From assembly GCF_009834535.1 (NCBI RefSeq), contig NC_045696.1:16494001-16558000 (forward strand): DNA of 64,000 bases. The letters are read 5' to 3'. Below are positions 1 through 64,000 of this stretch, piece by piece (positions within the stretch are counted from its first letter, which is position 1; every line of letters begins with the position of its first letter). The position numbers and the translations under genes were made by a program. The stretch is from Camelus ferus (taxonomy: Eukaryota). The notes under the pieces are model-generated. The model saw nothing but the letters and a program-made list of their open reading frames with translations, was not told the origin of the DNA and did no database searches.

Positions 1-535
1 ACCAGCTGTTTGGAGGGAGCCAACAGCTGCAGTAAAAGTTCATGCAGCCAGGTCTTAGTCTTCTGTGTGGGAATTATCCATGTGACGAATTTTCTTTGCC
101 AACATTTTGAATCCTACCTGGCTTCTCAATTCCCTTTCTCACTCAGAAAATTTCCAATTTATTTTCTACCAATCGTGAGAACATAAACTAAATTTTAATA
201 TTAATCTAATTGAAATTAGAATTAATTAGAAAGCAAAATCTGTGTTGCAAAAAAAAATAAAAATAACATAGATACTAGAGTTTCACACCAAAGTATGCAC
301 CTGCAGATTGTTAAAGGTCATGGATTGGAATTTCTTTAGGTAATTATAAATTGAGGCACAAATTCTCATGAGGCTGGTTTATAATACTTAGCATATCCAG
401 TGTTCTTAGAAAGCAGCAGGAATATACTGAACTAGAGTACAAATAGTTCTTTACAACCCAAAATTACCATTAATTCTATAAGAAAATTCCTTGAATTGTT
501 GGAACATATCAGGTCACCTCCCCTGCCAAAATTCT

Positions 536-829
536 AGAGCCATGTTTGTCTAACAGAAATATAAGGTGAAGTTGTCTGTAAATTTTCTAGTAGCTACATT
601 AAAAAAAAATTCAAAATAAAGGTGAGTTAATTTTAATAGTACATTTTTATTTAAACAATGTATTTGAATCGTTATTTCAACATATGATCAACATTAAAGA
701 AGTAGTGATTTTTTAATTCCATTTTTCTTACTAAGTCTTCAGGGTCTGGGCTGCATTTTACACTTAGGCGCGCTTCAGTCAGGGCTGGCTACGTCTGTGT
801 CCGCAGCTGCCGTTCTGGACAGACTCTAG
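536..829. mobile_element. hAT-Charlie MITE (MER33/MER3-like)
   Basis: Characteristic TTTTCTAGTAGCTACATTAAAAA core and degenerate inverted ends (tgtctaacagaa ... ttctggaca). Confidence 0.6.
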
Positions 830-1279
830 GCTTTCCCTCCACGCACACTCAGAGTTCCCTTTGGACTTTGGTGACTTTAACTGAATGTGTAAAGGGAAGT
901 AGGGGATCATTTGGAGGCAAGTTTGAGGGGACAGAGTTTTGGATGGTTGAAGGTGGATTGGTGATAAGGCCTGTCTGCTGCAGGGGGAACTTTCAGTGGC
1001 TTTGGCTCCCAGGGGACAGGAGCATCTCTTAAGGGTGGATCAAGAGGAACAATTATTGAAAGGATTGGCTCTCTCAGTAATGCATGGGGGCCCTGGCAGA
1101 GGGTATGGCAGGGGGTGGATATTTTTGCATAAACTAGTGCTTTCCAACCTCGCCACAAACACGTGTAGTATTTGTTTAGTATTCGGGGGTACACAGGCAA
1201 GGCTCTTAATAGTGAGTGGTAACGTCTTGATGAGAGCCAGTGCTGTGCAGTTCCAGCTGTGCTGTTAGCTGTGCTGACA

Positions 1280-2010
1280 GAACTGAGTGGATCTGAGAGA
1301 CATGTAGTTAGTAGGCTTGATGTGACTTGGTAATGAATTGGATGGAGGGAGTGCGGTGGGGGAAACAGGAGTCAGGGACATCTCTGAAGTTTGTCACTTG
1401 GACATGTGGGTGGTTGGTTGGTGGTGTCATTTATTAAGCTAGGAAATTCAGAAATAGTAAGTTTGGTGAGGAAGGAGAAGTTAAGGTTTTGTTCATTTTG
1501 AAAAATTTGGGTGTGTCAGGTGCTTGTGGAACACCCCAGTGGATGTCCAGGAGTGTCTTGGACGTACAATCTGGGACTCAGAAGAGCTGTGTGGATTAGA
1601 AGCAGAGGGGTGGATGATATAAAAGCATAAGTGGTAATTAAAGCTGAGCAAATCAAGGAGCTAGCCCAGAGAGGAGGCTTAGAGTGAAAAGAGCCTAGGG
1701 ACAGAATCCTTGACAGGCAGAGAAAGAAAAGGGTGGCCAGATAGTCAAAATAACAAGCAGGAGGGAATGCCACAGAAGCCGGTAGAAAAGAACACTGAGC
1801 AGGGAAGGTGAGCAGTGGGAATGAGGACCAAAAAGTGTCCACTGAGTTGGCAACAAGGAGGTGTGTGGGGAGAATGTTTTGGTGGAGCTGTGAGGCTGTG
1901 ACCAGATTGAAGGAGATGAGGCAAGAATGGGAGGTGAGGAAGGGGAGGCTCCAAGGGTAAACCCCACTTTCAAAAACTATGGCTGAAGAGGAGCAGAAGG
2001 AGGGGGGTGG
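1280..2010 (-). mobile_element. Ancient L2 LINE fragment
   Basis: Purine-rich L2-like motifs (gtgacttggtaatgaattggat, aagtgtccactgagttggcaac). Confidence 0.6.
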
Positions 2011-2071
2011 CTTTAAACACCTTTTTGTATATTTAGAATGAAAACTTTTTTTTTTCTTTGCTGCCTTTTAG

Positions 2072-2137
2072 GTACAAATTAGATTTCATAGAAGAGAAGG
2101 CATCTCAGAACCCTGAGAGAATAGTCAAACTATGCAG
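2072..2137 (+). CDS. MRPL39: Mitochondrial ribosomal protein L39, internal coding exon (66 bp)
   Basis: Polypyrimidine tract + TAG acceptor, GTAAGT donor. Reads YKLDFIEEKASQNPERIVKLC(R), matching recalled MRPL39, and is in phase with the next exon. Confidence 0.93.
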
Positions 2138-3013
2138 GTAAGTAAAAATTTAAAAATTGGCTGCTATGCTAATTTATAGGAAGGTTTAGTGTATGGCTGA
2201 AAAAGAGGGATTTGTTCCTTAATTTGTTATTTTTATTACTCTATTTTCTGTTGGTTTGTTCCGTGTGTGATATGGTGGTAATTGGAAGCTTCATGTCATC
2301 TTCAGGAACAGTTGTGGTTTCTGTTCCTCATTTTATTGTTTGTTATTTTTATTTCTACATTTTAAGAGCTGGAAACCATTGTTTAAAAATGTGATTTTTT
2401 TTTTAAGAGTTAATACTGAGATTGGGCAAAATAGTCATTGTTATGAATTGAACACAATTCATAGCTATATAGAAATATGAATACTGACTAGTTACTGCTT
2501 ATTTTACACATCAATAAGCTTTGTCAGTCAGAATGTGCTTTCTGTCATGGGAATGAGAGAGGTAAGACAGTGTATTATGCAAAAATGACTTCATGGCCTG
2601 TATCTGTTTTCTCAACCTTATATTTTCTTGACTCAGACCTAACTTTTTTACCCTAGAAAGCTGCAATTTGGACACAATCTGTTCCACATGCTAAATTCTG
2701 AACTGTATTGAAATTAATTATTGTAAGGTTATAAGTTACCAGTTCTAGACATTTGATCCACTTGATAGCATATGTCCAGTGATCCTAAAAATCTTTAAAA
2801 TTATATCAATGTTAATTAAGAAAAAGGTTCACTGACTTTAATTTTCAAAATTTGAGTCTCTTAACCTGAGATGGTTATGTCAAGGGCTATTAGAGATTGA
2901 ATTGATCCACATAAATAGATTGTTCTTGATTAGGGATATAGTGGCAAAGAGAATGAATGGATTTATTTTTAATTATTGTAGTGATTTGATTTTGCGGTTT
3001 CATTTATTTTTAA

Positions 3014-3190
<177 letters not shown>

Positions 3191-3589
3191 TAGTGTTTCA
3201 CGTCGTTCCGTTGGACGGTGGGTGTGATTCTGATTCTTGGTTTTTATACCAATTTGAAGGACACACATTTTAATTTTCACTCACTTGTGTAGCACTGATC
3301 TTTTGAAAACTCAGGTTTATGGTTAAAAAATAATTTTATACGGGATATAAACAGATAATTTAGAAAAGAAATATTAGTTGAGAAAGTCAAATCCAATTGA
3401 AGTAGTATTTTTAATGTTTAGTCTAGAGGAGGGTGTGGTAAGGAGTAGAGCCCATACTGAGAGGACTTTCTGGAATGCCTTTTGGCCTTACATTTGGCAT
3501 GTTCTTCTCCCTAATTTTGAGGATCTGTTCCATTTATTCCATATCATTTTCAGTATTGTTCCCATTCCATGCTAACCCTTTTCTTTTTA

Positions 3590-4210
3590 AAATTACACTT
3601 CTGATTTTTGAAACAACTGTAGATTTACATGTAGTCATAAGAAGTAATACAGAGAGATCCCTAGTACCTTTACCCAGTTTCTCCAATGGTAACATCTTGC
3701 AAAGTTGTAGTACAGCATCACAGCCAGAGCGTGGACGCTGACACAGTGAGCACACAGGGCAGTTCCTTCCCCTCATGTTGGCCTTTTATAGCCACAGCCA
3801 CTCGCACCCACTCCCCTCTGCCCACCTCCGCCTCCTTGCTTCTGGCAACTGCTAATCTGTTCTCCATTCCTATAATTTTGTTATTTGAAGAATGTCATAT
3901 GAATGGGATCACTCACTACTGTAATCTTTTGGGACTGGCTTTTTTCATTCAGCATAATTCTCTGGAGATTCTTCCAGGTTGTTGCAAGTATCCATATATG
4001 CGTGGTTCGTTCTTACTGCTGAGTGGTGTTCCTTGGTGTGTTGGTACTCCGCGTGGATGTACCAGTTTCATTTGTTCATTCCTTTGTGGAGGGTATTTGG
4101 GTTGTTTCTGGCTATTTTGAATAAAGCTACTAGAAATAAAACTGCTATGAACATTGATGTATTGGTTATTGTGAATATATGTTTTTAGTTTGTTGGGATA
4201 AATTCCTCTG
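3590..4210 (-). mobile_element. Old L1M 3' fragment
   Basis: L1M 3'UTR motifs (agaagtaatacagagagatcc, ttttcattcagcataattctctggagatt). Confidence 0.7.
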
Positions 4211-5102
4211 CCCCAAACTTTCCGATGGCTTCTCATCAACAAATGCCAACCCTTCACTCAGTCTCACAGAGCCCTACGTTATCTGATGTCATCTCTGACT
4301 CACCACTTTCTCCATCACCCATAATATTATCCACTCACACCTTAAAGTCTCCCAGCAGCTGTTCGTCCTGCCTGAGCCAGGTGTGATTTTCCCTTTAAAC
4401 ATACCGCTGCTCTTTCTCCAGAGGGGTGGCGTGTACGTATTTAGTAATTTTACCTTTTATCATAGATTTTAGCAGCTCATCCAGTGTAAAATAGTCCCAG
4501 ACCCTTCAGCTGACTTGGTAACGTTAATGTGATTACTGTGCACTCTGCACAGTTTTCATGCGTGCGTTCTGATAATCCTCTGCTACGTGAGATTGTTAAG
4601 GATTAAGGAAATTGGTTGTATAATTTTACTATTGCCTTCATTAGTTTTTACTTGTTCTTTAAGGTAATTTACTAAATCCTCTAGGTTGTTTGTTTTCAGT
4701 ATGAGATATCACAATTGGTTCTTAATGACCCTTTCCTTGCAATTGTTTATGATTTGAAGAATGACCTCTAGAATGTTGAAATTGGCTGTTTAAAGAAAGA
4801 ACTGCAGGAAAGTGGGGCATATTTTTGCTTCTCCTTAGAAAGAAGGCTTTCTATGGCAGTAGTGATTAAGAAGCACATAGAGGAAGAATGGCATTCTCAG
4901 TCCTTAAGTCTTTTTGTCTTAAATGTAAAACAGCAGCTGTTCTGCAAAGTACATACCTTTTTTCCCGATTCGAACTCTTAGCCTCATTAATCTGCCTAAC
5001 TTTTTATATATTTGCTTTGTTTAAAACCTATATGAAGACTTAGCCTCTTTTATTGTAACTTTATGGCTTTATTTAATTCATAATAAATCTTGTCTTTTCA
5101 AG

Positions 5103-5150
5103 GCACATTTTACAGTATGGAATAAGCTATTGGAAAGATCTCGGAAAATG
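5103..5150 (+). CDS. MRPL39: MRPL39 penultimate coding exon (48 bp)
   Basis: ttttcaAG acceptor, GTAAGT donor. Reads AHFTVWNKLLERSRKM in phase 0. Confidence 0.94.
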
Positions 5151-6639
5151 GTAAGTATTTTTGACAGCACGTGAGTACACTTCTATGAAGAAATTTTCTT
5201 TGAAATTAAGCAACAGCCCACCACCACCACAGCAAAATAATAAAAGAGAAAAGAAGGAGAAAGAAAGAAAAAAGTAATGAGCTGTGTCAGTAGCTAACGC
5301 AGTATTGTGGTTGTTGACCTCGTTAGTGCTTTGGCAAAAGAAGACTTGTTATTTGGCAATTCTCTTTGTTTTTATTTGTTAACATCATGGGAATGATACT
5401 GTAGAACTTGAAGGGTAATAAGGATGTTACTGTGTAGTAGTAGTCATTGTCAATGGTTTTAATGGTGTTACTTAGGTCTTCACAACTTTTTTGTAAACTT
5501 AATGAACGTTTAAAGATTTGCCAGATTTGTTTTAAAGCTGCCTTGACAGTTGACATATTAAATGTGCAAATGTCCTGGAAAACCAAATCTGAATGCTTGT
5601 GTCACTACAGTTTATTCTGGGTCGTTAGCATTTAGATTTCACAAATAGAATGATTGGATTTCTTGACCACAACTATCCCTACTCACTGTTTCATAAACTG
5701 AGTGTTCAGCTCCTACTTACATTATCTGATGGCTGTCCTGTGTAACCTGGCCTCATGAACCCTTCCTCGTTACCCGGATTTTCCACTCTAGTCAAGCTTT
5801 CAAGCACACATCAAACTTACTTTCTTGTGCTTTTTAGTTAGTTAGTTGACAAATCTGTCATCTCACAGAGTTACGATTTTTTTTATGGTGAGAACTTAAA
5901 CAATCCACTTTCTTAGCAACTCTCAAATACACAGTACAGTATTGTTAACTCAAACTTGTTTACCGGTTTGTTTCTTTCTTCATGACAGTTCTGTCAAGAC
6001 CCTATTTCCCGCCTTCCTCCCGTCTTTTACACCCTACTCGTTCTTCAGTGCCATGCTCAGGTCTCACCTTCTCCATGAAGCTTTCTCAGAGTAATCTCTG
6101 AGCAAATAATCCATTCCTACAATTTCCACTTGATTACACACGTCCTCATATTGTTCTCTGTCTTTGCTAGTACCTCTGCATTCAGTGTGTGAACCCACTC
6201 TGGATTTGTTGCACATGTGTGATGCCAAAGTTGGAACCCAGTATTTGATACTTGGGAATATTTATCGATTATTTTGCACGATGGTGTATAAACCTAGTCC
6301 TTATTAACGACTTTACAGATAGAATTTACTTTTTAGGCACTTAGCCATAATATCTTGTGTAAAGGTTATGTAATTCTCTTTCATGAAAAGAAAGTTTTTT
6401 TGAATAGATGGAATCCAACTTTGTCTCTTTGGTTGGTCATAATGACTATTTTAGATTAAGAGATTAGAGAATAAATGCGTATTTAAGAAATGAAGAAAAA
6501 TAGGGGAGACAGTAACCTAGAGTATTTAGTGGAAATCAGTGAGTAGCTGTTTCTGCAGCATTTATTCTGGTTTAGTTTTCTTCTTCCACTCTTCATTTTG
6601 CTTGTCCAAAGGGAGTAGGTTAAGCATATGGTTGGTTCA

Positions 6640-7480
6640 TTGGTTCAACTACATTGACTTATTGAGTGTTTGTTACATGCCAGGAACCATAATATAGTGC
6701 TGAACAGAACTGACTTGCTGCCTCAAGGAAGTTACTTGAACAGGATAACTAGACTTACAAACAGACAATTCAGGGGGACAAGTGGGGCTCTGGCATAAGA
6801 AGAGAAGGACCCAAGCCAGGCTGAGGGGTTGGTTAAGGAAGGTCCCCAAGAATTGGTATTTCTTAAGCTGGTTTTAAAAGGTGAATAAAAGTGGTCCAGG
6901 CAGATCATTTGCTTGGGATTGAGTTTATCTCAGAGGAAGCTACTTGCCTAAAAGTCATGGAGGAATAGAGAGCATAGCCAGAGTAAGATGAATTTGGATG
7001 TATAGATGTCCTGATGAGTGAAGGGTAGGTGATGAGTCCAGATATGTTTGCTGGAAATGGAATATGAGGGTCTTGTTTTCCATGACATGGAGCTTACATT
7101 CCCTTCCTGGAGGAGATTGGAGGTAACTGAAGACTTTGAACAAGGATGTGACCTATTGGTAAACTAGTCCTGCTTAGAAACTCATCCTGGGTGCAGCACG
7201 GAAGATAGCTGTGACTTGAGCCAGCAGTCCTGTAAGGGGTGGCAGAGGGCAGGATCCTGCCGTTCAGGCACGGTTGTGGAAATGGCCGTGAAGGCTCCTT
7301 CGGTGGGGTTAATGGAGCTGGTGATTAAACAGGCAGTAAGAGAGCTGTGGTTCCCTCATGCCAGGCTTGGACATCGGGGCAGAGCCCTTCACTGAAGTAG
7401 ATCGTGTGGGAAGTGGGGCAGGCTAGGAGGAGACGAAGGATACAGTTTAGCTCTGTTTGATATGTCTGAGTGACATAGAA
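6640..7480 (-). mobile_element. Degraded L2 fragment
   Basis: L2 3' end motif ttattgagtgtttgttacatgccagg followed by a purine-rich body. Confidence 0.5.
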
Positions 7481-7911
7481 GAGAAATATGAACATACAGA
7501 TAGTCTGTTTCTACTAAACCTGCAATATACTATGTTCAAATGGAATTACTAATTTTTTCAACAAAATAGATTGATTTAAAATATCTTGTGGGAGCATTGC
7601 TGATACTCTTCTTATACTAATGACTTCACCTCATAGATAGAAAGTAAAATGACTGATTTGAGAAGTCTACATATATGCTTCATATTACATTTCAAATGGA
7701 ATTGTTGTATTTTACTTGGTAATTTATATTGGGAACTTGGCTGTGTAAGTTTTCTTCTCTTTAACTTATTTAAGTTTCTATAATAATTGCTATTGAAGGA
7801 GAAAGACAAAGGGTCACTATAGGAGAAGGACCGTGGAATGATTTTAAATGATGGGTGGAGGGTAAAACTAACATGTTTATTAGAAAAGTAAAGCTACTTA
7901 TGTTTTCACAG

Positions 7912-7959
7912 GTAACTGAAGATCAAAGTAAGCCTGCAGAGGGAAGTGCAACTACGTAA
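7912..7959 (+). CDS. MRPL39: MRPL39 terminal coding exon
   Basis: ttttcacAG acceptor. Reads VTEDQSKPAEGSATT* (human C-terminus recalled as VTEDQSKATEECTST), with tandem TAA TAA stops. Confidence 0.92.
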   Translation, partial: VTEDQSKPAEGSATT

Positions 7960-7990
7960 TAACTCTCTCTGACTTAAATATGTATAGTAA

Positions 7991-8030
7991 ATTAAAATAA
8001 AAGTTTTCTATGTGATGTTTGTGCGTGCTT
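7991..8030 (+). terminator. MRPL39: MRPL39 polyadenylation signal and GU-rich downstream element
   Basis: Overlapping ATTAAA (7991-7996) and AATAAA (7996-8001) about 35 nt after the stop, followed by TGTGATGTTTGTGCGTG. Confidence 0.8.
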
Positions 8031-8349
8031 ATAAAGATTATCGTTTTCTGCCTTAAGATTTACACTGATGTTTACTTTTTTCTTTCTCTAAAGGATAAAA
8101 CAACCATGTTCACAGTAACAATTTTACATAGAAACAACCCTGTCCACCCTTACTCCCCAGGTGTAAAACTTCGACATGTTTTCTTCTTTCAGTCCTTTTT
8201 TCTACATGTATAAACATATATGTACAAATGCAAATGTAATCTTCAAAAAACATAAATAGGATCATACTAGTATCCATTTTTTGCTATTTTGAACAGTAGG
8301 GTAGTAAACACCCTTGTGCAAAATGGCAAGTGTTTTGTAGGTAGATAGA

Positions 8350-8560
8350 TAAACTATTTACTGAGTTAGCTGAGTATTTCCTGTATACTGGCCATTGTGC
8401 TAAGCTTTTCATGTGGAATCTCTTATATAATCCTGACGACAACCTGTTGAGAAGGTGAGTCCCTTTTGTAAATGAGGAAACTGGAGAACATAGAACTGGC
8501 GAGTAGCAAAGCCAGAATTTGGACCCAGGTAATTTCACTCTCATGCCCTTCGGTACTACA
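8350..8560 (-). mobile_element. MIR SINE
   Basis: Core motif ttttgtaaatgaggaaactggag and upstream tactggccattgtgctaagc. Confidence 0.65.
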
Positions 8561-9430
8561 CACTGCCTCTCCTGTGAGTAGTTTTGTAGGAATAGATTTC
8601 TGGTAGTGGAATTCTTGACAGATGCTGCCAGAACCTAGCCTGCAGAAGGGTTTGTCAGATGGCCATCCCAACAACAGTGTCTGAGGGCGCCGGCTTCCCC
8701 TGCCTTGGGCAAGTCTTGATTATCAGGCTTTAAAATGATTTTGCCAAAAAAGTTCTTCCCGTTCCAGGTTGAACCCCTTGCCTTCCGAGCTGGGTGCGTA
8801 GGTTTCATCCAGAGATCTTCTTTCTTCCCTGGGTGGGATCTCCTTCTTCCTGGAGTCCAGTCTCCCTGTTCCTGGTGCACAGCTTTCTCAGTGTGCTGGG
8901 GTCCATAGTGAGTTCTGCCCAAAGAAAAACCTCTAGGAGGTGAGCCCTTGCATGGCTGAAGTGGCTTTGTTTTACAGCCTAACATTTGACAAAGTCTGGC
9001 CAGATGGAGAATTCTAGATTGAAAAATAATTTTCTATTGAGACTTTGAAAGCAGCTCTCTCACCTGGCATCTGGTGTTGCTAATGAGAAGTCTGATACCA
9101 ACCTGATTTAGTTCCTTTTTACAGGCAACCCTGCCTTCCTCCCCCCCTCCTACCCTGCCACTCGTCCACATGCACACATACTACAGATATTTTTAGGACC
9201 TTATGGTTCTTGGTGTTACAAAGTGCTAAAGTTTCATAAGATCTTAAGTTACTCTCCTTGGTACCTTGAATTTTCACATCTCTTTTGAACTCTAGGGAAG
9301 TTTTTCTTTTTTTAAATTCTTTTTTTTTCTCTCTGTTTTTCTAACACCTTTTTGTTGGTTTTTGGATCCTCTATATTGATCTTTTGTATTTTTCTCCTGT
9401 CATTTTTCTTGCGTTTATATTCTAATTTTT

Positions 9431-9753
9431 TTAATTAAAAAATTTATTTATTTTATTGAAGTGCAGTCAATTACAATGTGTCAATTTCTGATGTACAGCA
9501 CAATGTACCAGCCTTGTATATACATACATATGTTCATTTTCATATTTTTTCCATTAAAGGTTATTACATGATATTGAACATAGTTCCCTGTGCTATACAA
9601 AACAAACTTTTTAAAAAAAAATCTATTTATATATATAGGCTAACATTTGTAAATATCAAACTCCCAAATTCTCTCCCACCCCCTTTCCCCGGTAACCATA
9701 AGATTGTTTACTAAGTCAGAGTCTGTTTCTGTTTTGTAGATGAGTTCATAGTG
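9431..9753 (-). mobile_element. Young 5'-truncated L1 3'UTR insertion
   Basis: T-rich tail and L1 3' end (ttattgaagtgcagtc, tagttccctgtgctataca). Perfect 15-bp TSD TATATTCTAATTTTT at 9416-9430 and 9754-9768. Confidence 0.85.
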
Positions 9754-10694
9754 TATATTCTAATTTTTAAATTGAATTTATTATTACCTCAAGCATATTT
9801 TAATTTCTGAAAGCTCTTCTGCATGTTCACAACATCTTGTTTTTGTTTAACAGATAAAATACTTACTTGGAATCTTTCTGAAGATACCAGTGGAGTTATA
9901 TTCATTCATTAGTTCATTTATTTCCTAGTCCCTGAATGATCTCTTTCCTCTAGAGACAGATGTTCTGCTAATCTCAGTCTTTCGTGTTTCAGGCTCCCCC
10001 CCCCCCCATCTGGTGATGGTTGGTTGGTAGTTTTAGGTGAAGATGCAGCTGTAGGGAGACTGAGGGGCAGCTCTGTGGTCTGGGCGAGGCTTGGCTTCTC
10101 TAAGGATGAGTAGCTGAAGCTGGCTGTTACGATGGGGATTTTCTAATGCTAGAATGATGAGGTTGTCTGTCTTGGTGACTAGTTTCCATAACGACTATCC
10201 TCATTCTCCCCAGTCTGCCCTTTTATTTATTTCATGCGATCCCTCCAGTGTGTCACCTGTAGGCCCATACCTGGGTTCAGGCCCTACTGTCTTTGGAGGT
10301 CGGGGGTAAGGGGTAGAGACCACCTGGTTTGCCTGTAGACCCCTTACTTTTTAGCTCTTCTTTCTGTCTTCCACCATCTCTGAGCTTCTCCAGGCCAGCC
10401 TGGCAGGTCGGCCCCTCTGCTGGATTCTGTCCAAGTGCGTTCCAGTGCGTTCTAGGTGGTGACATCCACCGCTGTTAAACTGGTCTCTTCACTGCCGGTC
10501 TTTTAGAAATTGGTCACAGTTTCTTGCCTGCTGCTGCTTTCCTCTCCCATCCCCTTTGTTGTTTGTGGATTTATACTTCTCATTTTTTTCTTTTAAAAAG
10601 TTGTGAAGTATTTTGAGTGTACAGAAAATAATTTAACAAACCCTTATTTGAGTTTATGCTGAATGAGAGCATTTTTCATGCTTTCTGAGCACCT

Positions 10695-11115
10695 AGCGCT
10701 GCCGGAACACCCACTGTTTGGTGGCTTCCCCCTTTATGTCTCTTATCTTACCAAGTGAGAAGTGGAATCTAATTTCCAAACTTCCCTTGCAGCTAGGGGT
10801 TCAGTTAGGCGTCCTGGGCCTAGTTAAACACACCCGTGTGAAATTTAAAAGTGATGCTGTGAAGACACTGGCCCGTGGGGGTCCATCTTGTTGAGGGGAG
10901 CAGTGACGGTAGCAGCGGCAGAGGTCCCGAGTCGGGGTGCGAGGTGCAGGGCTATGCTCAGTGGTTGCCCCCTAGCAGCTGCTCTGTGGTGTAGTCGTGG
11001 GCACTTCTCAGGGTCTTGTAACCTGCTCTCCAAGCCTCAGCCCTGCGAGCCATTGGTTTTTTGCTAACTAGTAGAGGAGATCCTGTTGTTTGCAACCAAG
11101 AATGTTGACAGATAT
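10695..11115 (+). mobile_element. Old MaLR (MLT1-like) LTR
   Basis: Contains ttcccttgcagctagg and ends in gttgtttgcaaccaagaatgttgacagata. Confidence 0.45.
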
Positions 11116-11249
11116 CCACCACCCAAATCAGCCATTGTGAACCTTTTCCCTTGTCAGATCCTTTGTTTTTAAATAAACTGCCTATCCACCAAAGGTTTTC
11201 CTCGTATCATTTCCTTCCAAGAACTGCTGTCCTTTTTGTGCATATCCTC

Positions 11250-13330
11250 ACCAGTCGTGATTTGCAATGTATATCATTCTCTATATGTTAAACTAAACAA
11301 TTGATTTCATGATTCGCGTATCCTCTTGAAATTTGCTTTCATTGCTTAGCGTTATGTATTCATATTTAATGTGTTGATATATGTAGAGGAAGTCTATGTG
11401 CTGAGCTGGTTAATAAGTGTAAGTGTATATAGTATCTCACTGTATGGTTAATCCCACGATTAGTTCATTCTCTCATTGATGATCATTGAGGATGGTCTTG
11501 ACTTTTTAGTATTATAAACAGTACTGCAGAAAATACTCTTGTTTTTGTTTCTTTGTCCACATTTGACAGTATCTCTAGTACATACCTGGAAGTGGGAGAT
11601 CCATCCTCAAGTCCACTAAATATTATTAGTCAGTCACCACAATAGCTGTACCAGTTTACTCCCTATCAGCACTCCGATGGTTCCCGTTTCCCCACTCCTT
11701 CACAAGCAATTTTTATCAAAAATTTCAAATATTTGGTTGGTTGGATATGTGCAATCCCATCTAATTAAATTAATTTGTTTAATACTGTTCATGTAGTGAC
11801 AATGAGCATCTCTTTATTTGTTTATTCTCCAATAAGGTTTCCTCTCCTGTGAGTTATCAGTTTACAGACTTTGCCTAATTTTTTTTTTTTAATTGGATCT
11901 TTGGTCCTTTTAATAGGAGTTCTTCATTGGTTTAGGAAGTTAAACCTTTGTCACTGCAGGTATCTTCTCTAGTCTGGCTTCCCTTTTAACTTCTTTGATG
12001 CTGTCTTTACTTTTAACATGGTCAGAATTATCCATCTTTTCCCTTACGATTTATATGTGTTCAGGAAATTTGAGAAAGCCTTCCCTAACTTGACATTATA
12101 AGGCATTCTTCTGTATTTTTTAATGTTTTAAAGTCTTTTAATATTTAATTGTATCACTTATTTGACATTTAATTTTGCATGTAGAGTGAGGGACCTCATT
12201 TTGAATCTTCCCTCCCCCATGGATAGTCAGTTATTCTCTACCATTTATTTTCTCCCTGCTTGTAGTGGTTATGCCACACATATATCATACCTGTAAATGT
12301 CTGGGTCAGCCTCACTGGTCCATTTGTCTATCCTTGCACCACTGTCACACAGTTTCAATTTTTTTTTTTTTCAAATAAGAAAAGAGTTTATTTGAGGTCT
12401 TAAGAATTGCAGTTTGGGAGACACAGATTTAGGTATCCCTGAAAGAATGTTCCAAGGAAGAGAAAAAGGCAGGTGGTCATAAAGACAAAAAGCCACGAGG
12501 TTGTTAAAAGTTGCCTGGCAAGAATTGTGACTGACTCTAATGAGAGTCAGAAACACAGTTTTCATTATTACAGCTTTATAACACGTTTTGATTTATGATA
12601 TGGTGAATCCTTCCTTATTTTTCTTTTTCAAAATTGTCATGGTTGTTGGATCAGCTTGTCAATTTCTGAGTAACTTGTCTTAAAATCTGTTTTTCTGATA
12701 GTGATATATGTACAAGAAGTTTCTTTAGGTTAGTGGTAAATTTTTTTCCTTTGTTTTTAACTTTTCATATCATTATGTTTTAGGTTTTCCCTTTTAAAAA
12801 GCATACAGGAATCTTTTTTTTTTTTTCTGCCTTAAATCCATACCCCTGCGGTGATCATGGATTTGACAGTTTGTATTTGCTTATTATATTTTGAGACTAT
12901 TTTGTTAGCACTACGTATCCTGATTTGTAACTTTTTTAACTTGGTGGCAAATTGTTTTCCTTTAGCATTAAATAAGGATCCTCTGTATCCATAATAATGA
13001 TTTTCCCCTTAATCTGGTTTTCTCAATCTGTTTTTTCTTTAATCTGGTTCTGTTTTTAGGTTAGATTTTTGTTAGTATTCCCATGGTATATGTTTTTCTG
13101 TTTTTGACTTTTCAAATGTCGTTATGTTTTAAGTCCGTCTTTTGTAAACAGCATGAAACTTATTTTCAAGTCCAGTCTTGGAGTCTTTTATGAAATAAGA
13201 TTTAATTCATATGCCCTTTCCTGTGATTACCATTCCTTTGCATTCTTTCTTCTCCTTTCTTGCCATTTACTGGATTGATCTGATTTTCCTTACTTTTTTT
13301 TTTTCCTATTTTAAAAGTTACATATTCTGT
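11250..13330 (-). mobile_element. Old L1M fragments
   Basis: T-rich degenerate antisense L1 ORF2/3'UTR motifs (gctgtaccagtttactcc, ccttgcaccactgtcacac, attacagctttata). Confidence 0.6.
12359..12552 (-). mobile_element. PolyA-tailed LTR-like fragment inserted in L1M
   Basis: T13 tract, minus-strand AATAAA at 12387-12392, flanking direct repeat ACACAGTTT. Confidence 0.65.
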
Positions 13331-14764
13331 TCCTATTCTCTCAGTATGTGATACTCTATTTGTACTAAATATTCCACTTTACTAAATAAAGGTGTACCAT
13401 TAATCCGTTTCCTGTTGATGGTTGATTTTAAATTTTTGCTATTAAAGTAATGCTTCAATTAGTAACCTTGTATGTAGGATGCTCCATGTATACTAGTAGT
13501 TACAGGTGATCCTTTAAGTCAGAGTATGTGTATATTTGATAAACATAGATAACATCCTTTTGATGACGAATTTATCTGGTTAGCAGATTTTAGATTTCAT
13601 ACATGATTAAATATATTGACAGAAAGAGAAAATGTTTAGTTTTAGGGGAGGCTACTGCATTGTTATTTCTAAGGGATCTCAAAGTTGGGTATTACTATGT
13701 CAAGCTTGCCTGGAGAGAGAAAAAGGGCAAATTTTCATATATATATGTATTTAAAATAATGGAATTTCTTAAAATGAATATGGAGACTGTGTTCTTGAGC
13801 TGCAGAATTTAGGAAAAGCCAAACTGATGCTTGAGCTGTCTGTAATGAGACCGTCTGAGTCAATGTGAAAAACACAGTCCCTCAGGTCTGGACATACACA
13901 TATGCCAGGTACAGACAGTCTCCAACATCAGAACAAGCTGTATTTCCAAAGGCACTGGAGACTTGGATAGGTTTTCCCATTCCCGTCAAGCAACTGTGAG
14001 CAAGGCCAGGAGCCGAGTGGAATACAGAAAAGTTTAAAACGATACTTGTTTCTTATAGGAGCTCATGATCTAGAAGAGAGGACAACATGTACGCAGGTAA
14101 CAAATGCGGGGCACGGTGTGTAGGAGGGCCACAAACTGCTTTGGGGGAGCGGAGGAGAAAGATCACTTTTGGGTGCAACCCTTTTCAGAGCTCTTTTCCT
14201 GTGTGCTCAGCATGGGCACAGAGGTCAGAAACTGCTGAGCGCTCAGCCTTTGGGAAAGGGTAGGATTTTCACAAGTGGAGACTGGGTATAAAGATCGGTG
14301 AGGCCTTGACAGCACAAGAGGAGAGAGTGAGATAGGACAGCAGTGACATTTCATGCTTGTTTCATTACTCAGCCCGCTCTTTGGCAGGAACTGGCACCCA
14401 CTTCCTTCTCATTGACATTCCCTAACTACTGCTCTAAGCAGCAGCTGATCGGTTAGGTCTAGATGGTACAAGATTATGGATTGGTTCCAACTGGTGGCAA
14501 CTGGTTTCAGTGGGTGACTTTCAAGTTAGGTGGATTTGACTGAGATGGTTAGGATGCTTTTGGCAGGGAGGAATAATGGGACCTGAAATTTAATTGCTGC
14601 TTATCTCCCAGAGAGGTCAACGATAGGGCGTCTCATCCCTCGGCCCATGTTGAGAACCTCTGTTACACAGAGTGAATGCTGGGTAAACATTACACTTGTA
14701 TGTGGCAGGATTCCTGCTGAGCACCATTCCTAGTTGCCACACCAACAGTAGCCCTGAGTGTTAA

Positions 14765-14928
14765 CCACTGTTTCTCAGAGTTGGTTTATGAACCGCTTGC
14801 AACTGGATCACCTGGTTAGCTTGGTAATGGTAGTTTCCTCAGCTTCATTACAGAGTCAGAATCTTTGGGATTGGGAGCCTGGGAACCTGCACCTTCACAA
14901 GTTTCGGAGGTGAGAATCACTGCCCTAG
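14765..14928. mobile_element. MER5A-like DNA transposon remnant
   Basis: cactgtttctca ... cagagtcagaatctttggg ... gagaatcactg. Confidence 0.55.
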
Positions 14929-17706
14929 CTCTTCAGTTATATGTAGAACTTTCCAGTCATTTGTTGGCTATAATAAACTTTTATTGACCCCATATCACCC
15001 CTTTGAGCCTATCAGTATAAAGTGAAATGTTCATTGTATTTAAACTTTTTTCTGTTTTTGCAGTTGGACTTGGAATAATACTGATATGATAAAGTAGTAA
15101 ACATTTGAGGGGGATGCAGAGATGCAGGATGGCAGATGGACCCTCAGGGGTACCACCTGCTCTAGTGCCATCATTCACACACCGAAACAAATGAGGGTAC
15201 AGCGTGTTCAGGGTTGGTGACCTGGGAAATCCCTGAGCTTTGCAGAGAAAGGGGGAGGAGTGATCAGAGACAGAGAAGACATCCTTGGGATGCTGTTTGA
15301 GCAGTCCACCTAAAAACATCATTACTTAAGTGGTCAGGAGGATGTATGTGTTAGCCAGGTGAAGGCTAAAACTGGAACATTTAGATGAGTTAAAACACAG
15401 TAGCAACAAAAACAGGCCTTTTATGTGTACATTACTTCCTTGTCCTTACTGAATATGAGAGAATTGGAAATCCAAAGTGGAAAGCTGAACTCTTCTGTTT
15501 GTCTCTTGGTTTCACTGTTTTCTGGTCATCATTAGTGGAGAACCACATAATGGGTCAACTTTTTTTTTGAATGCTTTCCATTTATGGACTCTCTATTTTC
15601 TTCAAGCTCTTTTTCCTTTCCAAGTTTCCCCACCTTATTTAAACAAAGTCCTGGTCTCTCTCCATCTCTCCTTTTGGAAAAATTCTAATACTCCATGTTT
15701 CCTACACCTACTTTGATCCCCTGACTTCCCTTTTTTTCTTCTTAATCCTCTATTTTTCCCCTGTATTTTTAAGCTACTGAGTCTATCTAGCTGCTGATAG
15801 TGAATAGGAAAGGACTGGTCTCTAATTTAGCACATTTTTGGGGAAGTGGGTCAGACCCTAGAAACCATCTTGATAGTCTTCAATTTTTTTTTTTTTTAAA
15901 GAAACCAGGTCCTGCATAATGTAGTGCTTCACGCAGTTCAGTTATTCTGTGTACAAAGTTGGGTTCCTTTCCTTTCACCGTCTACCACGGAAGCCACTTT
16001 CACTGCAGCCACACTTAGTTTCTCACCTCAACACACACAATTCCTTGCTACTTACCTCCAACCCAAACACACACCCAGTCTCCCTCATGCTCCAAGAATT
16101 TTTGAAATGACTGAATATATTGGTCAGGAGAGCTCCATCTAAGACCAGGAGATCCAGAGCTAGAAGGCTTGGAGTGTCAGGCACCAGAGAAAGCCCAGTG
16201 ACCCTGGCAGTATCTGGGTCCTTGGGTTCTCTTCATGGGGTTATGGTTAGATTGGAGCTACTGTGTTCTTGGGGAGACCTGCTATCGTAGATTGCTTGAT
16301 TTAAAGGCTGAAATTAAGTTTTAAAGCTAGTGTTTATTTAATACTGCCTGCATAATAGACATGGTACTCTTTGAGTGCACTCTTTTCATTTAAGCCGCCA
16401 TCCTTAACAAAATCCATTCACTGAGGAGGACACTGAGGCTTAGAGAGGTTAAGTAACTCCCTTAAGTTCCATGTAGGGTAGTCTCATGCTCTTCAAACAA
16501 GGCATTTCACAGCACAGTTTTTCTGAAACTGCCTTTGTGATGTTCACAGCTTTTCATTATAACAGCAGGAAGGTAGAACCAGGTGAGTGTTTCAGGCCTA
16601 ACACTTTGGGACTTCGTGGCTGTAGGCAGCCAGCGGGCTTTTGAAGACTTGGGACTCAAAGCAAGGACAAGCCATGCAGGTGAAATGAACCGTCTGAAGA
16701 AATACCTTGAAAGTGATGAACCTACATGGAGGTCCGTGGAGCCAAATGTTCATTCCAATGGTTAAGAGGAGAAATTTATTTTGGCAGCACACACAACTTG
16801 AAGAGAAATGGGGGCTAGATCTAGGGGATGCTCTCAAATGAGAATATTGTATCCTAGGAGTCAGGAATATTCCCCTTGGTCTTCTCATAATTTCTTTCCA
16901 CTGTCTTCTTTTGTGTCAGCAACTTTTGAAATTATAGTTTGTACTTTGTGAAAAAGGGCCATAACAACAACAACAACAAAATTTAAATCAACTAATGACT
17001 CAAGGGATTTATTTGGTTACAGTGCATAACCGTTTGACGAAATGTTGAGCTGCTAATACAAATAAATTCACATTAAATATGCTAACAGTTACAATTAATT
17101 ATATATTTGTAAGTGATCTAGTTCTATAATTATGCAGAAAAATTGCATAGAAATCCAGGCCTGAAAAATTCTGTGAATCAAATCATTAGCTATTCTCTAA
17201 CAAAGCAGGGGGACTAGTTCTTGGATTAATTTTACGATGACATTAATGTAGCACTTTATATCTTACAAACTAGTTCTCTATCTCAGGTAAGCCTCACACC
17301 AAACTTGTCACGTTTTAGCCCCATTCTGTGGAAGAAGAAACAGGCTGAGAGAGAAAAAAGTGGATTCTCTGATCCCACGGCATTACTATGTGGCTAAGCT
17401 ATTGAACTTGAAGCTAGATTTGAACCTTAATTTCAAATACGCAATTTTCATTAAATCTTTATATCTTGTAGGGAAAAGGTGGGGGTTAGCTCTCAGACAT
17501 TATTTACTATACTGATTTTTAAAAATAATTTCTAAAAAACATTGTCATAGCCTTTTAGTCTCCTTAATTCACATAAAAGTATTCATTTTAAACTCAAGTT
17601 GTCTAGATAGCCTTATTGTTACGTAGGGAAAAATACCATTTCTAAATCTTTTTAAACAAGTTTCTAGACAATCCATGACAGTTAAAGTAGTCCTTCTAAA
17701 TTTTAA

Positions 17707-17811
17707 AAATTATTTATTTACTTATTAATGGAGGGACTGGGGATTGAACCCAGGACCTCATGCATGCTCAGCACGCGCTCTACCACTGAGTTACTACTGC
17801 CCCCCACCCCC
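17707..17811 (-). mobile_element. tRNA-derived SINE (camelid Vic-1-like)
   Basis: Minus strand has A box (AACTCAGTGGTAGAGC), B box (GGTTCAATCC) and an A-rich tail. Confidence 0.85.
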
Positions 17812-18215
17812 AATTTTTAACTACAAAGGCTCTAGAAATTCATTTCAGAATGTATTTAGTCCATGTTTCTTCCAGTTGAATTATTAAACGTGTTTATGAA
17901 CAGTTATAACGAACAAACCATAACTCTGAATTTAAATGACACGAATACATTTTCCATTAAAGAGAAATACACAGATGTGGGCTTGGGGGGTTAAAGTAAA
18001 AATGTTTGCAGTCAGGTTACTGCTGATAAATCTTTTAAATGACCTGACTCTGAAAACTTAATTTAAGGTGGAACATCTCAGTGACCAGATGATGATTAAC
18101 AAAAAGTAATAAAGCCTGGAGTCTAAGTTTGTCCAGCAGGGTGACTCATGGCACTCTGTCACCCTCCCACGGCAGCGGTTTGTTCCACGTGAATGCTAGT
18201 AACAGGCATCATATC

Positions 18216-18279
18216 CTGCTAATGCTAACATGTAGGAGTCAGTCGGAGTAAAAACCCCTATCACGATTAGCATTAACAG
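18216..18279 (-). ncRNA. MIR155: pre-miR-155 hairpin; 5p at 18254-18276, 3p at 18217-18238
   Basis: Minus strand contains TTAATGCTAATCGTGATAGGGGT (canonical miR-155-5p) and the complementary arm CTCCTACATGTTAGCATTAGCA. Confidence 0.99.
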
Positions 18280-18330
18280 CATACGGCCTACAGCAAGCCG
18301 CCAGCACTCGGAGGATGAGGCATAAAGAAT

Positions 18331-21300
18331 TTAAACCACAGATTTCCCCTTCCTGGTTTGTGCCACCTGCAAGAGAGAGAGAGAGGGTTGTGTACGCACA
18401 TGCAGTTGTCAAGTTGGAGTGACAGAATATAAATATGCAAGCAAAAAGAGTCCATGTATTTTTTAAAGAAAAGAGCTCATGAAATGCTAGGAAGTCATTT
18501 GTTGAAAAGGCTAGAGAAATTGGCAATTAAAACTTTTTACCTTTAAGTGTATTTGAAGACTACTTTAGAATTTATGTTTTAAATTCTGTTCTGTAGTTGT
18601 GAATTACTTACACATACGTATCATCTTCTTTAAAACAAAACCAAAACCACTCATCAGAGTCCCCAAATGCTAAGATGCAGAGGGCAGACCCTGAGTTCTG
18701 ACGCCGTTCTGTCTTTTCTGGTTTAGATCTCACCTGGGAACTAGGCAATTTAAGTAAAAGGCCAAAATATTAACAAGAGTAGTTTGTTTTTGATGAAAAT
18801 TAAAACTGAACTGTTTTACAAAGGTAGAGTTCAAGCTAGACTTTTATTCTGTAATAAATAGTTGCGGCTTTATCTTTATTTATAACTTATTTTTTCCAGG
18901 AGATATGATACAGTCCGTGGGGGTCTTCCCTACAAATGACTCCGTCATAGAACAGCGCCAACTTCTATTTAGAGATTCCTTTGGGGAAAGCACTAGCCAG
19001 TAGCTTTGGTTTTGACCCACGTAAAGGAAGCAGGACTTAAAAGAGTGCTGGGTTTCAAACTACTTGTCTTCGGCACAGTGGATTAAAAAAAGAAAAAGAT
19101 GAATTTGCTACTTCCTGTTACAGTCTGATTTTACTCTCTCAGATAAAGTGACATTTCTCCCACAAGCTTCTGGTTTCGGTGTTACTACAGCAGAACCTCG
19201 AAGTTAGACTACCATTCAAGTATGTGGTCTCCCCTAGTGCAAAAGGGGAATCACCTTCTCTTTTATTTAATCCTGAAACCAGCTAGATGTAAAACTGTGA
19301 TTAAGTTCAAAAGAAGTGTATAAAGTTAAAAATTCCCCAGTGAATATATTTTGACAGGGCAGAATATCGTGGTTTGGAAATTTCCAAACCAAGGAAATTT
19401 ATCATTCTTACTGACAGTAACTTTTTTCTTTAACCTTACTGTTTGCTGAGATGAATTAGTTTAATGATGAAGAGCTTTGAATTAAATGATGTCAATTCAG
19501 GATTTTAGTTTTTTTTTTTTTTTACAGATTTTCAGTCAATATTGTTAAAAAAAAGAAAGGACTTTAAACCCCCCTCCACAGAGTCTTGGACACAGTAAAT
19601 GCTCAAGAAATATATGTTAGTATCCTAATGTTAGTTCAGCCAGTATAATTCAGCCTTCTCTTAAAGAGCTGTGTCTAATTCGTATTTAAGGTGAAGTGCT
19701 TGCATACTGTTCTATCTATAAATTTTACTTCTGTTCTTTAAAGGTGACATCTGAGTACAGGTATTAAAAGAAATATATTTAGTATAATAATTAGATTTTT
19801 TCCTCTTTCATCTTTCTTTCGCAAATTGCCCAGAGTGCTCAGAAAAATGACAAATGTTTTTCACAATGTGCTATACTATATTAAAAATTCTAACAGCTTT
19901 TATTTTTTTGTACTGGTGCAAACACTAGAGGGATGCTGAAATAAAAGCATCGCACGGGTCCCCTTTTTGATGCTCAGACAGGAACTGTGGTTCTGTGTTA
20001 ATCTAGACCAACTTCTCAGGCACGATGCAGTCCTTAAACCACACGGAATAAGCAGTTTGTCTAAATACGTGACACAATCTTGCATCTCATCTAAAACACA
20101 GTGAGGGATGAAAAACATTCATCCCAATAAATAAAAGAGAAAATATCCCGGAATAGTATTTTAAAAAGTATAGTCAGTAGACTTGTAGATATTAGAATGA
20201 CCACAAGGTCACCCACCCACCAGCACGGAAGCTGTGCTCACTTTCAATGTTTTTGCCTGGGTTTTCGCAAGGAAGACTCAAGCTAACCAGCGACGGAGCT
20301 GCTGTGTGTCTGAGTGGAAATCAGAAATCACAGACAAGAAAGGCTGGTCTATGAGCCAAGGCACTGGGCACAGGATGATGTCATGAGGTAGCAACAAAAT
20401 GAAGTGGTTTCTGGGATCAGTACAGCCACCCTGCTGGTGGAGTGGCAGAAGACGAGTTACATACGATTACAGACCCAGCAATCAACAGCGGCGGCTGCTA
20501 ACCATTTGATGAGACAGTAACAAGTGTGATGTGTGATGCATAGCAATGCCGAGAAACTGATGTGGGTTGTACACTACGAGTCAGAGTGAGGGTCTTGTCT
20601 CGGGTAGTTCTAGAGACACACCTCCATTCCTCCCTTCATGCCATGATGCTTTTAGCCCCACAGCATGACAAGACCATTGTGAATGTAAGCTTTACTACAG
20701 CCATGGTTCTTTTCAGTAGCTGGTTCCAAGTTCAATGTAGTACTTGGCAGAATTTATTACTCAGTAATTGTCAAAACCATTCCTTCTTATCTTGAATAAA
20801 AATCTACCAAATCTAGATATACTAGATAAAGAACAAGGATAGATATCTTTCATCAGATGGTAGATCTCGTCTGCCCCTGGTAGTGAGAACTAAACTGAGG
20901 GCGGCACTCTGGGAAAATTTTTCTTAAACGATGCTTTTCTGAAGGATGATTTCTTTTTTTTGGAAGAGGGGGCCATATGATTTCAATATATCCTTTTATT
21001 CTTACCTTGTCGATTTGCCAGGAAAGATCTTACCAGCTACATAGTCAGAGCAGAATACGTCTTACGTTTGTCACTAACGATCTCTTCAAAGATGAGTCCT
21101 AAGTTCTATCCTTCCGCAATTTTATATATTTCTGTATTTTCTTATTTTCCTACTTATTCTCAGCACTGACCACTTACATTTGCATACCAAAAGAACTGCA
21201 TGCCATAAAGTTATCTTTAAAAAGAAGAGTCACAATGACTGACTTTCACAGCCAAGCCATCATGGAGACAGCCCCGACTTTATTCACCATGATAGTTTAA

Positions 21301-21899
21301 ATATTTGGAAACTATTAATTTGTTGTTACAAAGTGAATGTGCACCTCTTTCTACTGGAAGTCATGATTTCATACAGATGTAGCCATATGAATTCTAGCTC
21401 CAAAGCCATTTTAATACGTGAAAAGTAATTATGCTTTTGAAAATTAAAATGATTAAGTTTAGATAGCTTCCTTCAAATATTTCCCTATTTTTACTTAATT
21501 TTCTTACGTACCAGTTAGAGACACAATCATTAGAATGGGACTGAATGTTGATTCCTCTTTGGACCTGTTCCCTGAAAGTGATCAGCATCTAATTGCGTAA
21601 GAAAGCAGTTTCTGACCTTCCCGCTGGAACTTACTAACTCCCTGTGTTCTGAAGTTGCTGTATTTATTTAGATCATACAACTAAGCAGTGGAGATGAATG
21701 AAAGATGTAAAAACCAAGATCCTGAGAAAGTTTGTACCTATCATAGTTCATCTTGGAAGAACAATTTCTTGATCACCTTTTGACCTAGGGTGCCTGCAAA
21801 CATGATGTCCCCAAGGACCTGCCCCTCTAAAAGTTCTGCCTCTGTCTTAATGCTTCCCTTCCCTTCAACTTAGTCTGAATTTCTTACCATCAGAACCAT
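18331..21899 (-). CDS. Putative miPEP155/P155-like micropeptide [15 protein letters not shown] (spliced 21899-21888 + 18366-18331)
   Basis: In-frame ORF across the exon 2/3 junction. Its last 12 residues match recalled human [17 protein letters not shown]. Translation is not shown by sequence alone. Confidence 0.5.
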
Positions 21900-21968
21900 C
21901 TCCTTTGGGTGGGAGAACCAAGGTGACAGGTAAAGGTTTCAGGTAAACTGTTCTTGAAATGCACATTA
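21888..21968 (-). ncRNA. MIR155HG: MIR155HG exon 2 (5' boundary uncertain, 21968-21973)
   Basis: TGCATTTCAAGAACA...TACCTGTCACCTTGGTTCTCCCACCCAAAGGAGATGGTTCTGATG resembles recalled human exon 2. It has a strong ATG|GTAAGA donor and an upstream pyrimidine tract. Confidence 0.78.
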
Positions 21969-24900
21969 CTTATTTGGAGAAGGAGAAGGATGGGGTTGAA
22001 GCCCCTCCATGGTCACATCAATTTAGTCTTGTTAGTTAGGTTAGTTAGCTAGTCATCTTTGAAAGCAGACATGAAGGACAGAGGAGGGAGGACCTAGGAT
22101 GGGTAAGTTTTCATGGGGATAAAGAGTGAATTAGAGGAAAGATGAGAATATACCCCAAATTGTTCCAGAGCTCATCCTTTTCACGTCCAGCCTAAAACAA
22201 CCATAAATTAAGTATTTTAGAAAGTAACACCTGCATTTTAGCTCAGTCATCTGTGTTGCAACCTCTAAGTGTTATAAAATCTTGTATAAAGTGTTTAATT
22301 TCTCAGTAATTCTTCAACAAGACTTTTAAATATTCTGTGACAAAAAGAAATATTCCACTGACTGGTTTTCTAAAGTGTGTTTATTCGTGTGAAGTTTTTA
22401 ATCATGTTTTCCCTAGAATAGGATTATTCTATGTTACATCTCAGTTACTGATTTTAGACGAAGTCAACTTCTGGGCTGTAAGGAAATGGGGCAAAGAGTA
22501 TTAATGCTCCTCTTGAATTCACATGAGTTTCCTCATTAAAAAAGAATTGATGGTGTGACCTGCTACTGATTGAGATGGTAGCTAACTGTGGTCACGTCTT
22601 CAGAAGCACACAAATGCATCTTCTAAAAGCAAAATGGATTGTTCTATAAGAATAACTCACATCCTGACCTCTTGATGAATGAGAAAATTACTTTTCATAT
22701 CTTTAATTTACATTTAAGAAAAATCCCCTGTCTAAGCTATTGCTGCGGAAAAAGTTATAAACTCACTATGGCAGGATATTCTCTTCCACTTACTTCCATA
22801 AAAATCTAACATCCCTTTTCTGAATAGTTCTAATTAAAAAAATTTTTAATGAAAATACCCACTTTTTCTAAATTAGGAGCTCCTTATTGAAAAAGACTGG
22901 TTTGCCCATGAAACAGCTTTCATAGGATATACCTTTCTGTATTTTAAAATTCAGAAAATGAGTGTTTTTAAAGATATATGCCAATAATGATGTTAACACA
23001 TGAACCTAAGTGTGACATACTTCTGAACTGTGTCAGAAGAAAGCCAACGTGGATACACAGGGTCACTATGGAAACATTGTATTGAGGGACCATTTACTTG
23101 TGACGGCACAAACGAGAAAGGCCACTGGCCTGAGAGGGTTATTCTGTTCTTCCCACTTTTAAAAGCAGGCAGTTTTTAACTGAAACTTCTTTGGAACTTA
23201 TTTACAAGCTAAGGAACCTTCCCAATAGTTCTGCTATGGACAGTGATTAATACCTGCACTTTTCTGATAAGGATGTGGAAAAATACAGGTTAGAAATATT
23301 TTCCCCCAGAGTCATTCCGTGGAGTGAGCAGAAGTAGGTACAGAGCCAGCCCACGCCCAGCTGCTCGTCCTGGACCAGAGGCTCACAGAGGGGACTTCCC
23401 CTACACCCTGACCTCACTCTGGCTCAGCCTCAGGCCTGAAATTTTGGGAAAAGGTTTTCGAAGAAACATGGATAAAAACAAGGGGCCGGAAGGAGAGAAC
23501 TCAGGGAGCTGCAGTCAATCGCTTTAAATCACGGCCCTTCATTCTTCTTTCAGATTGACCAAACGGTTTCCACGTGCCTTTGACAACTTAAAGGTATCAC
23601 ATGTCCAGAGAGAATTTTAATGATAATTTTCTCTTTTTCATTTATCATTTATTTTCAGTATCTTTTCTCTCCCCTCCCCCCAGGACAAAGGAACGGTGAC
23701 AGCAGTTATCAGCTCTGTGTGTCTGCCATCCTTCAAAGGGTCACCTCTTCTAGGAGGCCTTCTCTGTGCCTTTGAGTTCACAGTGATTATTCTCAACACC
23801 GAATTTCAGTAAAATGCCTCCTTTAGAACGTATTGTGTGTAACCTGTTTGTTAGTTACAGATACAGGGTCCCCTATGTTTGGCCTTATAGGAAAAATTGG
23901 CTTTTCTCTTTCTATAAGCCACAGCTTATAATTTTCTACCTCTACACACCGTCATGGCAAGGAAAAATCTGTGTACTGAGAACTGTTAGACAAACTGGGC
24001 AAGTTCTGGGAACAGTCTGGTTTTGTCCGTTTAAAAATTAGTTTTCTTAAGATGCTACATGTATCAGATACCCTGTGTTACAAGCAAATCCCATACCATT
24101 TACTTTTTACACCCCCGCCCAGCACTTTACTTCGTGCCTTAACACACGAGATGAGGGTTATGTTTATGCTCCACGCAAAGGCATCTCTAGACACAGTTCA
24201 TACGTACACTTAGGCATTAAATATACCTCCAGATTGCTCGTCCACCTTGCGGTCTTTCTCGGGCAGAGAGCAAACCCTTGGAGGCTGGGTTCTTTGTCTT
24301 CTGACGTGACCCTCCCGGCTGTCTCCCCCAGGGTGGTCCGTCAGTCCTCCCCCCATTACCCTGCCCCATGACTGTCTCCTGTGCTTCTTTGCCAGCGTGG
24401 AGATGTCTGTGAGGGCGGGGACTGGGTCTTGATACATAGCTGACCCTCAGTAAATGCTTTGAATAAATGCTTGAGCACCTCCAAAGACATGTCTGTCTGC
24501 ACAGCTGGCTTGGATTTGACATTGGAACACTTCAGTAAGATTGAACTAATATGCAGATCTCGGAGTGCTAGTGTGGAAGGAGCTCATAAATGTGGAAACA
24601 AATCAGTGAGGTGTGTTGGTATTCCAGATTAGTAATGGGCCATTTACATTTAGAGGAGTCCAGGCGTGGATCTCAGTCCAGAAAGTATAATCGTTATAGG
24701 ATAAAGCCGGAAAATTCTACCCGATATTATCATCTGCAGTATGGATAAAAATCAGGTTCCATTCCTGTTTCTTTCTGACCCGTACTTGGATGCCATAGTC
24801 ATGTGTAGGAGTGGGTTCGGAGTCTTAGGGGGTCACAGCCAGAGCAGTTAGAGATGGGATACCAGGTCTGCCTATAGGTACAGACATAGTGATGGAGAGA

Positions 24901-26311
24901 GAGATGGATAGGGGCAGAGACAGAGAAAGCAAATGTGGCAAATGTTAACAATTAGTGCATCTAAATTAAAGGCCTGGGGTGTTACCATTCTGTTGTTTTC
25001 AACCTGCCTGGGTTCCCTTCCTGACCCCAGTGATGTTACTAGCTGTGTGGTACTTGGCAATTTCGTCGATCTCTTTAAGTTTTAGTTGCTTCTTTAAAAC
25101 TGGAGATAATGATAGAACCAACTCAAAAGGTGGCTGTGAAGATGAAGTGAAATATGAACGTAAAGCATTTAGTAAGGTGCCAGGCTAATAATCACAATGG
25201 TTGTTAGCCACAGTGTTAACTGCCACAGTCAGGAATTCTTGCTGAGTACCTGTAAGTCTCTGTCCATCTATTACGTGTTGTGCTGGTTGTTTCAAAAGTA
25301 TAAGTCAAGATACATTTACTACTGTACAGCTGGGTCATTATATAAATTACAGGTTATCGAAAATCGTGTACAAGGCAAATAATTCTTTGTTACCCTGATC
25401 TCTAAGTCATGAGGAACTTTTAAAAGGTACACCAAAATGTTTCCTTGGAAATAATTTTCTAAAATGTTTTATTAGTTTTTCTCTGGATTCAGGAGAAAAA
25501 TGCATTCTGAAACTATTACAACTCCTTAAAACCAAGCAACTTCTTACCTTGTCAAGAATTTTTAGAGACCACTTTGGACATAGATGCTTTCCTTTCTCAG
25601 ACTGCTTTTGTGTGTCACTTTCCAAAGTGGTTTCCTGAAATATACAGGATCATAAACGTACTCATACTAAAAGCAAACACTTCCATGGGGCACCCTCTGG
25701 GCCAGGCACTGGTTTGACCGCTTGATGTACACTAACTGGCTTGTTTCTCTTAACAGTCTCCGTAATGAGTATTATCATCCTGCCCATTTGCACAGGGAGG
25801 CATGGGCGGGTGAAGTAACTTGCCCAAGGTTATATTGCTGGGATGCTAACCTGGGCAATCTGGTACCAGCATCCATGCTCTGAACCGTGATGCTGGCCTG
25901 GCCGTGGACCAGCCACATAAAAGAGCACAGCATTTTGTTACGACAGCCTGGAATCTGTACTGCGTAGAGAACATTCTCATTTACGAGTAATGACACCAAC
26001 GTCATTACATGTCATTGTCTGTATCCAAACATCAGCTTCGCAATTTCATTAAATCAGCTGTCTGATATCCTCAGTAATTTTTCCCACTGTCAGTGCCTTA
26101 ACCCCATCTACCCATGTACAGTTACAGTTTTTCAGAATTAGCACGGATACTCACAGTCTGTCTTGTCCCATGCTACCTGACCGATGTGAAGCCTCCTTTT
26201 CTGACTAGTGTGTCATCTTGCGTAAGGGTGGGAATCATGCCTTTTGGTTCAAAGTGTTTTTCCTTTGCTGTGAGTCTTGGAGCTGTGAGTGAGGATGCGG
26301 AACTGTTCAGA

Positions 26312-26343
26312 CATGTGACCATGTGACCATGTGACCATGTGAC
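26312..26343. repeat. Perfect tandem octamer (CATGTGAC)x4
   Basis: Seen directly. Confidence 0.95.
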
Positions 26344-29300
26344 GTGTTAATTTGAGGATAGATATGCTTTTGGGGTAGTTTTGCTCGAGGCCCTGAGTAT
26401 TGTATGCCCAAAGACAGGACTGATGGACAGAGTGTATATGTTCCATGATCAAATTAAAAATGCTGCATCTCCTTAAGAGTCTGAAGTAACATAATACATA
26501 CTAGAAACAGGTAGTCAAAAGGTGAGATAGAGAGGCTTTTAAAATTTTAATATTTTTCCCTTGAGAAATAATGTTTCACTGTTTTCTTATTCTATCCGAT
26601 TTCAGTTGACATGTGACAGTTTTGACACCAGTGAGATCAGTGAAAGACAAACATACATTCTCTAGTCAATGGCACTGGTACTTACTTACTCTGACCCTCT
26701 TTGGACACAGAGGATATGAATTCACTGAGTCCAACTCTGTCTTAGGAGATATCTAAAAAGTGAAGTGGCAGTCATGCTGGAATCATAGAATTTCATCAGT
26801 TTAAGAGACTTTAGAAATGACTCAGTCCCAGCCACCCATTTTAGAGATGAGAAGAATGAGGCGCAGGAATCGGCACAGAGCTGGGACTTAGAAACCTGCC
26901 GTGGTTCCCAGGCTGGTGCTCTTTCCACAATACCAGGCTTCTGCACTGTGGACTGAATGCCTAACATCAAAGCAATAAAGATATTAAAATCAATAGCTTC
27001 AGCTAAGCAAGAGCCACTGACTTCACAAAATTGTAGCGATGCCAGCTAGTTAAAGACAGAGGTGCTCAATCCAGGTGCAAAGTAGAGTCCACCCACCAGT
27101 CTCCACCGTTCTACTAGGTTTAGAATAGAGATTATGAAACTATACCCTCAGGTGGATCATGGTGGAGATTCAAGGAAGCCTGGAGCCTGCTGACAATGGA
27201 CGCAAAATTGTGTGTGAGCATGCCATGTGCTTTAAAAAAAATTTCTGGGAAGAGGATCCATAACCTCTATTAGATTTGAGACAGGAAAAAAGTTAAGATC
27301 TATTCCTTTAATATGAAAAACCTCTTTTAAATTTAATGGTAAATCTTAGTCATGACATAAAATAGATGATGAAAAAACTTTTCAAAAGTTAAAACCCAGG
27401 GCTTTTGGGGGTGGATTTTTTGATTCACAGAAGCCTGACTTGATGAGATAAGCAGAAAGATGGTTATTAATTTTCCATGTTTGGGACTGGAAAGTAAAGA
27501 ATGACAAACTTCTCAGCACATTCTAACCAGGTTAAGTATTTACGTTACTGAAATGATCTCAAATTGCACAGCAATGTGCTGTTCGTCTTTTCTAACTTTA
27601 AGATTCATGAGGGTAGGGCTGTGCCTGTCTCGCCCACTTCTGTCCCCTCTCCAGCATCTAACGTGGTGTCAGGCACAGGTAGCTGGCCGATGACCCTCCC
27701 ATAGAGAGCAGGGCAATCAAGGAATTTTTTTTTTAAAAACCAAGAAGGTATACCTTTTTATATATGGTTCGTTACATAAAACCAAGAGTAGACATTTGTA
27801 CCAATGCCACTGTTCTGCCTAGAAACAGTGCAGGTCTCAGCCAGTGCTTGTGTTTCTCTTTCTTAATATGTATGGTGAGGATGCTTGGTCCTGTGGCCAG
27901 GGGGAGCTGACCCACCGTGTGAGGGAACTCGGTTATTATGGACCATTACCGAGTAGTCTGTGCCACAGAAGTAATTACTAAATGTGCTGTGGTCCCCTGA
28001 AAGAAGTCAGGGAGGCAGCAAGTGTAATGGACAGAAGCCTAAACAGAGAGTCAAAAGGCTCCCAAATGCAACGCTGCCCCAGTATCCCCCATCCCACATC
28101 AAGACCTAAAAGCAGGCTTTACCCTAACGACCTGCTGACCTTACCAGAGAAAACATAAATTCGCTGAGTCCTCATGGGCAAAATGGGGACACCACCACCT
28201 ACCCTGCCAACTTCCTATGATTGTGACTATCAAACTGGACAATACTTGGGAAATTGCCCTGACAAATTTATAGCTCATATTACTGTTCACATAGATAAGC
28301 AATTATATACTTTATACATATCTATTTTTAAAAACTCAGTCCTATGATTATCAAAAGTTCAGCTGCCCTAGTCATTTAGATGATACACAATGTTAAAGCC
28401 ATACAACAGAGGCCCTACTTCTGAGAGATGAATGGAGATACAGAGTAATTTCAGCATTATGTGATTTTCTGCATAATGTCCTGTGGAAAGTATATCTCCA
28501 TTTGACCTCATCTATTTGACACAAACTATAATTTATGAGCGTCTTTAGACACTGCTGGCTTCTTCAAATCACGTGGGATCCTGGAGCCACTGTGTGATGT
28601 TGGAAAAGTAACTTCACCTCTCTGGTCCTCAGTGCTCTCAGTTTTAAGGATTGGATTCTGACTTATACCTTTGTCAGCTGTCAACGTCTGTAATTCCTGG
28701 TTAAATTTTATTCACAATCATCCCAATATGCCTACTTTAGCTGACAGGAAATTCAAAAGACCTGGTCCACCCTGGAGAGGTGTAAAATATGGAGGGCTCA
28801 CATACACGGGGGGAGTTTTGTGGGAATGAGAAAAGCTAACCATGTGCTACGCCAAAGTGCACTCTGGCACAATGGGAGCAAATAAAAACAGAATCTCACG
28901 GAACGTCTGCTCAGTCCTCACGTCTATTAACCAAAGACATTGATATCTAAGACGTTGATTCTAACTTCTATAAAATGAAGGTGTATTAATAGTTATTTTT
29001 CAAAAGAAAATCGAAAAGGCTCATATCTTGAAGGCAGTGCCTTTTGATCCAATCCACGCTGGCCCTCAAGAGTGTTCTGCACACTTGTCGGGCCATTCCT
29101 AAAATTAGCTAAGCTCACTCAGGGCCACGTCCCAGGTACCCCTCCTACCAACTAAAGGAACTTTGCGGAGAAGCCGAGGGCCCGGTCTTTAGCACCCCTC
29201 CTTCCCCACCAAGAATCCACCCCGAGCGACCCGTTGACCGGCGGGGGGGAGGGGGGGAGGTCCCGCGGACGGCGCCCCTCCGACGGGCGCTGGGCGGCCA

Positions 29301-29422
29301 CGTGCGAGCCGCCCCCGCCCCCGGCGCCCGGCGTCCGGCGTGGGGACCCGGGAACCGCCGCCCGCCCGCCCGCCCTCCCGCCGCGTCCCGGTGCGTCCAA
29401 GCGGAGGGCAGAGTGGCCGTAC

Positions 29423-29550
29423 CTTCCTTCCTTCCTTCCCCGCGTCGCGTGATCGCCGCTGGGCTCGGCGCGCCGCCCGCGTCCCGGGGCTGGAGGCGGC
29501 CCGACGGGACCGCCGCGCTGCGCCGCGGCTCGGCCGCGCACAGGAAGCCC
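29423..29550 (-). ncRNA. MIR155HG: MIR155HG exon 1 (non-coding; TSS approximate)
   Basis: GC-rich sequence starting about 25 nt below the TATA box and ending in an AAG|GTACGG donor. It contains no ATG. Confidence 0.8.
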
Positions 29551-29594
29551 GCGCCTGCGAACGTGCGACCCTTTTATAACCCACTTGTGACTCA
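29541..29594 (-). promoter_or_regulatory. MIR155HG core promoter: AP-1 (29588-29594), TATA box (29572-29578), ETS (29541-29547)
   Basis: Minus strand reads TGAGTCAcaagtgggtTATAAAAgggtcgcacgttcgcaggcgcgggCTTCCTG. The AP-1 site upstream of the TATA box is the established inducible element of the BIC promoter. Confidence 0.9.
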
Positions 29595-29731
29595 TAACCG
29601 ACCAGGCGCCTTTTCTGTAACACCCCCCCCCAACCCCGCCTCACCCCCCTCCGGCCTGTTCTTGGAACCTACGGCTTGAAAAACTTTTTTTCTTTTTAAA
29701 GGAAAAGTCGAAAAAGCCCAGCGCAGGATTG

Positions 29732-29742
29732 GTGTTTTCCCC
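29732..29742 (-). promoter_or_regulatory. Candidate NF-kB site about 190 bp upstream of the TSS
   Basis: GGGGAAAACAC on the minus strand, at a position similar to a recalled proximal kB site of human MIR155HG. Confidence 0.45.
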
Positions 29743-29762
29743 TTTCCCTTTCTCGTGGGTCA

Positions 29763-29784
29763 GTGTGTGTGTGTGTATGTGTGT

Positions 29785-29829
<45 letters not shown>
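29763..29829. repeat. (GT)n microsatellite with two AT interruptions
   Basis: Seen directly; about 33 dinucleotide units. Confidence 0.98.
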
Positions 29830-29832
<3 letters not shown>

Positions 29833-31429
29833 TCTCGATACACGTCGTGTACTTTTCCGGCCCCCGCGCTGCGAGGCTTGGACTCCATCCTTTGTTCTAA
29901 ATGAAAAGGAAACGCATTCAAATGAGCGTTCAGTCCGCTGGCTGGAGGGGAAGTTGCTACTTTTTATAAATGGGTGGCGGGGGTGTCTATACACTGTCCC
30001 GGCAGATGAGAAAGAAGGGGGAGCCGAAGAGAAGCAAAGGGGAGACCTTTTCCCAAAGGGTATCAGCTGGAGGCAAGTGGGTCCCTAAGAGGAGAAGAAA
30101 AGGTCACGTGACTCTGCCATGTGACCCCCCCTCCCCCCAGGACCTTCGGGAGTCAGCGCTTGGTTTGGGCTGTACACCTGGGGTTTGAGTACGCTAGTGC
30201 TTTGCCTGTTACCCATATTTCCCCTTGGGGATGCTAGGATGCAGGGCCCCAGTCTTCTCTATTTTGGCCTCAGGGACATATTTTCCCACTCTAAGGACAT
30301 CTTCCTGGAGCACAGAAGACATCAGTTTTAATTTTGGTTTCATCGTCCCTCTCAACTCTCCCTTATCCTATCAAGAGGGGTTTATTTTCCTGGAGCAGGT
30401 CATTTGGCACATTGGATGGAAATGAATAGAGTAAATCTAAACCATGGGACGTGTATACTGCAAGCCCAGCTGAGCAATTCATTTTTGAGCCTCCCTTCAA
30501 CAAACTTTTAGACTTTAAGGATTAAGAAGAAAGAAAGATGAGGGGGAAGGAGGAGGCGGAAAGGAGGAGGGGAAAGTCAGGAATGGACTTAGCCTCATCA
30601 CCACGTGACTCATGCCTTTTTTGTGGATGAGACAGGGCTACTGCTGGATTCCAGCACAAGTCTCCTGTGCTTGGATCTCCATCCCAAGTGGGAGCAGGAG
30701 ACATTTTAGAATAGTTTATATTAAGCTGATGTTGGAACATTAGTTTCTAGAATGCCTGGATGCATAGCAGAGCTGGAAATCACGTAATCCTTAATTTACA
30801 GATGGCCTCGGTTGGTTAAGGAATTTGGCGGCATTTTAAACCCCTCTGTTCTTAATGCTTATATTTTCCCTCTTCCTTGTAATTCAAAAAAATGGTGACC
30901 ATAATAACAAGTAACACTATAAAGCATTTGCTATGTGCCAGACCCTCTTCTGAAACTCCTTTCATATATTCATTCCTTCAGTCCTCACAGGAGGGAGAGA
31001 CACTGAGGCACAGAGAGATTAAGCACTTTTTTCGTAGGTCATCGTAAGAAGTCAAGGAAAGACTCCAACCCAGCTCCGCCTTGGGTATATGTCTCCACAG
31101 TCCTGTCCCCATGTTTGCTAGATCCGCCTTGGGTCCCGGGGCTGGAGAAGAGCGGTTAAGTGTTCGGCGGGGAAAGGCATCTTGAGTCCCACCAGGCTGG
31201 TCATACTCTGTTGCTTGTAGACACCTGCAAAGCCTGTCCAAAGATCCCTTTTCTCATGTTAGGTCTTAGTTTGGCTTACGCAGTGATGGTGGACGGAGAA
31301 ATGGTTTTGGGGGGGTCTAACAGACTGGCATTTTATACTGGTTCTAGCTATGGTACCTGAGGGTTAACCTCTCTGTGCCTCAGTTTTCTCATCTATAAAA
31401 TGAGGATAATAATGTCTTCCATTAGGGAT

Positions 31430-31804
31430 TGCTATGGAGTGAATTTTGCACCCTCCCCCATGTTGAAGCCCTATGTCCCAACGTACTAGGAAATAGGGCC
31501 TGTGAGGAGGTGATAAAGGTTAAATGAGGTCTTGAGTGGGATCCTAATCTGATGGGAGGGGTGCTTATGAGAAGAGGAAAAGACCCCAGAGCTCCCTTTC
31601 TCCACTCACGCAAAGAAAAGCTCATGTGAGCGCACAGTAGGATGGTGGCCACCTACAAGCCAGGGAGAGTTCTCACTGGAAACTGAATCCTGTTTGAACT
31701 TGATCTTAGATTTTCCAGCCTTGGGAACTTAAGAAAACATACTACTGTTATTTAAGCCACCTGTCTATGGCATTTTGTTATGGCACCCTCAGCAGATCAA
31801 GATA
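31430..31804 (+). mobile_element. MLT1A-like MaLR solo LTR, splitting a MIR
   Basis: TG start and MLT1A motifs (gaggtgataaaggttaaatgaggtc, tttaagccacc). TSD GGGAT/GGGCT, with MIR sequence on both sides. Confidence 0.8.
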
Positions 31805-31896
31805 GGGCTATAATGATTAAATAAGATGATGAAAACACAGTGAGGGCTTGAGAAAGTAGGGGCCACCTGCTGGCACAAATGTTGTCTTGAGGATGT

Positions 31897-32303
31897 TGTT
31901 AATGGGTTGAGTTGTGTCTCCTCCGAATTTATATGTTGAAATCTTATCCCCAGTACCTTAGAACATGACCTTATTTGGAAATAAGGTCATTGCAATTGCA
32001 GATATAGTTGGTTAAGGTGAAATCATAAGGTGGGCTCCTAGCCCCCTAGGACAGGTGTCCTTGTAAAAAAATTGCCACATGTAGAGAAACAGACACGCAT
32101 AGAGGGAAGATGGTGTGAAGCGACAGAGAGAAGATGGCCATCTACACACCCAGGGAGAGGACTGGACCAGATCCTTCCCTCACAACCTTTAGAAGGAATC
32201 GACCCTGTCAGTACCTCCAGCTCTGTGTGAGACAAGAGAGTTCAGTTGTCGAGAACACCTAGTTTGTGTTGCTTTGTTATAGCATCCCTTGCACATTAAT
32301 CCA
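31897..32303 (+). mobile_element. MLT1B-like MaLR solo LTR
   Basis: TG...CA ends, gaccttatttggaaataaggtc motif, perfect 5-bp TSD GATGT. Confidence 0.85.
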
Positions 32304-34029
32304 GATGTGTGTCCAAGGCTGCCCTGCTTGGCATCCTTGTCCCTTCTCCTGACGCTGCATGTCCACCAGAGGCTGAGCAGCTCAGACCAGCGACCTCCCA
32401 GATCAGGGAGGTACTTGTTGGTATTACTCATTACAGACAATGATGAATAGATTGTGGCAACTGGCACAACTACATACCAATGAAGGAATTTTGCTAAACA
32501 CACCGTAAGTGCTTGAAAGTTTGCAGCAACCACAATAATCACAGGAAATGACTAGGAACCAGCCTATAGCCCCTCTCCTTAAAAATTAATCATGGACAAA
32601 ATTAAAAATAATTCCTGGAGGCTTAGTACTAAACTCATCTTGAAGCTCAGTCTTTTGGAAGAATGTGTGAGAGAGCCATTTCTCAGCGTGGATCAGACTT
32701 GTTAGATGGTGGGTGAAGAAACAGACCAACATTTCAACTTTGCCCAGCTTAATTAATGTAGCATGAGGTTTCAGTTGAACAATAAAATGGAGATAATTCA
32801 TTACTCCATGAACTTGTGGATGGATTCAGTCCCTGGGGATGAAATGGGTTGAACTGGTTTCCTCTAGACCTCATCAATGGCACAACCGTAATTAATGCCC
32901 GAGGCCAAAAATCTTGCCTCCACAAGATGCTCAGACTTAATAAATGGTGTTTGTTTTTGTTTTTCATACACAAAGCATCAGAAGTTGCATTTTTTCCTAT
33001 CATAATTTAACTTTTATTCTTTTCACTGTTTATAACGTCTTGGAAGTTCAAATATGAAATCTATGTTTTCCCACCTGCATTTCCTCTGTAAGTGGGTTTC
33101 TAGTTTAGTGTGTCATGTGATGCTCTTAAATGTTGAGATGCCTGCCTTCAGAGGATAAAGGAGTGCCCCTCCTCCGCCCCTTTTTTAATCTCTTTCCATC
33201 CAAGAGATGAAGTTTACAAATTAGAGAGATTAACCTTTCAACTTCATCTTTCCCATTCACCCCTTCCCACAGCGCAGTGGAATGAAGTCAGACCTCTAAA
33301 TAAGAGAGTAAAGTTGAAAAAAAAAGTTGTTTAAAAACAAAAAAGAGAGTACTGTTTATTGCAGTGAGTTACAGGCTCTGATTAGCTATGTCCTGGTTGT
33401 CTGATCATTTGTTCGCACCAGTTGTGTCATGAGAATCCTTTTGTCTGTATATACGCTGCCTTCCTTCTGTAGATAACTTATTTTATAACCTTAATGTTGA
33501 AACTTTATGGTAACGAAGACTTTTTGCTCTTGGTCCATTTCTTCTTTTTTATGTTTTGGGAAGCCAGCTTGTGGTCTGTTGGAAAATTTCACTCAGTGGA
33601 GGAAGAGTTAGAGCCTTGGGATTGAACTGAGATCCTGAAAATATTTTGGTTGGTGAACAGTGTTGGCAGGGGACCTTTCAGCTTCCTTGTCTGCCATCAT
33701 CAGATGTAGAGAAAATTCCTCCGCCCACCCCCCATGGCAGTCACTTCACTCTGTATCTGACCTCAGCCGTGTTCTTATCTCTACTGGCCTGGCCCAGTGT
33801 TCGCAGCTTCAGTTGGTGAGTTGATGAGTCATTCGCAGTAAATCACTCTCTACTGTCTTTTTTCCCTCCCCCCCTTCTCCCACCCTCTTCTTCCCTGAAA
33901 TGACCAGGGAGACGTCTCTGAACACCAGTACAGTCTGTTCTTGTGTTCTGGTTCTACCTGAAGACCGGTGTGTACAAACCAGGCACCTGGAACCATCCTG
34001 CGCACTCGGTGCTGCTCTGCGTGCTCGCT

Positions 34030-34430
34030 GGCTCGGCTTGGGCCGCCACAGCAAAACGACGCAGACTGGGCGATGGGGGTGCTAAACAACAGACACGGAG
34101 TTCTCACAGTTCTGGACGCTGGGAAGTTCAAGATCAAGCTTCCAGCCAGTTTGGTTCCTGGTGAGGACTCTCTTCCTGGTTTCCAGATGGCTGACTTCTT
34201 GCCATGGCCTCTCGTGGCCTTTCCTCAAAGCACACACAGGGAGAGATCTCTCTCGCTTTCTCTTTCTCTTCTTATAAACCCATTAATCCTACTGAATTAG
34301 GGTTTCACCCTTGTGACCTCATTTAACCTTGATTACCTCCTCGAAGCCATATCTCCAAGTACAGTGATTTTGGGAGCTAGGGTTTCAACATACGAATTTG
34401 GAGGCGGGGATACAATTCAGTCCATAGCAC
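34030..34430 (-). mobile_element. MLT1A-like LTR
   Basis: ttctcacagttctggacgctgggaagttcaagatcaag ... acaattcagtccatagca. Confidence 0.8.
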
Positions 34431-34522
34431 TCATTGACTATGATCATGGTGTTTGGTTTTCTCCTTATATTCTTTTAAATAAATACAATAATCTCAGTTT
34501 TTGCTTTCCAGAGATTTATTTT

Positions 34523-34721
34523 TATTTTTAGTTTTTTACATTTTTTTATTGAGTTATAGTCATTTTACAATGGTGTGTCAAATTCCAGGGTAGAGCACAA
34601 TTTTTCAGTTATATGTGAACATACATATATTCATTGTCACATTCTCTTTCACCGTGAGCCACCACAAGATCCTGCATATGTTTCCCTGTGCTACACAATA
34701 CAATCTTGTTTATCTATTCTA
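34523..34721 (-). mobile_element. Short young L1 3'-end insertion
   Basis: T-rich tail, ttattgagttatagtc motif, imperfect TSD ccaga(g)atttattttt. Confidence 0.7.
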
Positions 34722-34899
34722 CCAGAATTTATTTTTAAATTATTTAAATATTCCCTGTGGCTCTTTTGTACCCTCTTCTGGGCCTGTTTCAAGGACAGTA
34801 CTCTAATGTTCATTCTACTGAGTACAATTTGAGCATGACCCCAGCGCTGGGCTTCTGAAATGTGAAAAAAGTGGATCCAAGGGAGTAGCATGAATAGTG

Positions 34900-35372
34900 A
34901 CAGTAACAGATGAGTGGACAAAGAAGATGTGGCATATATCCACAATGAAATATTACTCAGCCATAAAAAAGAATGAAATTTTGCCATTTGCAACAACGTG
35001 GATGGACCTGGAGGGTATTATGCTCAATGAAATAAGTCAGAAAAAGAAAGATAAGTACTGTATGTTTTTAATTATATGTGGAATCTTAAAAAAAAAAAGC
35101 AAACAAATACAACAAAACAGAAAGAGACTCACAGATACAGTGATTACTAGAGGAGAGAAGGGTGGGGGGAGGGGCAAAATAGGTGAAGAGGATTAAGAGG
35201 TACAGACTATCAGGTATAAAATATGTAAGTTATTAGAATGTAACACACACACAGGGACTATTGTCAATATTTTATAACTTTTTATGAAGTGTAACCTATA
35301 AAAATATTGAATTATTATGTTGTATACCTGAAACTAATTTCATATTGTAAGTCAACTATATTTCAGTTAAAA
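34900..35372 (+). mobile_element. L1 ORF2 C-terminus and 3'UTR
   Basis: ORF 34897-35196 reads KKMWHI..MKYYSAIKKNEILPFATTWMDLEGIMLNEISQ, the hallmark L1 ORF2 end. Confidence 0.92.
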
Positions 35373-37366
35373 GAACTAGGATAGTAAATTGTGGAAATCA
35401 GAGCTAGTCTTGAGGAGCAAGATTATCATTGCAGGAGACAAACGAGTTATAAAAATAGTATAGAAATGCCCAAAAGGTGACTTCGCTTTAATATACTTAA
35501 CAGGAAACACAGGGCTCAGTATGTTCCAGCCTCAATTATCTTAAATAGCAACAACATCCTTCCATATGGTTTAATGGATAAATGTAACAGAAAACCTTAG
35601 TTCCCAACATATTATATTCGCCCAAGCCTCAAAGAACTGTGTAGCTAAAATTCCTTCTTTTGTAGAAGTGACCAGTATCTTAGATATTAGCAAACAGAGC
35701 TGCAGTCGTGCAGATTTCTGTCTAACTTCGTGGGCACGGCTCTTTGTTGGAGTCCATGTATTGATTTTTCAACAAAATCTTCCCTGATTTCTCCGGGTTT
35801 CAGAGTCTAAACTTTTTGTCCCAAGTTGTATGACATTGATGGCCAGATTTCTCCATTATTAGCCTTGGTATTTCATACAATTTCATTTGATTTCATAATT
35901 TTGTGGCATTACTAGTGTTTCTGTCTTACCAGTGAAAATATAACATCTTTGAGAATTGAATTCATGTTTTAGTTACTAAATTACTATCCCTCATAGTACT
36001 TAGCATAGTACTTAGCGTTAAGCACAGAGTAGTTAAGTCCTGAATTAAATTAACTTTGCTAGGAGACAGGAGGCCAACAGAAGGCTGGCAAATGTATACA
36101 TTTGAAGGTAACCTAAAGAGGGGTACAGCTTTGAGGCAACCAGTTGAGAGTCTACAGATGTTAATAAAGCCTTTAGAATATACAAAAGTATTTAATGTAT
36201 TTTTGTATATGTGTATTGATAAAATCGTATTGATTCATGAATGTCCTTACTTGAAGAATAACAGAAATTAATTTTCACATTCAAAAGTTTAGCGGTTTTG
36301 ATTTATGTGGTCAAATTTATTCCTCCCTAACTTGACCATCTCAGTCGCTGCTGCCACCACCCACTTTGTTCCTCAAGCATTCCTGATTTCTTGCTTTCTC
36401 TTACCCTCCATATTCAATTCATTAAAAATTCTATGGACTCTAACTTCCAAACCATTCTGTAGACTCTTCTTCCTAACTCAGATGTCACCTCCTTACTCAA
36501 AACTCTGCGATAGCCTGCCATTGCACTCAGAAGAAATTCCAACTTTCAACTTGGTCTGCAAAGTCCTACAGCATCTGGGTCTCACTTATCCTTGACCTCA
36601 TCTCCTGTGCATTTCCCATTCTGACTCTATTTCAGCCACATCGCCTTATTTTTATTCCCGGAATTCACTGAGCCTGACTCTATCTTAAGGATTTACACAA
36701 TCATTGGGCCCCTTCTGACTTTATGTTCTCTGAACAGTAGGAGGAAGTTTTCTGTAAAGATAAGCAAACAAAACTGTGGGATGGACACTTTTGCTCACCT
36801 TGATCCTTTAGGGGAATGAAATCCACCATTTCCAGTAAAATGGAGCTGCCCCTGGTGATTAAGCTGAGCAAGAAACCCACATGACTTCTTGCAAAAGATA
36901 ATGTAAACAATTTAGTGTATTTTTACAAATAATTTGATTTCTTTGTGAGGAACGGTGACCAAAAGGCGATTGAGGATGAGTAATGGGAGAAAGCTGGGGA
37001 ACACAGCTTGATAGAAATCAGGATCTCATTGTACCACAAATACCTTCTACCGAAAAGCACAGTGAGCAAATACTCACGGTGCCAGACAGTCAGTTCCTCA
37101 AACCAGGTCATTGCTGTTTGCAGCACTGATCCTCCACCCTAAGAAGCAGCACATTTTACACCATAGGACTATATCCAAAGCCCCACAGGATACCTCGATG
37201 CTCAGAGATGTAAACTGTCTTCCCCTTCTGATAAACTAGTTTTCAGGAAGTGACCATTTCCTTGAAATTCGGTGTCCAAAGCATTCAGTGTCTTAAGTAT
37301 CATCCCTTAGATATTGGCAAGATAATAGATCCAATGTCAGCATTCTCTTAATGCAGATTTAAACAG

Positions 37367-37681
37367 TGTATTAGTTAGGGTTCTTTAGAGAAAAGGAACC
37401 AATAGGATATCTGTATGTATGTATGCATGTGTATATGTGTGTGTGTATAAGTATGAGAAATATATTTATTTTAAGGAACTGGGTCATGTGACTGCAGAGG
37501 CTGGCAAATCCAAAATCTGCAGGGAAGGCCAGCAGGCTGGAGGCTCAGGGCAGAGTTAGTGTTGCAGTTCAAGTCTGAAGGCAGCCTGCTGGCAGAATTC
37601 CCATTTCATCTACAATAATCTTGGAGCAAATATCTGGGTACTGTGGCCTAGCCAAGTTGACCCCAAAATTAATCATCACAG
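37367..37681. mobile_element. MLT2 (ERVL) LTR with internal deletion
   Basis: tgtattagttagggttctttagaga ... gccaagttgaccccaaaattaatcatcaca. Confidence 0.75.
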
Positions 37682-40084
37682 GAGGTGATATTCCTCTCCC
37701 CTCCCAATTCAAACACAAGTCCCCGAGTTGGTAATGGCAGAACCCCTTGTGTTTGGGTTCACATGGAGGGTTACAGATTCTGTCTGAGAAGGGTTTTCAT
37801 GTTCCCCACACCACACATCAACACACTGATATAATGTCCTTAGAAGGCGATGTCACACAAAAAATTTGGACTGCACCCTGAAATAAACCCTCAGTGGAGT
37901 GCCCATCGGGAGAGGAACTGCCTCCTGCAGCCACTTATCTCTGGGATGTCACACTGTGCTGTGGTGATGTCACCTTTGTGATGGCAGTCTGTGACAGCAG
38001 GACCTCTGCCCTCACCAGGTCCCTCTGAGGACTCAGGGTGCACTCTAGCCATGGAGGTGCCCCCCAGAGGCCCCCTCCTTCCCAACTGTATGTCTGTTGT
38101 TTTCATAGTTATGTATTTTAAAGCAAAAGTTTATTACTTTAAGAGTTGTTTTTTTTTTAACATTGTACCCTTCTCTCTCTATAATATATTATGATATATT
38201 AAGTGTGTGTAGATATCATATATAATATATTATCTATAACCCTATTATTATAGGGTTATACCATCCAGTCTGGATTAGGGTTAGAGTTACGGTTAGGCAC
38301 ACAGACACAGTGCTGTGCTGAGAATGGACACACAGTTCGGCACAATGCTACGTTGATGATAAACCAAAGCAGCTTAATTATAACAGAAAAGAAAAATGAT
38401 CTTACATAGTTTTCTCTCCACGTAGAGAAATAATTATCCTTTGCCTTCTGTGTATTCTGCTCAGAGAGCAGAATTTCCATTCTGCCTCACCTTACGAATC
38501 CTTTTGATTCCTGAGTACCTGTCAACTTTGTGCTTTATGCTGCCTCTGATCACGCTCCTGGCTTGTTTAAAGTTAAACAGCAAGGACTCCTTATGTCAGA
38601 AAGTACTAAAATTTTTAATGATTATAATTTATTGTCTGCTCTGTTTATTTTGAGATACTGCACCATCACTTTTGCTAATGAAATGGTTATATTTATCTTT
38701 TGTTAGTGGAATCAACCTTCTCTAACCATAGTTTTTGATATTGCCTTCCTAAGAGAAGGTGTTACATTCAGAAAAATCAACTGTCAGATGTCTTTGACAC
38801 CCGATTCCTTCTTGATATTTCCTGGGTAGTTTCTAGGGAGCACAAAAGGTTTAATTTCTCCCCTTATGAAAGGAAGATGGTGTAAATATTGAAACTTATT
38901 TGGTATGCTCCATATTTTTAAATTAGCTCAATATTATATTATTATAAATTATTATAAATTTTATATTGTATATTAATATACAATATTATAAAAATTAGAC
39001 TACAGTTTAGAGACAAACACTGAAAGTCTGTGAATTAAAAAAGTTACATATAAAGTGTACACATAAATATGATTCAGTGACATACAAAAATTTTTTAGGA
39101 TGGGTACATTTAGGATGAGTACTCTTTTTTAGAAATGTACTCCAACTTACGTACAAGAACTGTCACAATGATTCAACAGTTAGCAGAAAATTTCATTTCT
39201 AAGTTAAAATATACTTGCTTACAAGTGACTTTTGTGGCTCATACTTTAGGTGGTCAAATGGAAAAGTCCCAAAGATTTGTCAATGTGTTTTCAGTCCACA
39301 AAACTTTTTTTAAATACATAATTGTGCTTTATTATCATCTGAATCGTTAAGAAATAATATGGGCCTACATACGTTATATATTACCCCAGTGGAGGACTTC
39401 ACTTCTCCATTCTGTATTCTTCAGTTGCTGTAACTGGTTAACCCAAGACTCTCAGTGATGTGGCTTCTACTTTCCTTTCACATTGCATGAAGGTCTTTAC
39501 TATAAGCTACAGGCTAATGATTGCATTTTCTGAAAGAGACATCCAAGACAGGCACACTTTAAACCATAGAAGAATGATCTGTATTAAGATTCTTAGTCTC
39601 TGGATTTATAGAAATATTTCAGCTCATGAGCAAATGCCTTCCTGAAGGTAAGTTGACTGCTAACCCAAGATCGACAGAACAAACGGATGACTTCCAGAAG
39701 CAGATCACCAACTTATGACCATTAGAAAAATTATTATCATGAGATTCATAAAACTGATCAGAAAAATCTGCCTGTATACTTTTAAAGTTTGGCCACTGTT
39801 CTTAGTAATTGAAATTTGACAGCCTTCAATCTTAAAGTCCTTTGTTCCATTTTTGTCGTTTCTCTAACCATTTAATGATCACTTTTGCATATACATGCTG
39901 TCTTTACAACCAAACTTGGAAATCATACTCACAAATTGTACTAAGAAATGATACAAAAGAATTCAAGAATTTCGACCTTCACTGGGTCAATTTGTAGGAA
40001 ACAAAAGATCCCACCTCATATACAGAAAAGGTGCATATAGATTAGTCTATAAATAACTTTGCCCTTCTTGGAGTAATAAACTGT

Positions 40085-40880
40085 GTGCTAACACTAATAT
40101 AAAATTCTGTCAAATGCTTTTTCAGCATCTATTGAGATGGCCACGTGACTTTTATCTTTTGTATTGTTAACATAGTGTGTCACATTGATTGTTTTCTGCA
40201 TATTGACCCATCCTTGCAACCCTGAAACAATTCCACTTGATCATGATGTATGGTCCTTTTCATTATTGTTGAATTTGGCTTGTTAATATTTTGTCGAGAA
40301 TTTTTGCATCTATATTCATAGGGATGTTGGCCAATAGTTTTCTTTCTTTGAAGTTTCCTTGTCTCATTTTGGTGTCAGGGTAATAGTGGCCTCTTGGAAT
40401 GAGTTTGAAAGTGTTCATTGATCTTCAGGTTTTTTTTGGAATAGTTTAAGATAATAGGTATTAACTCTTCTTTAAATGTTTGGTAGAATCCCCCTGTGAA
40501 GCCATCTGGTCCTAGACTTCTGTTGGGAGTCTTTTGATTACTGATCCAATTTTATTACTAGTGATTGATCTGTTCATATTTTCTATTTCTTTCTGTTTCA
40601 GTCTTGGAAGATTAACTATTTCTAGGAATTTATCCATTTCTCTGTTCTTTTACATGTAGCTGTCCAGTTTTCCCAGAACCACTTATTGAAGAGACTGTCT
40701 TTTCTCCATTGTATATTCTTGCCTCCTTTGTCATAGAGTAATTGATCATAAGTGCATGGGTTTCTTTTCAGACTTTCTATCCTGTTCCATTGATCTATGT
40801 GCCTGTTTTTGTGTCAGAGCCATACTGTTTTGATTATTGTAGCTTTGTAGTGTAGTGTGAAGTCAGGGAGCGTGATTCCC
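40085..40880 (-). mobile_element. L1 ORF2 fragments (two non-contiguous segments joined near 40640)
   Basis: gtcaaatgctttttcagcatctattgagat, gtgaagccatctggtcct, ttattgaagagactgtcttttctccattg. Confidence 0.85.
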
Positions 40881-43355
40881 CCTCCCCCCCCACCCCAATC
40901 ATTCAACTTCTTTGATCTGTATTTTTCCTTTTACACTGTAGTGATTGATGACATTTATTTTCCATTTTGCAACCATGGTTAAATCTTCCAAGTTTGTTTA
41001 CAGATTCATGGTACAAATTGAAACCCAGTAGTCAGAATTTACATTATTAGAGAAAATATAATTTTTCCCTTGAAGAGTATTGCCTTTGCCATAGTCTTAT
41101 TTCCTCCCTGCCCCAGTCTCTTCATCATGCTCTCTATTCTGTCAAGTTCTGTTTCCTAGAGACCTCTCCTCTGTCTTCCCAACCCAGTATGGAAGAGATG
41201 TCCCTGACTTACTGCACTGTTGTCATCTTGACACTTTTCTCACTATTCTTCTAGGTTAGAGACATCGTTCCCTGGATGTCCTTTCCTTTCCTGTTATTCC
41301 ATTCTCTAATAACTTCCTAAGAGGGAATGATAGATTAAGTTACTCATTCTTACATGTTTGCAATGACCCCATGCTTGTGTTCTGAAAGTTGCTGGTTGTT
41401 GTAGAGTGTTCTAAGTGAGCAGGTAAATCTAGGTTACAATCAGGAAGCAGTTCTGGGAAAGCTTTTCTGGCTAAATCTCAAAAGAGAGGGATTAGAATCC
41501 ATAAGATTTTGTAATTTGAACTGTGACTTATTTTTCTTACATAAATATTTATTTTTACACAAGTTTTATATTTTTAATTTTGTATTTTTAAAAAGATCCT
41601 CAGTATTGATTAAGTTTTAGGTTACACAAAAATCTAGATTTTTATTAGCTTAATTTCTCTAATGCCTTTTCTAAGTTATTTTCTGCTTTTTTTTTTTTTT
41701 TGGTTTTATGTGTTTCCTTGAGGTAATTTTGTAGTAGGTAATTTTATATTACCTTTTTCCCCACAAATGTCTGGTGATCTTTCATTTTCCATTCATATTT
41801 CAAAGTGAGAAGATAGAAAAGCTGACTCTGAGGTCTGTGAACAGGGGTGGGACCTGTTAACTGGCAAGTTTTCCTTTAGGGAACTTGGAGGTAGGGTGGG
41901 GTCTCTGGTGCTGACCCCCAGTTACTTCAGTTTTCCCCAAAGAGTTCACTCCATATTTAAAGAGAAGAATTCCCCATTTTTTTCTTCCTTAGGGGTAAAC
42001 AATTGGCTCTCAGGAGGGGACTGACTGTTTCTCAGCAGCCTCTTGTTTTTAGGACCCACGCTCACTTCCACCATCTGGCTTACCAAAGACGGTATTTCTG
42101 AGTGTTACTGGTAGACCAGGAAGGTGCCTTCCATTGGTACATCTCTGTGTGTGTGTTTTAGGCTGCACCTCCCTCTATTGTGCATCACCAAGAACTATTC
42201 ATGCTTTGCGTCTTCCAGAAACTTACTGGATCCCTTATTTACTAATGGTCCCCCTCTTATTCTCTCAGCTGTGGGTTTACTGTGCTGTAACAGGACCTTG
42301 GCAGATAGAGGAAATTAATTACACTCAACTGTGCCTTGAACTTGGAGCCCTCTGGAGCTTTAATCTCCTCACCAGCCAACTCATAGCTTAATAGATGGCT
42401 CAGCTTTGGCTGCCTATGCTTTTAGGTTTTTTTTTTTTTTTTTTTTTGATTTTCCCCCCCGGGATTTCTTTTGAAAAAGACTCTTTTTGAGTGAACGCTT
42501 TATTTGTTTATATCTTGTTTCAGATGACATTCAGCATCTGTTTTATCTCTTTATATCTTCAAAAAATCCTCACCGTTTTTTCCTGAATTGTTATGTTTAT
42601 TCAAATTTTTATATTGTGTCATTTCAGGGGGATTTATGGTGGGAAGAAAAGGAAATGTGTATGCTTAGTCAACCATCTTCAATTGGAAGCAACAAATTTC
42701 AAATTTTTAAATGATCTAATTCAATGGCCTTTTGTCTTTTAATAAAAACCTTATAGCCTATAAATCAGAAAGCTTTCAGAAAAAGCAGTCTAGAAATATA
42801 ATTATGCACACACATTTATGGATGGTTCTAATGAACTTCTCTTTAAAAATATTTGATCCTGAAGACATACTCTAAAACTTCTTATCAATTACACTCTATG
42901 TTTGACTTATTTTCTTCTCACAAGATATATATTTTTATCTGCCCCTTCCTCTTTTGGTTGGGTATTTAACTCCTTCATCCTGAATGATTCAAAACCTTCC
43001 CATCTTTCTTTGAAATTTTACTGTATTTTAAATTCTTTTCTTATATGACTGTTCTGACAAAGACCATTGACATTTTAGGTGAACCAGAATCCATTGAAAA
43101 TTACAAGAAATATTCTGTGTATTAGGTTATTTAAACTGAAAAGAAAATACAGTGTTTTGCTGGGTACCCTCAGATAAGTATATATCCATGAATTAATCCA
43201 ATAAAAGATTTTTTTGAATGCATACAACGTGCCAGACATATTTTAGGCTCTAAAAGTGACCTAGTGACTAGTGACTGAGACAGAAAAATCCCTGACCTCA
43301 TGATGTTTACATTCTAGCAGAAGACAATCAACAAAGTAAATAGGTAAAAGATATG

Positions 43356-43790
43356 TGTATTAGGATTCTCCAGAGAAAATCTACAGCATATATATATAAA
43401 TGAGATTTACTATAAAGAATTGGCTCATGCAGTATGGAGGCTGGCAAGTCCCAAGGTCTGCAGGCTAAACTGGCAAGCTGGAGATCCAGGAAAGCTGATG
43501 GTTTAGTTGCAGTCTGTGTCCTAAGACCTGAGACCCAGGAGAGCCAGAGGTCTAGTCCCATTCCAAAAGCTGCCAGGTTTGAAACCCAGGAAGAGCCTGT
43601 GGTTCAGTTTGAGTTTGAAGGCAAGAAGAAGCCAATGTTTTTACTCAAAGACAGTCAAGCAAAAAGAGTTCCTTCTTGTGCAGAAGGATCAGTCTTCTGT
43701 TCTCTTTTGCCCTTCGTTAATTAGATAAGCCCCACCCATACTGGGGAGAAAGATCTGCTTTACTCAATCTACCTATTAAAATGGTAATCT
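43356..43790. mobile_element. MLT2 LTR, left part (interrupted by the FAT1 retrocopy)
   Basis: tgtattaggattctccagaga ... gatctgctttactcaatctac. Confidence 0.8.
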
Positions 43791-46634
43791 AGAGGATAAA
43801 AACAAATTGGAAACTGATCACGAGGCTTAGAACATACTCTCTACATGCAGTTGTAATGTATGCTTGAGGAACTGACTATAGCATCTTGCAGATTCATAAT
43901 GAAAGACTACAACACTAATTTGACAGTGGAAGAGGCCCTGGAATTGTGTTTGTTAAAACATTCAAGCCAGTGATGAGCTATGACATACAGTGTCCCTTGA
44001 AGTGAATGGAAACTATGACAGATTGGTTCTAGACCAAGTCAATACAGCACAAGGCACATTCCCAGGGGCTCTGAAAACCCTATACCTGGATAATCAACCG
44101 CGTGTTTTTTGGCAGTCATATCCATCAGCAAGGCACAAGGCATGAAAGAAGCCCCTAAGTTAGTCATGGTTTCAGGGGCTGTATTGTATGGATTGAATTT
44201 ATTTGAATGGGCAGGATATCTCTTTAAATAGCAAAATCAAGAGGCTATGCACACACTGAAGAATTGGTGTATATATCTCCCGAGGGCTTATGTCGGCCAT
44301 AGAAGACTGCCCAAGTGACCCTTGCCAGAGTAAAGGCATTTGCAATCCATCTCCGGCTGGAGGTTAGTATTGAGAATTGCAGTGCCTTCAACATAGGGGC
44401 ATATTGTGAAGTGAGCATAAGTCCGTGTTCCTCCAATCTGTGCCTTTGTGGTGGTAATGCACTGTGGGCAGTGGACTTTGTTTGCCAATGTAGATGATTA
44501 TGTACTGGTCAGAGGTGCCAGCTCAGTCCATGTTGCAAAGATTGAACCCTGTAAAAATGGTGGAATATGTTTTGACAGTTGGGATGGTACTGTTTGTTAG
44601 TATGATTCAGGTTTTAGGGGAGAAATGTGTCAGAGTGACATCAGTGAATGCGCTGGAAACTCCTACCATAACAGGGACTTTTACGAGAATACGCATGGCT
44701 CCTATCAGTGTAACTGCAGCCTTGAGTACAGACGGAAAGCACTGGGAGACCACAACGCTTAATCAACATGTGTTGACTCTATGAAGTATTAGCTTGGCTG
44801 AAAGAATTAGGATTGTTTTTATAATGAGGATCTTTTTATTGGTGGTGGTGGTGTTCGTCCTTTGCTGCAAGATGAGTTGTTGAAAGAAGAAACACCAGGC
44901 TGAACCTGAAGACAAACATGTGGGACCGTCCATGGCTTTTCCTGCAAAGACTGTGGTTTGAGTCAAAGTTAAATAAGAACGTTTGCTTAGACGTACCGCC
45001 CCAGGTGTCTAACCATCCTATTTCCTACACTCTAGGCGTTCAGTGTTATTCTAGGAACAGCCTTTACTGAAATTCTTTTGAAGGATCTGTTATACCACAG
45101 CATCCTGAATTCAGCACCTTTAACCCTGAGCCTGAGCACAGACACGGAAGTGCAGTGGTTGTCTGTGTGGTGCTCTACACTTGCCTCCCGCTGCTCCTTC
45201 AAACTCTCCTCCTGACAGGGACTCAATACTGAAGCCTAACAGGGACTCCACCACTACATACTGAAGTACTGATCTTGATTCCTGTCTTTGCAAGAAACCT
45301 TTAGAAGAAAGGCCTTCTTCTTCACACAGTGCCTGGGAAAGCCTGTGTGAAGGGCAATCCCTTAGTCCCTTTCCATCTGAATCGTGTGATGACAAGGGGT
45401 CTCACCAGGATACATCGGACTGGATGCCAAGTTTTCCTCTCCCAGATAGACAAGAATTCCCCAGTTACTGATGAGCAGACAGCCCTGTACTCAACAGATC
45501 CAAATGCCATTGATATAGACAATTACCCTGAAGGTTGCGACATTGAAAGTGATTTTTCTGCCACCACTAGACTTTCGCGTGCCTGATGAACTGCCCCCGT
45601 GACCTCCAGAACTAAGTGAGCAATGTGAATCCGCAGACCCTCTGAGAGACATGCTGGCTGAAGGTAGTTTGGGTTCTTCATTGAGAAACTGGCCAAAGGT
45701 CAACCTGAATCAGTGACAACAGTGCCCAGTTTCCATCCCATCAATATGTCTGAACCCCAAAAAGCAGGCACTGGTGAGAATAGCACTTGTAGGGAACCGT
45801 ACACCCCTTACCCTCCAGGCTATCAAAGAAAACGTGAACGTCTCCACTGTAGAAAACATGCCTGTGTCTGTGTTCGCGTCCACACCTTCCTGCTCTGATG
45901 CGTCCGTGTGGGGAGTCCAAAGTCATGATGACTGACCACGGGAGTGCAGATGACTGCCCCTTTGAAGAGGTGATGATCCCGCCACTAGATTCACAGCAAC
46001 ATATGGAAATCTGATGCCAAAACTCCCCCAAAGTGCCTGGACTTTAATGAACTAAGAGATTATATAAGTAATTTTCTGTATTGCCTAAGCATTTTTTTTC
46101 AGTGAGCTGAAAGGAGCATGAATCTCATGCTTCTTGACATATGAGGCATTTCCAGTGTCCTAACCTGCTGTTTTTAGATGAGGTTTACGTTGGCTGTGAC
46201 ATTTCTGAACACTTTTTATGTTTACATTTGTCTGTGTTAAAATCATGAGGCGAAAATCAGTCCTCCCATCTTGGGAGCATGATTCATGTATTTATATAGA
46301 TTTGATTATTTTAATTTTCCTGGGTTTCTTTTTTTTTTTGGTAATTTTTATATACAGATTTGATTTTTCATAGTTTGAACTGGACTTCCGAAATGTTTTG
46401 TGCATTTGTTTTTGGTGTTAGTGTCATTGCTTAGCATCCTGATTTTTTAAAATATAACTGGCGTTTCACTATATGTCTCTTTTCACTGAAGTATGGCTGT
46501 TTAGAACCAAAACCATCATGACAGTTTTTATAGTGTTTGTATAGTTGTGATGCAATGGTCTTGTAAAGGTTTTTACCGAAAACTACCATTAGCCAGTTCT
46601 TTTTACTGACAATAAATGATTGATAAAATTAAAA
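43791..46634 (+). pseudogene. FAT1: 5'-truncated processed pseudogene of FAT1 (laminin-G, EGF repeats, TM, cytoplasmic tail, 3'UTR)
   Basis: Intronless, frameshifted FAT1-like peptides: RLRTYS, PCKNGG, KKKHQAEPEDKH, DEQTALYSTDPNAID, GTGENSTCREPYTPYPPGYQR, FEEVMIPPLDSQQHMEI* (stop at 46012-46014). AATAAA at 46611-46616, an A-tail remnant and a degenerate TSD. Confidence 0.95.
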
Positions 46635-46744
46635 AAAATATTAACCTCATTCAGAAATACTCTCACAAGTACACTCAGAATAATGTTTGACTGAAGGTAT
46701 GGGCACCCCATGACCTAGTCAAGTGGACAGAGTTAACCATCATA
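46635..46744. mobile_element. MLT2 LTR, right part
   Basis: Resumes with ctcattcagaaatactctcaca ... cctagtcaagtggaca ... aaccatca. Confidence 0.8.
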
Positions 46745-47036
46745 CTCTGGTGTATTAGATGGAGCATGTCTGTCATATTGAGGAACAGCCAGGAGGCTGG
46801 TGTGTCTGGAGTGGAGTGAACATAAAGTATAGAAGGAGGAGATGAGGCCACAGACGTAATGGGGGGCCAGGTAGACTAAAGCTTGGTAGACCATTTGGCT
46901 GTTACTGGGAGTGGGAGCCAACAGAGGGATTTGAACAGAGAAGTGACTTGGTCTGATTTAAGTTCTAAGTATCTCACTGGCTGCAGTTTTGAGAATTGAC
47001 TGCAGTGGTGAAAATGGGGAGTTCACTTAGGTTGCC

Positions 47037-47475
47037 TGTAGTGGGCTGAATGGTCCCCCCCCCCCCAAATATGTCCATATCTTAATCCTAAAAGCTCTGA
47101 ATGTTACCTTATTTGGAAAAAGGGTCTTTGTAGTTACAATTAAGTATCCTGAGATGAGGAGATCATCCTAGATTGTAAGAGAAAGACAGAGGGAGAACTG
47201 GGATAGACAGAAGAGGAGCAGACAGACAGAGAGGAGGAGGCAATGTAGCCATGAAGGCGGAGTGGGGAGGCCACAAATGTAGGAATACTCACAGTCTCCA
47301 GAAGCTGGAAGAGGCAAGGAAGGATTTTCCTCTAGAACTTTCAGAGGGAGCACAGTCCTACCCAGACCTTGACTTCAAACTCCTGGCCTTCAGAACTCTG
47401 AGAGAAAAAATTTCTGTCGTTTCAAGCCACCTAGTTTGTGGTAATTTGTTACGGCAGCTACAGAAAAGAATGTAC
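47037..47475 (+). mobile_element. MLT1C/D-like LTR
   Basis: tgtagtgggctgaatggtcccc ... tttgtggtaatttgttacggcagc. Confidence 0.8.
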
Positions 47476-48457
47476 GAGGCCCTTGTGATAATCTTGGTGT
47501 GAGAAGTTGCTAGCTCAGCTCTTTCCCATAGACTCTGGATCCTGGCTGCCTAATGGCTGTCCCCAGATTACCCAACAGGCCACTCAATCTCAGCTTCAGT
47601 CATCCCTTTCTTATTTTGATTCTGCTCCACTTCCTGAATTCCCTACTTCAGTTGACCATACATCATTCTTCTTGGCATTTATTTCACTGTGGGTAGTTTT
47701 ATGAACTACTTCTTCCCAAGCAGAGTTAAGTACTTTCTTTCTTTCTCCCCCCCCCTCCTCATGAGACCCTGCCTATAGATCTAATATGACAATGATAATG
47801 TTCTATTATGCGTTCATCTCTTTCTCTGCACACTCTGAAGGGCAGGGACTGTGTTTCATTTATTTATCTCGTGGTCTAAGCACTTGGTATATTGTCTGTT
47901 TAGAGCACATGCTTAATATGATTTACAAAGTGAATAATCTATCTTCCTAATCACTCAAGCCAGAAGTCTTAGAGATGCTCTTGGTTCTTCATGCCTCATT
48001 AATCTCTATATTGAATTGGCCATTTACCGCTATTCACTTTACTTTCCAAATACCTTTTGTATCTGCCTCCCACTTGCCATCCTTGCTGTCATCAACCTGG
48101 TTTTCACAGTTATTCACTGGAACTATTTCAAAGTGCTTACTTCCTCCAGTTTTATGGTTTATTCACCACATAGCTGTGAGGATGAGGTTTTAAACATGTA
48201 CATTTGGTCATTGTATTTCCTGTTAAAATGACCTTGGTGACTTTCAAAGAACTTATCTGACATACAAGTTTTTTCCATGTTCTGGCTATTTTATGTCCTC
48301 ACAGTGCAATTGTGTTGAACTACTTGTTCTTTATTCATGTAAATCTATAGATCTACATCTTCACCACAGGGCGTTGGTGATAGGCTCTCAGGGCAGAAAG
48401 GTTTATAAGAGATGATTCCTACCCTCAGTGAATTCTTAGATGAATATTGGAGGCAGT

Positions 48458-48755
48458 CTTTTTTTTTAATTTTGTTTTATTTTATTTTATTTATTGAAGT
48501 ACAGTTGATTTGCAATGTTTCAGGGGTACAGCAAAGTGGTTCAGTTAGACATATATATATTTATCTATTGTTTTTCAGATTCTTTTCCATTATAGGTTAT
48601 TACAAAATATTGAATATAGTTTCCTGTGCTATACAGTAGGTTCTTACTGTTTATCTATTTTATATATAGTAATGTGCACCTGTTAATCCCAAATTCCTAA
48701 TTTATCCCTGCCTACCTTTCCCCTTTGGTAGCCATGAGTTTCTTTTCTATGTCTG
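48458..48755 (-). mobile_element. L1 3'UTR fragment
   Basis: T tail, ttattgaagtacagttgattt, tagtttcctgtgctatacagtagg. Confidence 0.8.
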
Positions 48756-48899
48756 GAGACGGTAATTTTAGATGTTATAATTGTTACAATAAAATTGATT
48801 CTAAGAGTGATATAAACACTTGAAAGAAATATGTAGCCAGATCGGGGGATGAAATTGTCACACACAGACTGGTAGAGAGGATAAGAGATAACATACGAG

Positions 48900-50260
48900 C
48901 TATCTGAAAGGATAAGTAGGAATTAGTCAGGTAAAGAAGAAAAGGTGGCTTTTCAATTTTCAGCTAGAGGAAACTGTATTTGCAGAGGGAGAAAGTGCTC
49001 TCTTGGGGAAAACTGTGTGAACCTGTGTGTGTGAGTTGGGGGTAGTGATGAGACTGCAATTACCAGAAGCGGGTAGGTCAGAAACGACTTGTATAGCTGG
49101 TTAAGGGATTTGAATATTCTGCTCAAGGCAGTCAAGAATTATTGAAAGACGTAAATGCATAAGTGGCATGACCATATTTAGTTTTAAGAGAAATAATTCT
49201 GTGAGGACTCTAATCAATGGATTGGAGTAGAGCAAGAATGGAGGCAATGGAAGACCTTGGCAGTGGTTCAGTGGCAATGATTCTTGTAAAGTTATGAGAA
49301 CTTGAACTAAATCCGTAGTCAGAGAATTAAGTCAGGGAATCAGAGAAGAAGCTATAACTTTGAAAGGTAGAACTAGTAGTATTTGATACCTGACATATGG
49401 GTCAGGGAGAAGGATGATTTAGGGGTGGTTCTGAGGCTTCTGGTTTGGGAGAAGAGAAAAATACAGGAAATACAGGAAAAGAGTACTGAGAGGAAGATGG
49501 TCACATTGAACTAAGGTGCTTACTGGACATCCAAGGGTAGACATGAGTGCACAATTAGTTTGGTTTCAGATATATATTTTGGAGTCACTGGCATATAGGC
49601 ATTATTTGATGCCCTGGAGATTACATAATATCAGATAGGAAAATATTAGTGTGGGAAGAGAAGAGATGAGGAAAAAGGCCTGTTCAACCTCAAAAAGTCT
49701 GAGAACCTCAATACTTATGAGATGATTGAAGGAAGAGAGAGAAGTGGAAGGACAAGAAAGGAGGAAAACCATAGAAGAGTTTTAAAACCCCCAGCTAAGG
49801 AGGGAGTTTTGTGACACGGGGATGTTCTGCAGATTTAGGTGCAGCAGGGAAGTCAAGTAACATAAAAACTTCAACATTTTCTTTGAATCTGGCAACTGGA
49901 AGATCTTTGATAATATTAGTGAGAGCAGGTCCAGGAGAAAGTGAGGATAGAAACTGTCTTACAGCAGTGGTTTGAAGAGGAGATGCATGTTTATAAATGG
50001 GACATAAGATTGTAGACAACTTTTTCAAGTAGGAAGTAGTTTGGCATTGACGAGAATGATGTATGGTAGTAGCTATAAGACACAGAGGGTCAAAAAGCAA
50101 GACTTTTTAAACAGAAACACTGATGAGGAGATTAATATGCTGAAGGAAAAGAGCTAGAAAGAGAGAGACAGCTAAGTATATGGTCAGGAAGGGATAATTA
50201 ATTTAGGACTATCCCTAAAGATATGGAGGAAGAATTAGATACAGAGCTCAGGGAAAAATA
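48900..50260 (-). mobile_element. Degraded L2
   Basis: Long purine-rich stretch with L2 motifs (ggacatccaag, ttgaatctggcaactggaagatc). Confidence 0.55.
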
Positions 50261-51938
50261 TTTAGCTATAATTTTTTTCAGGGGAAACAGTAACTAAAGA
50301 ATAGCAAGATAATGGCTTAAAAGGTCTGGATATGAGCACTAAAGCTCGCTGAAAGATGTAGATAACTTATCTTGTTAAAATCTGAGAAAAAAGGCAATAT
50401 TTTCTCCTGAATGCAAAATGGTAAACTAATAGCAAACATCTAAATATAAAACATAAGATAATAACAACAACTGAGTAGTGAGAGTAGGGGAGACAATTAA
50501 ATATGTTCTAAGTTAAATACTAACTCTTACAAGATCTTGATTGACTCCTATCAATCTTAGGGTCTTGGCTTGGATGTCGTTTCCTCCATAAAATGTTCTT
50601 TGAGTAGCTCAGTCAAGGTGGGGTCTCTCCTATGTGATTCTGTAGCATCTTTTGCTTTCCTACAGTTGCCCGTGGAATACTGAGTTGTAACTCTCAGTTC
50701 ACGTGCTTATTTTCCAACTAGATTTCAAGCTACTTACGGATAAGCACCAGGTTTATCATTTTTACCATTTGATTTTCAAATCTCATTACAGTAGTTGGCA
50801 AGAGTAAGGGCTCAATATGTGTTGACTGAATATATGAGTCATTCTTGATTCTGAAATTTGGACTTATAGATTACAAAATGATTTAAAAATGTAAATGTAA
50901 CCATAAATAGAATTTTAAAAAACAACATTTTTCTCTTTACTAGAGACTAGCATAGATAGCTGAATCATATTGTAAATTGTAAACAAGAAATGATTAAAAG
51001 TAGCATTAAAGGATACATTTAATATGAAATATATAAATTATGACAATATTTATAAATGTGTTAAACTCTTTTATTAAAAGAACAATCCTTTCAAGTAGGA
51101 TTTAAAAATTCAACAAAATGATATTGAAAAAAGGTACTATTTAAGCAAAATCACCTAAAAAGTTAGAAGTCAAAGAATGAGCACTGGTCAATACAAACCA
51201 AAAGAAAGCTGGCACCCAAAGCAAAACCATTACCATATAGTAAAGGGGAAACTCACATTTTGCCATTCTTTTTTCATCTGTCTCTACCTCTTTAAGGATG
51301 TGTGCATTTCATTAGTGAGTTATTGCTGTTGTATTTCAGAGCATATTCTAGAGATCATATTCTTTCACTAATAACCACTTAAGTAATGTAGATATCATTG
51401 ACAGTTTTTGTGTCCTGTACACAAAGAATATGTTCATAGGACATTACAACATGATCACATATTAGGACACATAAACTCAACGTGTTATAAAAAAGCAGAA
51501 CAGTTACAACACACAACCCCTGAACATGATGTAGGACACACAAAAATTAACAATATAAGTTTGACGTAAAGATCCAATCATTTGGAAATAAAAAAAACCT
51601 TATCTGTGTAACTTTCAGATCTAGAGGAATTACAGAATATTTAGAATGAAGTGACAACCAGAGTAGTAAGATTGTACTCAAGAATTTTAAACATGTTATT
51701 TATTTTATTAAATAAGAAAAAATAAAGCTTAAACGGGTTGTGTTAAAACAAGAAGTTAAAAGAGGGCTATACAAGGAATCTAGAACCAACAGTAGGACAG
51801 AACAAAAAAGATTAAAGCAGAAAATTATGAATTTAAAACCAAATTTAATATATATATTCCAAACTCACTTCCTTGAAAGGATCAATTAATAGATGAGCCT
51901 CAAGCAGAACAACAAAAACAACCACAGCAACAGGAAAG

Positions 51939-51941
51939 TGA

Positions 51942-51977
<36 letters not shown>

Positions 51978-52015
51978 CAGAGAGAGGAGAGAGAGAGAGA
52001 AGGGAAGGGAGGAAA
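51939..52015. repeat. (GA)n/(GAGACA)n purine microsatellite
   Basis: Seen directly. Confidence 0.92.
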
Positions 52016-53929
52016 AGTGAGAAATTTTAAATGAAAATGGTCATAACCACTAATTCATGAAGTTTCATTGTTATAGAGGCGGTAACTCTTCCCCAAGTCA
52101 CTTATAAATATGATGTATTTCAATCAAAGTTGTGAAAGTTTTTCAGGGGGCAGATTTGACAAAATGATTCTAAAGTTATCTATGAAACTAATGTATTCTA
52201 AAGCTAAAAAACAAGTGAAATAAACAGTGTTTGGTAAAAATTGTTTTAAAAAAGTGAGGAAATAACAAACACAAAACAGGATGGTGGTTACCTGCAGGTG
52301 TGTGTGTAGGAAGGAGAGGCAGGGGGATGGGACGGGGAGGACACAGGTAGGTGTAAGTTACCATTAATGTTCCTGTTCTTGGGCTGGGCGATGGATTAAT
52401 GTGTCTTTATTTCATTATTAAACAATAAATGAATGAATGCTATATAAATAAAGTAATATAAGTCTGTTCCAATAACTATGATTGATCAAGAATTACAATC
52501 ACCTCAGTTTCATGCACCTAAGGCTCGTTGTGAAAATTTAATGAGAGAGAAAACCTAAAGAAACTTTTCCATAGAAGAAGAAGATATGTGTGTGTGTGTG
52601 GGGGGGGGTGGGGTGGGATGGGGCGAGGAGGCATTAAGGGGTAGATTTAAGCTTCTTGGCATTAAAATATATTGTAAAGCTTTGTTAATAAAAGCAGTAT
52701 ATTCCCGGTCCAAAATCAATCTAAAGAAATAGAGTAGGAAGTCCAGAAATAGATGTGTGTTTTGTGTATTAATGATGATGAATGATGTGTCGAAGATAAT
52801 TTAGCATAGTTAACCTGGGCTATCTTGTTCTCAATAGATTTTTATTGTCTTCATTAAGTTGATATTTCCTACCAATGTCAGACAGAATAAATCATTTAAA
52901 AATTATTTTGAGACAGTTACTAAAAATTCAGAAAGAGATTAAGCTCCATTTCTTGCTTCCATAATAATTAAAATAAATTTCAGTTGGAATTACTATTTAA
53001 ATAGAAAAAGAAAACAGAGATATTGGAAAACAATATGAGCAAGTATTTATGTAATTGAGAAGCATGTGAAAGACTTCATAAGTATAAACGTCAAAGAAGT
53101 AAACAAAAAGGCTTTTGATTTTTGCCTCTTCTGTTAAACAATATTTTGGAGCGAGCCTTTCCTCCCCTAGGACTTTGTGGTTAGTTGCCTTCAGGAAATC
53201 TTAGCCAGACTCATTTCTATGCCCCTCTTCAGAGAGATTTGCCTTTTCTAAAGGGGTATGTGAATTTTTTTTTCATTTATCCTTGAAGTTCAATCAATTA
53301 AAAAAGATAGTTATGAGTGAGCCATAGTCTGCCACAGATGTCCCTGAAATATGTATACTCTTACTTGGCATATTTGGGTTCTTTCTTCATTTTTGAAAGA
53401 TTTTTCCAAATTATATCTTTGACTATTTTTAATAAAAAATATTTTGTTGGATTTAAGATGACTGGTGAATATTACCCATTTCTTTCCTTCTCAAGTTTGA
53501 AAACAAGCAAGAAATAAGACCCAGGAGACAGATTAGTAGAGTTTAATATGCTACCTTTATTACAGTAAAGCTGGAAAGTATGCCTTGGGAGCTGAGGCCA
53601 AGTGGATTTCTGATAGTCCTCCTGCATTAGACAGACTTACTCACCGTGTTTCATGCCCCTCAGACAGCCCTGTGAGTCGCCCTGAGATGGAGAGCTGGTT
53701 GTACCTCTCCACAAACAGGAAGGTCAGAAGCAAGGGCCAGCGGGCACAGAGCCACGCCTTTCCAGTCCTTTATTCCAAATTCACCCGTCAGGTAAATCAA
53801 TCTGTCCCAGGGGAAAACAGAAGGAAAGGACAGACTCAAGGTGAAATAGCTGTTCCACATTTTTTCCTCTCAGAGAACCGAGTATTGCTTCCCTCTCTCA
53901 ATAGAAAGACGAAGCAGGGGGAAATAAGA

Positions 53930-54456
53930 GGTTGATAAAGAGTCCTTGCTTGAGCCAGCCTGAGCCAGGCTCCTGAACCTCCTCCTAGGCCCAGCTGTGA
54001 CCTTCCTTGTAAAATCTAGTTTTGGGAAGAACTTGGCTATATCAGTTTGATGAGAACCACCACCCCTGGCACCATGACCCTTCACCCTTCACGATGTCCG
54101 ATCACCTTTGAAACCTGATCATCTGACCTGGTTCTTCACCGCCCTCCCCCACCCCCCACCTTCCCCCGGGGAGTGTTTTCTCATCCGGGCCTGTCTTCAG
54201 CAAAGAATCCTGTCAGGTCAGTTTAGCCAGAATCTCCCTTACCCCTGATGTTTCTTCTTAAAAATTTTCTGTCCGCTGACCCTCACCCTGCTCCTTGGCT
54301 ATAAATTCCCACCGACCCAGGCTGTCTTCTGAGTTGAGCCCAATCACTTTCTCTTGTAAAATTCCATTGCAATGGTCCCTATACCTGTCACGGTGGTCCT
54401 GCATAAAGTCTGCGTTACCATCTCTAACAAGTGTCATCGAATACTTTTTTCCAACA
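53930..54456 (+). mobile_element. ERV1-type solo LTR (MER21/MER39-like); 5' boundary uncertain
   Basis: aagaatcctgtcaggtcagtttagccagaatc, TATA-like ggctataaattcc, degenerate polyA signal cATAAA, ending near ttaacaagtgtcat. Confidence 0.65.
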
Positions 54457-55416
54457 TTATTTGGAGGGTTTTCTATTTCAGACAACAGTTATGACAGTCT
54501 ATCTTTTTTACCTCGATTCCTTCATTTTTAGTTTTTCTCTGATTGCTTTAATCTCTTTATCATCTGTCTTCCGTGTGACTGTCTCCATCTTTCCTCCATG
54601 ACAATTATTCAGTCTGTAGCCATGTGTGTTGTGTTTCCTGTTTTTTAAAATTCATCCATTAAGTCTTTGCTAATATTATTTTGGCCCTCAAGTTGTTTCA
54701 TTAAACCTGCAATCCTCTCATGTCATTCTTAAAAAAAAAATGTTTGAGCATTTTTGTTAATATTCTGAATAGTTTGACGCACTTGGGCATTTTTTTCCCT
54801 TAGGTTATGTGTATTTTCCTCCTTCTCTCCCTTAATCCTTTCTTCCCTCCCTCTCTTCCTTGCTTTCTTTCTTCCTTCCTCTGTGTAGCCTGCATGCTTC
54901 CCAGGCCATTCCTTTTTCTAGCTTACTCATGCTTGGGTGGCTTTGCCCAGAAACTTGCTTTGATTTGATAGAGTGTGGGAAGATTCTTACCTCCCTTTCC
55001 ACCATCCCTTTGACATATTTACTTCCTCCACAACTTGAGTGCTAAATTTGTGGTGATCCATCTCCTTTTGGTAGCAGTAAAGCTAAGCAGTGACTGGGAG
55101 GAAGAGCTCAGCTAAGGGGCTGTGCCACCATTATTGGAAGACCTGAACTCTGCTGTCTCTTCCAAGATCGCGTAAACCAGGGCGGCCACTCCAGGACCCA
55201 CTGGACCTGATTGGGGGTTGTACTCCATTCCTGGGGGTGAATATCTTTGCATTACAGGTGGGATCCCCAGTTTGTTATGTATAACTCTGGGTCTCGTCTC
55301 CAACATTATTATTTTTTTTAAAACCAGTTTCTCTCTACATTTGTAGTATTCTAGAGTCAGAACAGGGGAAAGACGATACTTCCCCTCCTCTGCATTTAGC
55401 TCCTTATAGACGTGAG

Positions 55417-56035
55417 GTGTGGTTGGCATAAGGTCCTATGCCTCCCCTAAAGATGTTTGTGCCCCAGTCCTTGGAACCTGTGAATATGTTATGGTACATA
55501 GCAAAAGGGACTTTGTAGATGCAATTAAAGTTACTGACCATAAAATAGGGAGATTATTTTTGGTTTACCCAAGAGGGCCCAACCAAATCACATGAGCCCT
55601 TAAAAGCAGAGAACTTTCTCCAGCTGGAGGCAGAAGAGATAAGGCAGAAGGAGAATTCAGAGAGATTCAAAGCATGAAGAGGACTCAACAGGAAGTTGCC
55701 GGTTTGAAGTGGAGGGGCAACCTGCTGAGGAATTAAGGAGCTGAGAGAGGCTGCTGGCTGACAGCCAGGAAGGAAACAGAGACCTCAGCCCTACAGCCCA
55801 AAAACCGAACTCTGTCAACAGCCTGGATGAGCTTGGAAACAGACGCTCTCAGAGCCTCCAGATAAGAGCCCAGCTTGCCAAAGACTTGATCTCAGCCTGC
55901 GAAACCCTGGCCAGAGGAACCAGCTGAGCTCACCAGACTCCTGACCTACAGAGCTGTGAGATAATAAATTTGTGTTGTTTTAAGTGGCTAAATTTGGGGT
56001 AATTTGTTATGGCAGCTATATAAAATGAACGCCTG
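55417..56035 (+). mobile_element. MLT1E-like LTR
   Basis: ggaacctgtgaatatgtta ... gacctacagagctgtgagataataaatttgtgttgttttaag. Confidence 0.8.
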
Positions 56036-56434
56036 GATGTATTAGTTAGAAATGTTGTAATTTTGCTGACTAGACTGGTCTGTGAACAGGATGGGCAGGG
56101 GTGGGGGTAGGATTTACTTTGCTAAGCTACCTGGTTCTACTCCAGGCTCTTCTTGGGCACCTTTTGGGGAAATAATATAAAAATAATTAGACTCTGCTTT
56201 TTTGGGGGCAGCTTTTCGTGAATTTATCTTGTTCATTTGAAAGTATATGTGCTTGAAATCATGTGGTATTGGAAGAGAGAGAATCAGTATAGCTTCATTC
56301 AACCTTTTGGGTCCAGAAATCTCATCAAATCATCAGACATGAGTGTGACGGAGCATTTCATGCATCTAGAATCAAGACACACTAGTGAAAATAAAGGCTG
56401 TTTGAAAATAAAATAAATTATATATATGTGTTTG

Positions 56435-56947
56435 TGTGCAATAGTTAATTTTACATACCAACTCACCTGGGCCAGGGGGTGCCCAGATATTTGGTCAAAC
56501 ATTATTTCTGAGTGTGTCTGTGGGTGTGTTTTCAGAAGTTATTAGCATTTGAATTCATAGATTGAGTAGAGCAGACTGCCCTTCCCAATTTGCGTGGGCA
56601 TCATTCAATCTGTTGAGGGCTTGAATAGAATAAAAGCTGGGGTAAGAGAGAACTTGCTCTCTGCCTGACTGCATGAGCCGAGACATTGGTCTTATGCCCT
56701 TGGGCTGGGACTTACACCATTGGTTCTCCTGCTTCTCAGGCCTTTGGACTTGCACTGGAACCACACCACTGGCTTTCCTGGGTCTCCAGCCTGCAGACAG
56801 ATTGTGGGATTTCTCAGCCTCCATAATACATAATGTGAGCCAATGTCTTATGAGAAGTCTACAGTTATATCTCTTTATTATCCATCTATCCATCTTTCTA
56901 TTTATCTCCTATTGGTCCTGTTTCTCTGGAGAACCCTGACTAATACA
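56435..56947. mobile_element. MLT2B-like LTR
   Basis: gtgcccagatatttggtcaaacattatt ... tctctggagaaccctgactaataca. Confidence 0.85.
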
Positions 56948-57416
56948 GGGTGTGTATATATTTCTATGTACACACAAATAGGACACAATATACTTTTATT
57001 TTATTAATATATGAAAGCTGAAAATATAAATTAAACAAATATTTATTCTTCTTTCTGGAAAGGTAAAGTATAAAAAGTAGCATGACTTTAACTTTGAAGA
57101 GAATATCAATTGTAGCCCCAAACACTCATCTTGGTCGCAGGAATGAAAATTGGAATATGAGAATGGATTTCTTGAATTTATTGTTTTGGACTTCTAGTAT
57201 TTTCATCCCACAGAAATGTGCCAGGAGCCTGTCTTGTGTCAGTACTGGTTGTTGAGGAGTGAGTGATGAGCAAGGTAGATCCTATCTCTGCCTTTTAGGA
57301 GCATTTGTGACAGCCCAAGAGAGCAGGTTTGGTTCAATTAAGTCAGCAAGCATGGGCTCATATTGATATGAATATGGTTGACCAAGGCATTCTTCTGAGT
57401 GTACTCTTATCCTGCT

Positions 57417-57558
57417 ATTTTTTGGGGGGCTAATTAGATTTTTAAAATTTATTTATTAATTTGTTATGTATTTGTTTACTTTAATGGAGGTCTTAGGGAT
57501 TGAACCCAGGACCTCATGCAAGATAAGCATGCCCTCTACCACTGAGCTATACCTTCCC
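57417..57558 (-). mobile_element. tRNA-derived SINE (Vic-1-like), second copy
   Basis: Same family as 17707-17811 (gggattgaacccaggacctcatgca ... ctctaccactgagctatac). Confidence 0.85.
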
Positions 57559-57977
57559 GACTTACCAAGCCCTCTTCTGTGCTGTTGGGCTCTACCAGTG
57601 TTCCTGTTATAGGGTGTGCTGGGAAATACCAGTCACTAAACAAATGTCATAAAATAGAGGACATGCAGTAGAGGAATGAACCAACTCAGTAGCCAAATGA
57701 AGATTTCTCTGAGGAAACCTCTAAGGTAAATGGTAATTAGAATCTAACCAGTTGATGGGGAGGCCTGGAGAGCCTGCCAGGCAGAGGCAGAAGACTCAGG
57801 GGATATAGAGAGCATGGTAAGGTTGTCTGACTGGTAGGTGTTTTTTATGGTGGGAGGAAGAGAGTAGGGTGGAGTTGGGCTAATTTCTGGACTTTTGTCA
57901 GCAGCTATAAGGTAATACCATTTTGTCTGTCTTGATCAACTGCCACAATAACTTGGGGGAATCAGGAAATAGCATGA

Positions 57978-58920
57978 TTTTTATTTTTCTTACTTTATTG
58001 AGATATAACTGACAGATAACACTGGGTAAGTTTAAGGTACACAACGTAGTGATTTTATATACATATGTATATATTGAAAAGTGGTTATCACAAAAACGTT
58101 AATTAACACACCCATCACCTCATATAGTTACAATTCCTTTTCTGTGGTGAGAAGTTTCAAAATCTATTCTCTAAGCAACTTTCAAATATACAATACAGTA
58201 TTGTTAACTATGGTCACCATGCTGTACATGACATCCCTAGAACTTACTCATCTTATAACTGGAAGTTTATACCCTTTGACCACCTTCACCCATTTCCCTA
58301 CCTACCCCCCCAATACCTTTGCAACTGCCACTCTGTTCTCTGTTTCTATGAGAAACAGAAAATTCCACGTGTAAGTGAGATCACGCCATATTTTTCTTTC
58401 TCTATTTGACTTATTCACTCAGCATGATGCCCTCAAGTTTCATCCATGTTGTTACAAGATTTCTTTCTTTTTTTTTTATAACTGAGTAATATTCATTGGA
58501 ATATATATATATATATCAAATTTTCTTTATCCATTCATTCATTTATAGACACTTACGTTGTTTCCATGTATTGGCTATTGTAAATAATGCTGCCATGAAC
58601 ACAGAAGTGCAGATATCTCTTCAAGATAGTGATTTCATTTCCTTCAGATGTGCACTCAGAAGTAGAATTCCTGGATTGTATGGTGGTTCTATTTTTAATT
58701 TTCCAAGGAGCCTCCATACTGTTTTCCATAGTGGTTGTACCAATTTACATTTCTACCAGCAATGCCCAAGTGTCCTCTTTTCTCCACATCCTTGCCAACA
58801 CTTGCAATTTCTTGTCTTTTTGATGACAGCCATTCTAACAGGTGTGAAGTCATATCTTGTGGTTTTGATATGCACTTCCCTGATGATTAGCTATGTTGAG
58901 CACCTCTTCATGTGTTTGTT
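57978..58920 (-). mobile_element. L1MA-like ORF2 end and 3'UTR
   Basis: ttccatgtattggctattgtaaataatgctgc, ctccatactgttttccatagtggttgtaccaatttacatt. Confidence 0.88.
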
Positions 58921-59186
58921 TCAGCCTGATTTTTAACACATAATCTTCATTAGACATGTTTTATCGACACTCTATAGAATGGAAATCTTCAGGGAAAATG
59001 ATACTGAGTCTATGGATTGTTATTATCATGCTGTGCGGCTGGTGACTCTTATCTTTGATGGAGCCCAGAATATGGTTGCCAATTGCCCTATGTTCCTTTA
59101 TTCACTCATTTCTCCATTTTTTTCAACAAACACATTTAATATATTGTTTGCCCCCTTTAGTTTGTTCTCAGTCATTGGGCATAGAT

Positions 59187-59705
59187 CTGTGTTAGTTTTC
59201 TATCACTAGCAACAAATTGCCACAAACTTAGTGCCTTAAAACAACAGCACAAGTTCATTCTCTCACAGTTCTGTAGGTCAGAGTTGGACACTGAGCACTG
59301 GGCTAACACAAGGTGTTGGTAGGGGTATATCTCTTCCTTGAGGTTATAAGGAGAATCTGTTTCCTTGCTTTTTCTGGCTTCAAGAGGCTGCTCTTATTCC
59401 TTGGCTGGAGGGTCCCCTTTTAATTTTTGAAAGCAACATAGCATTTCTCTGAGCCAGCTTGCCTTGTCATATCCCTTTCTCCAATTCTCTTCTGTCTCCC
59501 TCTTCCATTCTTAAGAACACTTGTGATGAAATTGGGTCTACCCAGATAATCCAGGAAATCTCCCTCTTTTAAGGTCAGCCCAATAGCAACCTTAATTCCA
59601 TCTTCAACCTCAACTCCCTTTGCCATGTGATGTAAGATATTCATAGGTTCTAGGAATTAGAACATGGACATCTTTTGCGGGGGGTGACATTATCCTGTCT
59701 ACCAT
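59187..59705 (-). mobile_element. MLT1C/D-like LTR
   Basis: caaacttagtgccttaaaacaac ... ggaattagaacatggacatctttt. Confidence 0.8.
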
Positions 59706-60316
59706 GATTCCTTGCAATCTACTTCTTGTCTTTTCTTATTTGGGTAACATAAAACTGATCTCTTGACTTTTTTCCTCTAGGCACCCCTCTCTCTAGAGGG
59801 GTTGATCTCTTGCCTGTGGTCCCCTCCTTTGACCCCATCTCTTCTGTACCTCCTGCACTCTCATCCCCATCAGCCTAGCTGACGCCCAGATCTGACATTT
59901 TCTGGCTTGCTTTTCCCTTCTGTTATCAACTACATTTTTGAATTCTAGGCACATCTTATCCTTTGTCTTTGGGCAAGCTACTCTATTCCTCCCAATGCTG
60001 TGAGTTACATGGTTAAAATGTAGAGAGTGAGTTGTAGCAAGTGATTGTAATGAGCCCTCCTCTAATTCCAGCTGTGAAGAAGGACAGATAGCACCCTTTT
60101 GCTTGGTGTTATGCAGTAATAGCTGCTGTTCTTAAAATTTCATCACTAGCATTCATCACTTTATTTTTCAATTAGCTTTACCACAGTAAGAACAATGTTA
60201 GAAATGGCTTACAAGGAAGGACTTACAGAGCCAGAGAGTGTGAGAAGCAATGACATTATCTAAAATTTTTACAAGGTGTGCAAAGTACTTAGAATCAGGG
60301 AGATTATTTTTATTTG

Positions 60317-60458
60317 CACTTGTGATGACATGGGGTCTACCCAGATAATCCAGGAAATCTCCCTCTTTTAAGGTCAGCCCAATAGCAACCTTAATTCCAT
60401 CTTCAACCTCAACTCCCTTTGCCATGTGATGTAAGATATTCATAGGTTCTAGGAATTA
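60317..60458 (+). repeat. Direct duplicate of 59518-59659
   Basis: 140 of 142 bp identical by eye; this also explains the two ORFs with identical N-termini (59420-59644 and 60198-60443). Confidence 0.95.
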
Positions 60459-63400
60459 AACAAAAATTCATTAGAGAAAATTTTTTAAATGCTAGTCAAA
60501 TTAACAATTAAAATACTGAAGAAGCTTTTAGCTGACTTTTACAAACATGAAGATTTGGTGAAAATTTCACAACAAATCACAGAAATCTATTGATTTCACA
60601 GATGAAGAAGTTTTCAGTGTTTTGGAAATATCTTCTTATACAATTTAAGTATTATATTCCATTCTATTAGAAATCTGAATTTATAATAAATGGGGAAAAT
60701 GACCTAAATGCACAACGATGATACCAATTTTCTAAAATGGCAATCTGAACAACTTGGTTATATTCTATTTCAATTACAGATAATACTCATTTTTCTTTAG
60801 TTTTTATTTAACAGGCAAAGCATTGTTCATTCTTACAAAGTAAGTTTTTAAGCCTTAAATTTGTAGTGCATAAAAATTAAACCTACTTAGAATATTTGTA
60901 TTTTATTATTACAATAAAACAGTTTTAAGGTTCTCTAAAATGTGCAATAATATTTCAGTGAAAAGTGATTGGTGAGAAAAATGAGAAAATAACATCTACT
61001 TTCATGATTTTTGAAAAATTTCCATTAAAAAAAAAACAGGTCAGGATATCTGCAGAAGCAATTTACATACCATAAGATGTACTAGATGAAAAATGTAGAC
61101 CTGGTTTTATTTTTTAGATTACTCTCAGGCTGAATTATCTACCTCTAATAGTAGGACCAAATTTCATAGCCAGATCAAGTGGAAGAATAAAAAGTCTTTA
61201 GTGGACTTTCAGTTCATTTTGCTAATAAACAGCAATTCAGAAAAGAGTTAAGCCTCCAAAAATGAAAGTAAATGTTTCAACATGACCTCTCAGAAACCTA
61301 CTCACATCCCTTTGTCCCGCCAATAAATGAATTCTGTTTGGTGATGGTAGTGTGTATTTGATGTTAGTGAAAGTTTGAGATCCTTCAACTTCATTTATTA
61401 TTCATTTTAGATTTTTCTCCTAAGGATCAGAACTGAACTGCTGATTTATGACGTGCTCTCTTAGGCATTCAGGTGATTTTGGTTTTGCTTGGCTGATTCA
61501 ATTTAGTGGGTGGAATTGCAGCGTGGTAATAACAACACAGTTTAAAAGCATTTGAGGAAATAATCACTTGATTCTTTGTGCTCCCGAAGTTCCCAATCAG
61601 CCAATTGTAAAGTAACTTGCTTGTAACGTTGGCAACAAATTTGATTAGTAACTATTCGCTTCTTTAACAGACCCAGTGTGCTCCTTTACAAGTGTAATAT
61701 ATTGGGAAGATAAAGACTTTTGTTCAGAACCTCCTCCACTCAACTTGAAACATACTCAAACTTTCGAGTCCCAGGCTGAAAATGTTTAACGTGGTCTTTG
61801 AATGTATCACCTGGACTCATCTCAGGTTATCAGAAATCTGGGAGTAGAGAACAAGACCTGATATGAAATAGATTTTAAGAAGTGGAAAAGGCAGCCCTTT
61901 GTTTCTTAAAATACTGAATTTACTTAAAGAGCTGATGTTTAAGAGGGAACACGAGCAGTTCGAAGAGGGTATTTTTTATGTGTGTGTGTGTGATGTTGCA
62001 GTAACGAGAAGAATCTAAATCACATTTCCTGTAATGTCCCAAGATTGAATGTTACATGTAAAAAAAGCACACGTTGATAAAAGGAAACCAACCTGTTTTC
62101 TATGCTGAGGAATGGGACTTTGAGACACGCTTCAGAGAACAATGTGGGTGGGGAGTTTTTTAAATGAATTATCCACCTGCCACGTATTCAGAAAATTTTG
62201 GTCAAGACAGTCCTTTGATTTTAGTAACACATGGGATTTCACACTTTCTCTGAGCAATTCAAGTTTCCTTCTCAGAATCTTTTAACTGCTTAGCTTCAAT
62301 TGTATCATGTCATAAACTGAAACATTTATGGGCTCAAATGTAAAATGGTTCTTAAAAATAAAGTTGAAAAATAATTTTAGTAATAAAATATTGGGTAAGA
62401 TTTGAAAATCCTTATTCAATGTAGTACTCAATGGAAGAGAAAAGACTTAAGTAGATAAAGTAGATTCCAGTGCCTCACTGTTTCATCCATATTTGGAATT
62501 GTGAATTAAAGCCCTTCTATCATAGAATATGGATAATCAGAGACTGCATTTTAAAATTAATTAATCAAAGTGCCTCCTATTTTTGTTTTATTAAAAATTC
62601 AAGCATAGGAAATTGTATTTGACATTGAGAGAAGAACATAGGACACAAAAGTAATCACTGGTGAAAAACGTTATTTATTATCAATACAAAAATCAAAATA
62701 ATAGAATTTAATGTAACTTATTCTAGGGAACCTATTTAAAGAATTTGTCAATTTAAAGAATTTAAAGCATAGGATTATACATCAGTTCTTTTCTAACTGA
62801 CATTCAAAAATGTACTTAATATAAACCAGAGCTCTTTGTTAGATAAAAACCTAGGTTAGTGTAGAGCATCATAGTTTAAGTGAGATTGTTAGACATTTTG
62901 AATAATTTTCTTCCTAAAATTTTACTGAAAGGAAAATGCTTCTGTGAGTAGTAGGCAATTATATTCTTAATTTAAATATTTACTTTAGAAAAAAATGATT
63001 TAGATGTTACTTATGAATGAGTTTTGAAAGTGCTGGATCTTACAGTTGGGCATGAGTCAACATGGATTTTTTGACAAATAAATCCCATCAAATGAACTGA
63101 CTTTTTAAAAACTGAAATAATCATGGTCATAGACACTCCCCTTAAATAAGATCCAACCCACCTGTCTAGACAAAGTGACTTATATAGTTACTATTTGATT
63201 TTAGAATTCCTGGAATATACTAGTCACACCTACCATTTGCTGGGCAACTACTTTATGTCAGACATTTTACCAGGCATCTTTCATGATTTCTCATTAAGTT
63301 CTCAAAAAGTCATGGGGCCATTGTGTGCATATTACAGATAAGGAAAATGGGGTCTCAGTTTAAAAGATTTGTCCCACGTTGTACTGTAAGTGGCAGAGAC

Positions 63401-64000
63401 AGAGCTGAGATATGTCTTTTTCTGAAGCCTCCGTTCTTTCCCTCAGCCTCGGACTGTCTCACCCAAGGCCAAAGACAGCCCTGGCTCCAGGAATCCCAGC
63501 AAAGTCTTGGGCAACCCCAGGTGGGTTGGTTCCTTGATCTGCAGGTGTGTTCTAATGGCTGCTGGAGAGTCAGTAAGGCCATTCTGCTCTGTTAGAAGCT
63601 TCCTATGCCTGCTAAATTATCTGCACTTGGTGAAGCCATTTTTCTGACCAATAAGATAAAACTCAAGAGACCTGCCTCCCAGAATAGCTGGATCTCCGTG
63701 CTGCCCAGCTCTTGATGCACAGACAAAACTGAGATTGTTATTTACTCATCGATCCCAATCTTTAGCAAAACTTCAGAACTCTTAGCTAAAATGCTCCAGG
63801 CATTTTATCATAAATCTGTAACGCAGGACTGAATAAAAAAGATTAAAGCAGAAAATTATGAATTCAAAAAGAAATTCTAGTAAATACATTCAAGGCAGAC
63901 AGTTCACTGAAAGGATCAACTACTAGATAGACCTCAAGCAAAACAACAAAAATAATAACAGCCACAGGAAAAAGATGTATTTTCATCTCTGTGTCTAATG

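What the first reader, a model, noticed from the sequence alone, without database searches (positions are those of the whole stretch)
18331..21905. miPEP155 orthologue retained as a 15-aa peptide from the second ATG
Seen: joining exon 2 to exon 3 gives AAG GAG ATG GTT CTG ATG|GTG GCA CAA ACC AGG AAG GGG AAA TCT GTG GTT TAA, i.e. [15 protein letters not shown]. The ATG has a strong Kozak context (G at -3, G at +4). Recalled: the human MIR155HG micropeptide is [17 protein letters not shown], so its first ATG is AAG here and the last 12 residues are identical. Inference: the conserved unit may be the shorter 15- or 12-aa form. The ORF is invisible to the ORF track because it is short and spliced.
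Basis: partly seen in the sequence, partly recalled or inferred. Interest (0 to 1): 0.7.

Follow-up and report, generated by a model that had tools for sequence, protein, structure and literature searches.

The report
Camelid version of the miPEP155 mini-ORF
The miR-155 host gene of this camelid keeps the tiny reading frame that gives the 17-residue peptide miPEP155 in humans, but it starts two codons later, and the data cannot yet show whether evolution preserves the peptide or the RNA.

Summary
On the minus strand the window carries MIR155HG/BIC: a TATA/AP-1 promoter, the mir-155 hairpin at 18216-18279 (Rfam 84 bits), and a split 15-codon ORF. Exon 2 ends ...AAG GAG ATG GTT CTG ATG|gtaaga. 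Exon 3 begins cag|GTG...GTT TAA. The window's peptide matches human residues 3-17 at 14 of 15 positions and the last 12 at 12 of 12.

The start two codons downstream is not new. A published alignment shows K-E-M in marmoset and tarsier, so human Met1 looks like a catarrhine gain and 15 residues the older form. No single ATG is shared by all 10 species. All 10 keep the stop.

ORF length is not beyond chance (P about 0.4). Against published human oligos, the exon-3 half shows 0 of 33 nucleotide differences, versus 14 of 110 elsewhere in exon 3. With no synonymous changes, codon structure cannot be tested. In a more distant vertebrate contig the stop is lost, yet nucleotide conservation runs on through it.

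Verdict: a new member of a known kind, of modest interest.

The parts
21888..21899 (-). Exon-2 half of the ORF: ATG GTT CTG ATG (M V L M). The ATG at 21899-21897 corresponds to human Met3 and the ATG at 21890-21888 to human Met6. The splice donor gtaaga follows at 21887.
21900..21905 (-). AAG GAG, the codons at the place of human Met1-Glu2. There is no ATG here.
   Evidence: human primer compared by eye
21939..21941 (-). In-frame TGA 13 codons upstream of the ATG. It limits any upstream extension from a non-AUG start.
21888..21952 (-). Candidate exon 2. The acceptor is ambiguous: the first exon base could be 21968, 21952 or 21947. The 21968 model adds an upstream out-of-frame ATG at 21965-21963 that opens a 68-codon ORF.
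   Evidence: motif reading only, no RNA evidence
18367..21887 (-). Inferred intron 2 (gtaaga ... ctctctctcttgcag).
   Evidence: inferred from splice motifs and from the human geometry
18331..18366 (-). Exon-3 half of the ORF, 11 codons [11 protein letters not shown] plus TAA (18333-18331). It contains a 12-purine run, AGGAAGGGGAAA.
   Evidence: 0 of 33 differences from published human oligos
18280..18330 (-). 51-nt spacer between the stop codon and the hairpin, 77% identical to the distant vertebrate contig L001.
18216..18279 (-). mir-155 precursor hairpin.
   Evidence: RF00731, 84.1 bits, E 4.7e-18
29423..29594 (-). Promoter and candidate non-coding exon 1: AP-1 site TGAGTCA at 29594-29588, TATAAAA at 29578-29572, donor GGAAG|gtacgg with last exon base 29423. 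There is no ATG between the TATA box and the donor.
   Evidence: human promoter ChIP primers match by eye (20 of 20 and 21 of 22)

Best explanation
This is the camelid MIR155HG (BIC) gene, and the flagged ORF is the positional orthologue of the human miPEP155/P155 small ORF. It is intact as a 15-codon frame that starts at the ATG equivalent to human Met3. That K-E-M start is the older state, and the human 17-residue form is a two-residue N-terminal extension gained on the catarrhine branch by an AAG-to-ATG change. In spliced transcripts that escape Drosha and reach the cytoplasm, scanning ribosomes would most likely start at this ATG. It is the first AUG in two of three exon-2 models and sits in a strong context. 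They would make [15 protein letters not shown] and stop 36 nt into the last exon. The perfect conservation of the exon-3 half is most economically explained by constraint on the RNA itself. That would be a purine-rich element just inside the exon-3 acceptor together with the extended pri-miR-155 flank, with the reading frame carried along. Shown: the sequence, the orthology, the start-codon pattern and the nucleotide identity. Inferred: splicing, translation and the reason for the conservation.
For: Locus identity: the mir-155 hairpin scores 84 bits, a TATA/AP-1 promoter sits in a CpG island, published human promoter primers match, and the stretch is single-copy in the assembly. ORF geometry equals the human one described by Niu 2020, with 18 nt in exon 2, 33 nt in exon 3 and a position just upstream of pre-miR-155. 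Peptide: 14 of 15 residues identical to human residues 3-17. Start-codon pattern across 9 published species plus this window: Met1 in 6 of 10, Met3 in 9 of 10, Met6 in 9 of 10, stop in 10 of 10. First-AUG status and context. Human translation evidence: an EGFP knock-in, an antibody and LC-MS; ribosome-profiling marks and a reporter with mutated ATGs; a translon detected in stimulated T cells. RNA-level constraint: human and window differ at 0 of 33 nt in the exon-3 half, including all 8.67 synonymous sites, whereas the exon-2 half of the same ORF differs at 3 of 17 (p=0.035). Against L001 the ORF part is the least conserved segment (43%, with gaps). The spacer is 77%, the hairpin 91% and the 3' flank 64%. 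The stop reads TCA there, and the conserved block runs straight through it. A 446-bp human cassette beginning at exon-3 nucleotide 1 gave more pre-miR-155 and mature miR-155 than a 112-bp cassette.
Against: Between human and window, the exon-3 ORF part is better conserved than the hairpin-proximal flanks (0 of 33 versus 7 of 70, one-sided p=0.06) and than all other compared exon-3 stretches (14 of 110, p=0.021). A plain pri-miRNA-flank gradient does not predict this, and it would fit extra constraint from coding. All 10 mammals keep the stop and at least one in-frame ATG. The compared human stretches are primer sites, which are a non-random sample, and they were compared by eye. The cassette experiment does not isolate the 33 nt. 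No covariation test was possible with two sequences. The taxon of L001 was not determined.
Confidence: 0.55

Rival explanations
1. A 15-residue (or 12-residue) miPEP155 is a functional immunomodulatory peptide kept by purifying selection across placental mammals. It would act as in humans, by binding the ATPase domain of HSC70 and damping MHC class II antigen presentation. The conservation of the exon-3 half is then chiefly coding constraint.
For: Residues 6-17 are identical to human at 12 of 12, and the stop and an in-frame ATG are kept in 10 of 10 species. The exon-3 ORF part is a local conservation peak, 0 of 33 versus 14 of 110 (p=0.021). The ATG is the first AUG in a strong context in 2 of 3 exon models. 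Endogenous human peptide has been detected and binds HSC70; it also binds mouse HSC70, which is 99.85% identical. Ribosome footprints are reported in human cells.
Against: There is no synonymous variation from which to show codon structure; P(0 synonymous differences) is 0.07-0.33 even if those sites were free. The N-terminal six positions vary at five of six across species, and the start codon moves. Tarsier changes RKGK to NKEK, and mouse has A-to-L and S-to-C. Niu 2020 states that the coding sequence was not found in mouse. In the more distant contig L001 the nucleotides persist without the stop. The functional data in print that I saw rest largely on added synthetic peptide.
Confidence: 0.28
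2. The ORF is incidental in this animal and gives no peptide to speak of. Either exon 2 is skipped or spliced differently, or the real acceptor at 21968 places an out-of-frame upstream AUG (68-codon ORF) ahead of it, or nearly all transcripts are cut by Drosha in the nucleus.
For: Three AG acceptors lie within 21 nt, and the one just downstream of the pyrimidine-rich stretch visible (21968) brings in the ATG at 21965-21963. ORF length itself is what chance gives (P about 0.40). No RNA evidence could be obtained.
Against: The donor ATG|gtaaga and the acceptor (ct)n-tgcag|G flanking intron 2 look strong. The human orthologue with the same geometry is spliced, partly cytoplasmic and translated. 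Niu 2020 describes the human ORF as the 5'-most ORF.
Confidence: 0.12

Closest known systems
Human miPEP155 / P155 (MIR155HG small ORF; Niu et al. 2020, PMC7314557; Prel et al. 2021, PMC8038077)
   Same: Same host gene. Same split across the exon 2/3 junction and same position just upstream of pre-miR-155. Identical last 12 residues and an identical 33-nt exon-3 coding stretch.
   Different: The codon of human Met1 is AAG here, so the longest AUG-started product is 15 residues, not 17. Ala4 is Val (GCT/GTT) and Leu5 uses CTG instead of CTA (compared by eye). There is no translation or binding evidence for this species.
Marmoset and tarsier forms in Prel et al. 2021, supplementary Figure S2 ([34 protein letters not shown])
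   Same: The same K-E-M beginning, that is, no Met1 and a start at the Met3 position.
   Different: Marmoset lacks Met6 and tarsier has two changes in the basic motif. The window keeps Met6 and the human C-terminal sequence. It is a non-primate; earlier scan notes call it a camelid.
Mouse form in the same figure (EELVLMVLQTRKGKCVV*)
   Same: V-L-M at positions 4-6 and a stop at the same place.
   Different: Mouse has neither Met1 nor Met3, so only 12 codons are possible, and it has two replacements in the exon-3 half. Niu 2020 says the coding sequence was not found in mouse.
Extended pri-miR-155 flanks used in miR-155-based expression cassettes (Wheatley et al. 2011, PMC3064671)
   Same: Their longer cassette starts at exon-3 nucleotide 1, so it contains the whole exon-3 half of the ORF. 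It produced more pre-miR-155 and mature miR-155 than a 112-bp core.
   Different: That experiment changes both flanks at once and says nothing about the 33 nt alone or about splicing.

Membership tests
miPEP155 / P155 orthologue | Lies in MIR155HG, on the same strand as pre-miR-155 and just upstream of it | tested here: met
   The Rfam mir-155 hit at 18216-18279 on the minus strand scores 84 bits. The ORF stop lies 51 nt upstream. A TATA/AP-1 promoter lies 11 kb upstream on the same strand.
miPEP155 / P155 orthologue | ORF split by intron 2: end of exon 2 plus the first 33 nt of exon 3, then the stop | tested here: met
   The sequence geometry and splice motifs fit and match the human description. 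This is a test of the DNA only.
miPEP155 / P155 orthologue | Exons 2 and 3 are actually joined in RNA | not testable with these tools
No processed copy exists in the assembly that would record the junction.
miPEP155 / P155 orthologue | Peptide sequence matches the published one | tested here: met
   14 of 15 residues are identical to human residues 3-17, and 12 of 12 at the C-terminal end.
miPEP155 / P155 orthologue | 17 residues starting at Met1 | tested here: not met
   Codon 1 is AAG. The same holds for marmoset and tarsier in print, so this feature defines the catarrhine form, not the family.
miPEP155 / P155 orthologue | Translated (footprints, reporter, mass spectrometry) and binds HSC70 | not testable with these tools
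   The evidence is for human only.
Non-coding constraint element (splicing enhancer / extended pri-miR-155 flank) | Nucleotide conservation that ignores the frame and continues past the stop codon | tested here: met
   Window versus L001: the stop TAA reads TCA, gaps fall in the ORF part, and the spacer after the stop (77%) is better conserved than the ORF part (43%).
Non-coding constraint element (splicing enhancer / extended pri-miR-155 flank) | Conserved base pairing supported by covariation | tested here: inconclusive
   The single-sequence fold pairs the ORF part with the distal 3' flank. The two-sequence consensus fold does not keep that pairing, and two sequences cannot test it.
Non-coding constraint element (splicing enhancer / extended pri-miR-155 flank) | Removing or recoding the 33 nt changes splicing or miR-155 output | not testable with these tools
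   There is only an indirect published hint: the long cassette outperformed the short one.

The most novel reading that the evidence does not exclude
The first 33 nt of MIR155HG exon 3 are a dual-use element kept unchanged since the common ancestor of primates and camelids. They encode the C-terminal 11 residues of an ancestral 15-residue HSC70-binding peptide. As a purine-rich RNA element, they also help decide whether a transcript is spliced and exported for translation or cut by Drosha for miR-155. The human 17-residue form is then a recent catarrhine extension, and the 15-residue form is the one to study.
Probability: 0.15. Interest if true: 0.6.

Novelty: new member of a known kind. Interest (0 to 1): 0.3.

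Why it matters
miPEP155 is proposed in print as an anti-inflammatory peptide made from the same transcript as the pro-inflammatory miR-155. Which form is ancestral, and whether the peptide or the RNA is under selection, decides how far the human findings can be carried to other mammals. It also bears on whether mouse, which lacks both upstream ATGs, is a fair model. This window adds a non-primate, non-rodent data point that places the K-E-M start outside primates. It also shows why amino-acid identity next to a microRNA hairpin is weak evidence for a functional peptide.

Tried and rejected

2. Orthologues.
- Earlier-findings look-up for look-alike stretches found 0 windows.
- A scan for the mature miR-155 word found 2 metagenome contigs, 0 in genome contigs and 0 in viral contigs.
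- L001 has only about 415 nt upstream of the miRNA, so its upstream exon is not visible.
- L002 shows no similarity in the ORF part.

3. Retrocopy. A search of the window's own assembly for a processed copy that would record the splice junction found only the locus itself.

4. Niu 2020 supplement. The figure and table with the nucleotide sequences are pictures without text.

5. Literature.
- MIR155HG plus PhyloCSF gave 17 papers, of which I saw only the listing.
- BIC/chicken/ORF terms gave 48 papers. I saw the listing and opened two, which gave nothing on ORF conservation.
- Mir155hg plus Ribo-seq, sORF and mouse gave 34 papers, listing only.
- A short exon-2 motif search returned only a promoter primer.

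6. Structure. The fold of the extended pri-miRNA and the two-sequence consensus fold are too few sequences to count for or against.

7. Chance. I rejected ORF length as evidence.
Full report
**What is there.** The feature lies on the minus strand.
- Rfam places the mir-155 precursor at 18216-18279 (84.1 bits, E 4.7e-18).
- Upstream on the same strand, exon 3 begins after ...ctctctctcttgcag at 18366. It reads GTG GCA CAA ACC AGG AAG GGG AAA TCT GTG GTT TAA, which translates to [11 protein letters not shown].
- About 3.5 kb further upstream, 21905..21888 reads AAG GAG ATG GTT CTG ATG and is followed by gtaaga. It translates to KEMVLM.
- A CpG island at about 29000-29800 holds TGAGTCA (29594-29588), TATAAAA (29578-29572) and a donor GGAAG|gtacgg (last exon base 29423). 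There is no ATG between the TATA box and the donor.
- ChIP primers that a paper places in the human miR-155HG promoter match this stretch by eye, at 20 of 20 and 21 of 22 letters.
- The stretch is single-copy in the 2.09-Gb assembly.
- Earlier scan notes on the same genome call it a camelid. I did not check that.

**Is it more than chance?** The length is not.
- With this base composition an ATG is followed by at least 14 sense codons with P about 0.40.
- 13 of 31 ATG-started ORFs in the modelled spliced transcript are at least 15 codons.
- An in-frame TGA lies 13 codons upstream of the ATG.

What is not chance is the match to the human product.
- The window's [15 protein letters not shown] equals human residues 3-17 at 14 of 15 positions and residues 6-17 at 12 of 12.
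- Niu et al. 2020 describe the human ORF as the last 18 bp of exon 2 plus the first 33 bp of exon 3, 55 bp before pre-miR-155 (passages). Here the stop is 51 nt before the Rfam hairpin.

**The start codon.** Prel's Figure S2 lists nine species.
- Human, chimpanzee, gorilla, macaque and baboon are identical.
- Orangutan is MEMAVM...
- Marmoset is [17 protein letters not shown].
- Tarsier is [17 protein letters not shown].
- Mouse is EELVLMVLQTRKGKCVV*.

Counts with this window added:

| Feature | Species with it (of 10) | Exceptions |
|---|---|---|
| Met1 | 6, all catarrhines | K in marmoset, tarsier and the window; E in mouse |
| Met3 | 9 | absent in mouse |
| Met6 | 9 | absent in marmoset |
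| Stop | 10 | none |

By parsimony K-E-M is the older state, and human Met1 is a one-base gain on the catarrhine stem. However, the K-E-M form was already in print for two primates, and no single ATG is universal. [quoted passage not shown] **Codon structure.** I could not fetch other mammalian DNA. Collection scans gave two non-mammal-like contigs and nothing else. Published human oligos allowed a limited nucleotide comparison, done by eye. The oligos are in Wheatley et al. 2011, Table 1 and in Prel's qPCR primers.

| Stretch compared (human vs window) | Differences |
|---|---|
| Exon-3 half of the ORF | 0 of 33 |
| Exon-2 half (ORF nt 2-18) | 3 of 17 |
| 30 nt just 5' of and into the hairpin | 3 of 30 |
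| 40 nt on the 3' side | 4 of 40 |
| Two distal exon-3 primer sites | 7 of 40 |

- The three exon-2 differences are the lost or gained start, GCT/GTT (Ala to Val) and CTA/CTG (silent).
- By Fisher tests the exon-3 ORF half is better conserved than the exon-2 half (p=0.035) and than the other 110 exon-3 letters (14 differences; one-sided p=0.021). Against the proximal flanks alone it is not clearly so (7 of 70; p=0.06).
- The 11 codons hold 8.67 synonymous sites. With 13-30% divergence, 1.1-2.6 silent differences would be expected, and finding none has P 0.07-0.33.
- The data therefore show a local peak of nucleotide conservation but no codon signature either way.
- Caveats: primer sites are a non-random sample, and one oligo (Odp.1572) is printed one base shorter than Odp.1584 over the same stretch.

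**A deeper comparison.** Contig L001 (unnamed, taxon not determined) has the hairpin, an acceptor (ttttttttag|GT) and the flanks.
- Identity to the window is 43% in the ORF part (19 identical, 3 mismatched, 22 gap columns), 77% in the 51-nt spacer, 91% in the hairpin and 64% in the 3' flank.
- The window's TAA reads TCA in L001.
- A block made of the purine tract (AAGGGG..AAA) followed by GTGGTTT.A.TTCTTTATG.CTCAT.CTCC continues across the stop without a break.
- In that lineage the nucleotides are kept and the ORF end is not, which is what RNA-level constraint predicts.
- Wheatley et al. report that a 446-bp cassette starting at exon-3 nucleotide 1 gave more pre-miR-155 and mature miR-155 than a 112-bp core. 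That experiment does not isolate the 33 nt.
- The single-sequence fold pairs the ORF part with the distal 3' flank. With two sequences, nothing can be said about covariation.

**Will it be translated here?** This is inferred, not shown.
- The intron-2 donor and acceptor look strong.
- The exon-2 acceptor is ambiguous, with AGs giving first exon bases 21968, 21952 or 21947. With the last two, the ATG at 21899-21897 is the first AUG of the transcript. With 21968, an out-of-frame ATG at 21965-21963 comes first and opens a 68-codon frame.
- In human cells the orthologous ORF shows ribosome-profiling marks, its reporter depends on its ATGs, it is detected as a translon in stimulated T cells at 240 min, and the peptide was found by antibody and LC-MS.
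- The stop lies in the last exon. From general knowledge of nonsense-mediated decay, translation would not be expected to mark the RNA for decay.
- RNA evidence for this animal could not be obtained.

**Verdict.** The shorter-form idea is reasonable but partly already visible in print. The claim that a peptide is the conserved unit is open and leans towards RNA-level constraint. My odds are 0.55 for RNA constraint with the frame carried along, 0.28 for a selected peptide and 0.12 for no meaningful translation here. This is a new member of a known kind, and interest is modest.

**Print status.** The searches I ran found the C-terminal 11-residue string in the main text of 1 paper and the name miPEP155 in 41 papers. 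I did not see a camelid or other non-primate, non-rodent form in what I read. Supplements I could not read as text, such as the Niu figure and table, may hold more.

Noticed in passing
window 17729-17800 (minus strand): A tRNA-like stretch (Rfam tRNA, 29.7 bits, just above the gathering score) lies inside the 3' part of the presumed exon 3. It looks like a tRNA-derived SINE. From memory, this type is common in camelids.
   Followed up: no
window 29763-29829: A long (CA)n microsatellite lies about 190 nt upstream of the TATA box of the MIR155HG promoter, and a GGAA repeat lies right at the exon-1 donor (29423-29440).
   Followed up: no
window 21963-21965 (minus strand): An out-of-frame ATG lies just inside the most upstream candidate acceptor of exon 2. 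If that acceptor is used, it opens a 68-codon frame running through the hairpin and would come before the miPEP155-like ATG.
   Followed up: partly
window 18130-18366 (minus strand): The minimum-energy fold pairs the exon-3 ORF part (CCAGG..AGGGGA..GUGGU) with the distal 3' flank some 200 nt downstream, extending the pri-miR-155 stem (-93 kcal/mol, z -4.3 for the whole stretch). This is a single-sequence prediction only.
   Followed up: partly
L002 1184-1206 and flanks: A second unnamed metagenome contig carries a mir-155-like hairpin preceded by an acceptor-like cctgcag. Its upstream flank shows no similarity to the ORF part or the spacer of the window.
   Followed up: partly
literature: Two papers disagree on mouse. 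[quoted passage not shown] Prel 2021 Figure S2 prints a mouse line with a stop at the same place and one in-frame Met, which gives 12 codons.
   Followed up: no
literature: In Wheatley 2011 Table 1, oligo Odp.1572 is printed one base shorter than Odp.1584 over the same start of human exon 3. Odp.1584 and Prel's reverse primer agree with each other and with the window.
   Followed up: no
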